From: Paraphysomonas bandaiensis
Lineage: Eukaryota; Protista; Chrysophyceae
NCBI GenBank assembly: GCA_965644295.1
Contig: CBFFRP010000561.1
Span: forward strand, 1-63,231
Direction: 5' to 3'
Length of the DNA stretch: 63,231 nucleotides
The notes under the pieces are model-generated. The model made no database searches, had not been told where the DNA came from, and saw only the letters and a program-made list of their open reading frames with translations. Within the stretch, counting starts at the first letter, position 1, and each line of letters begins with the position of its first letter. Below are positions 1-63,231 of the stretch, piece by piece. The position numbers were made by a program, and so were the translations under genes.

Positions 1-76
1 CTGGGCAACATATGTCTCCCACATACCTCGCAAGGGATGTACTGATAGTCAGTAAGGCCAACAGCGCTGCAGAGGT

Positions 77-265
77 CATAACCATTGCAGTGCACAGATC
101 ATAACAACTGCAGTGTAAGAGGCCACAACCACTGTAGTGTACAGATCATAACCACTGTGGTGTGCAGATCATAACCACTGTAGTGTACAGATCATAACCA
201 CTGTGGTGTACAGATCATAACCACTGCAGTGTACAGATCACAACCACTGCAGTGTAGAGGTCATA
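77..265. repeat. 23-bp minisatellite, ~8 copies (consensus CATAACCACTGYRGTGTACAGAT)
   Basis: Direct tandem repetition visible in the sequence, with degenerate end copies. Confidence 0.9.
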
Positions 266-595
266 ATAATGGGAGCATCAAGAGACTATTGAGGGAGACT
301 GCCAGTGATCCATCCCGTGGCAGAGAGATTAAAGGGCTCCACTGTACGACGGACTCCTCATCGTTTGATCTGCTCCTGGAAAGGCAGCCCATTTCAGTGA
401 TGTTTTTACAAATACACAGACTTTGACATGAAAACCCCTCTTTTTTCTTAATCGTGCATATACATACACATACACTGTTATGTAGATATGACTGAATTGT
501 TCTGTTTGTTGTGATGCTCTACGAGCCATCAATATGTTGTGTGGTGTGTGCACGTATCTTAGACAGTCGCAATGTGTAATCAATGGACATAAGAA

Positions 596-719
596 CGACT
601 AGGTTTAATACTATAATTGGCTAGGTTGAGTCATTTATGGCTTTGACTAGGTTTTTACACCGAAAATGGAATGACTAGGAAAGTCCACCAAATTGACTAG
701 GTTGAATAATATATCCCTA
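596..719. repeat. Cluster of GACTAGGT(T) motifs ending in ATATCCCTA; possible hAT-type transposon end with subterminal repeats
   Basis: Five (GA/GG)CTAGG motifs in ~120 bp. The minus strand starts TAGGGAT, similar to hAT termini. No partner end found. Confidence 0.35.
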
Positions 720-1108
720 ATACTTTTCACACTGTTATTATCTTCATAGTTACTTATTGTGCATAGTTATACGTTATACCCTTTTCCAACCATTTCACCA
801 GGTTTTGGTATTACCTCGACAATCGTAAGTGGTGTTTGGTATCATGCTTTACTAATGTTACGATCGCACTGCCACGATAAAATCTATAAAGCTGTATACT
901 TTTGCCTTCTATCTGTGATAACCTTATTATTCATTGTCCTTGTATTTACTATTTCGAACATAAAGATATAAACGCCTACATAAAATAGTTCAAATGCACA
1001 AATGGTATTATTTTCCTGCACCAAAGCCTACAAGTATGAAGTATAGACCACCACGCTATTCGATGGGTATCATGAACAAAATACACCTAAGGGACGGCGA
1101 CCTTTTTA

Positions 1109-2882
1109 TCACGGACGAATTTTAGGTGAAGGGCGTTTTTTCGGAGGGGTCTCATAGTATGAATGCTTCACCCTAAAACCTGTCTCAGGAGGAACGGGAA
1201 CGGTGGATGGGTCAACGGTAGCACATAGATCTTTCCATTTCTTCGTAGCGGACTGTATATTTCAGCAATAGCAATTACATAAATAGAGGTGGAAATATAC
1301 AGCTTTACATACACGTAAATGATACTAACCACCATACACATTTACCTCAATAGTATAACCCTCGGCTGCGAGCTGGGATCTGTGAATGTCTTTCGCTGCT
1401 TCATATACAGCAAACTGCGAGGTATACAAGTATATCAGTACTAAATTGCGCACACCATGACACCCAGTCTGTACCATGTAGAACGCACATGACATATGAT
1501 ATGGTATATTTCACCCCACAATACTTAAACATTAACTCATACCTCATTTCGCAGATAGTTTTTAAAAGTTTCGACTACTGGCGCGCTGTACGCTGTGTAC
1601 GGGGATTCACGACTTGAATTAACGTGGTGGTTATTGTGCAAGAAACAAGAATCTTCCAGTAAATGGCGGGGGAATCGCTTCTGCAATAGAACAAACAGGG
1701 AAGGCATGCTCTCCTAAAACATATTCTTTTCAAACACAAGCCCTTGGAACTTAGCATTTTTATCGGCGACGGTTGTATTGCAGTCGCAAAAACACAGTTC
1801 AAAGTTACGCGTAGAGCACTTTCGCATACAAATTGCACGTTTCACACTTACCACATATCCAACAGCATAAAATTTGGCCAGATTTCGAATGGCAGCCATT
1901 GCAGTCGCATTTGTCGATTTATACGGGAGACCCTTTTGTCGTGACAACACCATTTCATAATTTTGAACGGTGAATTTCGGGTAGAAAACGTGAGGACCAT
2001 TTCTAAACGGTTTCGACATAAACAATCGCAACAATTGGTCAATATCAGACGGAGTTGCTTCCTTAGGCGTGTTCAATATCTTCCTGAATGTGTGGTACAA
2101 GGGTGTACTGGACAGGAAACAGTGCAATTATACAAGTAATACAATATTTGGTGCGAAGGGGCTATGAATGTGTTCATGACCAAGATATGCACATATTGTA
2201 CATTGTACCACCACTTATTCGAACATATGATAACAGCAGCGTATGGACGACTGTTCAAATACGAGTAATAACGACAGCATATGGGTATGATACCAACATA
2301 GTAAAAGTACTCTCTCCTACGTCACTATAAAGCCCTTACTTTAAGCTTTTACCAAAGTAATGAGTAACAAAACTGGTCACTTTGGGACGACTAAAATAAT
2401 GCAACGCCGAAAGATATCGTTCAAGGGGATCTCTAACAATTGTGACGAGCTGTGGCGCCACATTGGGACATGCAGATCTCTTTATACACCGGTTCATGTC
2501 ATTCCCGTACATCATATAGACACCGAGCACAAAGTGATCCTGAGGCCATAAGTTAAACCGATATAGCGACATATATTAACAACACACTAATACGCATATT
2601 CGAATCATACCATCGGTAGGCCGGGGCACCTCCTTCCATCGTTCCATTTGACGTATGGGTTAGCATCAGTCCTCATCATCAAGAAGTAGTCCTTTATAGT
2701 CTCCGATCCAACCTTATGAAACTACACACACAGACACATGACCGCAACACCACTGCACTGCCCTATATGAGTACCTTGACCAGTACAGGTCGAGATAAGT
2801 TATGACACAGAGGAGAGTCCGGTGGCAGAGACAGTGAGAGCTCACACACACATACCAATAAAACTAACAGCACACGCTGCAT
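1109..2882 (-). CDS. Secretory-pathway sulfotransferase (galactose-3-O-sulfotransferase / Sulfotransfer_2-like), multi-exon
   Basis: Spliced translation MQRVLLVLLVCVCELSLSL (signal/anchor)...VLVK|FHKVGSET (5'-PSB motif) and VTIVRDPLERYLSALHYF (3'-PB motif). GT-AG introns; stop TGA at 1109-1111. Internal exons only partly resolved. Confidence 0.75.
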
Positions 2883-3004
2883 ACCACTCAACAGAAACAC
2901 CTCCCGATATATCGATCTCAGGTTACACCTGAAGTAACAGCATTACTATATATGCTGGTTATGTAGCATATATCCGACTGAGCTGCTACCATCACAGTTA
3001 AATA

Positions 3005-3174
3005 CCTACATACATACATACATACATACATACATACATACATACATACATACATACATACATACATACCTACATACATACATACATACATACATACATA
3101 CATACATACATACATACCTACATACATACATACATACATACATACCTACATACATACATACATACATACATACA

Positions 3175-3208
<34 letters not shown>

Positions 3209-3450
3209 CATACATACATACATACATACATACATACCTACATACATACATACATACATACATACATACATACATACATACATACATACATACATACATA
3301 CATACATACAAACATACATACATACATACATACATACATACATACATACATACATACATACATACATACATACATACATACATACATACATACATACATA
3401 CATACATACATACATACATACATACATACATACATACATACATACATACA

Positions 3451-3484
<34 letters not shown>

Positions 3485-3502
3485 CATACATACATACATA
3501 CA
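3005..3502. repeat. (CATA)n/(TATG)n microsatellite, ~0.5 kb, with a few interruptions
   Basis: Seen directly, between the divergent sulfotransferase and WDR83 start codons. Confidence 0.99.
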
Positions 3503-3558
3503 CACAGTTCTTCATAGTGGGTATTCTGTCGGGGTGATGTTAATCACCGTTTTCTATA

Positions 3559-4836
3559 ATGTCTAGCGGTGTTCTCCCTCCCCCATTAAGAGGGCTCTCA
3601 GGCCACAGCGGAGCAGTGAACGCCATTCGCTTTACATCAGACGGTAACTACTGCATCTCCTGCTCTGATGATCGCTCTGTCAAGCTGTGGAACCCCCATA
3701 GAGACGATCCCTCTCAACACAGCAATGCTCTTCTGATTAAGTCGTATTCGGGAGTACATGGATATCAGATCTTGGATGTGGCTGTTACGACAGTGAGTGT
3801 TTGTTAGTGACCTCTATTGATATGAGTGTTCATTCCACAGTTGTAGTACTGTATTATCATATTACTATTGTATGGTTATGCGAGATAGATATGTGTAGTT
3901 TGATTGTGCCCATTGAATTAACTGTGGTGTAACAGGACAACGCGAAATTTGTTTCTGGTGGAGGAGATAAGACTGCTTTTCTGTGGGATGTTTCTTCAGG
4001 TCGAGTGATTCGGCGATTTCAATCTCATTCACAGCGAATCAATACTGTTCACATGAATGTGGATGGCACTCTTCTCTTCACCGGCTCTTACGATAAGCAA
4101 TTACATATATGGGACTTGCGGTCACACAACAGAGAGCCATTGCAAGTACTGACGGACTTCAAAGATAGCGTCACATGTGTGCAACACACACGCACTCAAA
4201 TCCTTGCCTCCTCTGTCGATGGCTACGTACGCACTTATGACTTGCGAATTGGACAGATGCATTCTGATAGCGTTTGTTCTGAGGGAGTTGTTTATGTGAA
4301 ACCTTCTTATGACATGAATTGCGCGTTGTCGACTTGCTTAGGTGGCACCCTGAAGCTTACAGAAATTAGATCTGGGCGACTGCTACAGTCCTATACAGGG
4401 TGGGTTGATGTGTATGTGCATGTGACTATTTGTGCATGTGTTTCATATGGTTAATGGTTGGCCTACCTGTGATGTATATATGCTACTTAATCACTTAATC
4501 TCTTCAGGCATGTGCACTCAGTTTATAAAACGGAAGCACACTTTACCAGTGACGATGGCAGAGTACTTGCGGTAAGTTTCTATACATACATCCTCTACAT
4601 ATTTTTTCTGTGAAATACAGATTTCATTGAATCTATAGGGATCGGAAGATGGCAAAGTACACTGCTGGGACCTAGTCAAAGGATCACTACTAACAACATT
4701 CAAAGCCCATAATAGAGCAATTTCATCAATAGCATATCATCCAACATTGGCATGCTTCTTATCAGCATCGTACGATGGTAGTATTAAATTTTGGAATGAT
4801 AGAGGAAGAACTGATAGCCAAAATTCAACGACATAG
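3559..4836 (+). CDS. WDR83: WD repeat protein 83 / MORG1 (4 exons: ~3559-3792, 3936-4399, 4509-4571, 4639-4836)
   Basis: GHSGAVNAIRFTSDGNYCISCSDDRSVKLWNP, YSGVHGYQILDVAV, SGGGDKTAFLWDV, SYDKQLHIWDLRSHNREPLQVL, SSVDGYVRTYDLR match MORG1/WDR83. Canonical introns. Confidence 0.9.
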
Positions 4837-5302
4837 ATAAGGGTTAGGGTTTTTGTATTAATATATAGGTGGAATATGTAGGGTTAAAATTAGGTGCAGA
4901 GTGTTGTACTTTCTCACAAATGAAATAGTTCGAAGTGCATCTTTTGTCTTAAATTTACTCATCCAATTGCTCTAGATTCGTTGTTGCGTTGTCCAATAGG
5001 CGTAAACACCTTTACGTGGGCCATTCTTCGATTCTGTGACGGCTCAGAAACGAAGATCTAATGCAGTTTATCTCTTAAAGTGGCTGTCTGAATAAGCACT
5101 AATTCCCCATGGAAAAAGGGCGTTAAGCTGCACTATTAGAGGATTAGTGACTATTAGATGTTGAACAAGATGGCTAAATTATTACTAATTTGAACCAACA
5201 TAATAAAAATATAGTGACTTGAGAGTCAAATGTTCTTTTGCATCATAATAATAACAACAGAAGTTCATTTTTATACTTTACTCTCTACTAGAATAATACA
5301 GG

Positions 5303-5490
5303 TAACATATTTGTCCCTATTTAATTTTATCGAAGTTCCTACTAAACTAAAAGTGCCATTGGTTCCTACTAAATATTTCTGGCGTCCCTCTTAAATATCG
5401 CATCTCAGTGTACATATAACATTTACCATATACGTAAGCAATTCAGTTTAACTATATAACATTATTTAGTAAGGAACAAAATGAATATCT
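5303..5490. repeat. AT-rich foldback/MITE-like element, copy 1 (GTTCCTACTAAA sub-repeats)
   Basis: 5303-5378 is similar to the reverse complement of 39703-39778 (ATATTTGTCC...AACTAAAAGTGCCA...CTACTAAAT). Confidence 0.55.
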
Positions 5491-5529
5491 GCACTAAACA
5501 ATGTTAAAACTAGTACTTAATTTAGCATC

Positions 5530-5878
5530 GTATTCTGTCCACTCATAGCCAAATGCTTGCGTAGTACGAAGGACACTAATTAGTGTCACTTCTAGTGTAG
5601 ACGTCTTTGGCCCCCTGATGAATAAACAGGATTCCGGGAATGGGACCACCTCAAGGGTAACCGGGGTATTGGGCTGACTACTGAAGTCAAGCATCTGGGC
5701 TGTTCCTAAATTCCTAAAGCAAGCAGATGATGTCATGTATATTGCTCACTGCGTTTGCTTTGAGCGATAGAGAAAACATGGTTGCACCTTGGTGCCTGTC
5801 GTGACGCACAAGCAGCCGTCGTATAAGCAGCACTGACTCTTAATCGCCTATTGCTAATAATAAGACAACATTCACTAC
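5530..5878 (+). repeat. Unclassified dispersed repeat (family R), copy 1
   Basis: Collinear similarity to 55570-55968 (TCATAGCC, GTGTAGACGTCTTTGG, GAATAAACAGG, CTGAAGTCAAGCATC, GACGCACAAGCAGC, CGCCTATTGCTAATAAT) and inverted similarity to 39907-40060 and 55997-56250. Confidence 0.8.
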
Positions 5879-6833
5879 AAGGTACAACAGCTAGTGATTT
5901 TTTCAAATAGCACATTCTCCCACTTATTGCTGCATTTGGCCTTCTTGAGAGTGCAAACGCTCCAACCGTATAGCCTGGTTTTGGATACATTGTATACGCA
6001 TATATAAGCATCTCCATTACTACTACATGTTATTACATGCATTAACACCAAACACCACCACTACTTACAGTAGTATTAGTACCTATACATATGTTCGGAG
6101 CTAACGCGGCCACAGCACATATAATTCCTAAATTTTGTTCTGATTCAACGCAGTCATCTACCCGGCCCCCAGTCGACCAACTTAATTATATTGTTATCAA
6201 ACTTTTTAAAGTTTAAGAAAGGTAACTAATTTCTCATTTGAATTTGCTGCATTGATTGGTTGAGCTTAAAATATTAAATAGTCACGAGGAGGAGGCAAGT
6301 TTGGGGGCTTGTTTTTTCCTCGTTACTCTTATCATAAACATTCAGCATATGTTTCGTAGGTTCTTTATTGAGTCCATGTAATTTTAACAACTGCTTTCGA
6401 CACAGACGGTTATAAACCGAAGCCTTAAACAAGCAAAAATCAGCACTCTACAGGATGCATTTTTCTCATACATCTGAAGAATCAGGATATGCAAAAGTAA
6501 TTATATATTTAGGACTCGTGTCAGATCTGTTGTCTTTACATGGACCATGCTAACCCATAAAATGAATCGAAAACGTCATTCATCAAGACATCAAGACTAA
6601 TCCCTCCGAACTGCCTTTTACATTAAAAGATTCGCCCATCCAATTATATGCACAACAACGACAAACTTCAACCAATCTATTGTCATAAACACTTTCAACA
6701 TAGTCACATGCATACTGTGTACACACTACATGCAAATCTACGCTTTGAAACGTACGGTTGCAACAAACTAGTTCGAACCACAACAATGTCTTCCACATAT
6801 ACTCCGGCACAGAGTTAAAAGAATATATATTAT

Positions 6834-7831
6834 TTAACATATATAGGCTGTTTTTGGCCCTTTGCTGATAGGAGATGGAGAAACGCCTTTGGACGCAGGG
6901 CTAGTAGCTGTGGTGGCCCGTCGTTTGCTTTGAGTGGTTTGAACTCGATTAGGGAGTCCTGGGAGCTGGCCAGAACGATTGCCGGGGTAGCCAGTTGTCC
7001 CTGGGCGACGTTGTTTAGTAATCGTAGCTTTGTTGGGCTTCATAATACCAACACCATCAGGAGGGTGCATAACTGCGTGTAAAAGTTCTTCCACTGCCTA
7101 TTGTGAAAGGTAAGAAGGGTGCATAGCTATGTTGACTTTACTAGTCACATACCTGTTCATCTCTATTGATACTTGCACCTGGTGTATCTGGCGCCCATAC
7201 GAATTGCTTCATTTTCCACTCTTGAAAGTGAGTCGGTCTGTCTTTTTCTTTCACTGCACAAATATCTTCATATGTGCTATCCACAACTACCCCTCGTTTG
7301 CTCATCATTTTCATGACTTGATTATCTGCATCTTGATACACAGATGCCTGAGAACCAACAAACGCATGAGGTGGGGAATTTGTGTCGTTCTCATCTCGAA
7401 GACGTCTTTTTAGTTGAATAATTTCAAGTCGAAGGGACTGAATTAAGTCATTGGCAACCTCTTCTTTTTGTGCAGACACATGGGCCGCTTTTCTGGCCTC
7501 CTCTAAATCCCTCCGTAAATATTTCATTGCAGTTTCATCACATTCAACAGCTTTCGATGCAACCTGCAGCTTCAACGCTGTTGAGACCAAATTCTCTTTT
7601 AGTCTACGTAACTGTAATCGTTGATAAGATTGAGCTAATATTAAACGAGGAACAGCAGACCTGTCGCAACAAATGCTTCTCACGATCCAAACTTTCATTG
7701 AGAGCTCTCAGCAATCGATGATGCTGTTAATGCAAACGAAGCATGTTACCAATGAACAGTCAGACAGTATACCGCAATACCTCTTCGAAGTAGGCTTCAA
7801 TGTCTGCCTTATAGTCGCAGTTCTTCTTCAT
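6834..7831 (-). CDS. Coiled-coil protein resembling the N-terminal region of CFAP58/CCDC146-family ciliary proteins, multi-exon
   Basis: LLRALNESLDREKHLLRQ...LVSTALKLQVASKAVECDETAMKYLRRDLEEARKAAHVSAQKEEVANDLIQSLRLEIIQLK parallels the CFAP58 N-terminus from memory. Start position uncertain. Confidence 0.55.
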
Positions 7832-8096
7832 GTTAACGCTACGCTACACTACACCCTATCATAACGAAAAAGCACTGATAGATGTCGAGTTCTTATAGAG
7901 TCTGGTTACAGGTTCTGTCGTCCTGGAAACACGTCCAGCATCTGGTGCGTTAAGAGAGATGCATCAGAGGGCGTGGTGTATACATAGATGTCCATACAGA
8001 ATACAGCAGCTCCTAAGTGGTATTTCATATACATGTACACTATATACTACATACTCAACACACTCCAAAAAAACCGTTTCGTTGAGAAAGAAGGTC

Positions 8097-8196
8097 CCCG
8101 GATACAACTCATAGGCCCCCGTATATAGCTCATAGTCCCCCGTATATAGCTCATAGTCCCCCGTATATAGCTCATAGTCCCCCGTATATAGTTCAT
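8097..8196. repeat. 21-bp minisatellite (CCCGTATATAGCTCATAGTCC), ~4.5 copies
   Basis: Seen directly, between two divergent genes. Confidence 0.9.
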
Positions 8197-8360
8197 CATA
8201 CATACTAAACATGCTGTTTATCCCAATAAATTGGTAACAAGTAGCCAGTACAGAAAAACAGCAGCTTCACAGCTAACGGCCGTTGAGTTCTTCCCTCCTC
8301 GAAGCAAGGCAGACCTTAATATTCTATTGAATCACCGCATAGATTAGCTTATTGTTCATT

Positions 8361-9780
8361 ATGGGAAACGGTGTATCGACACTCTCCACTGATGAGCGGG
8401 CCGAAATTGTTTCCGAAATGCGAAAACTGTACGCAGAGGCATCTGAGCGTGGCGAAATATCAGACTCAGAAATACACGATAAGCTCGCTATGAGTTATGA
8501 AGAACTAGTAAAGAAAAAGACAACTGTTAAGGTTTCGCAGAAGGTGAAGTCTGAAGTTAAGATCTCTTCAGGTAGAAAGAAGGTCCCGTCTAGAAGAAGA
8601 TCGTTTGAAAATCCTAACTTCACTAAGAATGCGCCCTCTGTAAAAGATCCTGTTGCGAAAAGCCTTCCACCACCACGTCCCCCTAAAAAAATAGATGAGC
8701 CCCAACTATCGTTGCCTGACTTTCCATCTGTCCCACCAAGTGTTTCCCCCGACATTGAAAGTCGGTCTGTAGATATTGAGCAACCATTGGTTCAGGCTGA
8801 AGCAGAAAATATACCACCCAATGGTGATTGATTCCCTTTTCACTTCTGGTTATCCATTAAAATTCTTTATGCTTTATGTTCTAGTTGATTCTTGGGATTC
8901 TGTAAGGGAGCAGCCATCTTGCTTGATTTGCAAAATTGTGTTTTCCAGTGCAACGAAATTAGATACTCATTTGAAATATTCAGTAAGGCATCTGGTTGAT
9001 AGTTTCCACTCTAATATTAATTCTACACTTACTATATAGGAGGTACATAAGAAAAATATGATTGCACTTGCTAAAGAGAAAGAAGATCGTGAAAGGCTTG
9101 ACGCCCCAAAACCCGAAGTGACTCCTGCTCTCTCATGCAACCGATGTCGGGAAGTATACAGTGGCTCCAAGTTTTTTTGGAGAGCCAAGAAAACAATTGA
9201 AATCAATTTATTTGTACATTTTGAACAGAAGTGCATTGAAGTATGTGCGTATGATAATTCAACCGGCGAGGAGTATCCTCGTATCTATTTGGACGACGAA
9301 GGGGTGTACAAATGCATTGGTGGTGACAAGGTTATTGAACAACGTGTACAAGCACGCACCGAGAATAATACAGCAGAAGATACTCCAGTTATTCCAGCTG
9401 AGGTATTACAAGATGAGGAGAGACGGCTCGCTATATCATCTCATATTATGTCTCGTCTACAATTGGTGGACAATGCTAGAAATACGGTGATTTACGCATA
9501 TGTTCCTACTATTGTTGCCCCAGAAGAACCTTCTCCTCTACATAACACAAAACCGGACCGTCTCACTCCGGTGCTAATTCCACGAAGACGACTGTCGAGC
9601 TCTGAAGAAATTGAGAATGTGCTGCGTAATATTGCTTCACTCGAGGAGGATCTGCAAAAGCGTACGGCTAATGCTGAGGAAGTAGTGCAAAATATGCTGA
9701 CGAAAAATGAACAGCTGCTGAAATCTAGCACAAGTACTGCTGGTATTGCTCTCACCAACGAGGATGTTGAGACTTTATAA
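8361..9780 (+). CDS. Hypothetical protein with N-terminal MG (possible myristoylation) and a single C2H2 zinc finger; 3 exons
   Basis: MGNGVS start. Spliced CLICKIVFSSATKLDTHLKYS|EVH zinc finger. Introns ~8825-8884 and ~8983-9039 are GT-AG. Long ORFs 8352-8831 and 9058-9780. Confidence 0.75.
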
Positions 9781-10997
9781 TAATATCGAAACAAAAGGAT
9801 CGATAAAAATAACACCAATATGATCAAGTGTGCAGCTAATACGATGATATACGATATAGTTTTGATTGTAGTAATGCTGGTATATATGACGACACGATCA
9901 CAATAACTTCCAATTGTAATGCGATAATAGTTTATTTTTTTCTGAAGACTAATATATACTTGTTGATTTTAGTAGTTGATATTCTCAACACTCAACTACA
10001 ACCTACTCCGAAGTACGCACTTGTAACTTGTTGATGTTTATCGCCTGAATTCTGTGTAGCAATGAAGAGCATAATCTACAAAACTACAAGAACAGAATTT
10101 GGAATCAAATCCTCTGCAGAGAAACTGAAGCTGTTAATGATATGACTTGTAGAAAGAAATATTGGTGTTGGTGATACATCTGTTTCTATAAAACCTTACC
10201 ACAACACAATCACATAATACTAATTAGTAAAATGGGTGTTGCTTGTTTGTTAGTACATCAGTACTAGCAGTTTATTTGAAAAACTATTAACTGTATGCAA
10301 TTCCTTACGCCAAGAGAAGATGAAAGGAAAGTATATCATGTAGTTAGAAGATAAGCACTTGTAGTTTCTTTAATGTGTGGCATGTTTCACTTTCAGAGAT
10401 AGTTGTAGTTCGCAGTACCCCATAACTTAAATTTCACACTATGACATGCTTTTATAATATTCGCATGCATATCACCCTTTATAGAAAGTTTAGTCCCAAT
10501 TACATTATATCATCATATCAAGGTACGGGGTTCTACTTTAATCGTGTGCTAGTTGAGCGCTCACAGCACATACATGCAATATATCATGCCACCTATACAG
10601 AAGTTGAACTGATAGTGTACATTCTAATATCTGCCGCTGTTTTCTTCCACACAGATAAAAGAGATACCATGCAGGCACATATCCTAACACCTTGCTTATA
10701 CTATACAACGCTGCAGCACCTTATGCAGTTTAAGTTTAGAAAGATGCAGATGTTGAGGTAGGACGACATATCGTATCTTCGACTGTAGGGGTGGAATACC
10801 ACGAAATACATACCAGGCGTGAGATGTCAAGATGTTCTGGAATAGAATATATGCATCTGTACCTATCCAAGTACTACGTACCCCTATAGTGTGAGATGTA
10901 CACCGGTACACGGAATGGAATAATATGCCTCGCTCATTTCCATACACAGCACTCCAGCAGCACGCCAACTCGACGAGGTAGCCTGTCCTCTTCAGTC

Positions 10998-11781
10998 ATG
11001 TTGAGAAGAGTTATTTGCACATCACCCTATGTGTTTGTAGCTCAGTCTAGAGCAGGGCTTGCGTTCACTGGCAAGTCTCTGCATAGGGCCACAGCTGTCG
11101 CGGCCCAGAGAAGACTCATGTGCACTAATCAAAAGGAGTCCTCTGAAGCACAGGAGAAAGAAATGGAAGATAAAGACAGAGCGGATGGTGCTTCAACTGA
11201 AAGCGACGTTTCTAGTGAAACCACTACTGCCAATGAGGAAAAAGTTGAGCCGAGTTTGGAAGAACTGAACAAAACTCTGGAGGCACAGGTCAAAGACTTG
11301 AAAGACAAAGTGTTGAGAGCCTATGCTGATGAAGAGAATGTTAGAAGAATTGCTAAACGTGATATTGAGAACGCTAGAGTGTATGCCAACACGAAATTTG
11401 CGAAGTCTCTCCTCGATGTTGCTGACAATCTTGAACGTGCACTACAAGCTGCATCTGCTGAGAAAGAAGGCGAAAATAAACCTTTTGACATCCTTGTCGA
11501 AGGCGTCACAATGACACATAATCAACTAAAGAAAGTTTTTGAGTCTCATGGTGTAGTCAAGGTATGTATGGGTAATAGAAGATAGCTGTGTATATTGTTA
11601 CCATATGTGGCAGTACGGTGAGGTGGGTGAGGCATTTGATCCTACCCTTCACGATGCGCTCTTCGAGATACCTGATCCCGAAAAACCTGAGGGCACTATT
11701 GGACAAGTTCTAAAGGCAGGATACAAGCTAAATGATCGAGTTATCCGCGCAGCGGAGGTAGGAACCACCAAAAAGCCATAG
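10998..11781 (+). CDS. grpE: Mitochondrial GrpE nucleotide exchange factor (Mge1/GRPEL)
   Basis: Arg-rich presequence; LRAYADEENVRRIAKRD, FAKSLLDVADNLERAL, EGVTMT; after intron 11562-11613, GEAFDPTLHDALF...GYKLNDRVIRAAEVG. Confidence 0.95.
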
Positions 11782-12249
11782 AAGTATTAGGGTAATTGCA
11801 AAGAGTAACTAGTCAATAGCATTGTGTTGTTTACCACTTCCAATTTCTGTACTTTCAATGTGGTTTGCACGAAATGTTATGCACACTGATTTCGTAGAAA
11901 TATTCTAGAAAGGTTAACTAAGTACGACATTTACGACCTGGGGTGTCTGAGTGTTACTATATCTCTTTATAGTTTATACTATCTATTCTGATATCATCCG
12001 TCAGAATTCACATGCATACGACTTAATACTGAACAGGCTGCTATTAACGTCTGTAGGTACAGGCAGTCCCAGAACATTCCCTTCATATATTTGGCCTTTG
12101 TACTTTAGTTCTATTTAACCACGCTGTATTGTCCCGCGTTCAAATTTTTGAAATCCCTCCTTATCACTCGGTTAAACTGTAGCTTTTCCTCATGATGTTG
12201 AAAAATGAAAACTCAGATTATTTCTAGGCGCACGACTGACGAAACATAA

Positions 12250-12880
12250 TGGACACTTGAAGACAAAGGGGTTTACATAGCAGGCGGTGGCTGGATAGAG
12301 GTTGACCGCATGCTAGGCCGTCACAAATACACTTTCTGTGAAATCGATGTTGCCCGAGCCATGGAACGCGTATTCACGACCGGACTATGGCACTGGCATC
12401 TTCCCAAAACACGCCGGCCGTATATATCACACACCCCATGATCACTGATTTTCAATCTCTTCGTGATCAATGGACTCTAGAGAATTATACTGCGCTCCGT
12501 GACCAACTCTACGGTCGTAATCTTGATCGCGCACCTGAATACTGGAAAGAGAGTGGTGCCTTACTTCCACACAAACTGGCCCTGACATACTGCGGCAGAT
12601 CCAAGGTTAAGAACAGTTCACAACTGTGACAGCGTATACTCAATACAGCCTTGACATGGGACAAATCCTTCAGCATCGGTAGGAATCGGGCTAAACCTAA
12701 ATATGGACTTGACCTGAAGAAAGCTACATGCTCTGACTGTGATTTTCAATTTGTTTTTCTCAAACATATGTGTCTTGATTGTCCACACGACTCCCTCTCC
12801 CAGATATACGAGAATCAGCCTTTCAAGACACAAGGAGAGACTCCGGGAATTACAACGAGACCCGACCCTACCACTACCTT
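12250..12880 (+). mobile_element. Decayed fragment resembling the C-terminal zinc-knuckle region of a non-LTR retrotransposon ORF
   Basis: Broken frames give ...WDKSFSIGRNRAK...CSDC...LKHMCLDCP (CxxC-H-C, zf-RVT-like spacing), with several frameshifts and stops. Confidence 0.4.
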
Positions 12881-12934
12881 GTAGTACCACCATTCTAAAA
12901 AAAAACTCTCCAGCAGAGCCTGGAACACCTCAAA

Positions 12935-13535
12935 CATAGGGGGATGATCAGCAGGGTCAAACCCAGCATCAAATGAGCTTATGAAAAGAAAACTTCCAGT
13001 GGCGAAGGTGTTGGCCTTGGTCCTCGAGAGCCCATCAGTTTCTCCAACCGTGTCAATTACCGCTCCGAATCGTCATACCATTTCGCCTCTTTGTAGTTCA
13101 CCACCTTATAAGCACCGAAGTGTGAAGCATAGTCAAGAGTGCGGGAGCTACACGTTGTAGACACCCAGGCACCTCGGGACTTAGCAAGCTGAATAGCGAG
13201 CAATCCGACGGCCGTAGATCCCCCAAGGATGAGCACTCGTGATCCACTTACGACTATAGCCAGTCAAAGAGGATTTGGTAAGCCGTTGTTCCCACTACTA
13301 AGCGCGACAGCAGCGGCTTGATCACATGAGATAGCACTGGGTTTCTTGCTTAGTTTGGACTCAGGAACCACTCGCAGTATAGCATGTCTCGTCGTGGTTA
13401 TGCTGACCCCAACTAATACCAAAGGCCTCATCTCCGACAGAGAATGCTGTATCGCTCGCGCCCACTGAATATATCACTCCTGCAAAGTCATAACCCACCG
13501 TGAACAAGATATAGGGCCAACTACCTGCAATTGCA
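12935..13535 (-). pseudogene. Medium-chain dehydrogenase/reductase (NADPH:quinone oxidoreductase, RTN4IP1-like) pseudogene
   Basis: Across frameshifts: TVGYDFAGVIYSVG...FSVGDEAFG, VVPESKLSKKP...QAAAVAL/VGTTAYQILFD, GSRVLILGGSTAVGLLAIQLAKSRGAWVSTTCSSR, VIDTVGE. Stops and at least three frameshifts. Confidence 0.8.
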
Positions 13536-14188
13536 CAGGGAACCATCAACATCATCTTCGTCGCTAACATTTTATAGCCATTCACTCTTTAACGGACTTT
13601 TACTCTCTTCTGGTTTGATGAGTCCTTTCTTCTTTACTTCATTGGTGTCTTTCTCATAGCCATCTATTGCCTTACTTAGTTTTAAGTCTAAGTCTACGTC
13701 CATCTTCATATTTCTTGAGGTATAGAAGTCAACGATGGAGCTCTGTACTTAGCGTCATTTTTGAAATCCCACTTGCTGCATTTGTGTGTTGAACGACTTC
13801 TCCTATATCCCTTAGTGTGAGATATACTAGGGAGGTCAGGTTCACCTTCTGTAATGTCATCTGGGGCCCTTAGCTTCCCTCTTTCCCTCTTTCGTGCGTC
13901 GGTGTGAACAGATGGTCGAAGTAATCAAGACAGATGTCTTTCGGGAATGGAATCTTCAAATTTTCATCATCATCAGAGCTTCAGGGTACGCTGTTATACA
14001 CCACGTTGCAATATGGCCAACCTTTGCTTGTATGCTGCTTTCATTCCTGCTATTGTTCGTTTCTTCTTATAGTCAGATACATTATCAGCATTGGAGTCAA
14101 CAGACACAACCGGCTGTCGGCGTATACGGCCACTTCCTCTTCCCCTTTGAGGTAACTCTTCTTCCTTGTCTGAATCTGTCTCACTCAT
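13536..14188 (-). mobile_element. Decayed N-terminal fragment of a Crypton-type (tyrosine recombinase) transposon ORF
   Basis: SSIVDFYTSRNMKMDVDLDLKLSKAIDGYEKDTNEVKKKGLIKPEESKSPLK/VNGYKMLATKMM resembles, from memory, the GY-K-x-K-xG-x-EGK-PL-GY-LA segment preceding the recombinase domain of stramenopile Cryptons. Frameshifted. Confidence 0.5.
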
Positions 14189-14505
14189 GTTTGCAGTAAG
14201 TATGGTCGAATATTGATATATGCCACTAACGGCTGTCATGTTCAAGGAGGATAGTAGAGATTCCAACAGTGTTTTACAACTAATAAAGTGGCTATTTCCC
14301 TGTAAAATAGTATTTTTATTATATAAAAGTGCTGGTTTTTGAAGCTTAAACCTTTACATACATACACATTTTGTACATATATACCTCTGTATATACAATG
14401 TATACATATACTGTATGTATATTTCGAGGCATATGTAAAACTGGCACTTTTATATAAGGAAACCCCCCATAGATTCATATGTGCAGTCCATACATGCAGA
14501 GTACA

Positions 14506-14597
14506 TTGTACTGTATTGTATTGTACTGTATTGTATTGTATTGTATTGTACTGTATTGTACTGTATTGTACTGTATTGTATTGTACTGTATTGTACT
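14506..14597. repeat. (TGTAY)n pentanucleotide microsatellite
   Basis: Mixed TGTAC/TGTAT units ~125 bp upstream of the next ATG. Confidence 0.95.
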
Positions 14598-14722
14598 CTA
14601 CACATGCAGGTGGGGCTTCCAGCTGATGTTGGTGAAATAGCGATACCTGCGAGTGATGATCAGGGAATAGAGCTGGTCTGTTGTTATAGTTATCTGCTTA
14701 TATACAGTGTTCGGTAGTGAGT

Positions 14723-15520
14723 ATGCAGAATTCATCAATGGAGTTCGGAGACATGACTCCGACATACGAGAGAAACAACCGCAGCAATCAAATGAAAGCC
14801 CTGAGGTTTAACCGCAGCGATTGGTGTGTTGTTTTAATGTTACTGTGTAGGTGTTTTCCTGTCTGTAAGCCGACCGGTCACTCTGCAGTCGGATTTTGTG
14901 GTTCGTCTTTAAAGACTGTGTTAGAAGTCACTATTACTCCCAAGTGCCCCCCTTGTCAGTACTATGACGCTTTCTGGGCACAGACGGTGTATATTGCTGA
15001 GCTGAGATGTAAGGACGAAGCAGGACTGTCAGCGGGTCGATACGTTTCTAAGCGAGATGTGATGTCGAATTTGCGGAGTAGAACAGAAAAATTTAAGCCT
15101 TATATTAAAGGACAGTGCACCAGTGTAAAAACCACTGAGAGCGATGGAATTACGACCAAATTAATTTCGCTGGAGTTTAATTCAGAGCACAATGCTTGGC
15201 ACTATGGGTGGACTTCACATAAATATTCGAACTCGAAGAGCCACGTGATTGATGTCATGGTTCTTGTGCAAAGATCAGCTGTGGATGAACGGTTTTTCAT
15301 TGCGGCTTCCTTTTTATCCCCGGAGTTTACTATTGTGAGTACTAAACGGGGGCGTGCCACAAAACGCGTGAAAACAGAGATAGAAAATTCGACTAGTGAT
15401 GCTGAGTGCGATCCTTATGATGAAGTAGCAGATTCGAAGCGAGTGTTGGTGGGCACTCATGAATTTAGCCGGGGTAGCACACTCTTTCCTCCACATCCAA
15501 GCGTTATTCAGAATAATTAG
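14723..15520 (+). CDS. Hypothetical protein, putative DNA-binding domain
   Basis: 267-aa ORF with a likely in-frame intron (~14785-14850). Beta-rich domain WHYGWTSHKYSNSKSHVIDVMVL...SPEFTIVSTKRGRATKRVK with a basic NLS-like tail. Confidence 0.65.
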   Translation: MQNSSMEFGDMTPTYERNNRSNQMKALRFNRSDWCVVLMLLCRCFPVCKPTGHSAVGFCGSSLKTVLEVTITPKCPPCQYYDAFWAQTVYIAELRCKDEAGLSAGRYVSKRDVMSNLRSRTEKFKPYIKGQCTSVKTTESDGITTKLISLEFNSEHNAWHYGWTSHKYSNSKSHVIDVMVLVQRSAVDERFFIAASFLSPEFTIVSTKRGRATKRVKTEIENSTSDAECDPYDEVADSKRVLVGTHEFSRGSTLFPPHPSVIQNN

Positions 15521-16710
15521 GCCACAAAGTATACTTGAAGTTCTCATGCAGTTTCGAAAAGATAGCTATCTACTAAAATTATTTCGTTGATATGTCACTA
15601 GTGTCTCATTGATATGTTTTATTTGCTTTCACCACATTTGGCTATGAAATGACTAGTATTGTTCTATATCAAAAGCAGGTTAACCGTTACTAGTTATCGT
15701 ACGTCATTTATACAAAATTCTCGCCACCCAACTTTCACGTATAATAATGCATTAAGTTGTTGTCATTCTTATCACACACTGAATTTACCTATATTTTCCT
15801 AGCAGCTATAGCTGTACTTATTAACTTAAGCTTTTAAGAGTGCAGTATTAACTGTTGACTGATTGATATTAAGGGAGATATAGTGAAGTTATGATGTTGT
15901 AGCACTGTGATTTAGGAACCACGTCAATCACCAACATCAACATTCTGTTCTACAAATTGTATCTTTTTAACAGCTACTACATTTTCAGTTTCTTTCTATA
16001 CTTGTAATAGCTACTCCTATAGTCTATTGTCATGTATATTCTGTATTTCCTTGCTACATAGTACATAGAATACAGGATAACTACTAGCAATAGGCTTTAC
16101 CAAACTTCAAGTACGCACGTAGGAGTTGGTTGTAGTTCAATAGTACTTCTTACTTTATACCAATGCGTTTATCATAGTGAAGAAGATACTGTTCATAGCT
16201 CTAGGTGTACTCAGTACTTGCTACATTTACACAATAAATTCATTAGAATGTAACCCCTTGTGGCAGCCTTGGTTACTACCTGTTTCTATTCCACTAGATG
16301 GTACGATTGGCTGCTGTTACGTCTTTCATTTATTAGTATATGAATTTTTCTGACATATATTAAGGCTCATGGATTCACCTAACGCGTGAATACAAAAAGG
16401 AAAATACAATAAAATAACAACTGACAGAATAAGATTACCAACTATTAACTATATAAGGTACATGACTGTACAAGATATGCTAATGTATGTTTGTTTCCTA
16501 TGCTCTATTATACTATTCATATATTGCATTTCATTAGTTTAAACTGAATTCTTTGTACACCTTTGAAGTAGCCATTATCATGTTTTGATCTCCGCAATGG
16601 AAAATAGTGTCACTCTATCGTAATCAAAATCCACATTTTGAAACCTACTTTCTTAAATGTAAGCTATACTCCACAGCAAAACGCATATTAACAAAGACTA
16701 CGCATCATGA

Positions 16711-18153
16711 CTAAAATATGCAATATTTATCATAATCTACAGCGCTATGTCCCTTTTTATTCCTAATTTCCAAATCAGGACCCCCATCACGAATTATGAT
16801 AGAAATTTCCTTTTTTTTCTCTCGACATGCAATCATTAAGGCCGTGTCAGATTTGAAATTTTGCACATTGAGATCACAATTAGCTCGAACCAGCAATGAA
16901 CATATTTCTTCCTGATCGTTTTCTACTGCATAATGTAGGGCTGTATTGCCAGCATTGTCACGTGCATCTGTATCTGCATCCTCTTTAAGCAGAGCAATGC
17001 AGACATCTTTTAGGCCTTTACGAGTAGCCAGCATAAGAGCCGTTTCACCTTTACTATTTAAAATATCGATTTTTGCCCCAGCAGAAATTAAAAAAGTAGC
17101 AACATCAGAATGTCCAGCTGCTATAGAGTCCACAAGAGGTGTTTCCCCAGAGTGTGTCCGCTCATCCAGATGGCAATTTCTATCTACAAAAAGGGTGCAG
17201 ACACCTTTGTGTCCCTTCCGACTTGCCCAATGCAAGGCATTCTCGCCCTTGTTATTAGCAGCCGTTATATCAGCACCTACATCAATCATTGCCTGACATA
17301 CTTCAACCCATCCAACATCTGCTGCAAAATGTAAAGCCGTGTTCCCTTCCTTGCTCCGAATAGTTCCATTAACTCCATTACTCAACAATAGCATTGCAAT
17401 ATCGGGAGCGTCTTTCATAATGGCATTCATAAGTGCTGTTTCACCTTTCTTGTTTCGCACATTCATATCTGCCTTGCTTTCGATGAGGAGCGAACATACA
17501 TCCAGGAGTCTACAACGACAGGCAAGAATAAGTGCACTGTCCCCCCAGTTATTCACCGCATCAAGAGCGCACTGTTTCTCAATTAATATTGAACTTACGG
17601 CGGATTGACCTTTGATGATCGAATTCATTAGCGCCGTATTTCCATCACTGTTAGTTTGGTCAATTTCGGCTCCGGCTTCAAGCAAACATTTACACACAAC
17701 AACATTTCCGCATCGGCTAGCCAATATTAGTGGGGTGTCTCCTCTTTTGTTCGTAACATTCACCTTGGCTCCTTTAGACACCAATAAGAAACATATGTCC
17801 TCGTGTCCTACAGTTATCGCACAATTCAGTGCCGTCTCACCCTTTCCATTCTGAATATTCATGTCCGCACCTTTTTCAATAAGTTCACAACATAGTTCTA
17901 TGTGACCCTTGCGGGCGCAACAGATAAGTGCCGTATCACCGGAGCGGTTAGCAGTATTAACAGAACATGATGCATTGATAAGGTGCTTCGCGATGGCAAT
18001 GCTGTCATTAACACAAGCAATCAAAAGAGGTGTGTTTCCCTCTTCGTCTGTTTTGTTTAAATGGACAAAGCCTCTTTGAAGAATATTCTGAACTTGCTGC
18101 TCGTCAGCTGCTTGAACGGCACTCATCACATCCCTTCCGATCGAACCTCCCAT
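16711..18153 (-). CDS. Ankyrin repeat protein (~13 repeats), intronless, N-terminal MGG
   Basis: 33-aa G(N/D/E)T(P/A)L periodic repeats throughout the 480-aa ORF. Confidence 0.95.
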   Translation of the reverse strand: MGGSIGRDVMSAVQAADEQQVQNILQRGFVHLNKTDEEGNTPLLIACVNDSIAIAKHLINASCSVNTANRSGDTALICCARKGHIELCCELIEKGADMNIQNGKGETALNCAITVGHEDICFLLVSKGAKVNVTNKRGDTPLILASRCGNVVVCKCLLEAGAEIDQTNSDGNTALMNSIIKGQSAVSSILIEKQCALDAVNNWGDSALILACRCRLLDVCSLLIESKADMNVRNKKGETALMNAIMKDAPDIAMLLLSNGVNGTIRSKEGNTALHFAADVGWVEVCQAMIDVGADITAANNKGENALHWASRKGHKGVCTLFVDRNCHLDERTHSGETPLVDSIAAGHSDVATFLISAGAKIDILNSKGETALMLATRKGLKDVCIALLKEDADTDARDNAGNTALHYAVENDQEEICSLLVRANCDLNVQNFKSDTALMIACREKKKEISIIIRDGGPDLEIRNKKGHSAVDYDKYCIF

Positions 18154-18606
18154 AGCTGTTACTAAACACAGGGCCTTTAGTATGAGGATGTGATCTCACT
18201 TCCACTGTACAGTCAATTCTATCCTGTGTATCGTCCAGATATGGTCTGGCCCATATAGAGCGTGTAGATACAGCAGAGCATATGGATACAGTGCAGACCG
18301 TTACTGTTAAATCTAGTCGGAGTCACTGCATAGTGCAGACAGCTCCACGCCCTCCTCGCTCTACATACATACAGCAGCAGCAGCAGTGCACTATTTCATA
18401 CTGTATATGGATATTAGGAATACAGCAGAAGTACACAGCCTACAGTTCTATACAGCGGAGTAGGAGGAGCACCATATACCGGTATACGTCCAGCGTGCAG
18501 CAGAATGTGTTATGGTCTCATGTACTCGGCACGCGGCAGTGTGTTGTGTTGCAGTGTAAAGGTCACTGATAAGGTCACTGCAGACAAGCACTAACTAGCA
18601 ATACAC

Positions 18607-21600
18607 ATGGCATCCACACTGGGCTTAGGCCTCGATACTCTCCAGAGATCACTGGATAAGGCGCAACACGAAGCAGCCGAAAGTGCCCGTGAGATGATGG
18701 CGCAGACAGGTGAATGCTGCTGCAACCCTACCGTGTATAACTATATATGACCACATGCATATCTATATATGACCACATGCATATCTATATATGACCCTAT
18801 GCATGTCTATATATGACTCTATGCATATCTATATATGACCACATGCATATCTATATATGACCCTATGCATGTCTATATATGACCCTATGCATGTCTATAT
18901 ATGACTCTATGCATGTCTATATATGACCCTATGCATGTCTATATACGACCCTATGCATGTCTATATATGACCCTATGCATATCTATATATGACCCTATGC
19001 ATATCTATATACGACCCTATGCATATCTATATGACCCTATGCATATCTATATATGACCCTATGCATATCTATATATGACCATATGCATATCTATATATGA
19101 CTATGCATATCTATATATGACCATATGCATATCTATATATGACCCTATGCATGTCTATATATGACCCTATGCATATCTATATATGACCCTATGCATATCT
19201 ATATATGACCCTATGCGTATCTATATATGACCCTATGCATATCTATATATGACCCTATGCATATCTATATACGACCCTATGCATATCTATATGACCCTAT
19301 GCATATCTATATATGACCCTATGCATATCTATATACGACCCTATGCATATCTATATGACCCTATGCATATCTATATGACCCTATGCATATCTATATATGA
19401 CCCTATGCATATCTATATATGACCATATGCATATCTATATATGACCCTATGCATGTCTATATATGACCCTATGCATATCTATATATGACCCTATGCATAT
19501 CTATATATGACCCTATGCGTATCTATATATGACCCTATGCATATCTATATATGACCCTATGCATATCTATATACGACCCTATGCATATCTATATGACCCT
19601 ATGCATATCTATATATGACCCTATGCATATCTATATACGACCCTATGCATATCTATATGACCCTATGCATATCTATATGACCCTATGCATATCTATATAT
19701 GACCCTATGCATGTCTATATATGACCCTATGCATGTCTATATATGACCACATGCATATCTATATATGACCCTATGCATATAGATATATGACCCTATGCAT
19801 ATCTATATGACCCTATGCATGTCTATATATGACCCTATTCATATCTATATATGACCCTATTCATATCTATATATGACCCTATGCATATCTATATATGACC
19901 CTATGCATGTCTATATATGACCCTATGCATGTCTATATACGACTCTATGCATATAGATATATGACCCTATGCATGTCTATATATGACCCTATGCATATCT
20001 ATATATGACCCTATGCATGTCTATATATGACCCTATGCATATCTATATATGACCCTATGCATATAGATATACGACCCAATGCATATAGATATATGACCCT
20101 ATGCATATCTATATATGACCCTATGCATGTCTATATGACCCTATGCATGTCTATATATGACCCTATGCATATCTATATATGACCCTATGCATATCTATAT
20201 ATGACCCTATGCATATAGATATATGACCCTATGCATGTCTATATATGACCCTATGCATATCTATATATGACCCTATGCATGTCTATATATGACCCTATGC
20301 ATATCTATATATGACCCTATGCATGTCTATATACGACCCTATGCATATAGATATATGACCCTATGCATATCTATATATGACCCTATGCATGTCTATATAT
20401 GACCCTATGCATATAGATATACGACCCAATGCATATAGATATATGACCATATTTATGTCTATATATGACCCTATGCATATAGATATATGACCCTATGCAT
20501 GTCTATATATGACTCTATGCATATCTATATATGACCCTATGCATGTCTATATACGACCCTATGCATATCTATATATGACCCTATGCATATCTATATATGA
20601 CCCTATGCATATCTATATATGACCCTATTCATATCTATATATGACCATATGCATGTCTATATATGACCCTATGCATATCTATATATGACCCTATGCATAT
20701 CTATATATGACCATATTTATGTCTATATATGACCCTATGCATATCTATATATGACCCTATGCATGTCTATATATGACCCTATGCATGTCTATATATGACT
20801 CTATGCATGTCTATATATGACCCTATGCATATCTATATATGACCCTATGCATGTCTATATATGACCCTATGCATATCTATATATGACCCTATGCATGTCT
20901 ATATATGACCCTATGCATATCTATATATGACCCTATTCATATCTATATATGACCATATGCATGTCTATATATGACCCTATGCATATCTATATATGACCCT
21001 ATACATATCTATATATGACCATATTTATGTCTATATATGACCCTATGCATATCTATATATGACCCTATGCATGTCTATATATGACCCTATGCATGTCTAT
21101 ATATGACCCTATGCATATCTATATATGACCCTATGCGTATCTATATATGACCCTATGCATATCTATATACGACCCTATGCATATCTATATGACCCTATGC
21201 ATATCTATATATGACCCTATGCATATCTATATATGACCCTATGCGTATCTATATATGACCCTATGCATATCTATATACGACCCTATGCATATCTATATGA
21301 CCCTATGCATATCTATATATGACCCTATGCATGTCTATATATGACCATATGCATGTCTATATATGACCCTATGCATATCTATATATGACCCTATACATAT
21401 CTATATATGACCATATTTATGTCTATATATGACCCTATGCATATCTATATATGACCCTATGCATGTCTATATATGACCCTATGCATGTCTATATATGACC
21501 CTATGCATATCTATATATGACCCTATGCGTATCTATATATGACCCTATGCATATCTATATACGACCCTATGCATATCTATATGACCCTATGCATATCTAT

Positions 21601-24600
21601 ATATGACCCTATGCATGTCTATATATGACCCTATGCATGTCTATATATGACCCTATGCATATCTATATATGACCCTATGCATGTCTATATATGACCCTAT
21701 GCATATCTATATATGACCCTATGCATGTCTATATACGACCCTATGCATATCTATATATGACCCTATGCATATCTATATATGACCCTATGCATGTCTATAT
21801 ATGACCCTATGCATATAGATATACGACCCAATGCATATAGATATATGACCATATTTATGTCTATATATGACCCTATGCATGTCTATATATGACCCTATGC
21901 ATATCTATATATGACCCTATGCGTATCTATATATGACCCTATGCATATCTATATACGACCCTATGCATATCTATATGACCCTATGCATATCTATATATGA
22001 CCCTATGCATGTCTATATATGACCCTATGCATATCTATATATGACTCTATGCATATCTATATATGACCCTATGCATGTCTATATATGACCCTATGCATGT
22101 CTATATATGACTATGCATATCTATATATGACCCTATGCATATAGATATATGACCCTATTCATATCTATATATGACCATATTTATGTCTATATATGACCCT
22201 ATGCATGTCTATATATGACCCTATGCATATCTATATATGACCCTATGCGTATCTATATATGACCCTATGCATATCTATATACGACCCTATGCATATCTAT
22301 ATGACCCTATGCATATCTATATATGACCCTATGCATGTCTATATATGACCCTATGCATATCTATATATGACTCTATGCATATCTATATATGACCCTATGC
22401 ATATCTATATATGACCCTATGCATGTCTATATATGACCCTATGCATATAGATATACGACCCAATGCATATAGATATATGACCATATTTATGTCTATATAT
22501 GACCCTATGCATGTCTATATATGACCCTATGCATATCTATATATGACCCTATGCGTATCTATATATGACCCTATGCATATCTATATACGACCCTATGCAT
22601 ATCTATATGACCCTATGCATATCTATATATGACCCTATGCATGTCTATATATGACCCTATGCATATCTATATATGACTCTATGCATATCTATATATGACC
22701 CTATGCATGTCTATATATGACCCTATGCATGTCTATATATGACTCTATGCATATCTATATATGACCCTATGCATATAGATATATGACCCTATTCATATCT
22801 ATATATGACTCTATGCATGTCTATATATGACCCTATGCATATCTATATACGACCCTATGCATATCTATATGACCCTATGCATATCTATATATGACCCTAT
22901 GCATGTCTATATATGACCCTATGCATATCTATATATGACTCTATGCATATCTATATATGACCCTATGCATATCTATATATGACCCTATGCATGTCTATAT
23001 ATGACCCTATGCATATAGATATACGACCCAATGCATATAGATATATGACCATATTTATGTCTATATATGACCCTATGCATGTCTATATATGACCCTATGC
23101 ATATCTATATATGACCCTATGCGTATCTATATATGACCCTATGCATATCTATATACGACCCTATGCATATCTATATGACCCTATGCATATCTATATATGA
23201 CCCTATGCATGTCTATATATGACCCTATGCATATCTATATATGACTCTATGCATATCTATATATGACCCTATGCATGTCTATATATGACCCTATGCATGT
23301 CTATATATGACTCTATGCATATCTATATATGACCCTATGCATATAGATATATGACCCTATTCATATCTATATATGACTCTATGCATGTCTATATATGACC
23401 CTATGCATATCTATATACGACCCAATGCATATAGATATATGACCATATTTATGTCTATATATGACCCTATGCATATAGATATATGACCCTATGCATGTCT
23501 ATATATGACCCTATGCATATCTATATATGATTATGCATATCTATATATGACTCTATGCATATCTATATATGACCCTATGCATGTCTGTATATGACCCTAT
23601 GCATGTCTATATATGACCCTATGCATATCTATATACGACCCTATGCATATCTATATATGACCATATTTATGTCTATATATGACCCTATGCATATCTATAT
23701 ATGACCCTATGCATGTCTATATATGACCCTATGCATATAGATATATGACCCTATGCATGTCTATATATGACCCTATGCATATCTATATATGACCCTATGC
23801 ATGTCTATATATGACCCTATGCATATCTATATATGACCCTATGCATGTCTATATACGACCCTATGCATATAGATATATGACCCTATGCATATCTATATAT
23901 GACCCTATGCATGTCTATATATGACCCTATGCATATAGATATACGACCCAATGCATATAGATATATGACCATATTTATGTCTATATATGACCCTATGCAT
24001 ATAGATATATGACCCTATGCATGTCTATATATGACTCTATGCATATCTATATATGACCCTATGCATATCTATATATGACCCTATTCATATCTATATATGA
24101 CTCTATGCATATCTATATATGACCCTATGCATATCTATATATGACCCTATTCATATCTATATATGACCCTATGCATGTCTATATATGACCCTATGCATAT
24201 CTATATATGACCCTATGCATATCTATATATGACCATATTTATGTCTATATATGACCCTATGCATATCTATATATGACCCTATGCATGTCTATATATGACC
24301 CTATGCATGTCTATATATGACCCTATGCATGTCTATATATGACCCTATGCATATCTATATATGACCCTATGCATATAGATATATGACCCTATGCATGTCT
24401 ATATATGACCCTATGCATATCTATATATGACCCTATGCATGTCTATATATGACCCTATGCATATCTATATATGACCCTATGCATGTCTATATACGACCCT
24501 ATGCATATAGATATATGACCCTATGCATATCTATATATGACCCTATGCATATCTATATATGACCCTATGCATATAGATATATGACCCTATGCATGTCTAT

Positions 24601-27600
24601 ATATGACCCTATGCATATCTATATATGACCCTATGCATGTCTATATATGACCCTATGCATATCTATATATGACCCTATGCATGTCTATATACGACCCTAT
24701 GCATATAGATATATGACCCTATGCATATCTATATATGACCCTATGCATATCTATATATGACCCTATGCATATCTATATATGACCATATTTATGTCTATAT
24801 ATGACCCTATGCATATCTATATATGACCCTATGCATGTCTATATATGACCCTATGCATGTCTATATATGACCCTATGCATGTCTATATATGACCCTATGC
24901 ATATCTATATATGACCCTATGCATATAGATATATGACCCTATGCATGTCTATATATGACCCTATGCATATCTATATATGACCCTATGCATGTCTATATAT
25001 GACCCTATGCATATCTATATATGACCCTATGCATGTCTATATACGACCCTATGCATATAGATATATGACCCTATGCATATCTATATATGACCCTATGCAT
25101 GTCTATATATGACCCTATGCATATAGATATACGACCCAATGCATATAGATATATGACCATATTTATGTCTATATATGACCCTATGCATATAGATATATGA
25201 CCCTATGCATGTCTATATATGACTCTATGCATATCTATATATGACCCTATGCATATCTATATATGACCCTATTCATATCTATATATGACTCTATGCATGT
25301 CTATATATGACCCTATGCATATCTATATACGACCCAATGCATATAGATATATGACCATATTTATGTCTATATATGACCCTATGCATATAGATATATGACC
25401 CTATGCATGTCTATATATGACCCTATGCATATCTATATATGATTATGCATATCTATATATGACTCTATGCATATCTATATATGACCCTATGCATGTCTGT
25501 ATATGACCCTATGCATGTCTATATATGACCCTATGCATATCTATATACGACCCTATGCATATCTATATATGACCATATTTATGTCTATATATGACCCTAT
25601 GCATATCTATATATGACCCTATGCATGTCTATATATGACCCTATGCATATAGATATATGACCCTATGCATGTCTATATATGACCCTATGCATATCTATAT
25701 ATGACCCTATGCATGTCTATATATGACCCTATGCATATCTATATATGACCCTATGCATGTCTATATACGACCCTATGCATATAGATATATGACCCTATGC
25801 ATATCTATATATGACCCTATGCATGTCTATATATGACCCTATGCATATAGATATACGACCCAATGCATATAGATATATGACCATATTTATGTCTATATAT
25901 GACCCTATGCATATAGATATATGACCCTATGCATGTCTATATATGACTCTATGCATATCTATATATGACCCTATGCATATCTATATATGACCCTATTCAT
26001 ATCTATATATGACTCTATGCATATCTATATATGACCCTATGCATATCTATATATGACCCTATTCATATCTATATATGACCCTATGCATGTCTATATATGA
26101 CCCTATGCATATCTATATATGACCCTATGCATATCTATATATGACCCTATGCATATCTATATATGACCCTATGCATATCTATATATGACCATAATGTCTA
26201 TATATGACCCTATGCATATCTATATATGACCCTATGCATGTCTATATATGACCCTATGCATGTCTATATATGACCCTATGCATGTCTATATATGACCCTA
26301 TGCATATCTATATATGACCCTATGCATATCTATATATGACCCTATGCGTATCTATATATGACCCTATGCATATCTATATACGACCCTATGCATATCTATA
26401 TGACCCTATGCATATCTATATATGACCCTATGCATGTCTATATATGACCCTATGCATGTCTATATATGACCCTATGCATGTCTATATATGACCCTATGCA
26501 TATCTATATATGACCCTATGCATATCTATATATGACCCTATGCGTATCTATATATGACCCTATGCATATCTATATACGACCCTATGCATATCTATATATG
26601 ACCATATTTATGTCTATATATGACCCTATGCATGTCTATATATGACCCTATGCATGTCTATATATGACCCTATGCATATAGATATATGACCCTATGCATA
26701 TCTATATATGACCCTATGCATATCTATATATGACCCTATGCATGTCTATATATGACCCTATGCATATCTATATATGACCCTATGCATGTCTATATACGAC
26801 CCTATGCATATAGATATATGACCCTATGCATATCTATATATGACCCTATGCATGTCTATATATGACCCTATGCATATAGATATACGACCCAATGCATATA
26901 GATATATGACCATATTTATGTCTATATATGACCCTATGCATATAGATATATGACCCTATGCATGTCTATATATGACTCTATGCATATCTATATATGACCC
27001 TATGCATATCTATATATGACCCTATTCATATCTATATATGACTCTATGCATATCTATATATGACCCTATGCATATCTATATATGACCCTATTCATATCTA
27101 TATATGACTCTATGCATATCTATATATGACCCTATGCATATCTATATATGACCCTATTCATATCTATATATGACCCTATGCATGTCTATATATGACCCTA
27201 TGCATATCTATATATGACCCTATGCATATCTATATATGACCATATTTATGTCTATATATGACCCTATGCATATCTATATATGACCCTATGCATATCTATA
27301 TATGACCATATTTATGTCTATATATGACCCTATGCATATCTATATATGACCCTATGCATGTCTATATATGACCCTATGCATGTCTATATATGACCCTATG
27401 CATGTCTATATATGACCCTATGCATATCTATATATGACCCTATGCATATCTATATATGACCCTATGCGTATCTATATATGACCCTATGCATATCTATATA
27501 CGACCCTATGCATATCTATATGACCCTATGCATATCTATATATGACCCTATGCATGTCTATATATGACCCTATGCATGTCTATATATGACCCTATGCATG

Positions 27601-30600
27601 TCTATATATGACCCTATGCATATCTATATATGACCCTATGCATATCTATATATGACCCTATGCGTATCTATATATGACCCTATGCATATCTATATACGAC
27701 CCTATGCATATCTATATGACCCTATGCATATCTATATATGACCCTATGCATGTCTATATATGACCCTATGCATGTCTATATATGACCCTATGCATATCTA
27801 TATATGATTATGCATATCTATATATGACCATATGCATATCTATATATGACTCTATGCATATCTATATATGACCCTATGCATGTCTGTATATGACCCTATG
27901 CATGTCTATATATGACCCTATGCATATCTATATACGACCCTATGCATATCTATATATGACCCTATGCATGTCTATATATGACCCTATGCATATCTATATA
28001 TGATTATGCATATCTATATATGACTCTATGCATATCTATATATGACCCTATGCATGTCTGTATATGACCCTATGCATGTCTATATATGACCCTATGCATA
28101 TCTATATATGACCCTATGCATGTCTATATATGACCCTATGCATATCTATATATGACCCTATGCATGTCTATATATGACTCTATGCATATCTATATATGAC
28201 CCTATGCATATCTATATATGACCCTATTCATATCTATATATGACTCTATGCATATCTATATATGACCCTATGCATATCTATATATGACCCTATTCATATC
28301 TATATATGACCATATGCATGTCTATATATGACCCTATGCATATCTATATATGACCCTATGCATATCTATATATGACCATATTTATGTCTATATATGACCC
28401 TATGCATATCTATATATGACCCTATGCATGTCTATATATGACCCTATGCATGTCTATATATGACCCTATGCATGTCTATATATGACCCTATGCATATCTA
28501 TATATGACCCTATGCATATCTATATATGACCCTATGCGTATCTATATATGACCCTATGCATATCTATATACGACCCTATGCATATCTATATGACCCTATG
28601 CATATCTATATACGACCCTATGCATGTCTATATATGACCCTATGCATGTCTATATATGACCCTATGCATATCTATATATGATTATGCATATCTATATATG
28701 ACCATATGCATATCTATATATGACCCTATGCATATCTATATATGACCCTATGCATGTCTGTATATGACCCTATGCATGTCTATATATGACCCTATGCATA
28801 TCTATATACGACCCTATGCATATCTATATATGACCCTATGCATGTCTATATATGACCCTATGCATGTCTATATATGACCCTATGCATATCTATATATGAC
28901 CATATGCATATCTATATATGACCCTATGCATATCTATATATGACCCTATGCATATCTATATATGACCCTATGCATATCTATATACGACCCTATGCATATC
29001 TATATATGACCCTATGCATATCTATATATGACCCTATTCATATCTATATACGACCATATTTATGTCTATATATGACCCTATGCATATCTATATATGACTA
29101 TGCATATAGATATACGACCCTATGCATATCTATATATGACCCTATGCATGTCTATATTCTTGTGTGTGACCCTCTATATGACTATGCATATAGATATACG
29201 ACCCTATGCATATCTATATATGACCCTATGCATATCTATATATGACCCTATGCATAACTATTTATGACCCTATGCATATCTATATATGACCCTATGCATG
29301 TCTATATATGACCCTATGCATATCTATATGACCCTATGCACAATATTTCACATTTTATCTCTCTGTTACTATACCTACCATCGCAGTATAGCTATAGGCA
29401 CTTCTATAATACTTAATCAATATCGTTATGGCGATCTCTTCATCTGTAGCTTATACTATGATTATTTGAGCACAATCGATGTAACCTGACTCTACCTCAG
29501 CGATCAACCAAAACCAGGCGGCAATCATATCATCCCTTGAGAGCACTGTATCTCAACTGAGAGGCGAGAAGGCGGAGTTTTTTGACCAAATACGACAGTT
29601 GAAGGGCGAGATAAGCGAAAGCTCTGACCGCATCCTCTCTTTTGAGAGTCAGCTGACCACTGGGCATGACCGTCTCAGAACATTGGAGGCGGCGCTATCT
29701 TCGAAAACTGAGGAGTGTTCGGTACTGCAGAAAGAAAATGCCTCGCTGAAAGCTGTGAACGCGAAACTGCTAATGGAGCTGAAGGGAGAGCGGAATCGCG
29801 CTGTATCAGGTACAGAAGCATCGGTTGATATGGCCGAGTCGTCCTCTGGAAATAAGAGTACACACAAGAAAAAATCGAAAACTTCTAGCTCGCATGGGGA
29901 TGTTGAAGCGGATAAGACTGCTCGTCTAGAAATTGTTGCACTGAGAGTTGAGAAAGAATCACTTGTAAGTCAAGTACGCACGCTTCAATCACAACTGGAA
30001 TCCATGAAAGAATCAGTACAGGAGGTATTGCAGTTATACGCAGAGTGTCTTTGTGTGTGCTTCCTGCAGTGTAAAAATTGTGATATCATAGTATTATCGC
30101 ATCAATAGCTTTGTTGAAGCCTTGTACTCTTGCAGGAAGGAAACTTAAGGGTGCGATTGGAAAAGGGGGCTGCCGATATCGATGAGTTAAAACAGCAACG
30201 TATTATTTCTGAGGATCACCTCTTTGTAAGCGCCCAGCGTATTGAGGAGTTGAATAAAGAGGTATATTGTTTCATTGACAAATATACGCCACCTTATAAA
30301 GGGATAGAGCGATCGCTAAATGTATATTCGTATAGTGGCTGTTCATATGTGGACGAACGCTTGTTTCAAAAGTGTAATAAGATTATATCTTTAATGCTAC
30401 GTACTGCAAATACAAATCAATACAATACATTTAGGTTTAACGTATTTTTCAGCTTCAGCAGGCTCATCGACTTCGCGAGGTGGAGAAAGAGAATTTCATG
30501 GCTACAATAAGCAATTTGTGTACGAAGTACGAAAATGCAATGGCGGATCATGGAACGGAAAGGAGTAATTTAATCGCTATTAATTCTGCTCTATCGGAGC

Positions 30601-32448
30601 GAATCGAAGCAGGACGAATAGATCAGGAAAATCAATCTGCCAGGATGAAGGAAAAAATCCAGTCATTGGAGATTGAATGTAGTCGATTGGAGAAAAAGCT
30701 CGCATTCCATGAAGCGGAAACGACCGAACTACGAGTAGAATTAAAAGAGTTACAGAGAGAACGTGGAGACAGAGGGAAATCTGTCAATATTCAGATAACC
30801 AAATTGCAGGAGTCTCTTCATAAAGCACAGGAAGCATTGCTGGTTGAGAAGTCGACTGTACGGTCACAGGTACGAGAACTATATAGTTTTTAGTGTTCTT
30901 AGAGTTGATGTGCTCAGGAAACTGACTTATCAAAGCTGGAAATCGAAAAACAGCAACTGGAAGAAGAGCTTGCAGTAGCAAACAGATTAAGACAAAAGGC
31001 GGAACTGCGGGTAGACGCTGAGGTGAGTTCAATGAGTAATTTCACTGTGTCTAACTAATTTCACACTTTACGACTAGATTCAGAGAGCTCAGCTATCAGA
31101 GAAAGCTCGTAAGGAGACGGCACTTGAAGTTCAACAGCTCCAAACCGACCTTGAAACTAAAGAGGGCCAAATCGATAGTCTGTATGTCGTTTTCGTTCTG
31201 TTGAACTTGTATATTAATGTTGTTGTAGATTAAGTGACTTGAATAAGAAGTATGCAGAATGCAGTTGCGAGATTTTGAAGGTAATGTACATTGGCTCAGT
31301 GTGGTATTTGAAATTACAAAGCACAGGCTGAGAATTATGAACAGCGACAGAAAATACTCGAGCTAGAAAGTAAATGTACTGCATTAAAGGAAAGTGTGAT
31401 AGAGGCTGAGGACAAGCTTGCACAGCATGCACACGAAACAGAGGTTTTAGTCAGTATATTTCGAACTGATTTTTACCTGAATGTTTCGATTATTAGGACG
31501 ACAAGAATGTCCATAATTCATTAGTAGAAGCAGAAGCAACTATAGCACGTCTTCGAAATGAGTTGGATGTTTCAAATGACGAGCTATTGGCTCTGTCAGA
31601 GGCGTTTGAATTAAGAGGTAGGGGTTACTATGTCATGGAAGTCAAATGTAGAGAATGAGTCAGCTACCTCTAGGCCAACTTATTCAGAATATGGAGAAAA
31701 GATCGGATGTAGTGTTCTCAGATATATCTTTCCTAAAGATGGATAATGCACGAAAGGCAGAGAAAATTCTTGATTTGGAGAAATCTATGACAAAACTAAC
31801 AGAAGATATTGGAGGCACAAGCCAGAAGCTACAGGAGACGAATGACATCGTCCGTTTGAAGGATGGAGAAGTATACAACACATTTATTTCTCGTATATTT
31901 ATTTTGATTACTAAGCAATACTTGATAGATCGAGGAATTGAAATCTCAGATAGATTCCTGCGGGAAAAAAATTGAAGAAATGGAGCGAAATATCTCAAAG
32001 TATCTCATAGAAATTGAGGAGTTAAGTGCCGCAGTTAAGGAATTCGAGGTCTGTCGTCACACAATTCATAGATTTTTGTGAAGAATTGAGTCACAGGAGC
32101 TAAAGTCACGCTATGCAACCCTGAACTTAGAACACCAAGATACGCTGATGACAATGGAGGAGCTTTCTCAAACAGCTGCGGAAGAAATTGAACGTAGAGA
32201 AAAGGATATTTCTGATCTTGCGAGGAAGAATGAAGAGAGTATGAACCTGGCGGTGGATTATGAGGTTGATATGTCCCGTTCATCGTGTTATAGACTAAAT
32301 TGAAAGTGTTTTTCAGAAACTCTCGATTGCCTATGAAACTTTGGTGCATCAGTATTCGGAGTTGATGGATGAAAGATCCCAGTTATTCGTAGCTTATACA
32401 GAGGCCAAACATGAAATCAATTTGTTTAAAGCGCAAATGGCAGAATGA
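18607..32448 (+). CDS. Long coiled-coil protein, multi-exon; exon 1 = 18607-18709, intron 1 = 18710-29500, remaining exons 29501-32448
   Basis: Exon 1 MASTLGLGLDTLQRSLDKAQHEAAESAREMMAQT (103 nt, phase 1, CAG|GTGAAT) joins in frame to acceptor CTGACTCTACCTCAG|29501 (AINQNQAAIISSLESTVSQLRGEK...), continuing into ORF 29599. Many further short GT-AG introns; stop TGA at 32446-32448. Confidence 0.75.
18741..29340. repeat. 22-bp satellite array (GACCCTATGCATATCTATATAT), ~10.6 kb, roughly 480 units, with recurrent variants
   Basis: Seen directly. Variants include CATGTC, CATATAGAT, TACGACC, CCAATG, CATATTTATG, GCGTATC and 20-bp deletion units. Confidence 0.99.
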
Positions 32449-32730
32449 ATACGGTATTCATGGGTTTCTTAGTTTTGAGAATGATTCTTTCACATGGTTG
32501 TAGTACTTTGAATATGACGTAGCTTGTGGCTAGGAACTATATTGTAATATATGATTGTGTTACGATTATGTGTCAGAACGATGACTATTGACCACGAACA
32601 GCACTTAAATTTGACAGGCAGCTGATGTCTGTTTACCATTAAAAGTATACACAAATACAACATCTTCATAGCCATAAGTGACATTACATCTTCGCTTCCA
32701 TCACGTGTGCAGATGATAGTGGATAAGAAA

Positions 32731-33393
32731 CAGGGCTGCGTAACAATTAATTGAATTGCAATTAATTGCATTGAATATAGGTAATAATATCAATTCAATT
32801 GCTCGCTGAAAGGTTGCAATAATTTACTCTACAGTATAACGACAATATTAGAATTAGAAGTTGAAAAAATTAAGGACGACAGCCATTTATTGTCCTTAAT
32901 GTTCATCATCCTTAATGTTGGGAAGGCTGGTTCTCATTATTACTTTCTTTACATTTAAGTGGTACTGTTTCTTGTTTCTTTGTACTGCCGATGACGTTTA
33001 TTTCCTCTTGACCTTGAGCTACAGACTACAGACTAAGTTTTTAAACTCGATCCATAGCGTAACACCCTTTAGTTTGAAGAGACATATCTCTCAGTAGTTT
33101 GGTAATCATATTCTTACCGATCCGTCCATATACAGGATACTGCAGGATTGAAGTTCAACTTCAACTAACAACTGGAAGTTACTAACAACTGCAAGTGGTG
33201 AAGCGGTATGAACATGGTATTATTATCAGGAATTTTTACTGTCTTCGGCAGTCGAAATTCTGGATATTTAGAGTTTTGGTCATGTACTCGATTATATCAT
33301 CATTATAATTTACAATTTACAATAGTGTGTATGTATCAGCAGGGCTACGCAACAATTATTCCATGCAATTCAATTAATTGGTGCGCAGCCCTG
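32731..33393. mobile_element. hAT-like non-autonomous element with ~30-bp TIRs (CAGGGCTGCG...)
   Basis: Left end CAGGGCTGCGTAACAATTAATTGAATTGCA versus reverse complement of right end CAGGGCTGCGCACCAATTAATTGAATTGCA (2 mismatches). No clean 8-bp TSD. Confidence 0.65.
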
Positions 33394-33588
33394 GTGTGTA
33401 TCATTAATAAGATTTGCAGCCGAAAGATTCAGCCTGTCCAAGATACTTGCTCCCCACCATAGGAAATATTACTTGCTCAGAGAGCATCTAAACACGCATC
33501 CCAACATCAATAAGAAGTATACGTTATTACAAGCTACTTGAAGGAGTGTAGCTTATATCATATATATTCTAGTTATAGCTTAATACTC

Positions 33589-33844
33589 ATGGAATCCCCC
33601 AGTCAGTTGTCAGAGTCTGCGGAAGAAGAAGAGTTGATCAACGAGGTCGTTGACAGAACCCCAGACACATCGTCAGATCTTCCAAGTTCCTTGGAAAAAC
33701 GACCATTTTTATCTTCAGACGATGAAGATACTGGCGATTCTGATGACGAAATTAATTTTGAGGAGCCAGTTTTCACGCTTCCTAAAAAAGGGGATTTCAG
33801 TGGCACAGAATTGAGCTATCGGGAAAAAAGCTATCGAAAGTATT
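33589..33844 (+). pseudogene. Acidic ORF truncated by the Copia LTR
   Basis: MESPSQLSESAEEEELINEVV...REKSYRKY runs directly into the LTR at 33845. No convincing continuation beyond 39295. Confidence 0.4.
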
Positions 33845-34137
33845 TGTTGGGAAATGCTCATTTTACTTAGATCAAAGAGAGATTAAGTTGTTAGACTAGA
33901 TAGATTTATTAATATCGTTTACACGAATTGTGTTAAACAACACAAGCTCGTTTTGTGCCATGCATAAATCACTACTTCTGTAGACCTTTCGCTACTAAAC
34001 ATATCTTGAAAGAGCAAACTATTTCAGTTTTCTCAATATCATAACAGCATCTACACATCACCATACTTCACTGTATTCTCGTACATTGTCTTCAAGTACC
34101 ACATTGAATATACTAGGATACAGTCCATATTCTAATA
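33845..34137 (-). repeat. 3' LTR of the Copia element
   Basis: Identical to 39003-39295. Element-strand ends TA...CA; preceded by PPT-like TGAGTGGGAG (34138-34147). Confidence 0.95.
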
Positions 34138-34310
34138 CTCCCACTCAATGTAGAATGCAGTGATACGAAACAACAATGAGTACAGTGATCTTCATGCTAT
34201 AAACTAGTCTCATAGGTAAAATAGATGTGAAATCTTATCAAGATACATATATAACTAGCAGTCAACTAGATATATAGTTATGTGGGATTCTCACCCACTA
34301 AAACACACCT

Positions 34311-37244
34311 TTAACCTCTTCGGGGTCGCTTCTTCTGCTGCTCCTCAACTCTGGTTGACACACTTCTCTTAACCCCGGTAATAGTTTTCTCATGACGACT
34401 GAAAAGTTTCGTTGACAATGCCTTCGTGAAAATATCAGCCGCCATATCATCCGTCGACACATGAATCAACTTTGCCGTAGGAAATTTTCCATTTACATGC
34501 TCTCTCACCCAGTGATACTTGATGTCTATATGCTTCGACCTCTTATGATACACAGGATTCTCGGAGAGATCTTTCGCACTCTTGCTATCCATAAAGAATG
34601 GAGTCGGCTTCGCAACTAAGAGCCCGAGCTCCTTGAACACCCCCCGAAGCCACACCAGTTCTTGCATAGCCGCATACTCCGCCATATATTCAGATTCCAT
34701 GCTCGAAGTTGCAACTGTTGTCTGTAGTTTAGACTGCCAGGCCAATGCGCCTGCACATAAGAACACAATGTATCCTGTTGTCGATCGCCGAGTCAGTCTA
34801 TCACCAGCCCAATCTGAATCACTGAACACATGTAAGTCGAACTCACTCCCACTGAATCTGATGCCCTCATCAATTGTTCCACGCAAATATTTCAATAAGT
34901 GAATCGCCAGTTTGCACGATGCATATGTCGGACAACTACTAAATCGAGACAATAACCCCACTGCATAAGCCAGATCAGGTCTAGTATGCATTGCTAGATA
35001 CAACACTGCTCCAATAATTTGCCGATACGGAAATGAGTCAACCCACTGCTTCTGCTCCTCCGTAAGTTCACGTTCCTCTGCCAACAGATCCTGAACATTA
35101 GTAGGTAGTGGGGCCTCCTTATTCTTACTACTCTTTCCCATAACTGAGCTGAATTTCTTGATAATATTCTTAGCATACTCAGATTGATCTAACATATACC
35201 AATTTTCTCCTCTGGTTATCCTGATGTTCAGAAATCGCTTACACACTCCCAGATCATGCATCTCGAATGTTTCACAGAACCTACGCTTTACGCTTTCCAA
35301 GTAAGTCAGATCAGCGGATGCAATTATGATATCATCAACATATATCAATAATAAATGCAGTTTTCCGTTACTCCATCGCATATACAAACACGTATCCAAA
35401 ATACACGGAGTAAAATGCAATGATTTAATAAACTTGTCAATATGTTTATTCCACTGTCGCGGTGAAGATCGCAGTCCATACAATGCCTTGATTAGTTGAA
35501 AACACCATCCAGCTAGTAATTCCTCATCTGGTGGAGGTGCCATATACACGTCATCCTCCAGATCTGCATAGCAAAATGCGGATGATACATCTAATTGATG
35601 CACATGCATCTGTAACATAAACGCAATCGCTAACACTAGTCTAATGGTTATACCCTTAACCACTGGAGCGAAAGTGGACGGCTCCTCCTCCTTCTTCTCT
35701 TGGAGATTTCCTAATGCCACTAGCCGAGCCTTGTACTTTACTATATTCCCTAGTATGTCTCGCTTCACCGTATGCACATATTTCGCTCTAACTAATTTCA
35801 CTCCGCTTGGAATTTTCACGATCTTCAAGACACGTCTTTTCAGCAATGATGTCTTCTCCACCATTCGAGCTTTTCTCCATTGTTGATACTGTGGAGATCT
35901 CTCTGCCTCGGCATATGAATTTGGTATCTTGATATCTTCTGTCTCTGCATGGTTAAGATCAATATTATGCGCATCCGGTACTTCAACCATATTAATCTCT
36001 CCTAAAACTGACGCGTTTGCCAGTCTCCGCTGCAGCCGTTTGCGTCGGACCCGACCATCACCATCTAGTTCAATCGGTCGACGAGGTATATAAGAACCCG
36101 TACCTTGCTCATCCTGAGCACGCACATCGTGCGTTGTGGGAGGAGCCCCGCTCACAACCCCAGACTCATAGTCTTCAGAGGTCTGCAACCTCACAGCTGT
36201 CTCCTGACAGGTTGGGTCAGGACTCTCCTGTAACCCTCCAGGTCTTCCCTGGTCCAGCACCCTGGCTGGCATAGTACTCAGGGCGTCCCCCTTTCCTATA
36301 TATCCGGTATTCCCGGGAGTTTCTGCAGTCATTCGCACTACGTCCTCGACGTGAATCGGCACCCGGTGCTCGATATGCTTCCGACCTGCAGTTACCAGAG
36401 ATCGATAGGCTACTATTACCCCCTTTCGTTCTACTACTCTCGTGGTCTTGTAGAGAAGACCATCCTCATCATCAATATGATATGTACCTTCTAAGCCCGC
36501 ATAGTCAGACACAATTTTCGGTCTCTCGGCCTCCTTCACTCGAAGAGCATCTATCTCAGCGAAATAGCTCTCCGAGCGTGACGGTATGGACTCATCAGTT
36601 AATACATGTACCGACGTGACGACCCTATCAGTCGCAGGTAGATATACATCATATCCTACCTTTTCATCTGAATATCCTATCAGATATCCGATAAGGGCCT
36701 TGTCGTCCCAGTCTTTCCGTCGATCCGCCTTTGTAGTGAGGACATACGCACGACACCCCCATACTCTGAGATATTTCAGGTTGGGAGCCTCACCAGTCAA
36801 AAATTCAAGAGGGGACATATACCCCTTCGCTGTCTTTGTAGGCAATCGAATTAATATGTACCTGGCTGCCATGTAGGCATCTAGCCAAAACTGTGAAGGC
36901 AATCCTGACTGAATCAGCATCGCTAATGTCATCTCACCACAGGTCCTGAATTTCCGCTCCTCAATCGCGTTCATCTCAGGAGAGTCCGTAGAGCTCCACG
37001 TATGTTGATAGCAACCCTGTGACCTAAGATATTGTCGCAGCTCATCACATATTAGCTCCCCTGCTCCATCTGCATGGTAATGATGCATTTCTAATTTGTA
37101 CCTTTTCACATCTCCTTCAAAAATCTTCTTGAAAACCTGCAGTACCGATGACCCAGTCCTATGAACAAGCCCTTCCGACCAGAACATCCGACTGGCATGG
37201 TGTGTTAGTTTGAGCACATATATTTCCCTCCTCGAGCTGGACAA
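34311..37244 (-). CDS. Copia pol (integrase core, RT, RNase H)
   Basis: HADGAGEL and PEMNAIEERKFRT (IN), LRVWGCRAYV, YKARLVALG, QLDVSSAF, KALYGLRSSPRQW, LIYVDDII (RT), FSDSDWAGD, KRSKHIDIKYHWVRE, ADIFTKAL (RH). Confidence 0.95.
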   Translation of the reverse strand: MSSSRREIYVLKLTHHASRMFWSEGLVHRTGSSVLQVFKKIFEGDVKRYKLEMHHYHADGAGELICDELRQYLRSQGCYQHTWSSTDSPEMNAIEERKFRTCGEMTLAMLIQSGLPSQFWLDAYMAARYILIRLPTKTAKGYMSPLEFLTGEAPNLKYLRVWGCRAYVLTTKADRRKDWDDKALIGYLIGYSDEKVGYDVYLPATDRVVTSVHVLTDESIPSRSESYFAEIDALRVKEAERPKIVSDYAGLEGTYHIDDEDGLLYKTTRVVERKGVIVAYRSLVTAGRKHIEHRVPIHVEDVVRMTAETPGNTGYIGKGDALSTMPARVLDQGRPGGLQESPDPTCQETAVRLQTSEDYESGVVSGAPPTTHDVRAQDEQGTGSYIPRRPIELDGDGRVRRKRLQRRLANASVLGEINMVEVPDAHNIDLNHAETEDIKIPNSYAEAERSPQYQQWRKARMVEKTSLLKRRVLKIVKIPSGVKLVRAKYVHTVKRDILGNIVKYKARLVALGNLQEKKEEEPSTFAPVVKGITIRLVLAIAFMLQMHVHQLDVSSAFCYADLEDDVYMAPPPDEELLAGWCFQLIKALYGLRSSPRQWNKHIDKFIKSLHFTPCILDTCLYMRWSNGKLHLLLIYVDDIIIASADLTYLESVKRRFCETFEMHDLGVCKRFLNIRITRGENWYMLDQSEYAKNIIKKFSSVMGKSSKNKEAPLPTNVQDLLAEERELTEEQKQWVDSFPYRQIIGAVLYLAMHTRPDLAYAVGLLSRFSSCPTYASCKLAIHLLKYLRGTIDEGIRFSGSEFDLHVFSDSDWAGDRLTRRSTTGYIVFLCAGALAWQSKLQTTVATSSMESEYMAEYAAMQELVWLRGVFKELGLLVAKPTPFFMDSKSAKDLSENPVYHKRSKHIDIKYHWVREHVNGKFPTAKLIHVSTDDMAADIFTKALSTKLFSRHEKTITGVKRSVSTRVEEQQKKRPRRG

Positions 37245-39019
37245 TTTAAGTATACTGCTATATCGGCCGAGAAATTTGGACGAACGGAGTCCTCATCCTT
37301 TGTCCGAAAACTTACTCTGGTGATCTTCGCCCTGGCGCATACATCACATAGACACTGTTCTTTGGAAACACGTTTCGAGAGATGTTTTCGTTTCAGTCCA
37401 GTCCCAATAATTAGCATTCTTTTGTGGGCTTCTACCAACGCATGCTTGTTAAAATGACCCGCTCTCCTATGTAACAGCTCCAGTTCATCCTCACCCGTAC
37501 GGTCACTGAGATTTACTTCTGAATCACTGGATGTCGATACGTCTGGAAGCTCCAATAACTGCTGTGTTGGCACAGCAGTCATTCCATTCTTCATAGGTCC
37601 CTCCAACACCAGCTCATCCGTATTTCTGTCATATATCTGTATACCATACCATACAGTAAATCGATATCCCATATCGTTCAACTTCCGTCCAGAACAAAGA
37701 CACCGATTTATCTGACTTGATACCTCAATGTTCTTCCATGCTCCACGGGAACCTACACTCGTGACGCATATCTCTGACCCTTTTTTCGAACCATTAATAA
37801 CCTTTGATGTGTGCATATGACTATCAAGTATATTCACATCATTTATCAAAAACATTGATGACAAACAACAGGTATCAATGTATGTATAGTGAATATCCTC
37901 ATGCACACTACTGCATATATTCGTCTCATACACATTACATGACAAGTGATACTCTTCCTGTTGCTCGATCATATTTGCTTCGTCTTCGTCAGACAAATCC
38001 GCTGGCTCTCCACGCCTGATGTTTTCAACTGTAAGTAGTCTTTTGTCTGGTTTCCTTCCATCTTGAAACCTCACAGCCTTGCTCTTGCTTTGCGAGTACT
38101 TCTTTTTCGATGCTGGACAATCGATGGCAAGATGTTCCTTTGACTTACAATTTCTGCACCCAGTATATTCGGCACTTCCAGGTCGCTGCCCTGTAATCTC
38201 TGTATCCTTCTTCATCGGCATTACACCGTTGTTCTTCTTACGATGATCCCTCTCTCTGCGATATCGTTTCTTACTGTCTATCAGGTTCAGCTCCTCCACT
38301 CTTTTACGCTTCTTCTCCAACGCTTCCTTCCCAGCCATAGTATCATCATAGCCTTCTATCTTACGTGATACAGTTACATAATTAACATCATCATCCATCA
38401 AGTATAATCCAACTCTCAGTTGAGCATACTCTTCATTGAGCAAGCCTTCTCGTAGTCGACTTGTTTTTGATACCTCCGAGATATCCTGCTGCTGCTCCTG
38501 TAGTTCCTTCAGCAGTAGTTCGAACCGTAGTACGTAGTCCTTCGCCGTCTCCTCCGGACGCATACGGAAAGAACCATATTGAGTTAAGAGGTCACTGATC
38601 CTATTTTGCTTCCCTCCAGCAAAACACTTCTTCAACTCATCAATCATTACATGTGTTTTGAACCTGTTTACACCACTCCCTTCTGCCTTGAACGCTTTGT
38701 GGGTAAGATGGAATTTACGCAGCGCTTTCGGGGAATGCTGCACCGCATCCCTGCAGTAAGAATAAGCTATGGCGTTCGCCTTCCAATACCTCTTCACAGC
38801 CTGTCTGTACGCCTTCTCCTCCATCAACGTAAGTGGCTGCTCCCCGAAGTCGCTCTCCTTAGGTGGCAGTTCCACCGCTACCTCGCTTTGTTCCTTCCTC
38901 ATAAGGAATGTCTCGAAGTCCTCAATCCATTGTTCAACGTTAGTCTCGTTGAACTGAGGAACTACTCCTCTATCCTCCTTCTCTCCTCCTCGCTCGCTAC
39001 CATGTTGGGAAATGCTCAT
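37205..39019 (-). CDS. Copia gag-protease-integrase zinc-binding region (frameshifted from pol)
   Basis: CRNCKSKEHLAIDC zinc knuckle, YIDTCC protease-like motif, HRRAGH...CDVCARAK integrase HHCC. Confidence 0.9.
   Translation of the reverse strand: MSISQHGSERGGEKEDRGVVPQFNETNVEQWIEDFETFLMRKEQSEVAVELPPKESDFGEQPLTLMEEKAYRQAVKRYWKANAIAYSYCRDAVQHSPKALRKFHLTHKAFKAEGSGVNRFKTHVMIDELKKCFAGGKQNRISDLLTQYGSFRMRPEETAKDYVLRFELLLKELQEQQQDISEVSKTSRLREGLLNEEYAQLRVGLYLMDDDVNYVTVSRKIEGYDDTMAGKEALEKKRKRVEELNLIDSKKRYRRERDHRKKNNGVMPMKKDTEITGQRPGSAEYTGCRNCKSKEHLAIDCPASKKKYSQSKSKAVRFQDGRKPDKRLLTVENIRRGEPADLSDEDEANMIEQQEEYHLSCNVYETNICSSVHEDIHYTYIDTCCLSSMFLINDVNILDSHMHTSKVINGSKKGSEICVTSVGSRGAWKNIEVSSQINRCLCSGRKLNDMGYRFTVWYGIQIYDRNTDELVLEGPMKNGMTAVPTQQLLELPDVSTSSDSEVNLSDRTGEDELELLHRRAGHFNKHALVEAHKRMLIIGTGLKRKHLSKRVSKEQCLCDVCARAKITRVSFRTKDEDSVRPNFSADIAVYLNCPARGGKYMCSN
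38988..39002 (-). promoter_or_regulatory. Primer binding site, probably initiator tRNA-Met
   Basis: TGGTAGCGAGCGAGG immediately after the 5' LTR. TGGTAGC is complementary to the ...GCUACCA end typical of eukaryotic tRNAiMet. Confidence 0.7.
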
Positions 39020-39295
39020 TTTACTTAGATCAAAGAGAGATTAAGTTGTTAGACTAGATAGATTTATTAATATCGTTTACACGAATTGTGTTAAACAACA
39101 CAAGCTCGTTTTGTGCCATGCATAAATCACTACTTCTGTAGACCTTTCGCTACTAAACATATCTTGAAAGAGCAAACTATTTCAGTTTTCTCAATATCAT
39201 AACAGCATCTACACATCACCATACTTCACTGTATTCTCGTACATTGTCTTCAAGTACCACATTGAATATACTAGGATACAGTCCATATTCTAATA
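39003..39295 (-). repeat. 5' LTR of the Copia element
   Basis: Identical to 33845-34137. Confidence 0.95.
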
Positions 39296-39475
39296 GTGCA
39301 TACACTATATATAGTAGTGAACGTCTTATTATTGCAAGTACGCATTAATTGTGGTTTTCCTAAACTTGTCTATTATGATAAAGTTGCTTTCAATACCATA
39401 ATTACGAAAGAAGATACTTTCTGTTCAAATCGAATATTAACGGTGAATAAATATATTTTTTCCCGGTACTAATAT

Positions 39476-39791
39476 GAGCGTTCTGTCGGTGTCATTTTAA
39501 AACTTTGTTCGTTTGTTCCTATTAAACTAAAACGTGTCATTTGTTCCTACTAAATTTTTTAGGTGTTCCTACTATACTAAAAATGGAAGTTGAGCCGTAT
39601 TTAAATTTAGTAGCATCGAATAAATTCTAAACTTAGCTAGTAGAAATGTTTGAAAAATTTGGTAGGCTCAGCTACCATTTTTAATGTAATAAGAACGTCC
39701 GCAAAATTTAGTAGAAAAAAGTGGCACTTTTAGTTTTTAACGAACGTCGGTTAAATTTCTTATGGACAAATATATTTCAGAGCGTTCTGTT
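39476..39791. repeat. AT-rich foldback/MITE-like element, copy 2
   Basis: Three GTTCCTAYTA sub-repeats (39515-39580) mirrored by TTTAGTAG motifs (39606, 39707). Homology to 5303-5378. GAGCGTTCTGT direct repeat at both edges. Confidence 0.55.
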
Positions 39792-39906
39792 GAACCCAAT
39801 TCAGGTAAAAATCACTTTTTCTGAGATAACATGGGGATATTACATAAATTAATAATTAGTGATCCAACAGAGAGTAGAACCGCAAACCATATAGATATCG
39901 TGAAAT

Positions 39907-40060
39907 CGTGAATGTCTTATTGTTGGCAAAATAGGCGTATAAGAATCAGAACAAATTTAGCAAAACAACCTAACTAGTGCTTAACTCTGAATTCGTACTC
40001 TATTTAACGCTACGAAAGCTGTCTGTGCGTCACCGCAAGCACCAAGGTGCTACCACTTTC
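39907..40060 (-). repeat. Dispersed repeat family R, partial inverted copy
   Basis: GTGAATGTCTTATTGTTGGCAAAATAGGCG...TGTGCGTCACCGCAAGCACCAAGGTGC aligns with 55999-56155. Confidence 0.8.
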
Positions 40061-40412
40061 TCTTCAAGCCATAGATATATTATATATTACATATTGTAGC
40101 TGTAGTTTTAATGAAATAGTCTTCAAGTCTAGTGCCTAGAAGAGTTTAGACTTAGCTGCTGAATTCTTGTAAGCGCACTGCAGGACAAGCAGAAAGAAAA
40201 TTGTAACTTGGGGCCTGAGTTAAACATCTAAATCATTAGTATGGCTAAGGGAAATTCAGGGTTTACTGAGGAAGGTAGTACTTATTGTCTTATTGTGAAC
40301 TACGTTTGTACCGCAATGTTCATTCACAAATCCACTTCGAACAGCTAGCAATATTATTTTTGAAAAGCACATATATATATTAGCCCTTGTTCTTATATAT
40401 GTCATACTATAA

Positions 40413-43400
40413 TTACACTTGTGTCTTGTGCCCTTCTGGATTCCAACACATCACATTTCCATCTGCTCCGGAAGTGAATATGTCACCTGTTGATGAGCAT
40501 ATTGCAGAGCACAATATTTTATCGGTGTGACCCACTAATGACGCTATTTTGACGAACATATGGGAGGAATCATCACCACGACTATTTCGCGCGGCGCTAC
40601 TCTGCAGTCGCCAGACACCACCCGTTCCATCAAACGATGTAGTCACAGCACATAACCCACCAAATGGTGTTTCGTTCCACAGACCGACACTCCTGACATC
40701 TGTGCCATGTAATGAATATGAACTGATCAATTGCCTCTCTCTTGTATCCACTAGTGACACAGAACCATTCGCATGACCAACAATAGTCATTCCAATATCA
40801 CGTAGGGAATAGCAGGAACAAATGTTGCTACCAAGGTCAATGCTCCAAGCAACAGACCCCACGCGGGTATCTTGGGCAAGTAGGAGGCCTTTGTCGCAAC
40901 CTGTTAGAACAATATTCGGTTCTAGCCACGAAATGCCGTGAATGTGAGCCTGATGTGCGGCCATTTTTGTGCATGATCCTACACATATAGAATAAGTTGA
41001 ATGAGCACATTCCTTCTGACTTACCGGTTTGTACATCCCATAGGCGCAGTCTACAGTCTCCAGCACCTCCTGAGGCTAGCTGAGTCCCGGCATCGTGGGG
41101 CGAGAAACGAACTGTTCTCACTGTGCCGTTGTGGTCTTTAAAAGTACCAGACACACCATATGCAGAATCCTGAGATCTACCAGATCTCCTGTGTGCAGGG
41201 ACACCAAAAGTTAGCATCACATAAGAGCAGAAAGAGGGTCACACACAGTACAATATACCCACCTTATCATTCGAATCAGCCTGTCATTGGATCCTGTGGC
41301 AAGAAGATCCCCATCCCCAGACCAATCACAAGTGTATATACTACACTTTTCCCCATGATGGACACCTTTGAGTTCACTTACTATGTGAACCGAATTGCTA
41401 GGCCTTTTCATCCCCAATATGGAAACAGTGTTCGCATTGCTGCCGATAGCGATACTAACATGTCCGCTCTTGTCGTCAATATCATCTGTCACAAGGCTGT
41501 CTTCCAGTGGGTCCTGCGAAGAAAAAGCAGTCACACATCGTAGAGGGGTCGTGTCCCGCCAAATGCACACAGGATGCACTTCAATTCCCTGTGGCCTCAC
41601 TTCACTCCATCGCACTGGAGTATGACGAGTTGATACCATCTCTGGCTCACATGGACGATCCGCGACTCGGCCTTTCCCCCGATCTCTGGGTGCGGCTGTC
41701 AAAGCCGGCTTGTGCTCACTGACAGCCCTGCGCGAGCTGTGAGAATGTCCCCGGCCGCCTCCTCGCTGTCCAACATTATGATCTTTCGTTGAAGCAGTCA
41801 CACCGGCAGTCGACACAGTGCGGGTATCAGTGGTCAGAGTATTAGCACTGAACACAGTCCCTTCATCGCGCTCTGCAGGTATATCCAACTCATCATAGCG
41901 CTCATACTTGTCTGTAAACTTTACACCTGAACCGCGACCACCACCAGAAGACAAGCCTCCACCACCAACCTTTTCTCCTCTACGTGAGTTGGGTCCTGCC
42001 CTCGCGCTTTCCGCGGTGCCATTAAGAGCAGGTGGCACAGGAACATCTCTCGTACAACCACCATCTTCATTAAAGTCAATACTCCATCCAGCTGCCTTGC
42101 GCTTTTCTTTGTCCGCATGATGTGGTGGCCCCTGTGAATCCCACCGAGCGCGATCAGTTCTACTATCTCCCGGTGGTGGATCATCAACCCCGACTGTCCA
42201 CTTTACAGGAGGCTTCGATGGGTATTCAGCGGTAGGTAAAGGGGCCTTTTGCACAGGAGGTTCATATTTAACATTCTGTATGTGGGGAGACTCTGTTTGC
42301 TTGTCTGGCCTAGAAGATGCTGGCAACGATCGAGAACTGTCCGGTCCGCTCCGTGGGATATCTCTATTTCGGCTCTTCGTATGTGTACGGCCGGACGATG
42401 AGGAAAGTGTCAGAACAGGGAGGCTACTTGGCACTACTCCCGGTATATCAGGGTACAATAACCCGGTCTTATCCACAGTCACGGGTATGGGGGAGGATAG
42501 ATTCTCTTCGCCAATACCGCGTGCGCGAACCACGCAACCCTCAAGCCCTAGCGCTACTATTTCCTCAAGTCCGTACTCCGGGTAGCTAATGGGAGAGGAA
42601 CCGGACCTAGGTAGGACTTCCTGGAGAAGATCCCAAAGAACATCAATACATTGGAATCGGCCCTGTGTCACACTCCAGTCCGAAAAGTCCGGGCTTTCGG
42701 TGAGTGACGCAAAAGTAAGGCAGTTGCAGAGTTTATTGAATTCCTATATATATCCTTACATCAGCAAGTTATGCTGAGAAATCAACAAAGTAACACGCAA
42801 AGATGGATAACTAATGTCAAAACTTATCATACCACTTGCGAACATAAGTCTTCAAGTGACTTTAGAACCTCCACAACTCTGTCCATCGTGATCTCGTCGT
42901 CGACATCAGAGTACCCTCCCTCAGAGAGGTGCCTCAGCGGGCGCCATGGGGTGACGTTATTGAGCGTGTCCTTCGCCCCTTGCCAACAAAGAGCCTCCAG
43001 GTACTGCTGCTTGCGGATAACAAACTCTACCTGTAGACATTCAGCTAGACAAAGTGGGATGCATAAGTAAAAAGTATTGACCTTATCGAACTGAGCGACA
43101 TACTTCTTTAGTGGGCTCAAATAAGCAAGAACATCATCCCATCTGGACAATCAATTGAATGGTGCAAAACACATTGTAACCATAGAGCCATACCTGCCCT
43201 CGAGTATAAGCTGTTGTAAGTGGAGCGCCTCGTTACCGCGCTCCACCTCAGACAAGCCCGTCTCCATTGCCAGCATGCATAGCGTATCGAACATACCATG
43301 TCGTCTCAAGTAACCCTGAAAGAACACCAATGAGATGAACTGACAGACTCCTCTGTGAGAGGGATCTTACTACCATTATAACTCGATCCAGTGACTTTTT

Positions 43401-43418
43401 GTCAAGCTCGAACTCCAT
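40413..43418 (-). CDS. WDR47: WD repeat protein 47 (nemitin): LisH/CTLH N-terminus, disordered linker, C-terminal WD40; multi-exon
   Basis: Spliced DRVIM|GYLRRHGMFDTLCMLAMETG...LHLQQLILEG|RWDDVLAYLSPL...IRKQQYLEAL. WD40 motifs AIGSNANTV, SIYTCDWSGDGDLLATGSNDR, HNGTVRTVRF, SGGAGDCRL. Confidence 0.85.
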
Positions 43419-43998
43419 TCCGCTCAGCGACCTTTCTACTACCAACACAGCAAAAACTAATCCAGCAGGTATCTATGGACAAGAGTATGAATAGCAAGGC
43501 GTATATTATGCTGTGTGTACATTACCACGGAGCATATATCAACCCAATCTACTCTTAGCTCCTCTGAGTACCGGAGTACACTTACAGCTTACAGCAGTAT
43601 GTGGAGATACACAGCAGTGTACCCGAGTACTTCCTACGAAGAACATCACATCACTCTAACTACATTCCTGCATACAAACACCCTACCGTGTATAGAGTCA
43701 TGTGTAGTGTACGACAGTGTACTACAAACAGAGTACAAGACTGTATTCGAAATCTGTCCGTTTGAATGTGCTGCATCACACACCCATCCATCAGAATTTG
43801 AATTCCTCGGAGTTTTCCACAGAATTCGGTGGATCCGTACCATCAGATATGGACAGCTTTGTATGATTGTATGACATCCAGACATTATGTGGCCAGTATA
43901 TATACTATGTGGACGTTGAAAACGACAAAGATTGTCCCACCCAATTACAAATCGCTCAAGCACCACCAATCAGATCACAATATCGTACACAGTGCAGA

Positions 43999-44844
43999 AT
44001 GTACCCTCTCTCACCTGGCAAGCGCAACCACAAGGAAGATTATACACTGTCCTCACTAATGGGTGATGCCTACTGGCCTCCAGCGCATAATACAGTGGAG
44101 CTACCACAATCTGACAGTGTTGACCTGAGCCAAGAGATAGATTTTGGAGGTCTACGTGGGGTTCACTATGGAACATCGTCTTTCCTATTTACATCCTTAC
44201 AGAACGATACCTCACTCTCTGACTGGTCTTTTAGTGGGTTGTCAGACTCTCATTTTCCTATCGGTGGCGGAGTAGACACCCTCGGATTTAGTCAGCTGGA
44301 TTTGTCATCGCCTCCAACAAGAAACCGGTCGTCTATAATTACCGTATCATCTGGGATAGATTCGTGTGTTGATAACGCTCTGCACTTGTCTGACCGCCTG
44401 TCTCCATATGAAACCTGTAGTCTGAGTGGTGAGAGTACACACTCTTCCCCAGTAGGGTCTCCCAAGATCGTATGCACCACACTGACTCCTGATGACACAA
44501 CAATGTTGTCATCACTGTCAGTTCTTTCGTGCCCTAATTCTTACCATGGTGACGTTGACATAAGTTTACAATCCGAGGTCAGCAGCAATCTATCCTTTTT
44601 ACAACAAGTACAGTCCCAGGCCATGCCAAATCGCACTCTATTTTATTCTCCAGGCAAGCGCTTTACTGAAAGAGACAAAATTGAAGACGCTCCTAATTGC
44701 AGTGATTGTTTTTTGCCTTTGAGACCGTCCCGTATATGTGACTGTCAACTATCTCTAGACAGTGATTTATCAATGGAGATGATGCCACTCCAAAACGACA
44801 AGGAAAATTATTCACGGAATAGATTAAAAGGAATACCTGGCTAA
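43999..44844 (+). CDS. Ser-rich low-complexity hypothetical protein (SP sites, C-terminal DKEN)
   Basis: Long uninterrupted ORF, divergent from WDR47, with no recognisable domain. Confidence 0.55.
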   Translation: MYPLSPGKRNHKEDYTLSSLMGDAYWPPAHNTVELPQSDSVDLSQEIDFGGLRGVHYGTSSFLFTSLQNDTSLSDWSFSGLSDSHFPIGGGVDTLGFSQLDLSSPPTRNRSSIITVSSGIDSCVDNALHLSDRLSPYETCSLSGESTHSSPVGSPKIVCTTLTPDDTTMLSSLSVLSCPNSYHGDVDISLQSEVSSNLSFLQQVQSQAMPNRTLFYSPGKRFTERDKIEDAPNCSDCFLPLRPSRICDCQLSLDSDLSMEMMPLQNDKENYSRNRLKGIPG

Positions 44845-45655
44845 AGTGATATACCTTGACCCATATTGAAGTAATAGGATGCGGACGATTATGGTCTCAT
44901 ACATTTTTACGTTTAAATACAGTCGAATGGCTTGCTTTTTATTAAACGATGGGATGTCGTGTTACTGTATATGTATGGCTATTTATGAAGTATTCGATAT
45001 GAGTGTTTCTTGAGGATGTGTACTTCGTACATGTACAGTAGCACTCTCATTTAGGTCATGAAGGAGTCTTGGAATAGTGAAGAAACCTCATATATCATGG
45101 ATGTATGTTATTACCTCACTACACGACGTGAAATATTGTGTTGATCGCAACGATGAAGGCTCCTCATAAAAAAAGTACTCGTATTCTAGAATCCCAATGC
45201 ATTTCAATGTAGCTGAAATAGCCGAATGAATATAACACAGTTAGTTTGAAATACTGTAATAATATCGTGTTGCGTTTATACAAAGATCAGATATACAGAA
45301 ATCGCCAGCGATTACAATGATTACAAATAGTCTATAGCCTTCCACGATATCATAATTGCAGTCATACTAAATCGCATTATTATTTGTATTGCAAAACTGG
45401 TTTGAACTGGATCAAAGAGATCTTTGCTGCAAATAAAAATATCAAAGAAGTAACTCACTAATATTAGACTTTGCACATGATGCAGAATATAAAGTTTGCA
45501 CTAACATAATTACGCTCAACTAGTTTAATATATATTTATTACTACGAACAGTTTATTACGCTCAACTAATTTTATATATATTTACTACTTCTACCAGGCT
45601 ACAAAGCGTTTGAACATATATATCTCGTATTCTACCACGTAAGTATCAACAGCCA

Positions 45656-46648
45656 CTAAACAGATGCCTGCGCAGGAGATCGCACAGTCATTTCTGTGTT
45701 CTCTTCTTTCGATGGGTTGGTCATATTTCTCATAGCATCTAGTTTATTTCCTGCTTTAATTTGTTGATACACCATAGGATTCCTTCCATGAGTGGGAGGC
45801 ATGCGTCCCGACTGATCATCTTGCTCGCAATCTGGACGATCCGTGTTAGTGCCATATATCTTCGTCCAAAATCTGTAGCAATATACAACTGATATAATTG
45901 TACCCGAACTCGCTATGCAAGCACTAGAGAGTATGTCAAGCGCAAGGTATTGATACCCACCACCGACTCGAAGTCCAACAACCACTACATACGGGCACCA
46001 GGATAGACCAAATATCAAGGGATATATCGCTGACATCTTTGCATCAAAAGATAACTCGAGTATACCCCCATCATTCGCACCATAAACAGTTGATAATATA
46101 AGCAAAGCCTCCTCAAGTCTCTTCGATATCATGTAGTAGTACATGACACTTCCCACAACGCAAACATATAATGGACATAAAAAAACTAAAACGTATGTAC
46201 TGTTACTTTGAAAACTGTAGTCTGAACGACAAGTGTAGTCCGCAGATCTCAGCGCAGTACTCAAGATAACTAGCAGGGTCGGTACTATTATGATAACATA
46301 GAGAGCAGTTCTGCAGAAAGCGTCACTTGGAAAATGGAGATTCTTCAGAGTTTTCATCGATATACTACTTATTCCCATTGCAAAGAAGGCTTTGTATAAA
46401 ATTCCGGCTTGATATAAATAATCCAATAGGCAACATTTGACATAAGATGTTTCGGAAAACTCATTCTTATCGCCTGAAAGCCACGATATGCAAAGTACTA
46501 TATCTGCAAACGCGAGCAGCAATAATAGATGTAACGTGCTCGATTCTTTAAATCGTTTGTTTAATAAGATCATGACGGACATACATGTCGAAAACAAAAT
46601 GGAAATTACAGAGCATATGAGATAAGTAGTGTATAATTCCGAGTCCAT
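45656..46648 (-). CDS. 7-TM G-protein-coupled receptor, cAMP-receptor/GCR1-like
   Basis: Seven hydrophobic segments; LLLLAFAD in TM2, Cys before TM3, IYPLIFGLSWCP in TM6, SSGTIISVVY in TM7. Confidence 0.75.
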   Translation of the reverse strand: MDSELYTTYLICSVISILFSTCMSVMILLNKRFKESSTLHLLLLLAFADIVLCISWLSGDKNEFSETSYVKCCLLDYLYQAGILYKAFFAMGISSISMKTLKNLHFPSDAFCRTALYVIIIVPTLLVILSTALRSADYTCRSDYSFQSNSTYVLVFLCPLYVCVVGSVMYYYMISKRLEEALLILSTVYGANDGGILELSFDAKMSAIYPLIFGLSWCPYVVVVGLRVGGGYQYLALDILSSACIASSGTIISVVYCYRFWTKIYGTNTDRPDCEQDDQSGRMPPTHGRNPMVYQQIKAGNKLDAMRNMTNPSKEENTEMTVRSPAQASV

Positions 46649-47142
46649 TCCTGTTACACGATTTCAAATATTGGAGGAGTCCACCGATAATAACGCTGAC
46701 AGTTAAATAGTCACCAGGTTTCAAGGGATTGAGCACAGTGGACTCAATAATTATGTAGATTTTTTTTTAAAAAAAAACATCAGCATCATATAAGCCAATG
46801 CGAGGAATGACAGACGTAATATACTGATATTATTGGTCAGTGTATTAGAATTTTTTTCGAAAAGGAGTTCTACATACTGCTGTATATGTACGTATTTTTT
46901 GTCTGTTTTATTTAGATGAGTCTTTTCTCAGTCGTGAAGTCGAAGTTATATTTGTAACACCACAAACTGTGAAGTGTGCTGTCTTCAAAGAAGAAGTGCG
47001 AAGTGAATGATTCTTATGACCCCTCAATCACACTAATGTATTGAATCACTCGCTCATACATACACACATACCTTATTACTATTAATACTGCTAAACTTAT
47101 CCGTCCAACTCGTTCACCTCACCTCAGTAGAGTCTGGCCTGT

Positions 47143-50100
47143 ATGGCAAGCAAAAATCAAATCCTGAATAGATCCGAGAGTGAATATGATTTGGATATCG
47201 GCGATTACGCAAATTTTCAGTTGAAATTCACTAAAGATCGGCCCTCATCTCGCCAGGGCTCCGTTCAAAGCGATGATCGTGATGGCAGGTTCTCGTTGAA
47301 GGATAAATCCGCGAATCCGACTGACCAGGATGAGAAATCTTTATATGATATTGATTCTAAATCTGATAATGAGGTAAGAGTGTGGGTGGACATATGGTAC
47401 ATACGTGACATCTTATATAGGCCAATCGATATGATAATGGCCCATTGCTTAATATGCATGAAGAATCAATATCTGCAAGTCGTAGTGGAAAGTTTGCTTT
47501 CGCCGGCGATGATACCACTGACCAGCTAGAGGTCTGTTCTTTCGGTAAACTATATCTGCAATTCATTTTTCCCTTTCACAGAATAATATAGAAGATCGAC
47601 CCATCCTTGCTGAAAAGGTGTCTGATAGCGACAATGATGGTTACGAGTATACACCAATGAACTTACAGTACGATTATATGAACCACGGAGAGCAGGAGGG
47701 TGACCATGCTGTGCATAATCTTTCTCCGTCTCCAGCGGGGGAAAAGGGGGATTGGATTGAGTGCTATGACGAGTCGTCGCAAATGAACTACTACTTTAAT
47801 CAGATAACAGGGGAGAGCACTTGGGATCGTCCGGCTTCCCTTGGGGGTAATGATGGCAATGCAGGTGGGTATGACGACTACAACAACCAATATGGTGGTG
47901 CCGAAACGAATTACTATCAGCATGGGGATAGTGCTGTGAACACCCCGGGACAAGACAATGACTCAAAACGAGAATGGAACGACTTTGGGTTTGGCTCCTT
48001 TGAATCTGCATGGAAGCCATCTGATATAGCCACTCCAACTATTGATAATGGCGTAGACCTTGCGTATCGTTATAATGCCTCGGGTAGCGTAGAGCTGAGT
48101 AGTGATGACGAAGTGAGTGCCACAGACGGACTACCAGTCAGCAAGAATATACTCTCCAGTGGGTATGATACGCTAAAGAGAAGAGAGCTGCTGGAGGACG
48201 AAGAGGAGCGGATGAGAAGAAAGTTTGAGAAACTGAAGCGTGGTGCCGCAGTCATGCGTTCCCGGCTGGGTTGGGAAGAATGGCTTTCTGCCCAGGGAGC
48301 TATATTCTATGCGGAAAAAGGTATACTTGCAAGAGATGTAAATATTTTATTTTCTGATGGGATTCTTGGATTAGGTAAGAAGGGTGGGCAATGGAAGATA
48401 CCGCAGGTGTTCGAACGATTGGATGCGGAACTTGCAATACAGGAGAAAAGCAAAAGTCGACTTCAGGTAGTTGGTATTTCGACTCTTCAAACTTCTGTGA
48501 CATATGTGGAACGAAACAGCGCAAGGAGTACCTCGACGAGGAGAAGCGCAAGGCAAATGCCTACGCCTTCATGATACAAGGATGGGAAGAGAAGCGTAAT
48601 ACTTCAGCAGATGCATCTCGGTATGACGATGTGGATGGACTTGTGGAGGGAACACTGATTAGTGACGTATTTGATATCAAGAGGAAAGAAATGGGCTCTG
48701 AGTACAATGGAAAGAAGAAGGAATTGAGCGCCCGTGATTTTGCAGCAACTAAAGAAGTTACTCCGGATATGCTAGATGCGTTGGAGGATAAGGAGCGGTA
48801 CGATGAGTATGGTAATAATATCAAGCTCGGGGACAGGTACGCAATAGGTAGCCTTCTAAGCTATCCTGATGTGTGTATTGTATTCGATTGGTCAATGGCA
48901 TTCGATTCAGGTACAATGGCAAACTGAGTGAAGTGACCACTGGTATGAAGCAGATATATAAAGCTCTGAGGTCTAGAGATACGGATGTAGATGTAGCTAT
49001 TGATGCACAGGTGAATTGGTCCGTTTTATATTATAGTTGTCTAAATACATAGACGTAGGCCTTGGAGAAACGAACTCAGAAAGCGAAACTTCGTTGGCAA
49101 CAGTACCTGGAAATGAAGACGGAGCGAGAGCGCTCAATGTTTGGCACTAAGGTTGAAGACGCAGAATTAGATAGCGATGAAGATGATGTCATGAATTTCA
49201 CAAAGCTCTATTCACGCTCTATCATCGCTGGTCAGAGGTGGCCATGGACCAAACTGGTGGATATTGAAACAGACCGGCAGTTCTATCGAAATGAGATGGA
49301 AGACTACTTTCAATTCGCACCCCCACCTGAGTTTGGTGGCGTAGCTAAAGTAAATACTGGGCAAGGAGGTTCTACAGCGAACACTTCACGCCGAAGGCAA
49401 GGTGTAACTGGAGGCATCAATGCTAACGATGTCACTCGTGCGGTCACTTCTGGTGAAATTCGCTAATCTGTTTGTTTACAATATGTAACGCCTGGCGCAG
49501 GAGGAACCAGTAATAGTGTTGAGGATGTGGACAGTAAAGTATATTTAAGAGAAAAGTTTAACCGTGAGATTTCAGCCCGCCGCGATTACTTTACGAAGCA
49601 GAATAAAATTCTACGAGAGCTGGAACGTGGTCAGCCAGACCTGAACACGAAGTTTTTAAGTCCTTCTCGTCGAATGAAGGCAGCACTTCAATTTGCTCGC
49701 AATCGCTCTGGTACTCCCGCAGGTCCCCCAGCTGTGAGGAAGAATAGTGTATTTTATCGGGGGGTGACAACGGCCAACCAGAGTCCGTTGGAAGACTTAT
49801 TGCCTCCTGAGCGGTATCGTGTTGACAATAGTCAGGATAGACATCGCTGGAGAGATCTGAGTGAGATACAGAGCGGAAGATTAATTGGAAAGGGTGATAA
49901 GTTGGGATGGCATGACTCACATACTTTGTTATTGAGGTTACGTCGATTTTCTGACCTGAAACACTTTCTTGATCAAATGCAAACTAATACAAGAAGAGGC
50001 CGTGGAGGAGGATCAGGTGTACTCGTGAAAGGAGGTTTGGAATCTCTCTCTCAGGTCCGAGGTAGTGGGATCGAAAGTTCAAGCCGGTACAAAGGTGTTG

Positions 50101-53100
50101 CAAGAGATACCGGTTAGTCGCTTGTGTTGATTGATGTACTCTTCGAACTTCTATGTCTCGCTGTAAATGTCATGTATTGTTTATTAGACTCTCTTGATGA
50201 CGGGCCCTCTGTCAGAGGTATGACGGATAGTGCTTTTGTGGTTTCTTCGACACAGTCTAGATTTCGCTTTCCTCAGAAAGACTTTAAGCAATCTCTAAGT
50301 GAAGTGGAACGGACGGCAGCGCAGAGGCGTCAGGCAGCACACAGAGCGAAACAGCGTGCGTCACAGGTAATATTTCCCAAGACATAACTCTACAGTTTTC
50401 ACTCTACAGTTTTCGCAGATTAAGGCTGCGGTGTCCTCGTTTCACCACCTTGTAGATATTTCTGCCACAGATGAATCATATCTCGAGAGTGAAATTGTTC
50501 GTCGACATTTACTGGAAACTGCAGTTTTTCTCAAGTCATCCTTGTCCCGTCCTTTACGGAAAAATGAGATGCGTGCCTACACTGGAATGCGGAGGTATGT
50601 TCTTTGTCCTCATAATTTGAAGGCATCGGATCTATCCAATATACCTGGCCAAGAAGTGATCGAATTACAGAGGTGGAATGTACACATATTTGACACCAAT
50701 CTCCTGTCATCGTGCTCGAAGGATCCCAGTCCATCAAATCAATTGATATTATATTCCAAGAAAAGTAATGGGAAGATTCAGTCAGGAGTTCCGTTTGACA
50801 TCAAGTATAAGCAGTGGAGACAACCGTTGAAGCGCTTGCGATGGTATGATAATGGCAAAATGTATAGTGGGCTACGGCATGGAAAACGAATGGTAGACCT
50901 CGCTTCCGATGCCTTTGGGGGAATTCTTTTTTTCTGTCCGGTGAGAGAAGTGTACAGCTGGAAGGAATCAATCGATGCCAGTTACTATGATATCCTGTCA
51001 GACACCGCTGCAGAGGCCACCCGTAGCAGAAAGGCATTCAGACCGAATGGCGCATCAATGGATGCTTTGACCTCGGATGGGTCCACTGTAGATACTGTGG
51101 AGAGAGCAGCGAGAATGATGAAAAAAGATTGCCGCACATATAAACCTACGGCTGTCCTTGAGCGCCGTAATTACAATATATGGGCTGAGGTGGATATGAC
51201 GAAACCAGCGAATAGGAGAGTTTCAGTGGTTCCCGAGGAAGAGAGCGCAAGTCAGGTTTCTGGGAAACCTCCGAAAAACCGTTCACCATACAAACCTGAA
51301 TCAGTGGTGCCTGAAGCAGACAACATTGACCCAAAGTTTAGAGTAAAAAAGTTTATGAATTTGTTTGTGGACTTACTAAAGACATCAAATTTGAACCCTT
51401 CATATATTCCACTTCCTAAAGATCATTCCGGGCCTCGCATTACTGCTTTTGATGAACCGGACACGGACCCATTAGAATTTGAAGATGAAATGACTACATC
51501 AGACTATATGGAATACACTGACCAGATGTACGATCTAATTGACAATCCTAATGATGTCCCTACTCTCCTATCACTTTGTGAATTCTTGTTCAAACGAAAG
51601 CTTATACGCGAAGTTGTTGTGGTTCTAATTCGCGTTTTGGAAGTGTCTGATGAAAAAACGTACAGTACACCTGAAGAGTTAGCTATTGTTCTCCTCCTCA
51701 CAGTTCAAATATTTTGCAAAGCCACTTGCGACTTCCGTGTACTGCATATTTTAAAAGCTGTTGCAGAACTCTGCCCTGAGAATTCACTTATACTTGCTAT
51801 GGTAGCAAGAGTATACCACCTATTGAGACTTCATGACAAGGCGGAGGAACTCTATGTGGGATCCCTTTTGCTAGATCCGACGTGTGGCCATGGGCTGCGG
51901 GGATACGGTCTGTTAATGGTGGAAAAAGGAAACCTGTCTGCAGCCGGTAGATATTTATCGAGAGTGGATGGTTCTTCACGGCTGTACCTGAATGCTAAGG
52001 TAGAGAGCGCGTGGGTGATGGAGATGATGCGAAGCACGGATGAGGCTTTGCAGTTAGCATATCAGGCTGTTTTATCTAGCGGTCAAAAATGCCACCCTAC
52101 ATCTCTTGCACTGGCATCTCTTGGTCATTTCTATCACGTTAGAGGAGAACCAGTACGGGCGGTGGAATATTACAGTCGGTGTCTTCAACAGAACTCAAAA
52201 AATGCTTATTGTTTGATAATGCATGGGTGTGCCAGTGCATCCACAATCAGTAAAGAAATGGCGACATCAAAGATTCAGACCTTCAGTACTCTGAAAGAAA
52301 CCAAGAGTCGATATGCAGATAATGATGATGTTGTTAGTGGAAATGGAGTCATATCCAGAGCGGGATTGGATTGCGAGCTGATCATCAATAAAGAAGATGA
52401 GGCCATCGACGCGAAGTTTCGTCGTGGTCTTTTTTATCTTAAAGGAGGAAACAGGTACGAAATACAACGTGTATGCTAGAGGATTTTAAATGCTGAAGTC
52501 AATGCAGGTGGATAGCTCTATTGGCGTACGCGGAATTCATCACAAGTCGTCTGAAGGATATGCAGCGTGCAGAGGATGTATTTTGGGAGGCTGCCAGGTA
52601 CCCTCATATAATCGATGAGTGACGAGTTGTGTTAAGTGTACACCACTGCAGGCTTTCCGCGACGCATTCTGTTTGGCCAGCTATAGCTTTGGCACATTTC
52701 TATCTGTATATTAGGGACGATGTAACAGCTGCGCGCCGAGTTCTCCTGTGGGCCTCACAGCAACGAGAGATTCCTTCAGCTGGGCACCATGGCGACGACG
52801 ATTTAAGCGTTGACGATGAAGGTGACAGTTTTCTTTGCTACTGACCTTCTTTGAAATGATTGCGTACAGATGAAGTTCGAGCCAATAAAGTGGTTTCAGA
52901 TAAAAACCAAAGCGAAGAAGCATCTGTTTGTGTGGCCCATGCCTATTGTCATTTTGTACGGAAAGAATACCGTGACGCGCAGAGTCAAGTCCGAAGTGCT
53001 CTGAAGTTTGACAAACGTAGTCCACCTGCCCTTCGCTGCCTGGGGCTTATTGAGTGGTTCCAGGGACATAAATCTCAAGCTACAAAGCTCTTGTCGAAGG

Positions 53101-54786
53101 CGTACAGGGCAGCACCGTATAGCCCGCACATACTTCGCAGTTATTCTATTGCGTTAGCTCTATCAGGACAATATGCTGACTCTTTGGAGATGATAAACGC
53201 AGCAGCAGAAATAGGCGGAAATACTTCTGCTCTTACCTGGAGGGCGGCCGGACAGATGATTTATCTCTACGACCAAGACTCGACTAGTAAAGAACGAGCT
53301 CAGTGCGCGCTGAAGAGGGCGTTTGAGCTGTCTGGAGAAGTGGACATTGAGGCAGGTAGACTACGTGCACAGGTATGTCGTACAGTGGAGTTAACTTTGC
53401 CATTCTAATTTTCCAAAGATTTTAATGGAGGAAGGAAAATTTACGGAGGCCGCATCGCTTCTGCGTTGCGTGATCCCTCTAAAGCCTTGTGACCCCGTGG
53501 CACTTGCTTCTCTTGGTCTATGTTTAGCAGCTCTCGGTAAAACACCACCAAGTGGTTTGACGAGCGTTAATTACGGGTTGAAAATAAAATTAATGGATGA
53601 TCCTGCTGAACTGGGCAAGTCTGATGATCCAGAGGAGCTTTTTGAAGCAGCAACAATGTTCAACTTAAGTAATGTATTTCTTCAGGTATTTTGTGTTTTT
53701 TATGGAAGCACTTTATCAGCGAGTACTACTTGTCTGTACACAGAAATCGAGTAAGAATAAAGGCAGTGATAACCTATCCAAGGGTTGGAGCATTCTTCAG
53801 AATTATTCCTATGATGAACCTCTAGATCCATTGGAGCAGCATGATAGCGATGTACCACCTATTGTTTTATACTGGTAATTGTTTCACTGTACATTACTGT
53901 GTTTTCCGTTATATTACTATTAGGTATGGGATGTACTGTCTTCAAAAAGGAGGAATGGAGAATAATAAGAAAGCGAAGTCTTTGTTCATGAGGTAATGGG
54001 GTATATGGAACACCTTTCCTCTTTATGTTTACTTTTGTGGATAGAGCATCGCAACGGGCGGATTACACCCCTTATTTGCTGGCACTACAGAAGCTGGGCT
54101 GGCTAGCGGAGACAAAGGTACTACTATGTGTTAAGTTCTTTTGGAGTAACGCAACAGTTCGGTAGAGAGATCTGAGAGCAGCGGAGAGGTATTACTGTTA
54201 TGCTCTGCAGCTAGAACCAGTGGAACCGCATGCATTTCTTCAACTGTCTCAGGCGATTAAAGACACACGGAAGTTTGTTAGGTTGGTTAACAACTTTTCC
54301 GTGTTCATCATATGGTAACTGTTATTTGTAGCGCTCTCGTTGCGCAGAATTCAGAAAGTATTGACACACCAAGTGAAGTAAACAAGAAAACAAAGGGAGG
54401 AAAAAGAAAAAAAAACTTCAAGAAATCAGCCTGTGAGTATAAGAATACGTTTGTGTGGTCACATCACCGAATTACTGTGATCTTTTGTTTCAGTGATTAC
54501 TCATACCAGCGGCGATGACGAGGGACTCGATACTACCACTCTTCAGAAGCGACATCTGCTGCATGATAGGGTCAGTAGACTCTGTGACCTTCGTAAAGGG
54601 CAGATGAGAGACCACCTTAATGGTATTCAAATGCCAGGGAAATTCGTGTATTTTGAACCGTTCTGGCTAGAACAGTACATGGAGTACTTTAGTGACTGTG
54701 ACGACTGGTCGTGGCTTCTGAAGTGTAGCCATGAGTTTAGAACAAAGAGTATGTTACAAAAGAAAGCTCCTAATAGTCCAACGTAA
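47143..54786 (+). CDS. Very large multi-exon protein with N-terminal WW domain(s) and C-terminal TPR repeats
   Basis: WIECYDESSQMNYYFNQITGESTWDRP (WW) plus two WW-like segments. TPR patterns such as ALASLGHFYHVRGEPVRAVEYYSRCLQQ and ALRCLGLIEWFQGHKSQA. ORFs are linked by short GT-AG introns; could be two genes. Confidence 0.7.
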
Positions 54787-55569
54787 TACGGTGCGTTGTT
54801 TGTGAATAGATACTAGAGATAAGAAAGAACAACTATGTATGGATTGTTGTGTTGTTTGTTATAATATAATTTAATTACTTACCCATAAGGAGATACATGA
54901 TCGAATCTAGTCAAAATAGCTGAAATGGCTCGTTGCACCAAATTAAGGAATCGATCTCGTAAAATAATAAACTTCAAAGTTGTGTACAGGAAAGTAAGTT
55001 TAAGGTTAGTGTGTAAACAGAAAGGTTAACTCCGTGAAATGCCGTGTGATGTCAAATTCTAACAGAACAAGTTAATTCTTAATAATCTAGTCATAAAGAA
55101 GAAATTATGCTCATGAATAGCTAGAGAACAATGAGATCAGAGCAGTAAGATTCAATGAACCTTAACTATTTCAGAATCTCCCAGGTGATGCAAAAAGAAC
55201 TTGCCAAAGCATCTTCGCCCCCTAAGATCGTAGGGTTTAATGCCTATGGCATTGATGTTTGATAGATGTTGTCAACCTCATCATTATTGAACTTTGATAG
55301 GATTGTGGGTTTGGTGATAGTGTGATCTCTTTGACTAAAACCAACAAAGGAATATACAATGACACTACTATATGCTTCAATATCTTACAACAATAGTTTT
55401 GGGCCGGTTATATAGTATTGCAACACTATTGATAGGACTCGACCATACAATGCTACTGCAATACACCCTCAACAAAGTCGGACTCGCATCTTTTCGTGGT
55501 GTTCTGGATAAGTACCGGAGAGATTCTCTCTGGGAAACTAACGTGAGCCGCAAACATAGTCAGCAGATA

Positions 55570-55968
55570 TTCTTCTGCCCAATCATAGCCGAATGCTTGT
55601 GTGGTACAAGGGACACCAATAAGTGTCACTTGTGTAGACGTCTTTGGGCCCTGACGAATAAACAGGCATCCGGGAATGGGTCCACCACAAGGGCATCCGG
55701 GACAGGGCCCACCTGAAGGGTAACCGGGGTATTGAGCTGCCAGCTGAAGTCAAGCATCCGGGATGTTCACCTTAAGAACTCAGAGCGGAAGTGGTCGCAC
55801 CTTGGTGCTTGCGGCGACGCACAAGCAGCTTCCGTAGCGTTAAATAGTAGGATAAAAATGTGTGTACTGATTAGTTACAGGTAGAGGTCTAACTAGTTTG
55901 TCTATCATTCATCTATAGCTACTGAGTTGGTGCAGGTTTTTAACGCCTATTGCTAATAATATAAGACT
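55570..55968 (+). repeat. Dispersed repeat family R, forward copy
   Basis: Collinear with 5530-5878; contains GCATCCGGGA three times. Confidence 0.8.
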
Positions 55969-55996
55969 TTCAATATATACTGCAATACAATATTCC

Positions 55997-56250
55997 GTAG
56001 TGAATGTCTGATTATTAGCAATAGGCGTGTAAGAGTCAGAACTAATTTCACAAAACAAGTTAACTAACTCGTGCTTAACTCTCTAATATCCTACTATTTT
56101 GCGCTACAAAAGTTGCTTGTGCGTCACCACAATCACTAAGGTGCAACCACTTTCACTCTCTGTCCTTAAGGTGAACAGCCCGGATGCTTGACTTCAGCAG
56201 GCCCAATACCCCGGATACCCTTGGAGTGAGCCCATTCCCGGATGCCTGTG
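55997..56250 (-). repeat. Dispersed repeat family R, inverted copy
   Basis: ATTATTAGCAATAGGCG...CCGGATGCTTGACTTCAGC...CCCATTCCCGGATGCCTG is the reverse complement of 55663-55960. Confidence 0.85.
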
Positions 56251-56368
56251 TACAGTAGTCAGAGAGAGATTTACGTATGACATTATAGACATTAATGATA
56301 GGTTATGAGAGAGAGAATATATAAACTGAAATATAATGACTACATAATATCATCGCTATAGAAGATTT

Positions 56369-57107
56369 CAGGGATAGGGAAGAATATATTGCAATACGAT
56401 TGTTAGATAGCGTTCCATCAATAGTATTGATGGAGTTTTTAAACCGGTCCTACAATATTATTGCAATATATTACTAATCAGTGAGTAAATACATCCGTAG
56501 TTTTTGGTACTTGTCATTATAAGGTCTAAGGTCACTTGATAATCAAACCCGCTGCTCTTAACTAATTAAATGTTTCCTCATACTCATCCTCTGCGCCATC
56601 ATCGGTGACATCATCATCACCATATTCATCCCATATTAATTGAAATATGCTTGCATCCGGCCACAACTGTCGGTTAGCTTTCAGAAACAACAGCATATCA
56701 ATTGTAGTAGGATGCATACGTTTGCGCATCACTGATATAATCAGTTTTGCTGCGCTGAAGAGGCGTTCACATGTATTGGTAGTACATACTACATGACTCG
56801 TGCACCTGTTCTTAGATATTTCAACTTTCCGTTTCTTAAATTTTTGAGCTGATTGAAGAATTTTTTGTGATATAGCCAACTTCAGCTTCGTCATCCTCTG
56901 TATTGTACAATAATCACTGTCTGAACGGAGATTTATATACATAGGCTTCTATTTTTTACCCTACAGTTAAGAAGCTTTCTGTATATGACTATCATAATAT
57001 TGATGGCAATATATTGTGAGCTACCTTCACAGAAACAATATTGATGGAATATTTGACCAGCCCACCAATCAATATATTGCAATACAATATATTGTTCCCT
57101 ATCCCTG
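56369..57107 (-). mobile_element. Internally deleted hAT transposon retaining the transposase C-terminal dimerisation domain
   Basis: TIRs CAGGGATAGGGAA(G/C)AATATATTG; 8-bp TSD GAAGATTT/GAAGATCT (1 mismatch). ORF 56562-56942 has TTNTCERLFSAAKLIISVMRKRMHPTTIDMLLFLKAN. Confidence 0.9.
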
Positions 57108-57847
57108 GAAGATCTGATCAATTTGATTTGGTAGTTGAGATAACACAAATCTAGTTGATGTTGATTATAATTTACTACTGTAGTATAATTTTACTAATTG
57201 ATTATTTAGTGAGTTCAACGTTCAGTTACTTAGTTTAGCCATCCTATGTCTAATACTGATACAAGAACCCTGAAACGAATTATATGAATATTTCCCTCAT
57301 GGTTGATATTTAAGCAAGCTTCAACATAGTAAAATAAGTGATAGCATCGGTATCATACGCCACTTCGTTTTCGGGCTCATCTCATCGGCATGTGTATGTT
57401 AAGATGAACGTTGTATAAGAGTATTAATTAGCATTGAGTCCATATCTCTTACCGTGATATAACTACAGGCGTGCTTGGAAACAGTCTATTTAATTCTCTA
57501 CGAGCACACCTATCTCTGCACCGAGAAGAATACCAAACCCGAGTGGACCCTTTTTCCTTTATCTCTACCGCAACAGACACTATTGAATCGCTACAAGCCC
57601 AGTTCGGTATGATACAAGATCATTGCGACTAAACATACTCCAGTAGAAGTCTGTTGGTTCTGCACACCATATTCTTACTAAGTTAATGAAATACATCGCA
57701 TACCCAGTCACACTCTAAAATATATAAACGGCCTGCGCTGATGGGAAAACCATTGTTTCAGTTGACTCCCGCATCCGCTGGACCTAATAATCACTCTGAT
57801 ATAGAATACCTTATAAGTACCACATCTGCATACTGAAAACTCGATAA

Positions 57848-59072
57848 TTAATGAAATGTTCGTGCTGATATCGCCTCCTGACAATATGGGCAGTTTCCAA
57901 AGAGTGTTCCGAAAGAAGACTTATTCGTAGGTACAGACTGTAACCAGCTTACAAGACAGTCAAAGTGAAAGACTCTTGCACACTTGATATTAGGACACAC
58001 TTGATCAGGGATAATTACGGTGAGGGGCTTTCCTTCCAATGTGTCTGTCGAAAGACTGTATGAGTAGCATATCCCGCACTCGTTAGAAAATTCGTTTTGT
58101 CCTGCCTGAGAACCATACTTAGGTACCGGTAATTTAATACCAAGAAGATCCTCAAGATTTTCTCGTACAAGACGAGAGGTCGACCATCGGTGCATATTGG
58201 TTCCAAGGGAAGCTCGTAATTCTGCTACTTCCTCGGGTGGGCCAAGGAACACTACCTCACTGCAAACCTGAAAAGCACATATTAGACTCAGCGGGAGAGA
58301 ACGCGACAAGAATAGTCACCTCCAAAGGACGTGTTGGGGATATGACCACACGAACAGAAGACGTCCTTGTAAGAGCTATTCGCCTGCTAGGGACAGAAAA
58401 GGATGGGGGGTTGGGTTCAAGAATCACGGCATTGTGGTCAAGGTCATCCAGAACCTACACACCACAGCATATATTATTTTATTACGCTCACATCACAGTC
58501 TCACATACATCAAAGTAAGAGTCAAATTTAGATATTTCATCCCTAATAATGCGCAAAACATATGATATACTCATATCATCCTTCCACTCAAACTCAACAG
58601 TGAACGGCAGTGATACTGAAACAGAGGGCCGACCGAAAGGATAATCGTGAGGTAACGAAAACTCTACATCATGTCGGCGATTCCTGGAGTCTGACACACA
58701 CACTTTAAGTGTTCTTAAATCTTCGCCCATACTAACAAATGAGTCCCATCCGATGGCGTCGATCTCACTCATAAGATGAGAGGGAATGTCACTGCTGATC
58801 ACAGCCGTATGAGACATTCTCTGATCATTCTCTGCGATGATATCCTCTAGAGCAGAGGGAAGGTCATCCACAGAGGGTACTGCAGCCACCCTGTCGATAA
58901 ACCACTTCTTGTCCTTGAGATCTCGCAGCACCTCTATAAGCCCTCTATCACCCTTAAGAGACGATGGATCCACACTGCCATCTGATGACAGGGTCACATG
59001 CACACAGCACAACTGATCCTGGGCATAGAGCCACCCACAGTAGGATTTTGCAGCACTATTGAGGCATATCAT
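57848..59072 (-). CDS. FANCL: E3 ubiquitin ligase FANCL, copy 1 (3 exons)
   Basis: SEIDAIGWD, LPHDYP, VLDDLDHNAVILEPNPP...RRIAL, FLGP, ENLEDLLGIKLP, RING ECGICYSY...CPNIKCARVFHFDCLVSWLQSVP...FGNCPYC. Confidence 0.95.
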
Positions 59073-59100
59073 TCCCTTTAACTAAGAAGCAGAGCACTTC

Positions 59101-59547
59101 ACATACATACATACATACATACATACATACATACATACATACATACATACATACATACATACATACATACATACATACATACATACATACATACATACAT
59201 ACATACATACATACATACATACATACATACATACATACATACATACATACATACATACATACATACATACATACATACATACATACATACATACATACAT
59301 ACATACATACATACATACATACATACATACATACATACATACATACATACATACATACATACATACATACATACATACATACATACATACATACATACAT
59401 ACATACATACATACATACATACATACATACATACATACATACATACATACATACATACATACATACATACATACATACATACATACATACATACATACAT
59501 ACATACATACATACATACATACATACATACATACATACATACATACA
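59101..59547. repeat. Perfect (CATA)n tract, ~447 bp
   Basis: Seen directly. Confidence 0.99.
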
Positions 59548-59614
59548 TGCATAATAATCACTCTGATATAGAATACCTTATAAGTACCACATCTGCATAC
59601 TGAAAACTCGATAA

Positions 59615-60839
59615 TTAATGAAATGTTCGTGCTGATATCGCCTCCTGACAATATGGGCAGTTTCCAAAGAGTGTTCCGAAAGAAGACTTATTCGTAGGTA
59701 CAGACTGTAACCAGCTTACAAGACAGTCAAAGTGAAAGACTCTTGCACACTTGATATTAGGACACACTTGATCAGGGATAATTACGGTGAGGGGCTTTCC
59801 TTCCAATGTGTCTGTCGAAAGACTGTATGAGTAGCATATCCCGCACTCGTTAGAAAATTCGTTTTGTCCTGCCTGAGAACCATACTTAGGTACCGGTAAT
59901 TTAATACCAAGAAGATCCTCAAGATTTTCTCGTACAAGACGAGAGGTCGACCATCGGTGCATATTGGTTCCAAGGGAAGCTCGTAATTCTGCTACTTCCT
60001 CGGGTGGGCCAAGGAACACTACCTCACTGCAAACCTGAAAAGCACATATTAGACTCAGCGGGAGAGAACGCGACAAGAATAGTCACCTCCAAAGGACGTG
60101 TTGGGGATATGACCACACGAACAGAAGACGTCCTTGTAAGAGCTATTCGCCTGCTAGGGACAGAAAAGGATGGGGGGTTGGGTTCAAGAATCACGGCATT
60201 GTGGTCAAGGTCATCCAGAACCTACACACCACAGCATATATTATTTTATTACGCTCACATCACAGTCTCACATACATCAAAGTAAGAGTCAAATTTAGAT
60301 ATTTCATCCCTAATAATGCGCAAAACATATGATATACTCATATCATCCTTCCACTCAAACTCAACAGTGAACGGCAGTGATACTGAAACAGAGGGCCGAC
60401 CGAAAGGATAATCGTGAGGTAACGAAAACTCTACATCATGTCGGCGATTCCTGGAGTCTGACACACACACTTTAAGTGTTCTTAAATCTTCGCCCATACT
60501 AACAAATGAGTCCCATCCGATGGCGTCGATCTCACTCATAAGATGAGAGGGAATGTCACTGCTGATCACAGCCGTATGAGACATTCTCTGATCATTCTCT
60601 GCGATGATATCCTCTAGAGCAGAGGGAAGGTCATCCACAGAGGGTACTGCAGCCACCCTGTCGATAAACCACTTCTTGTCCTTGAGATCTCGCAGCACCT
60701 CTATAAGCCCTCTATCACCCTTAAGAGACGATGGATCCACACTGCCATCTGATGACAGGGTCACATGCACACAGCACAACTGATCCTGGGCATAGAGCCA
60801 CCCACAGTAGGATTTTGCAGCACTATTGAGGCATATCAT
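59615..60839 (-). CDS. FANCL: E3 ubiquitin ligase FANCL, copy 2 (tandem duplicate, offset 1767 bp)
   Basis: ORFs identical to copy 1; no nucleotide differences noticed by eye. Confidence 0.85.
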
Positions 60840-60867
60840 TCCCTTTAACTAAGAAGCAGAGCACTTC

Positions 60868-62249
60868 ACATACATACATACATACATACATACATACATA
60901 CATACATACATACATACATACATACATACATACATACATACATACATACATACATACATACATACATACATACATACATACATACATACATACATACATA
61001 CATACATACATACATACATACATACATACATACATACATACATACATACATACATACATACATACATACATACATACATACATACATACATACATACATA
61101 CATACATACATACATACATACATACATACATACATACATACATACATACATACATACATACATACATACATACATACATACATACATACATACATACATA
61201 CATACATACATACATACATACATACATACATACATACATACATACATACATACATACATACATACATACATACATACATACATACATACATACATACATA
61301 CATACATACATACATACATACATACATACATACATACATACATACATACATACATACATACATACATACATACATACATACATACATACATACATACATA
61401 CATACATACATACATACATACATACATACATACATACATACATACATACATACATACATACATACATACATACATACATACATACATACATACATACATA
61501 CATACATACATACATACATACATACATACATACATACATACATACATACATACATACATACATACATACATACATACATACATACATACATACATACATA
61601 CATACATACATACATACATACATACATACATACATACATACATACATACATACATACATACATACATACATACATACATACATACATACATACATACATA
61701 CATACATACATACATACATACATACATACATACATACATACATACATACATACATACATACATACATACATACATACATACATACATACATACATACATA
61801 CATACATACATACATACATACATACATACATACATACATACATACATACATACATACATACATACATACATACATACATACATACATACATACATACATA
61901 CATACATACATACATACATACATACATACATACATACATACATACATACATACATACATACATACATACATACATACATACATACATACATACATACATA
62001 CATACATACATACATACATACATACATACATACATACATACATACATACATACATACATACATACATACATACATACATACATACATACATACATACATA
62101 CATACATACATACATACATACATACATACATACATACATACATACATACATACATACATACATACATACATACATACATACATACATACATACATACATA
62201 CATACATACATACATACATACATACATACATACATACATACATACATAC
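60868..62249. repeat. Perfect (CATA)n tract, ~1.38 kb
   Basis: Seen directly. Confidence 0.99.
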
Positions 62250-62724
62250 TATGTATCTTGCTTTCTCTATCAGCTGCGTGGTACCTGCATATATGGGTAG
62301 TTGATGTTTCAATACCCTCTTCCGTAATAGTGACGTTGCTGTAATTCCTGATGAATGAAGGTGGTATAGCTTTAGTGGGCTCTGACAGCAGTGTTTCCTT
62401 GCAGTTCTGACACCAGTCTATATTCGGTCTGTGAGTTTGCATGCTATGTCGTGCCATCGACTGGGTGCTTTTGTAGAGACCACTACGAAATGAGCCGGCG
62501 AGGTACAGGCGCTAATGCGACAGTTGTACTATATATTGATATTTTAGAGCGGGCCTCTTTTGTACGTTGCAAATAGTGGAAGTTATGTCAACTGCGTGTA
62601 AAGCGCATGACAGTGTAATGTTGGCCGTTTTCTGTTGTTTATTGAATTGTAATTCTGAATTGTAGTAAAGTCTACTTACTGTACATCTGTTTACCTCACG
62701 CTTATGTGCTTATAGCTTATAGTA

Positions 62725-63231
62725 CATCATGAATTGCACAAACACATAAATCTGCATAAAATAGGCTGCATAAACTCATGAATTTATGCAGATTTTATGT
62801 TTTTTTAGGAGACCCCCCCGGACCCCTCGTACAAACTATCCTATATGCATAAACATATGCATAAACTATTTAAAGAGCTGAAGCTATATAAAGTAGACAT
62901 ATGCTACCCAACTGTAGCTTAATCGACAGGAATGAATCTAAGCAGAAGTTACTGTGCGTACTTCTCTTGTTGCTATTGTATAACAGCTGTAGAAGTCGTG
63001 CTAACTTGACGAGATCGGCAGTTGTTTCTCCTCGTTTCGCACCATGGGTTCGTGTGTTGCATGGGGCAGATGATCAATCTTTTCTACTACTGACAGGGAT
63101 GACGAGACCGGTTTTTAAGTTGTTGAGGGGTATCTTATTTGCTGAAGATGTTGTCCTCAAATCCGGTCGACCTAGTAGCCTTGACAATGATGGTAAACTT
63201 GAAGTAATACGTAACTGAACGTAAAGTACAA
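62725..63231 (+). mobile_element. PIF/Harbinger-like transposon 5' region with transposase N-terminal fragment
   Basis: Direct and inverted GCATAAA subterminal repeats (62745-62866). ORF RSRANLTRSAVVSPRFAPWVRVLHGADDQSFLLLTGMTRPVFKLL...GRPSSLD resembles the N-terminus of stramenopile DDE_Tnp_4 transposases. Catalytic domain not in the window. Confidence 0.6.

Follow-up and report, generated by a model that had tools for sequence, protein, structure and literature searches.

The window analysed here comprises 63,231 nt, without any N, of contig CBFFRP010000561.1 in the assembly of the marine protist Paraphysomonas bandaiensis (GCA_965644295.1), which was searched as a whole genome (G000, 62.6 Mb). 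It harbors a gene of 13 exons and 12 introns coding for a coiled-coil product of 761 codons, reconstructed from the window and from a public contig (L010, described below), and adjoined by a divergent ankyrin gene with a 420-bp gap common to both (Table 1). According to the assembly search, the gene and both flanks of its first intron are single-copy, and exon 1 has no other copy in the genome. The 11 introns from intron 2 to intron 12 measure only 46 to 191 nt (median 53), whereas intron 1 is a giant of which 98.3% is a tandem array. The original prediction had described a ~10.6-kb satellite lying between a donor and an acceptor, where most other introns are far shorter; the array, both splice sites and the contrast in length are as it had them.

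Table 1. Positions in the window of the exons of the coiled-coil gene, its first intron and the array inside it
Feature	Position	Strand	Details
5' UTR, as far as L010 extends	18574-18606	+	L010 bases 1-33, 100% match
Coding exon 1	18607-18709	+	103 nt = 34 codons + 1 nt; MASTLG...MMAQT; donor CAG/GTGAAT; identical in L010
Intron 1	18710-29500	+	10,791 nt, GT-AG, phase 1; absent from L010
Intron 1, non-repeat 5' end	18710-18736	+	27 nt
22-bp minisatellite	18737-29340	+	10,604 bp, ~483 units, head-to-tail; higher-order duplicated blocks
Intron 1, non-repeat 3' end	29341-29500	+	160 nt; acceptor CTCAG/ ends at 29500; unique in genome
Exon 2	29501-30024	+	524 nt; L010 mapping
Exon 3	30136-30261	+	L010 mapping
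Exon 4	30453-30869	+	L010 mapping
Exon 5	30918-31022	+	L010 mapping
Exon 6	31078-31181	+	L010 mapping
Exon 7	31229-31280	+	L010 mapping
Exon 8	31327-31443	+	L010 mapping; next intron (31444-31496, 53 nt) retained in L010
Exon 9	31497-31617	+	L010 mapping
Exon 10	31674-31870	+	L010 mapping
Exon 11	31929-32048	+	L010 mapping; donor GAG/GTCTGT
Exon 12	32097-32264	+	L010 mapping
Exon 13	32317-32448	+	L010 mapping; TGA stop 32446-32448; L010 continues to 32538

The exon structure follows from L010, a public JGI contig (Ga0186469_102981, sample 3300017004) that is the single one of its kind. A search with exon 2 only retrieved a protein of 539 aa (P0001) encoded on this contig, in which 35 residues, equal to exon 1 plus the split codon, precede the exon-2 match. 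Its start reads MASTLGLG...MMAQT-A-INQNQ across the junction, and the two peptide segments, predicted to be contiguous, are indeed continuous in this ORF from the same species. Placed on the window, L010 falls into 13 blocks from which 11 GT-AG introns are gone and one is retained, and since it lacks 11 of the 12 introns it is RNA-derived. It joins 18709 directly to 29501, in phase 1 and in frame, with an ORF open through the junction, and CAG/GTGAAT ... CTCAG/CGA is the sole GT-AG solution; the ATG-initiated exon and its phase-1 splice into the downstream frame had been predicted correctly to the base. A chimeric transcript assembly was rejected, as the overlap between the flanks is no more than 3 nt (CAG) and the join falls exactly at the GT/AG boundaries and in frame. 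The exon 1-exon 2 junction is used in vivo in RNA of the host species, this RNA being from another allele or strain: L010 and the window differ at ~0.5% of positions (8 SNPs plus 4 short differences of several bases each, or ~12 sites in 2.45 kb), for example T in L010 versus C in the window at 29921, A versus G at 29978, and a 9-nt deletion in L010 at 29810-29819. L010 therefore represents the other allele or another strain, possibly with a shorter array.

Intron 1 has the hallmarks of a spliceosomal GT-AG intron, namely GT and AG ends, precise in-frame removal in RNA (of the other allele or strain) and a branch-point-like motif, the putative CTGAC at 29486-29490, followed by TCTACCTCAG, a pyrimidine-rich stretch recognized from sequence only. 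Without the array it would amount to 27 + 160 = 187 nt, inside the range of the other introns of the gene. Upstream of exon 1, the translation of the 5' UTR (VTADKH*LAIH) includes an in-frame TAA, and the ATG at 18607 is thus the first ATG with a stop ahead of it. Gene starts downstream of the array were rejected because the exon-2 frame is closed upstream by a TAA at 29482 and offers no ATG until 29773, and the three ATGs present in 29341-29500 reach stops within 2 to 14 codons. The original prediction that the exon-2 frame holds no ATG before 29599 stands, but position 29599 itself is a TTG. We also rejected an introner or transposon-derived intron, as the 3' 160-nt flank and exon 1 with its 5' flank match only themselves in the genome and the repeat is confined to the locus.

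The product of the gene is possibly a TMF-like golgin: the C-terminal TMF_TATA_bd domain (PF12325) matches the second ORF of L010 with 27.3 bits, against a Pfam gathering cut-off of 29.1 (E = 4e-6). A protein-atlas look-up of the host protein gave generic coiled-coil neighbours only, while word-index protein searches returned no match within the length band used for exon 2 alone and only the self-match for P0001. For the ankyrin protein encoded next door, an exact look-up gave no entry. A three-sequence alignment of exon 2 used as query recovered only the already known relatives L018 and L019, with whose orthologous exons exon 2 shares 34-35% identity.

Among these relatives, L019 (a metagenomic contig from a distant relative) harbors a colinear orthologue, whose last exon is 61% identical to exon 13. 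Modelling can give it an ATG exon of 91 nt and, at the same aligned codon, a phase-1 intron of 63 nt; an in-frame ATG is present inside the proposed intron. This distant relative thus appears to have a short intron whose codon position and phase match those of intron 1, whereas no exon 1 was found in L018 in the 219 nt upstream that are present on its contig. A BLASTP comparison of the exon-1 peptide with the L019 model peptide was not significant (27% identity in a forced alignment), so that no sequence homology is claimed for exon 1 but only an identical position and phase of the intron, from which we infer that intron 1 may be conserved and old.

Tandem Repeats Finder reports the repeat as a single array of period 22 (485 copies, 90% matches, consensus ATATCTATATATGACCCTATGC), and segmentation into units gives 483, of which 451 are exactly 22 nt long. 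The repeat is specific to this locus, as all 305 genome matches to its dimer pattern lie inside the window. At least 14 kinds of variant units recur along the array, and exact higher-order duplications are present, in that a 39-unit block occurs again at a distance of 87 units and a stretch of 26 units is duplicated in tandem; such a pattern looks typical of unequal exchange. The array is a minisatellite, its unit falling in the range of ~10-100 bp and being arranged head-to-tail, with variant units in duplicated blocks. Its sense strand is G-poor and contains few AG dinucleotides (184 GT and 48 AG, versus 537 GT and 898 AG in antisense). A tandem array of snoRNAs or other ncRNAs was rejected, as an Rfam scan of 18000-30200 gave no family at the gathering score and the unit is shorter than any snoRNA.

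It is likely that intron 1 is a real spliceosomal first intron of a single-copy gene that was inflated in place by a minisatellite found only at this locus and that is spliced normally. An ordinary pre-existing short intron of ~190 nt would have reached its present size by growth of the minisatellite in place, presumably via slippage and unequal exchange. Transcription would start at or upstream of 18574, within the gap common with the ankyrin gene, the polymerase would read through the entire array, and the spliceosome would pair the 18710 donor with the 29500 acceptor, the array-bearing allele itself probably being spliced. The array would then represent neutral or mildly harmful baggage rather than a functional element. 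More speculatively, the scarcity of G and AG in the sense strand and the self-pairing of the repeat RNA may help to pair the distant splice sites. Transcription and splicing through the array is also the best supported of the three inferences made in the original prediction, although it is not strictly proven for the array-bearing allele because L010 differs at ~12 sites and its source array may be shorter.

An alternative, which we consider unlikely, accepts the gene structure but holds that the allele or strain bearing the array is not productively spliced, having been silenced, weakened or mis-spliced by the expansion, and that the observed mRNA is the product of another allele or strain in which intron 1 is short. 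The differences between the two sequences imply that L010 is not the transcript of exactly the window sequence, and the array offers ~156 donor-like (C/T)ATGTCTAT sites and 48 acceptor-like ATATAG sites. In humans, a longer ABCA7 VNTR is linked to altered splicing and reduced expression (PMC5954066). However, the assembled copy has an open frame in each of its 13 exons and no damaged splice site, which argues against a long-dead allele; moreover, the 445 nt of exon adjoining intron 1 are identical in L010 and the window, and the assembly contains just one allele. It is more doubtful still that a spliceosome tuned to ~50 nt routinely and accurately removes this 10.8-kb intron, with its ~180 GT and ~50 AG decoys, through a collapse of the repeat RNA that draws the true sites close to each other, or that the array of TATA motifs would time expression of the gene, titrate TBP or provide an internal promoter.

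A functional intronic element in the broader sense, whether a TATA-like sink or internal promoter, a transcription-delay timer, or a centromere or replication origin, is very improbable. The motif TATAWAWR occurs 369 times in the sense strand of the array and never in antisense (35 per kb, versus 0.4 per kb in the remaining window), the array is AT-rich (33% GC versus ~40% in the surroundings), and compared with shuffled controls its RNA has a stronger fold (z = -4.9), but the repetition of one 22-bp unit produces each of these features automatically. The element would furthermore occupy a single locus and have no sequence relatives in the genome and no Rfam family, and nothing was found in favour of the functional chromosomal element that the original prediction had envisaged as nested in the gene. 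Finally, an artefact of assembly that created the array or set its length, by mis-join or wrong expansion of the repeat, is hardly credible even though assemblers struggle with short units repeated over a long stretch: the mis-join that could have undone the prediction is excluded because the same RNA carries the two flanks in the right order and orientation, and these are therefore genomic neighbours, while the sequence has no N, the variants are structured and non-random with exact duplicated blocks, the repeat has no source elsewhere in the genome from which it could have been borrowed, and degenerate units at the edges of the array grade into the unique flanks.

An intron inflated in place by a minisatellite would resemble repeat expansions for which human and fly introns already provide examples. 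Its closest analogue seems to be the VNTR in intron 18 of human ABCA7, which has a 25-bp motif, reaches up to 10.7 kb, and is documented to be polymorphic in length and to influence both splicing and expression (De Roeck et al. 2018, PMC5954066). Each is a minisatellite with a unit of ~22-25 bp, rich in C on the sense strand, which sits within a few bases of a splice donor in an intron that is otherwise ordinary and reaches ~10.6-10.7 kb, or ~430-480 units. The ABCA7 VNTR is transcribed within the pre-mRNA, and the same would hold for the array in intron 1, for which the junction RNA comes from another allele or strain. However, kilobase introns are normal in the human genome and the longest ABCA7 allele enlarges its intron ~8-fold, whereas intron 1 has neighbours of ~50 nt and appears enlarged ~58-fold.

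A second comparison is provided by the Drosophila Y fertility genes kl-3 and kl-5, with their gigantic, satellite-filled introns (Fingerhut et al. 2019, PMC6508621). Like intron 1, these consist nearly entirely of tandem simple repeats, are roughly at least 100 times longer than the typical intron of their genome, and must be transcribed through and spliced. The fly introns are nevertheless megabase-scale and heterochromatic, are made of 5-7-bp satellites common to other loci and need a dedicated spermatocyte expression programme, whereas intron 1 lies in gene-dense sequence and is built from a locus-unique 22-bp unit. With 10.8 kb instead of hundreds of kilobases to megabases, intron 1 shares the predominance of tandem repeats with the Drosophila Y introns but not their size, and these are therefore an analogue of which intron 1 is not a member.

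The distant first exon corrects the annotation of the gene, as without it the first 90 codons have no start codon. More generally, a lineage whose introns are very short, to judge from the median of this gene, can at least tolerate a first intron ~200 times longer that is almost entirely one tandem repeat. Were collapse of the repeat RNA or regulation by the array to prove true, the gene would allow long-intron splicing, or regulation mediated by repeats, to be studied at one natural locus of an organism that otherwise depends on short introns. If the array-bearing allele is efficiently spliced, short-intron spliceosomes would not be strictly length-limited, and this locus, with one gene, one repeat and readily tracked allelic markers, would offer a convenient natural test case for the effects of intronic repeat expansion on transcription and splicing outside animals.

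The joining of 18709 to 29501 in RNA, the check named in the original prediction, is found in a public contig that comes from another allele or strain. Exon 2 alone was searched against a representative library of 1.84 billion proteins, and its best match was a 539-aa protein, P0001 (E = 1e-87), with an alignment beginning at residue 36; residues 1-35 correspond exactly to exon 1 and the split codon (MASTLGLGLDTLQRSLDKAQHEAAESAREMMAQT-A-INQNQ...). The source of P0001 is one JGI contig of 2,453 nt (L010; sample 3300017004, Ga0186469_102981), which falls on the window in 13 colinear blocks: its bases 1-136 are identical to 18574-18709, and the base after them falls on 29501. A unique GT-AG solution was obtained at each of ten junctions, and the eleventh (exon 11/12; boundary GAG|GTCTGT, CACAG|) was set by eye, the contig differing from the window there. 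Of the 12 genomic introns, 11 are missing from L010, which makes it RNA-derived and shows that cells use the junction 18709^29501 in vivo. The intron retained in L010, the sole public transcript contig of the gene, is the 53-nt intron 8 (31444-31496; L010 ~1574-1626), so that the P0001 ORF stops early and the reading frame is split into pieces of 539 and 223 aa; no further transcripts of the gene were found in protein collections. A k-mer assembly chimera at the junction is not credible, as the flanks overlap only by the trinucleotide CAG, and a mis-join of the two array flanks is excluded because a single RNA carries both.

The intron boundaries proposed around the array were correct in every detail. 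Exon 1 comprises 103 nt from its ATG (MASTLG...MMAQT plus one base) up to the donor CAG|GTGAAT and, as foreseen, is spliced in phase 1 to the coiled-coil ORF; the 33-nt 5' UTR contains an in-frame TAA, so this ATG is the true start. The array is separated from exon 2 by 160 nt of unique sequence with CTGAC (29486-29490), ending in CTCAG| at 29500. The exon-2 ORF indeed has no early ATG, but position 29599, proposed for the first one, is a TTG; the frame is closed upstream by a TAA at 29482, and its first in-frame ATG lies at 29773. Three ATGs occur in the stretch from the array to 29500; all of them reach stops and were rejected as alternative starts. In full, the gene model comprises 13 exons with a 2,286-nt CDS (761 codons, followed by a stop at 32446-32448), and every exon and splice site is intact in the assembled copy. 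Introns 1 to 12 measure 10,791, 111, 191, 48, 55, 47, 46, 53, 56, 58, 48 and 52 nt. The contrast originally noted holds within the gene itself: introns 2 to 12 have a median of 53 nt (range 46-191), ~200-fold below intron 1, and even the largest of them is 56-fold shorter than intron 1. The encoded protein is a long coiled coil whose C-terminal part scores just below threshold against Pfam TMF_TATA_bd (27.3 bits; threshold 29.1), a lead towards a TMF-like golgin.

A 420-bp gap, common to the coiled-coil gene and a divergent ankyrin-repeat gene, holds the promoter, upstream of 18574; 453 bp separate the two start codons, and this arrangement suggests a shared bidirectional promoter region. A Ty1/copia-type retrotransposon sits 2 kb downstream of the coiled-coil gene. 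The window also holds other large simple repeats, very pure tetranucleotide microsatellites, so the intronic array is not the sole one.

Positions of features in the window and of single-nucleotide differences from the RNA contig
Feature	Position	Strand	Remark
(ATAC)126 microsatellite	3002-3506		
Ankyrin-repeat gene	16711-18153	minus	480-aa intron-less ORF, divergent from the coiled-coil gene
ATG of exon 1	18607	+	first coding base
L010/window SNPs	29921, 29978, 30498, 30851, 31169, 31577, 31774, 32453		
Ty1/copia-type retrotransposon	34311-37244	minus	977-aa ORF with RVT_2 reverse transcriptase and retroviral SH3-like integrase domains
(ACAT)113 microsatellite	59101-59553		
(ACAT)345 microsatellite	60868-62249		1.4 kb, 100% identity

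Tandem Repeats Finder reports one array at 18737-29340 (period 22, 485 copies, 90% matches, consensus ATATCTATATATGACCCTATGC), and an independent segmentation gave 483 units (451 with a length of precisely 22 nt), the repeat number being that of the assembly; the window contains no N. The commonest units begin ATATCT (n=146) and ATGTCT (n=128), accompanied by a dozen recurrent minor variants. The array has 33% GC against ~40% in its surroundings, and its plus strand is strongly skewed, with C in excess of G. GT and AG are both absent from the consensus unit, and over the whole array the GT/AG counts are 184/48 on the sense strand and 537/898 on the antisense strand. From 19781 on, 48 units (~10%; variants D, L and N) carry ATATAGATAT in place of ATATCTATAT, and all 48 sense-strand AGs come from them. 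Because ATAT reads identically on both strands, the two substitutions together amount to a micro-inversion of the CT in the middle. The pattern resembles a mutation by template switching or hairpin formation that block duplication then copied. The TATA-box consensus TATAWAWR has 369 exact matches on the sense strand of the array and none on the antisense strand (35 per kb, against ~0.4 per kb elsewhere in the window); that the only Pfam lead for the host protein is named "TATA element modulatory factor" is a coincidence, with no functional link implied.

All 305 matches to a dimer pattern (up to 2 mismatches) in the 62.6-Mb assembly lie inside the window, and the repeat is therefore specific to one locus. 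Exon 1, the 3' flank of intron 1 and the entire gene are also single-copy, which rules out membership of a dispersed introner or transposon family; an Rfam search of the array matched no family, and a unit of 22 bp falls short of snoRNA size. When each unit was coded as one letter and recurrent motifs were sought, a 39-unit block (856 bp) was found to recur exactly 87 units further along, together with an exact 26-unit tandem duplication. Read from the sequence, such blocks are the usual mark of unequal exchange in a real minisatellite, unlike random assembly noise. Of intron 1, 98.3% is array, and the remaining 27 + 160 = 187 nt are within the range of the other introns, as expected if the repeat expanded within an intron of normal size.

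Two weak matches, P0004 and P0006, are encoded on the metagenomic DNA contigs L018 and L019. Exon-by-exon tblastn identifies L019 as a colinear orthologue, with exons 2, 3, 5, 6, 9 and 13 matching in order; identity is 61% in the last exon (L019) and 34-35% in exon 2 (both contigs). The short intron to be looked for in relatives has a modelled counterpart in L019, where a putative ATG-initiated exon 1 of 91 nt (4872-4962, donor G|GTTGCA) would be followed by a 63-nt intron ending TTACTGCAG| at 5025. The split codon of this model aligns exactly with that of the window gene, in phase 1 in both, but the similarity of the exon-1 peptides is not significant, and an in-frame ATG lies within the proposed intron. 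L018 has no ATG in the 219 nt (1-219) available upstream of the methionine in its exon-2 equivalent; its exon 1 may be further away or absent, and this orthologue may start at exon 2 without intron 1. The L019 model, built from DNA, suggests that intron 1 is of old origin and ordinarily short.

Between L010 and the window there are eight SNPs and four small multi-base differences, including an in-frame 9-nt indel in exon 2 (29810-29819; SGTEAS in the genome, SES in the RNA contig). By these differences L010 represents the other allele or another strain; it proves the junction for the species, but not the splicing of a pre-mRNA with 483 repeats. The main rival, that the expanded allele itself is spliced poorly or not at all, draws on this gap; we consider it unlikely. 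That the assembled copy is intact in all its exons and splice sites counts in favour of an active allele. We regard it as probable that a short intron of old origin was expanded by a VNTR confined to this locus and is excised by normal splicing. On this account the polymerase would transcribe the entire 10.6 kb of repeat, and the distant splice sites would be paired by the ordinary spliceosome. This pairing may be eased by the G-poor transcribed strand and few GT/AG of the array, and perhaps by folding: a 601-nt sample of repeat RNA gave -153.7 kcal/mol, against -126.0 for dinucleotide shuffles (z = -4.9), with a diffuse ensemble. As low GT/AG and folding are by-products of the unit sequence, both are treated as possibilities. 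The indel and the eight SNPs are ready markers with which expression could be assigned to one allele or strain.

The nearest known parallel is the VNTR in intron 18 of human ABCA7, a 25-bp C-rich motif starting from the donor, with alleles from 298 bp to 10,678 bp (~427 units), the longer ones showing lower expression and altered splicing (PMC5954066). Drosophila Y-linked fertility genes, whose megabase introns of simple satellites require a dedicated expression programme (PMC6508621), offer a looser parallel, being 100-fold apart in scale. The novelty lies in the setting, a protist gene with other introns of ~50 nt. The locus is a clean and extreme case, and would be a good test locus, rather than a new principle.
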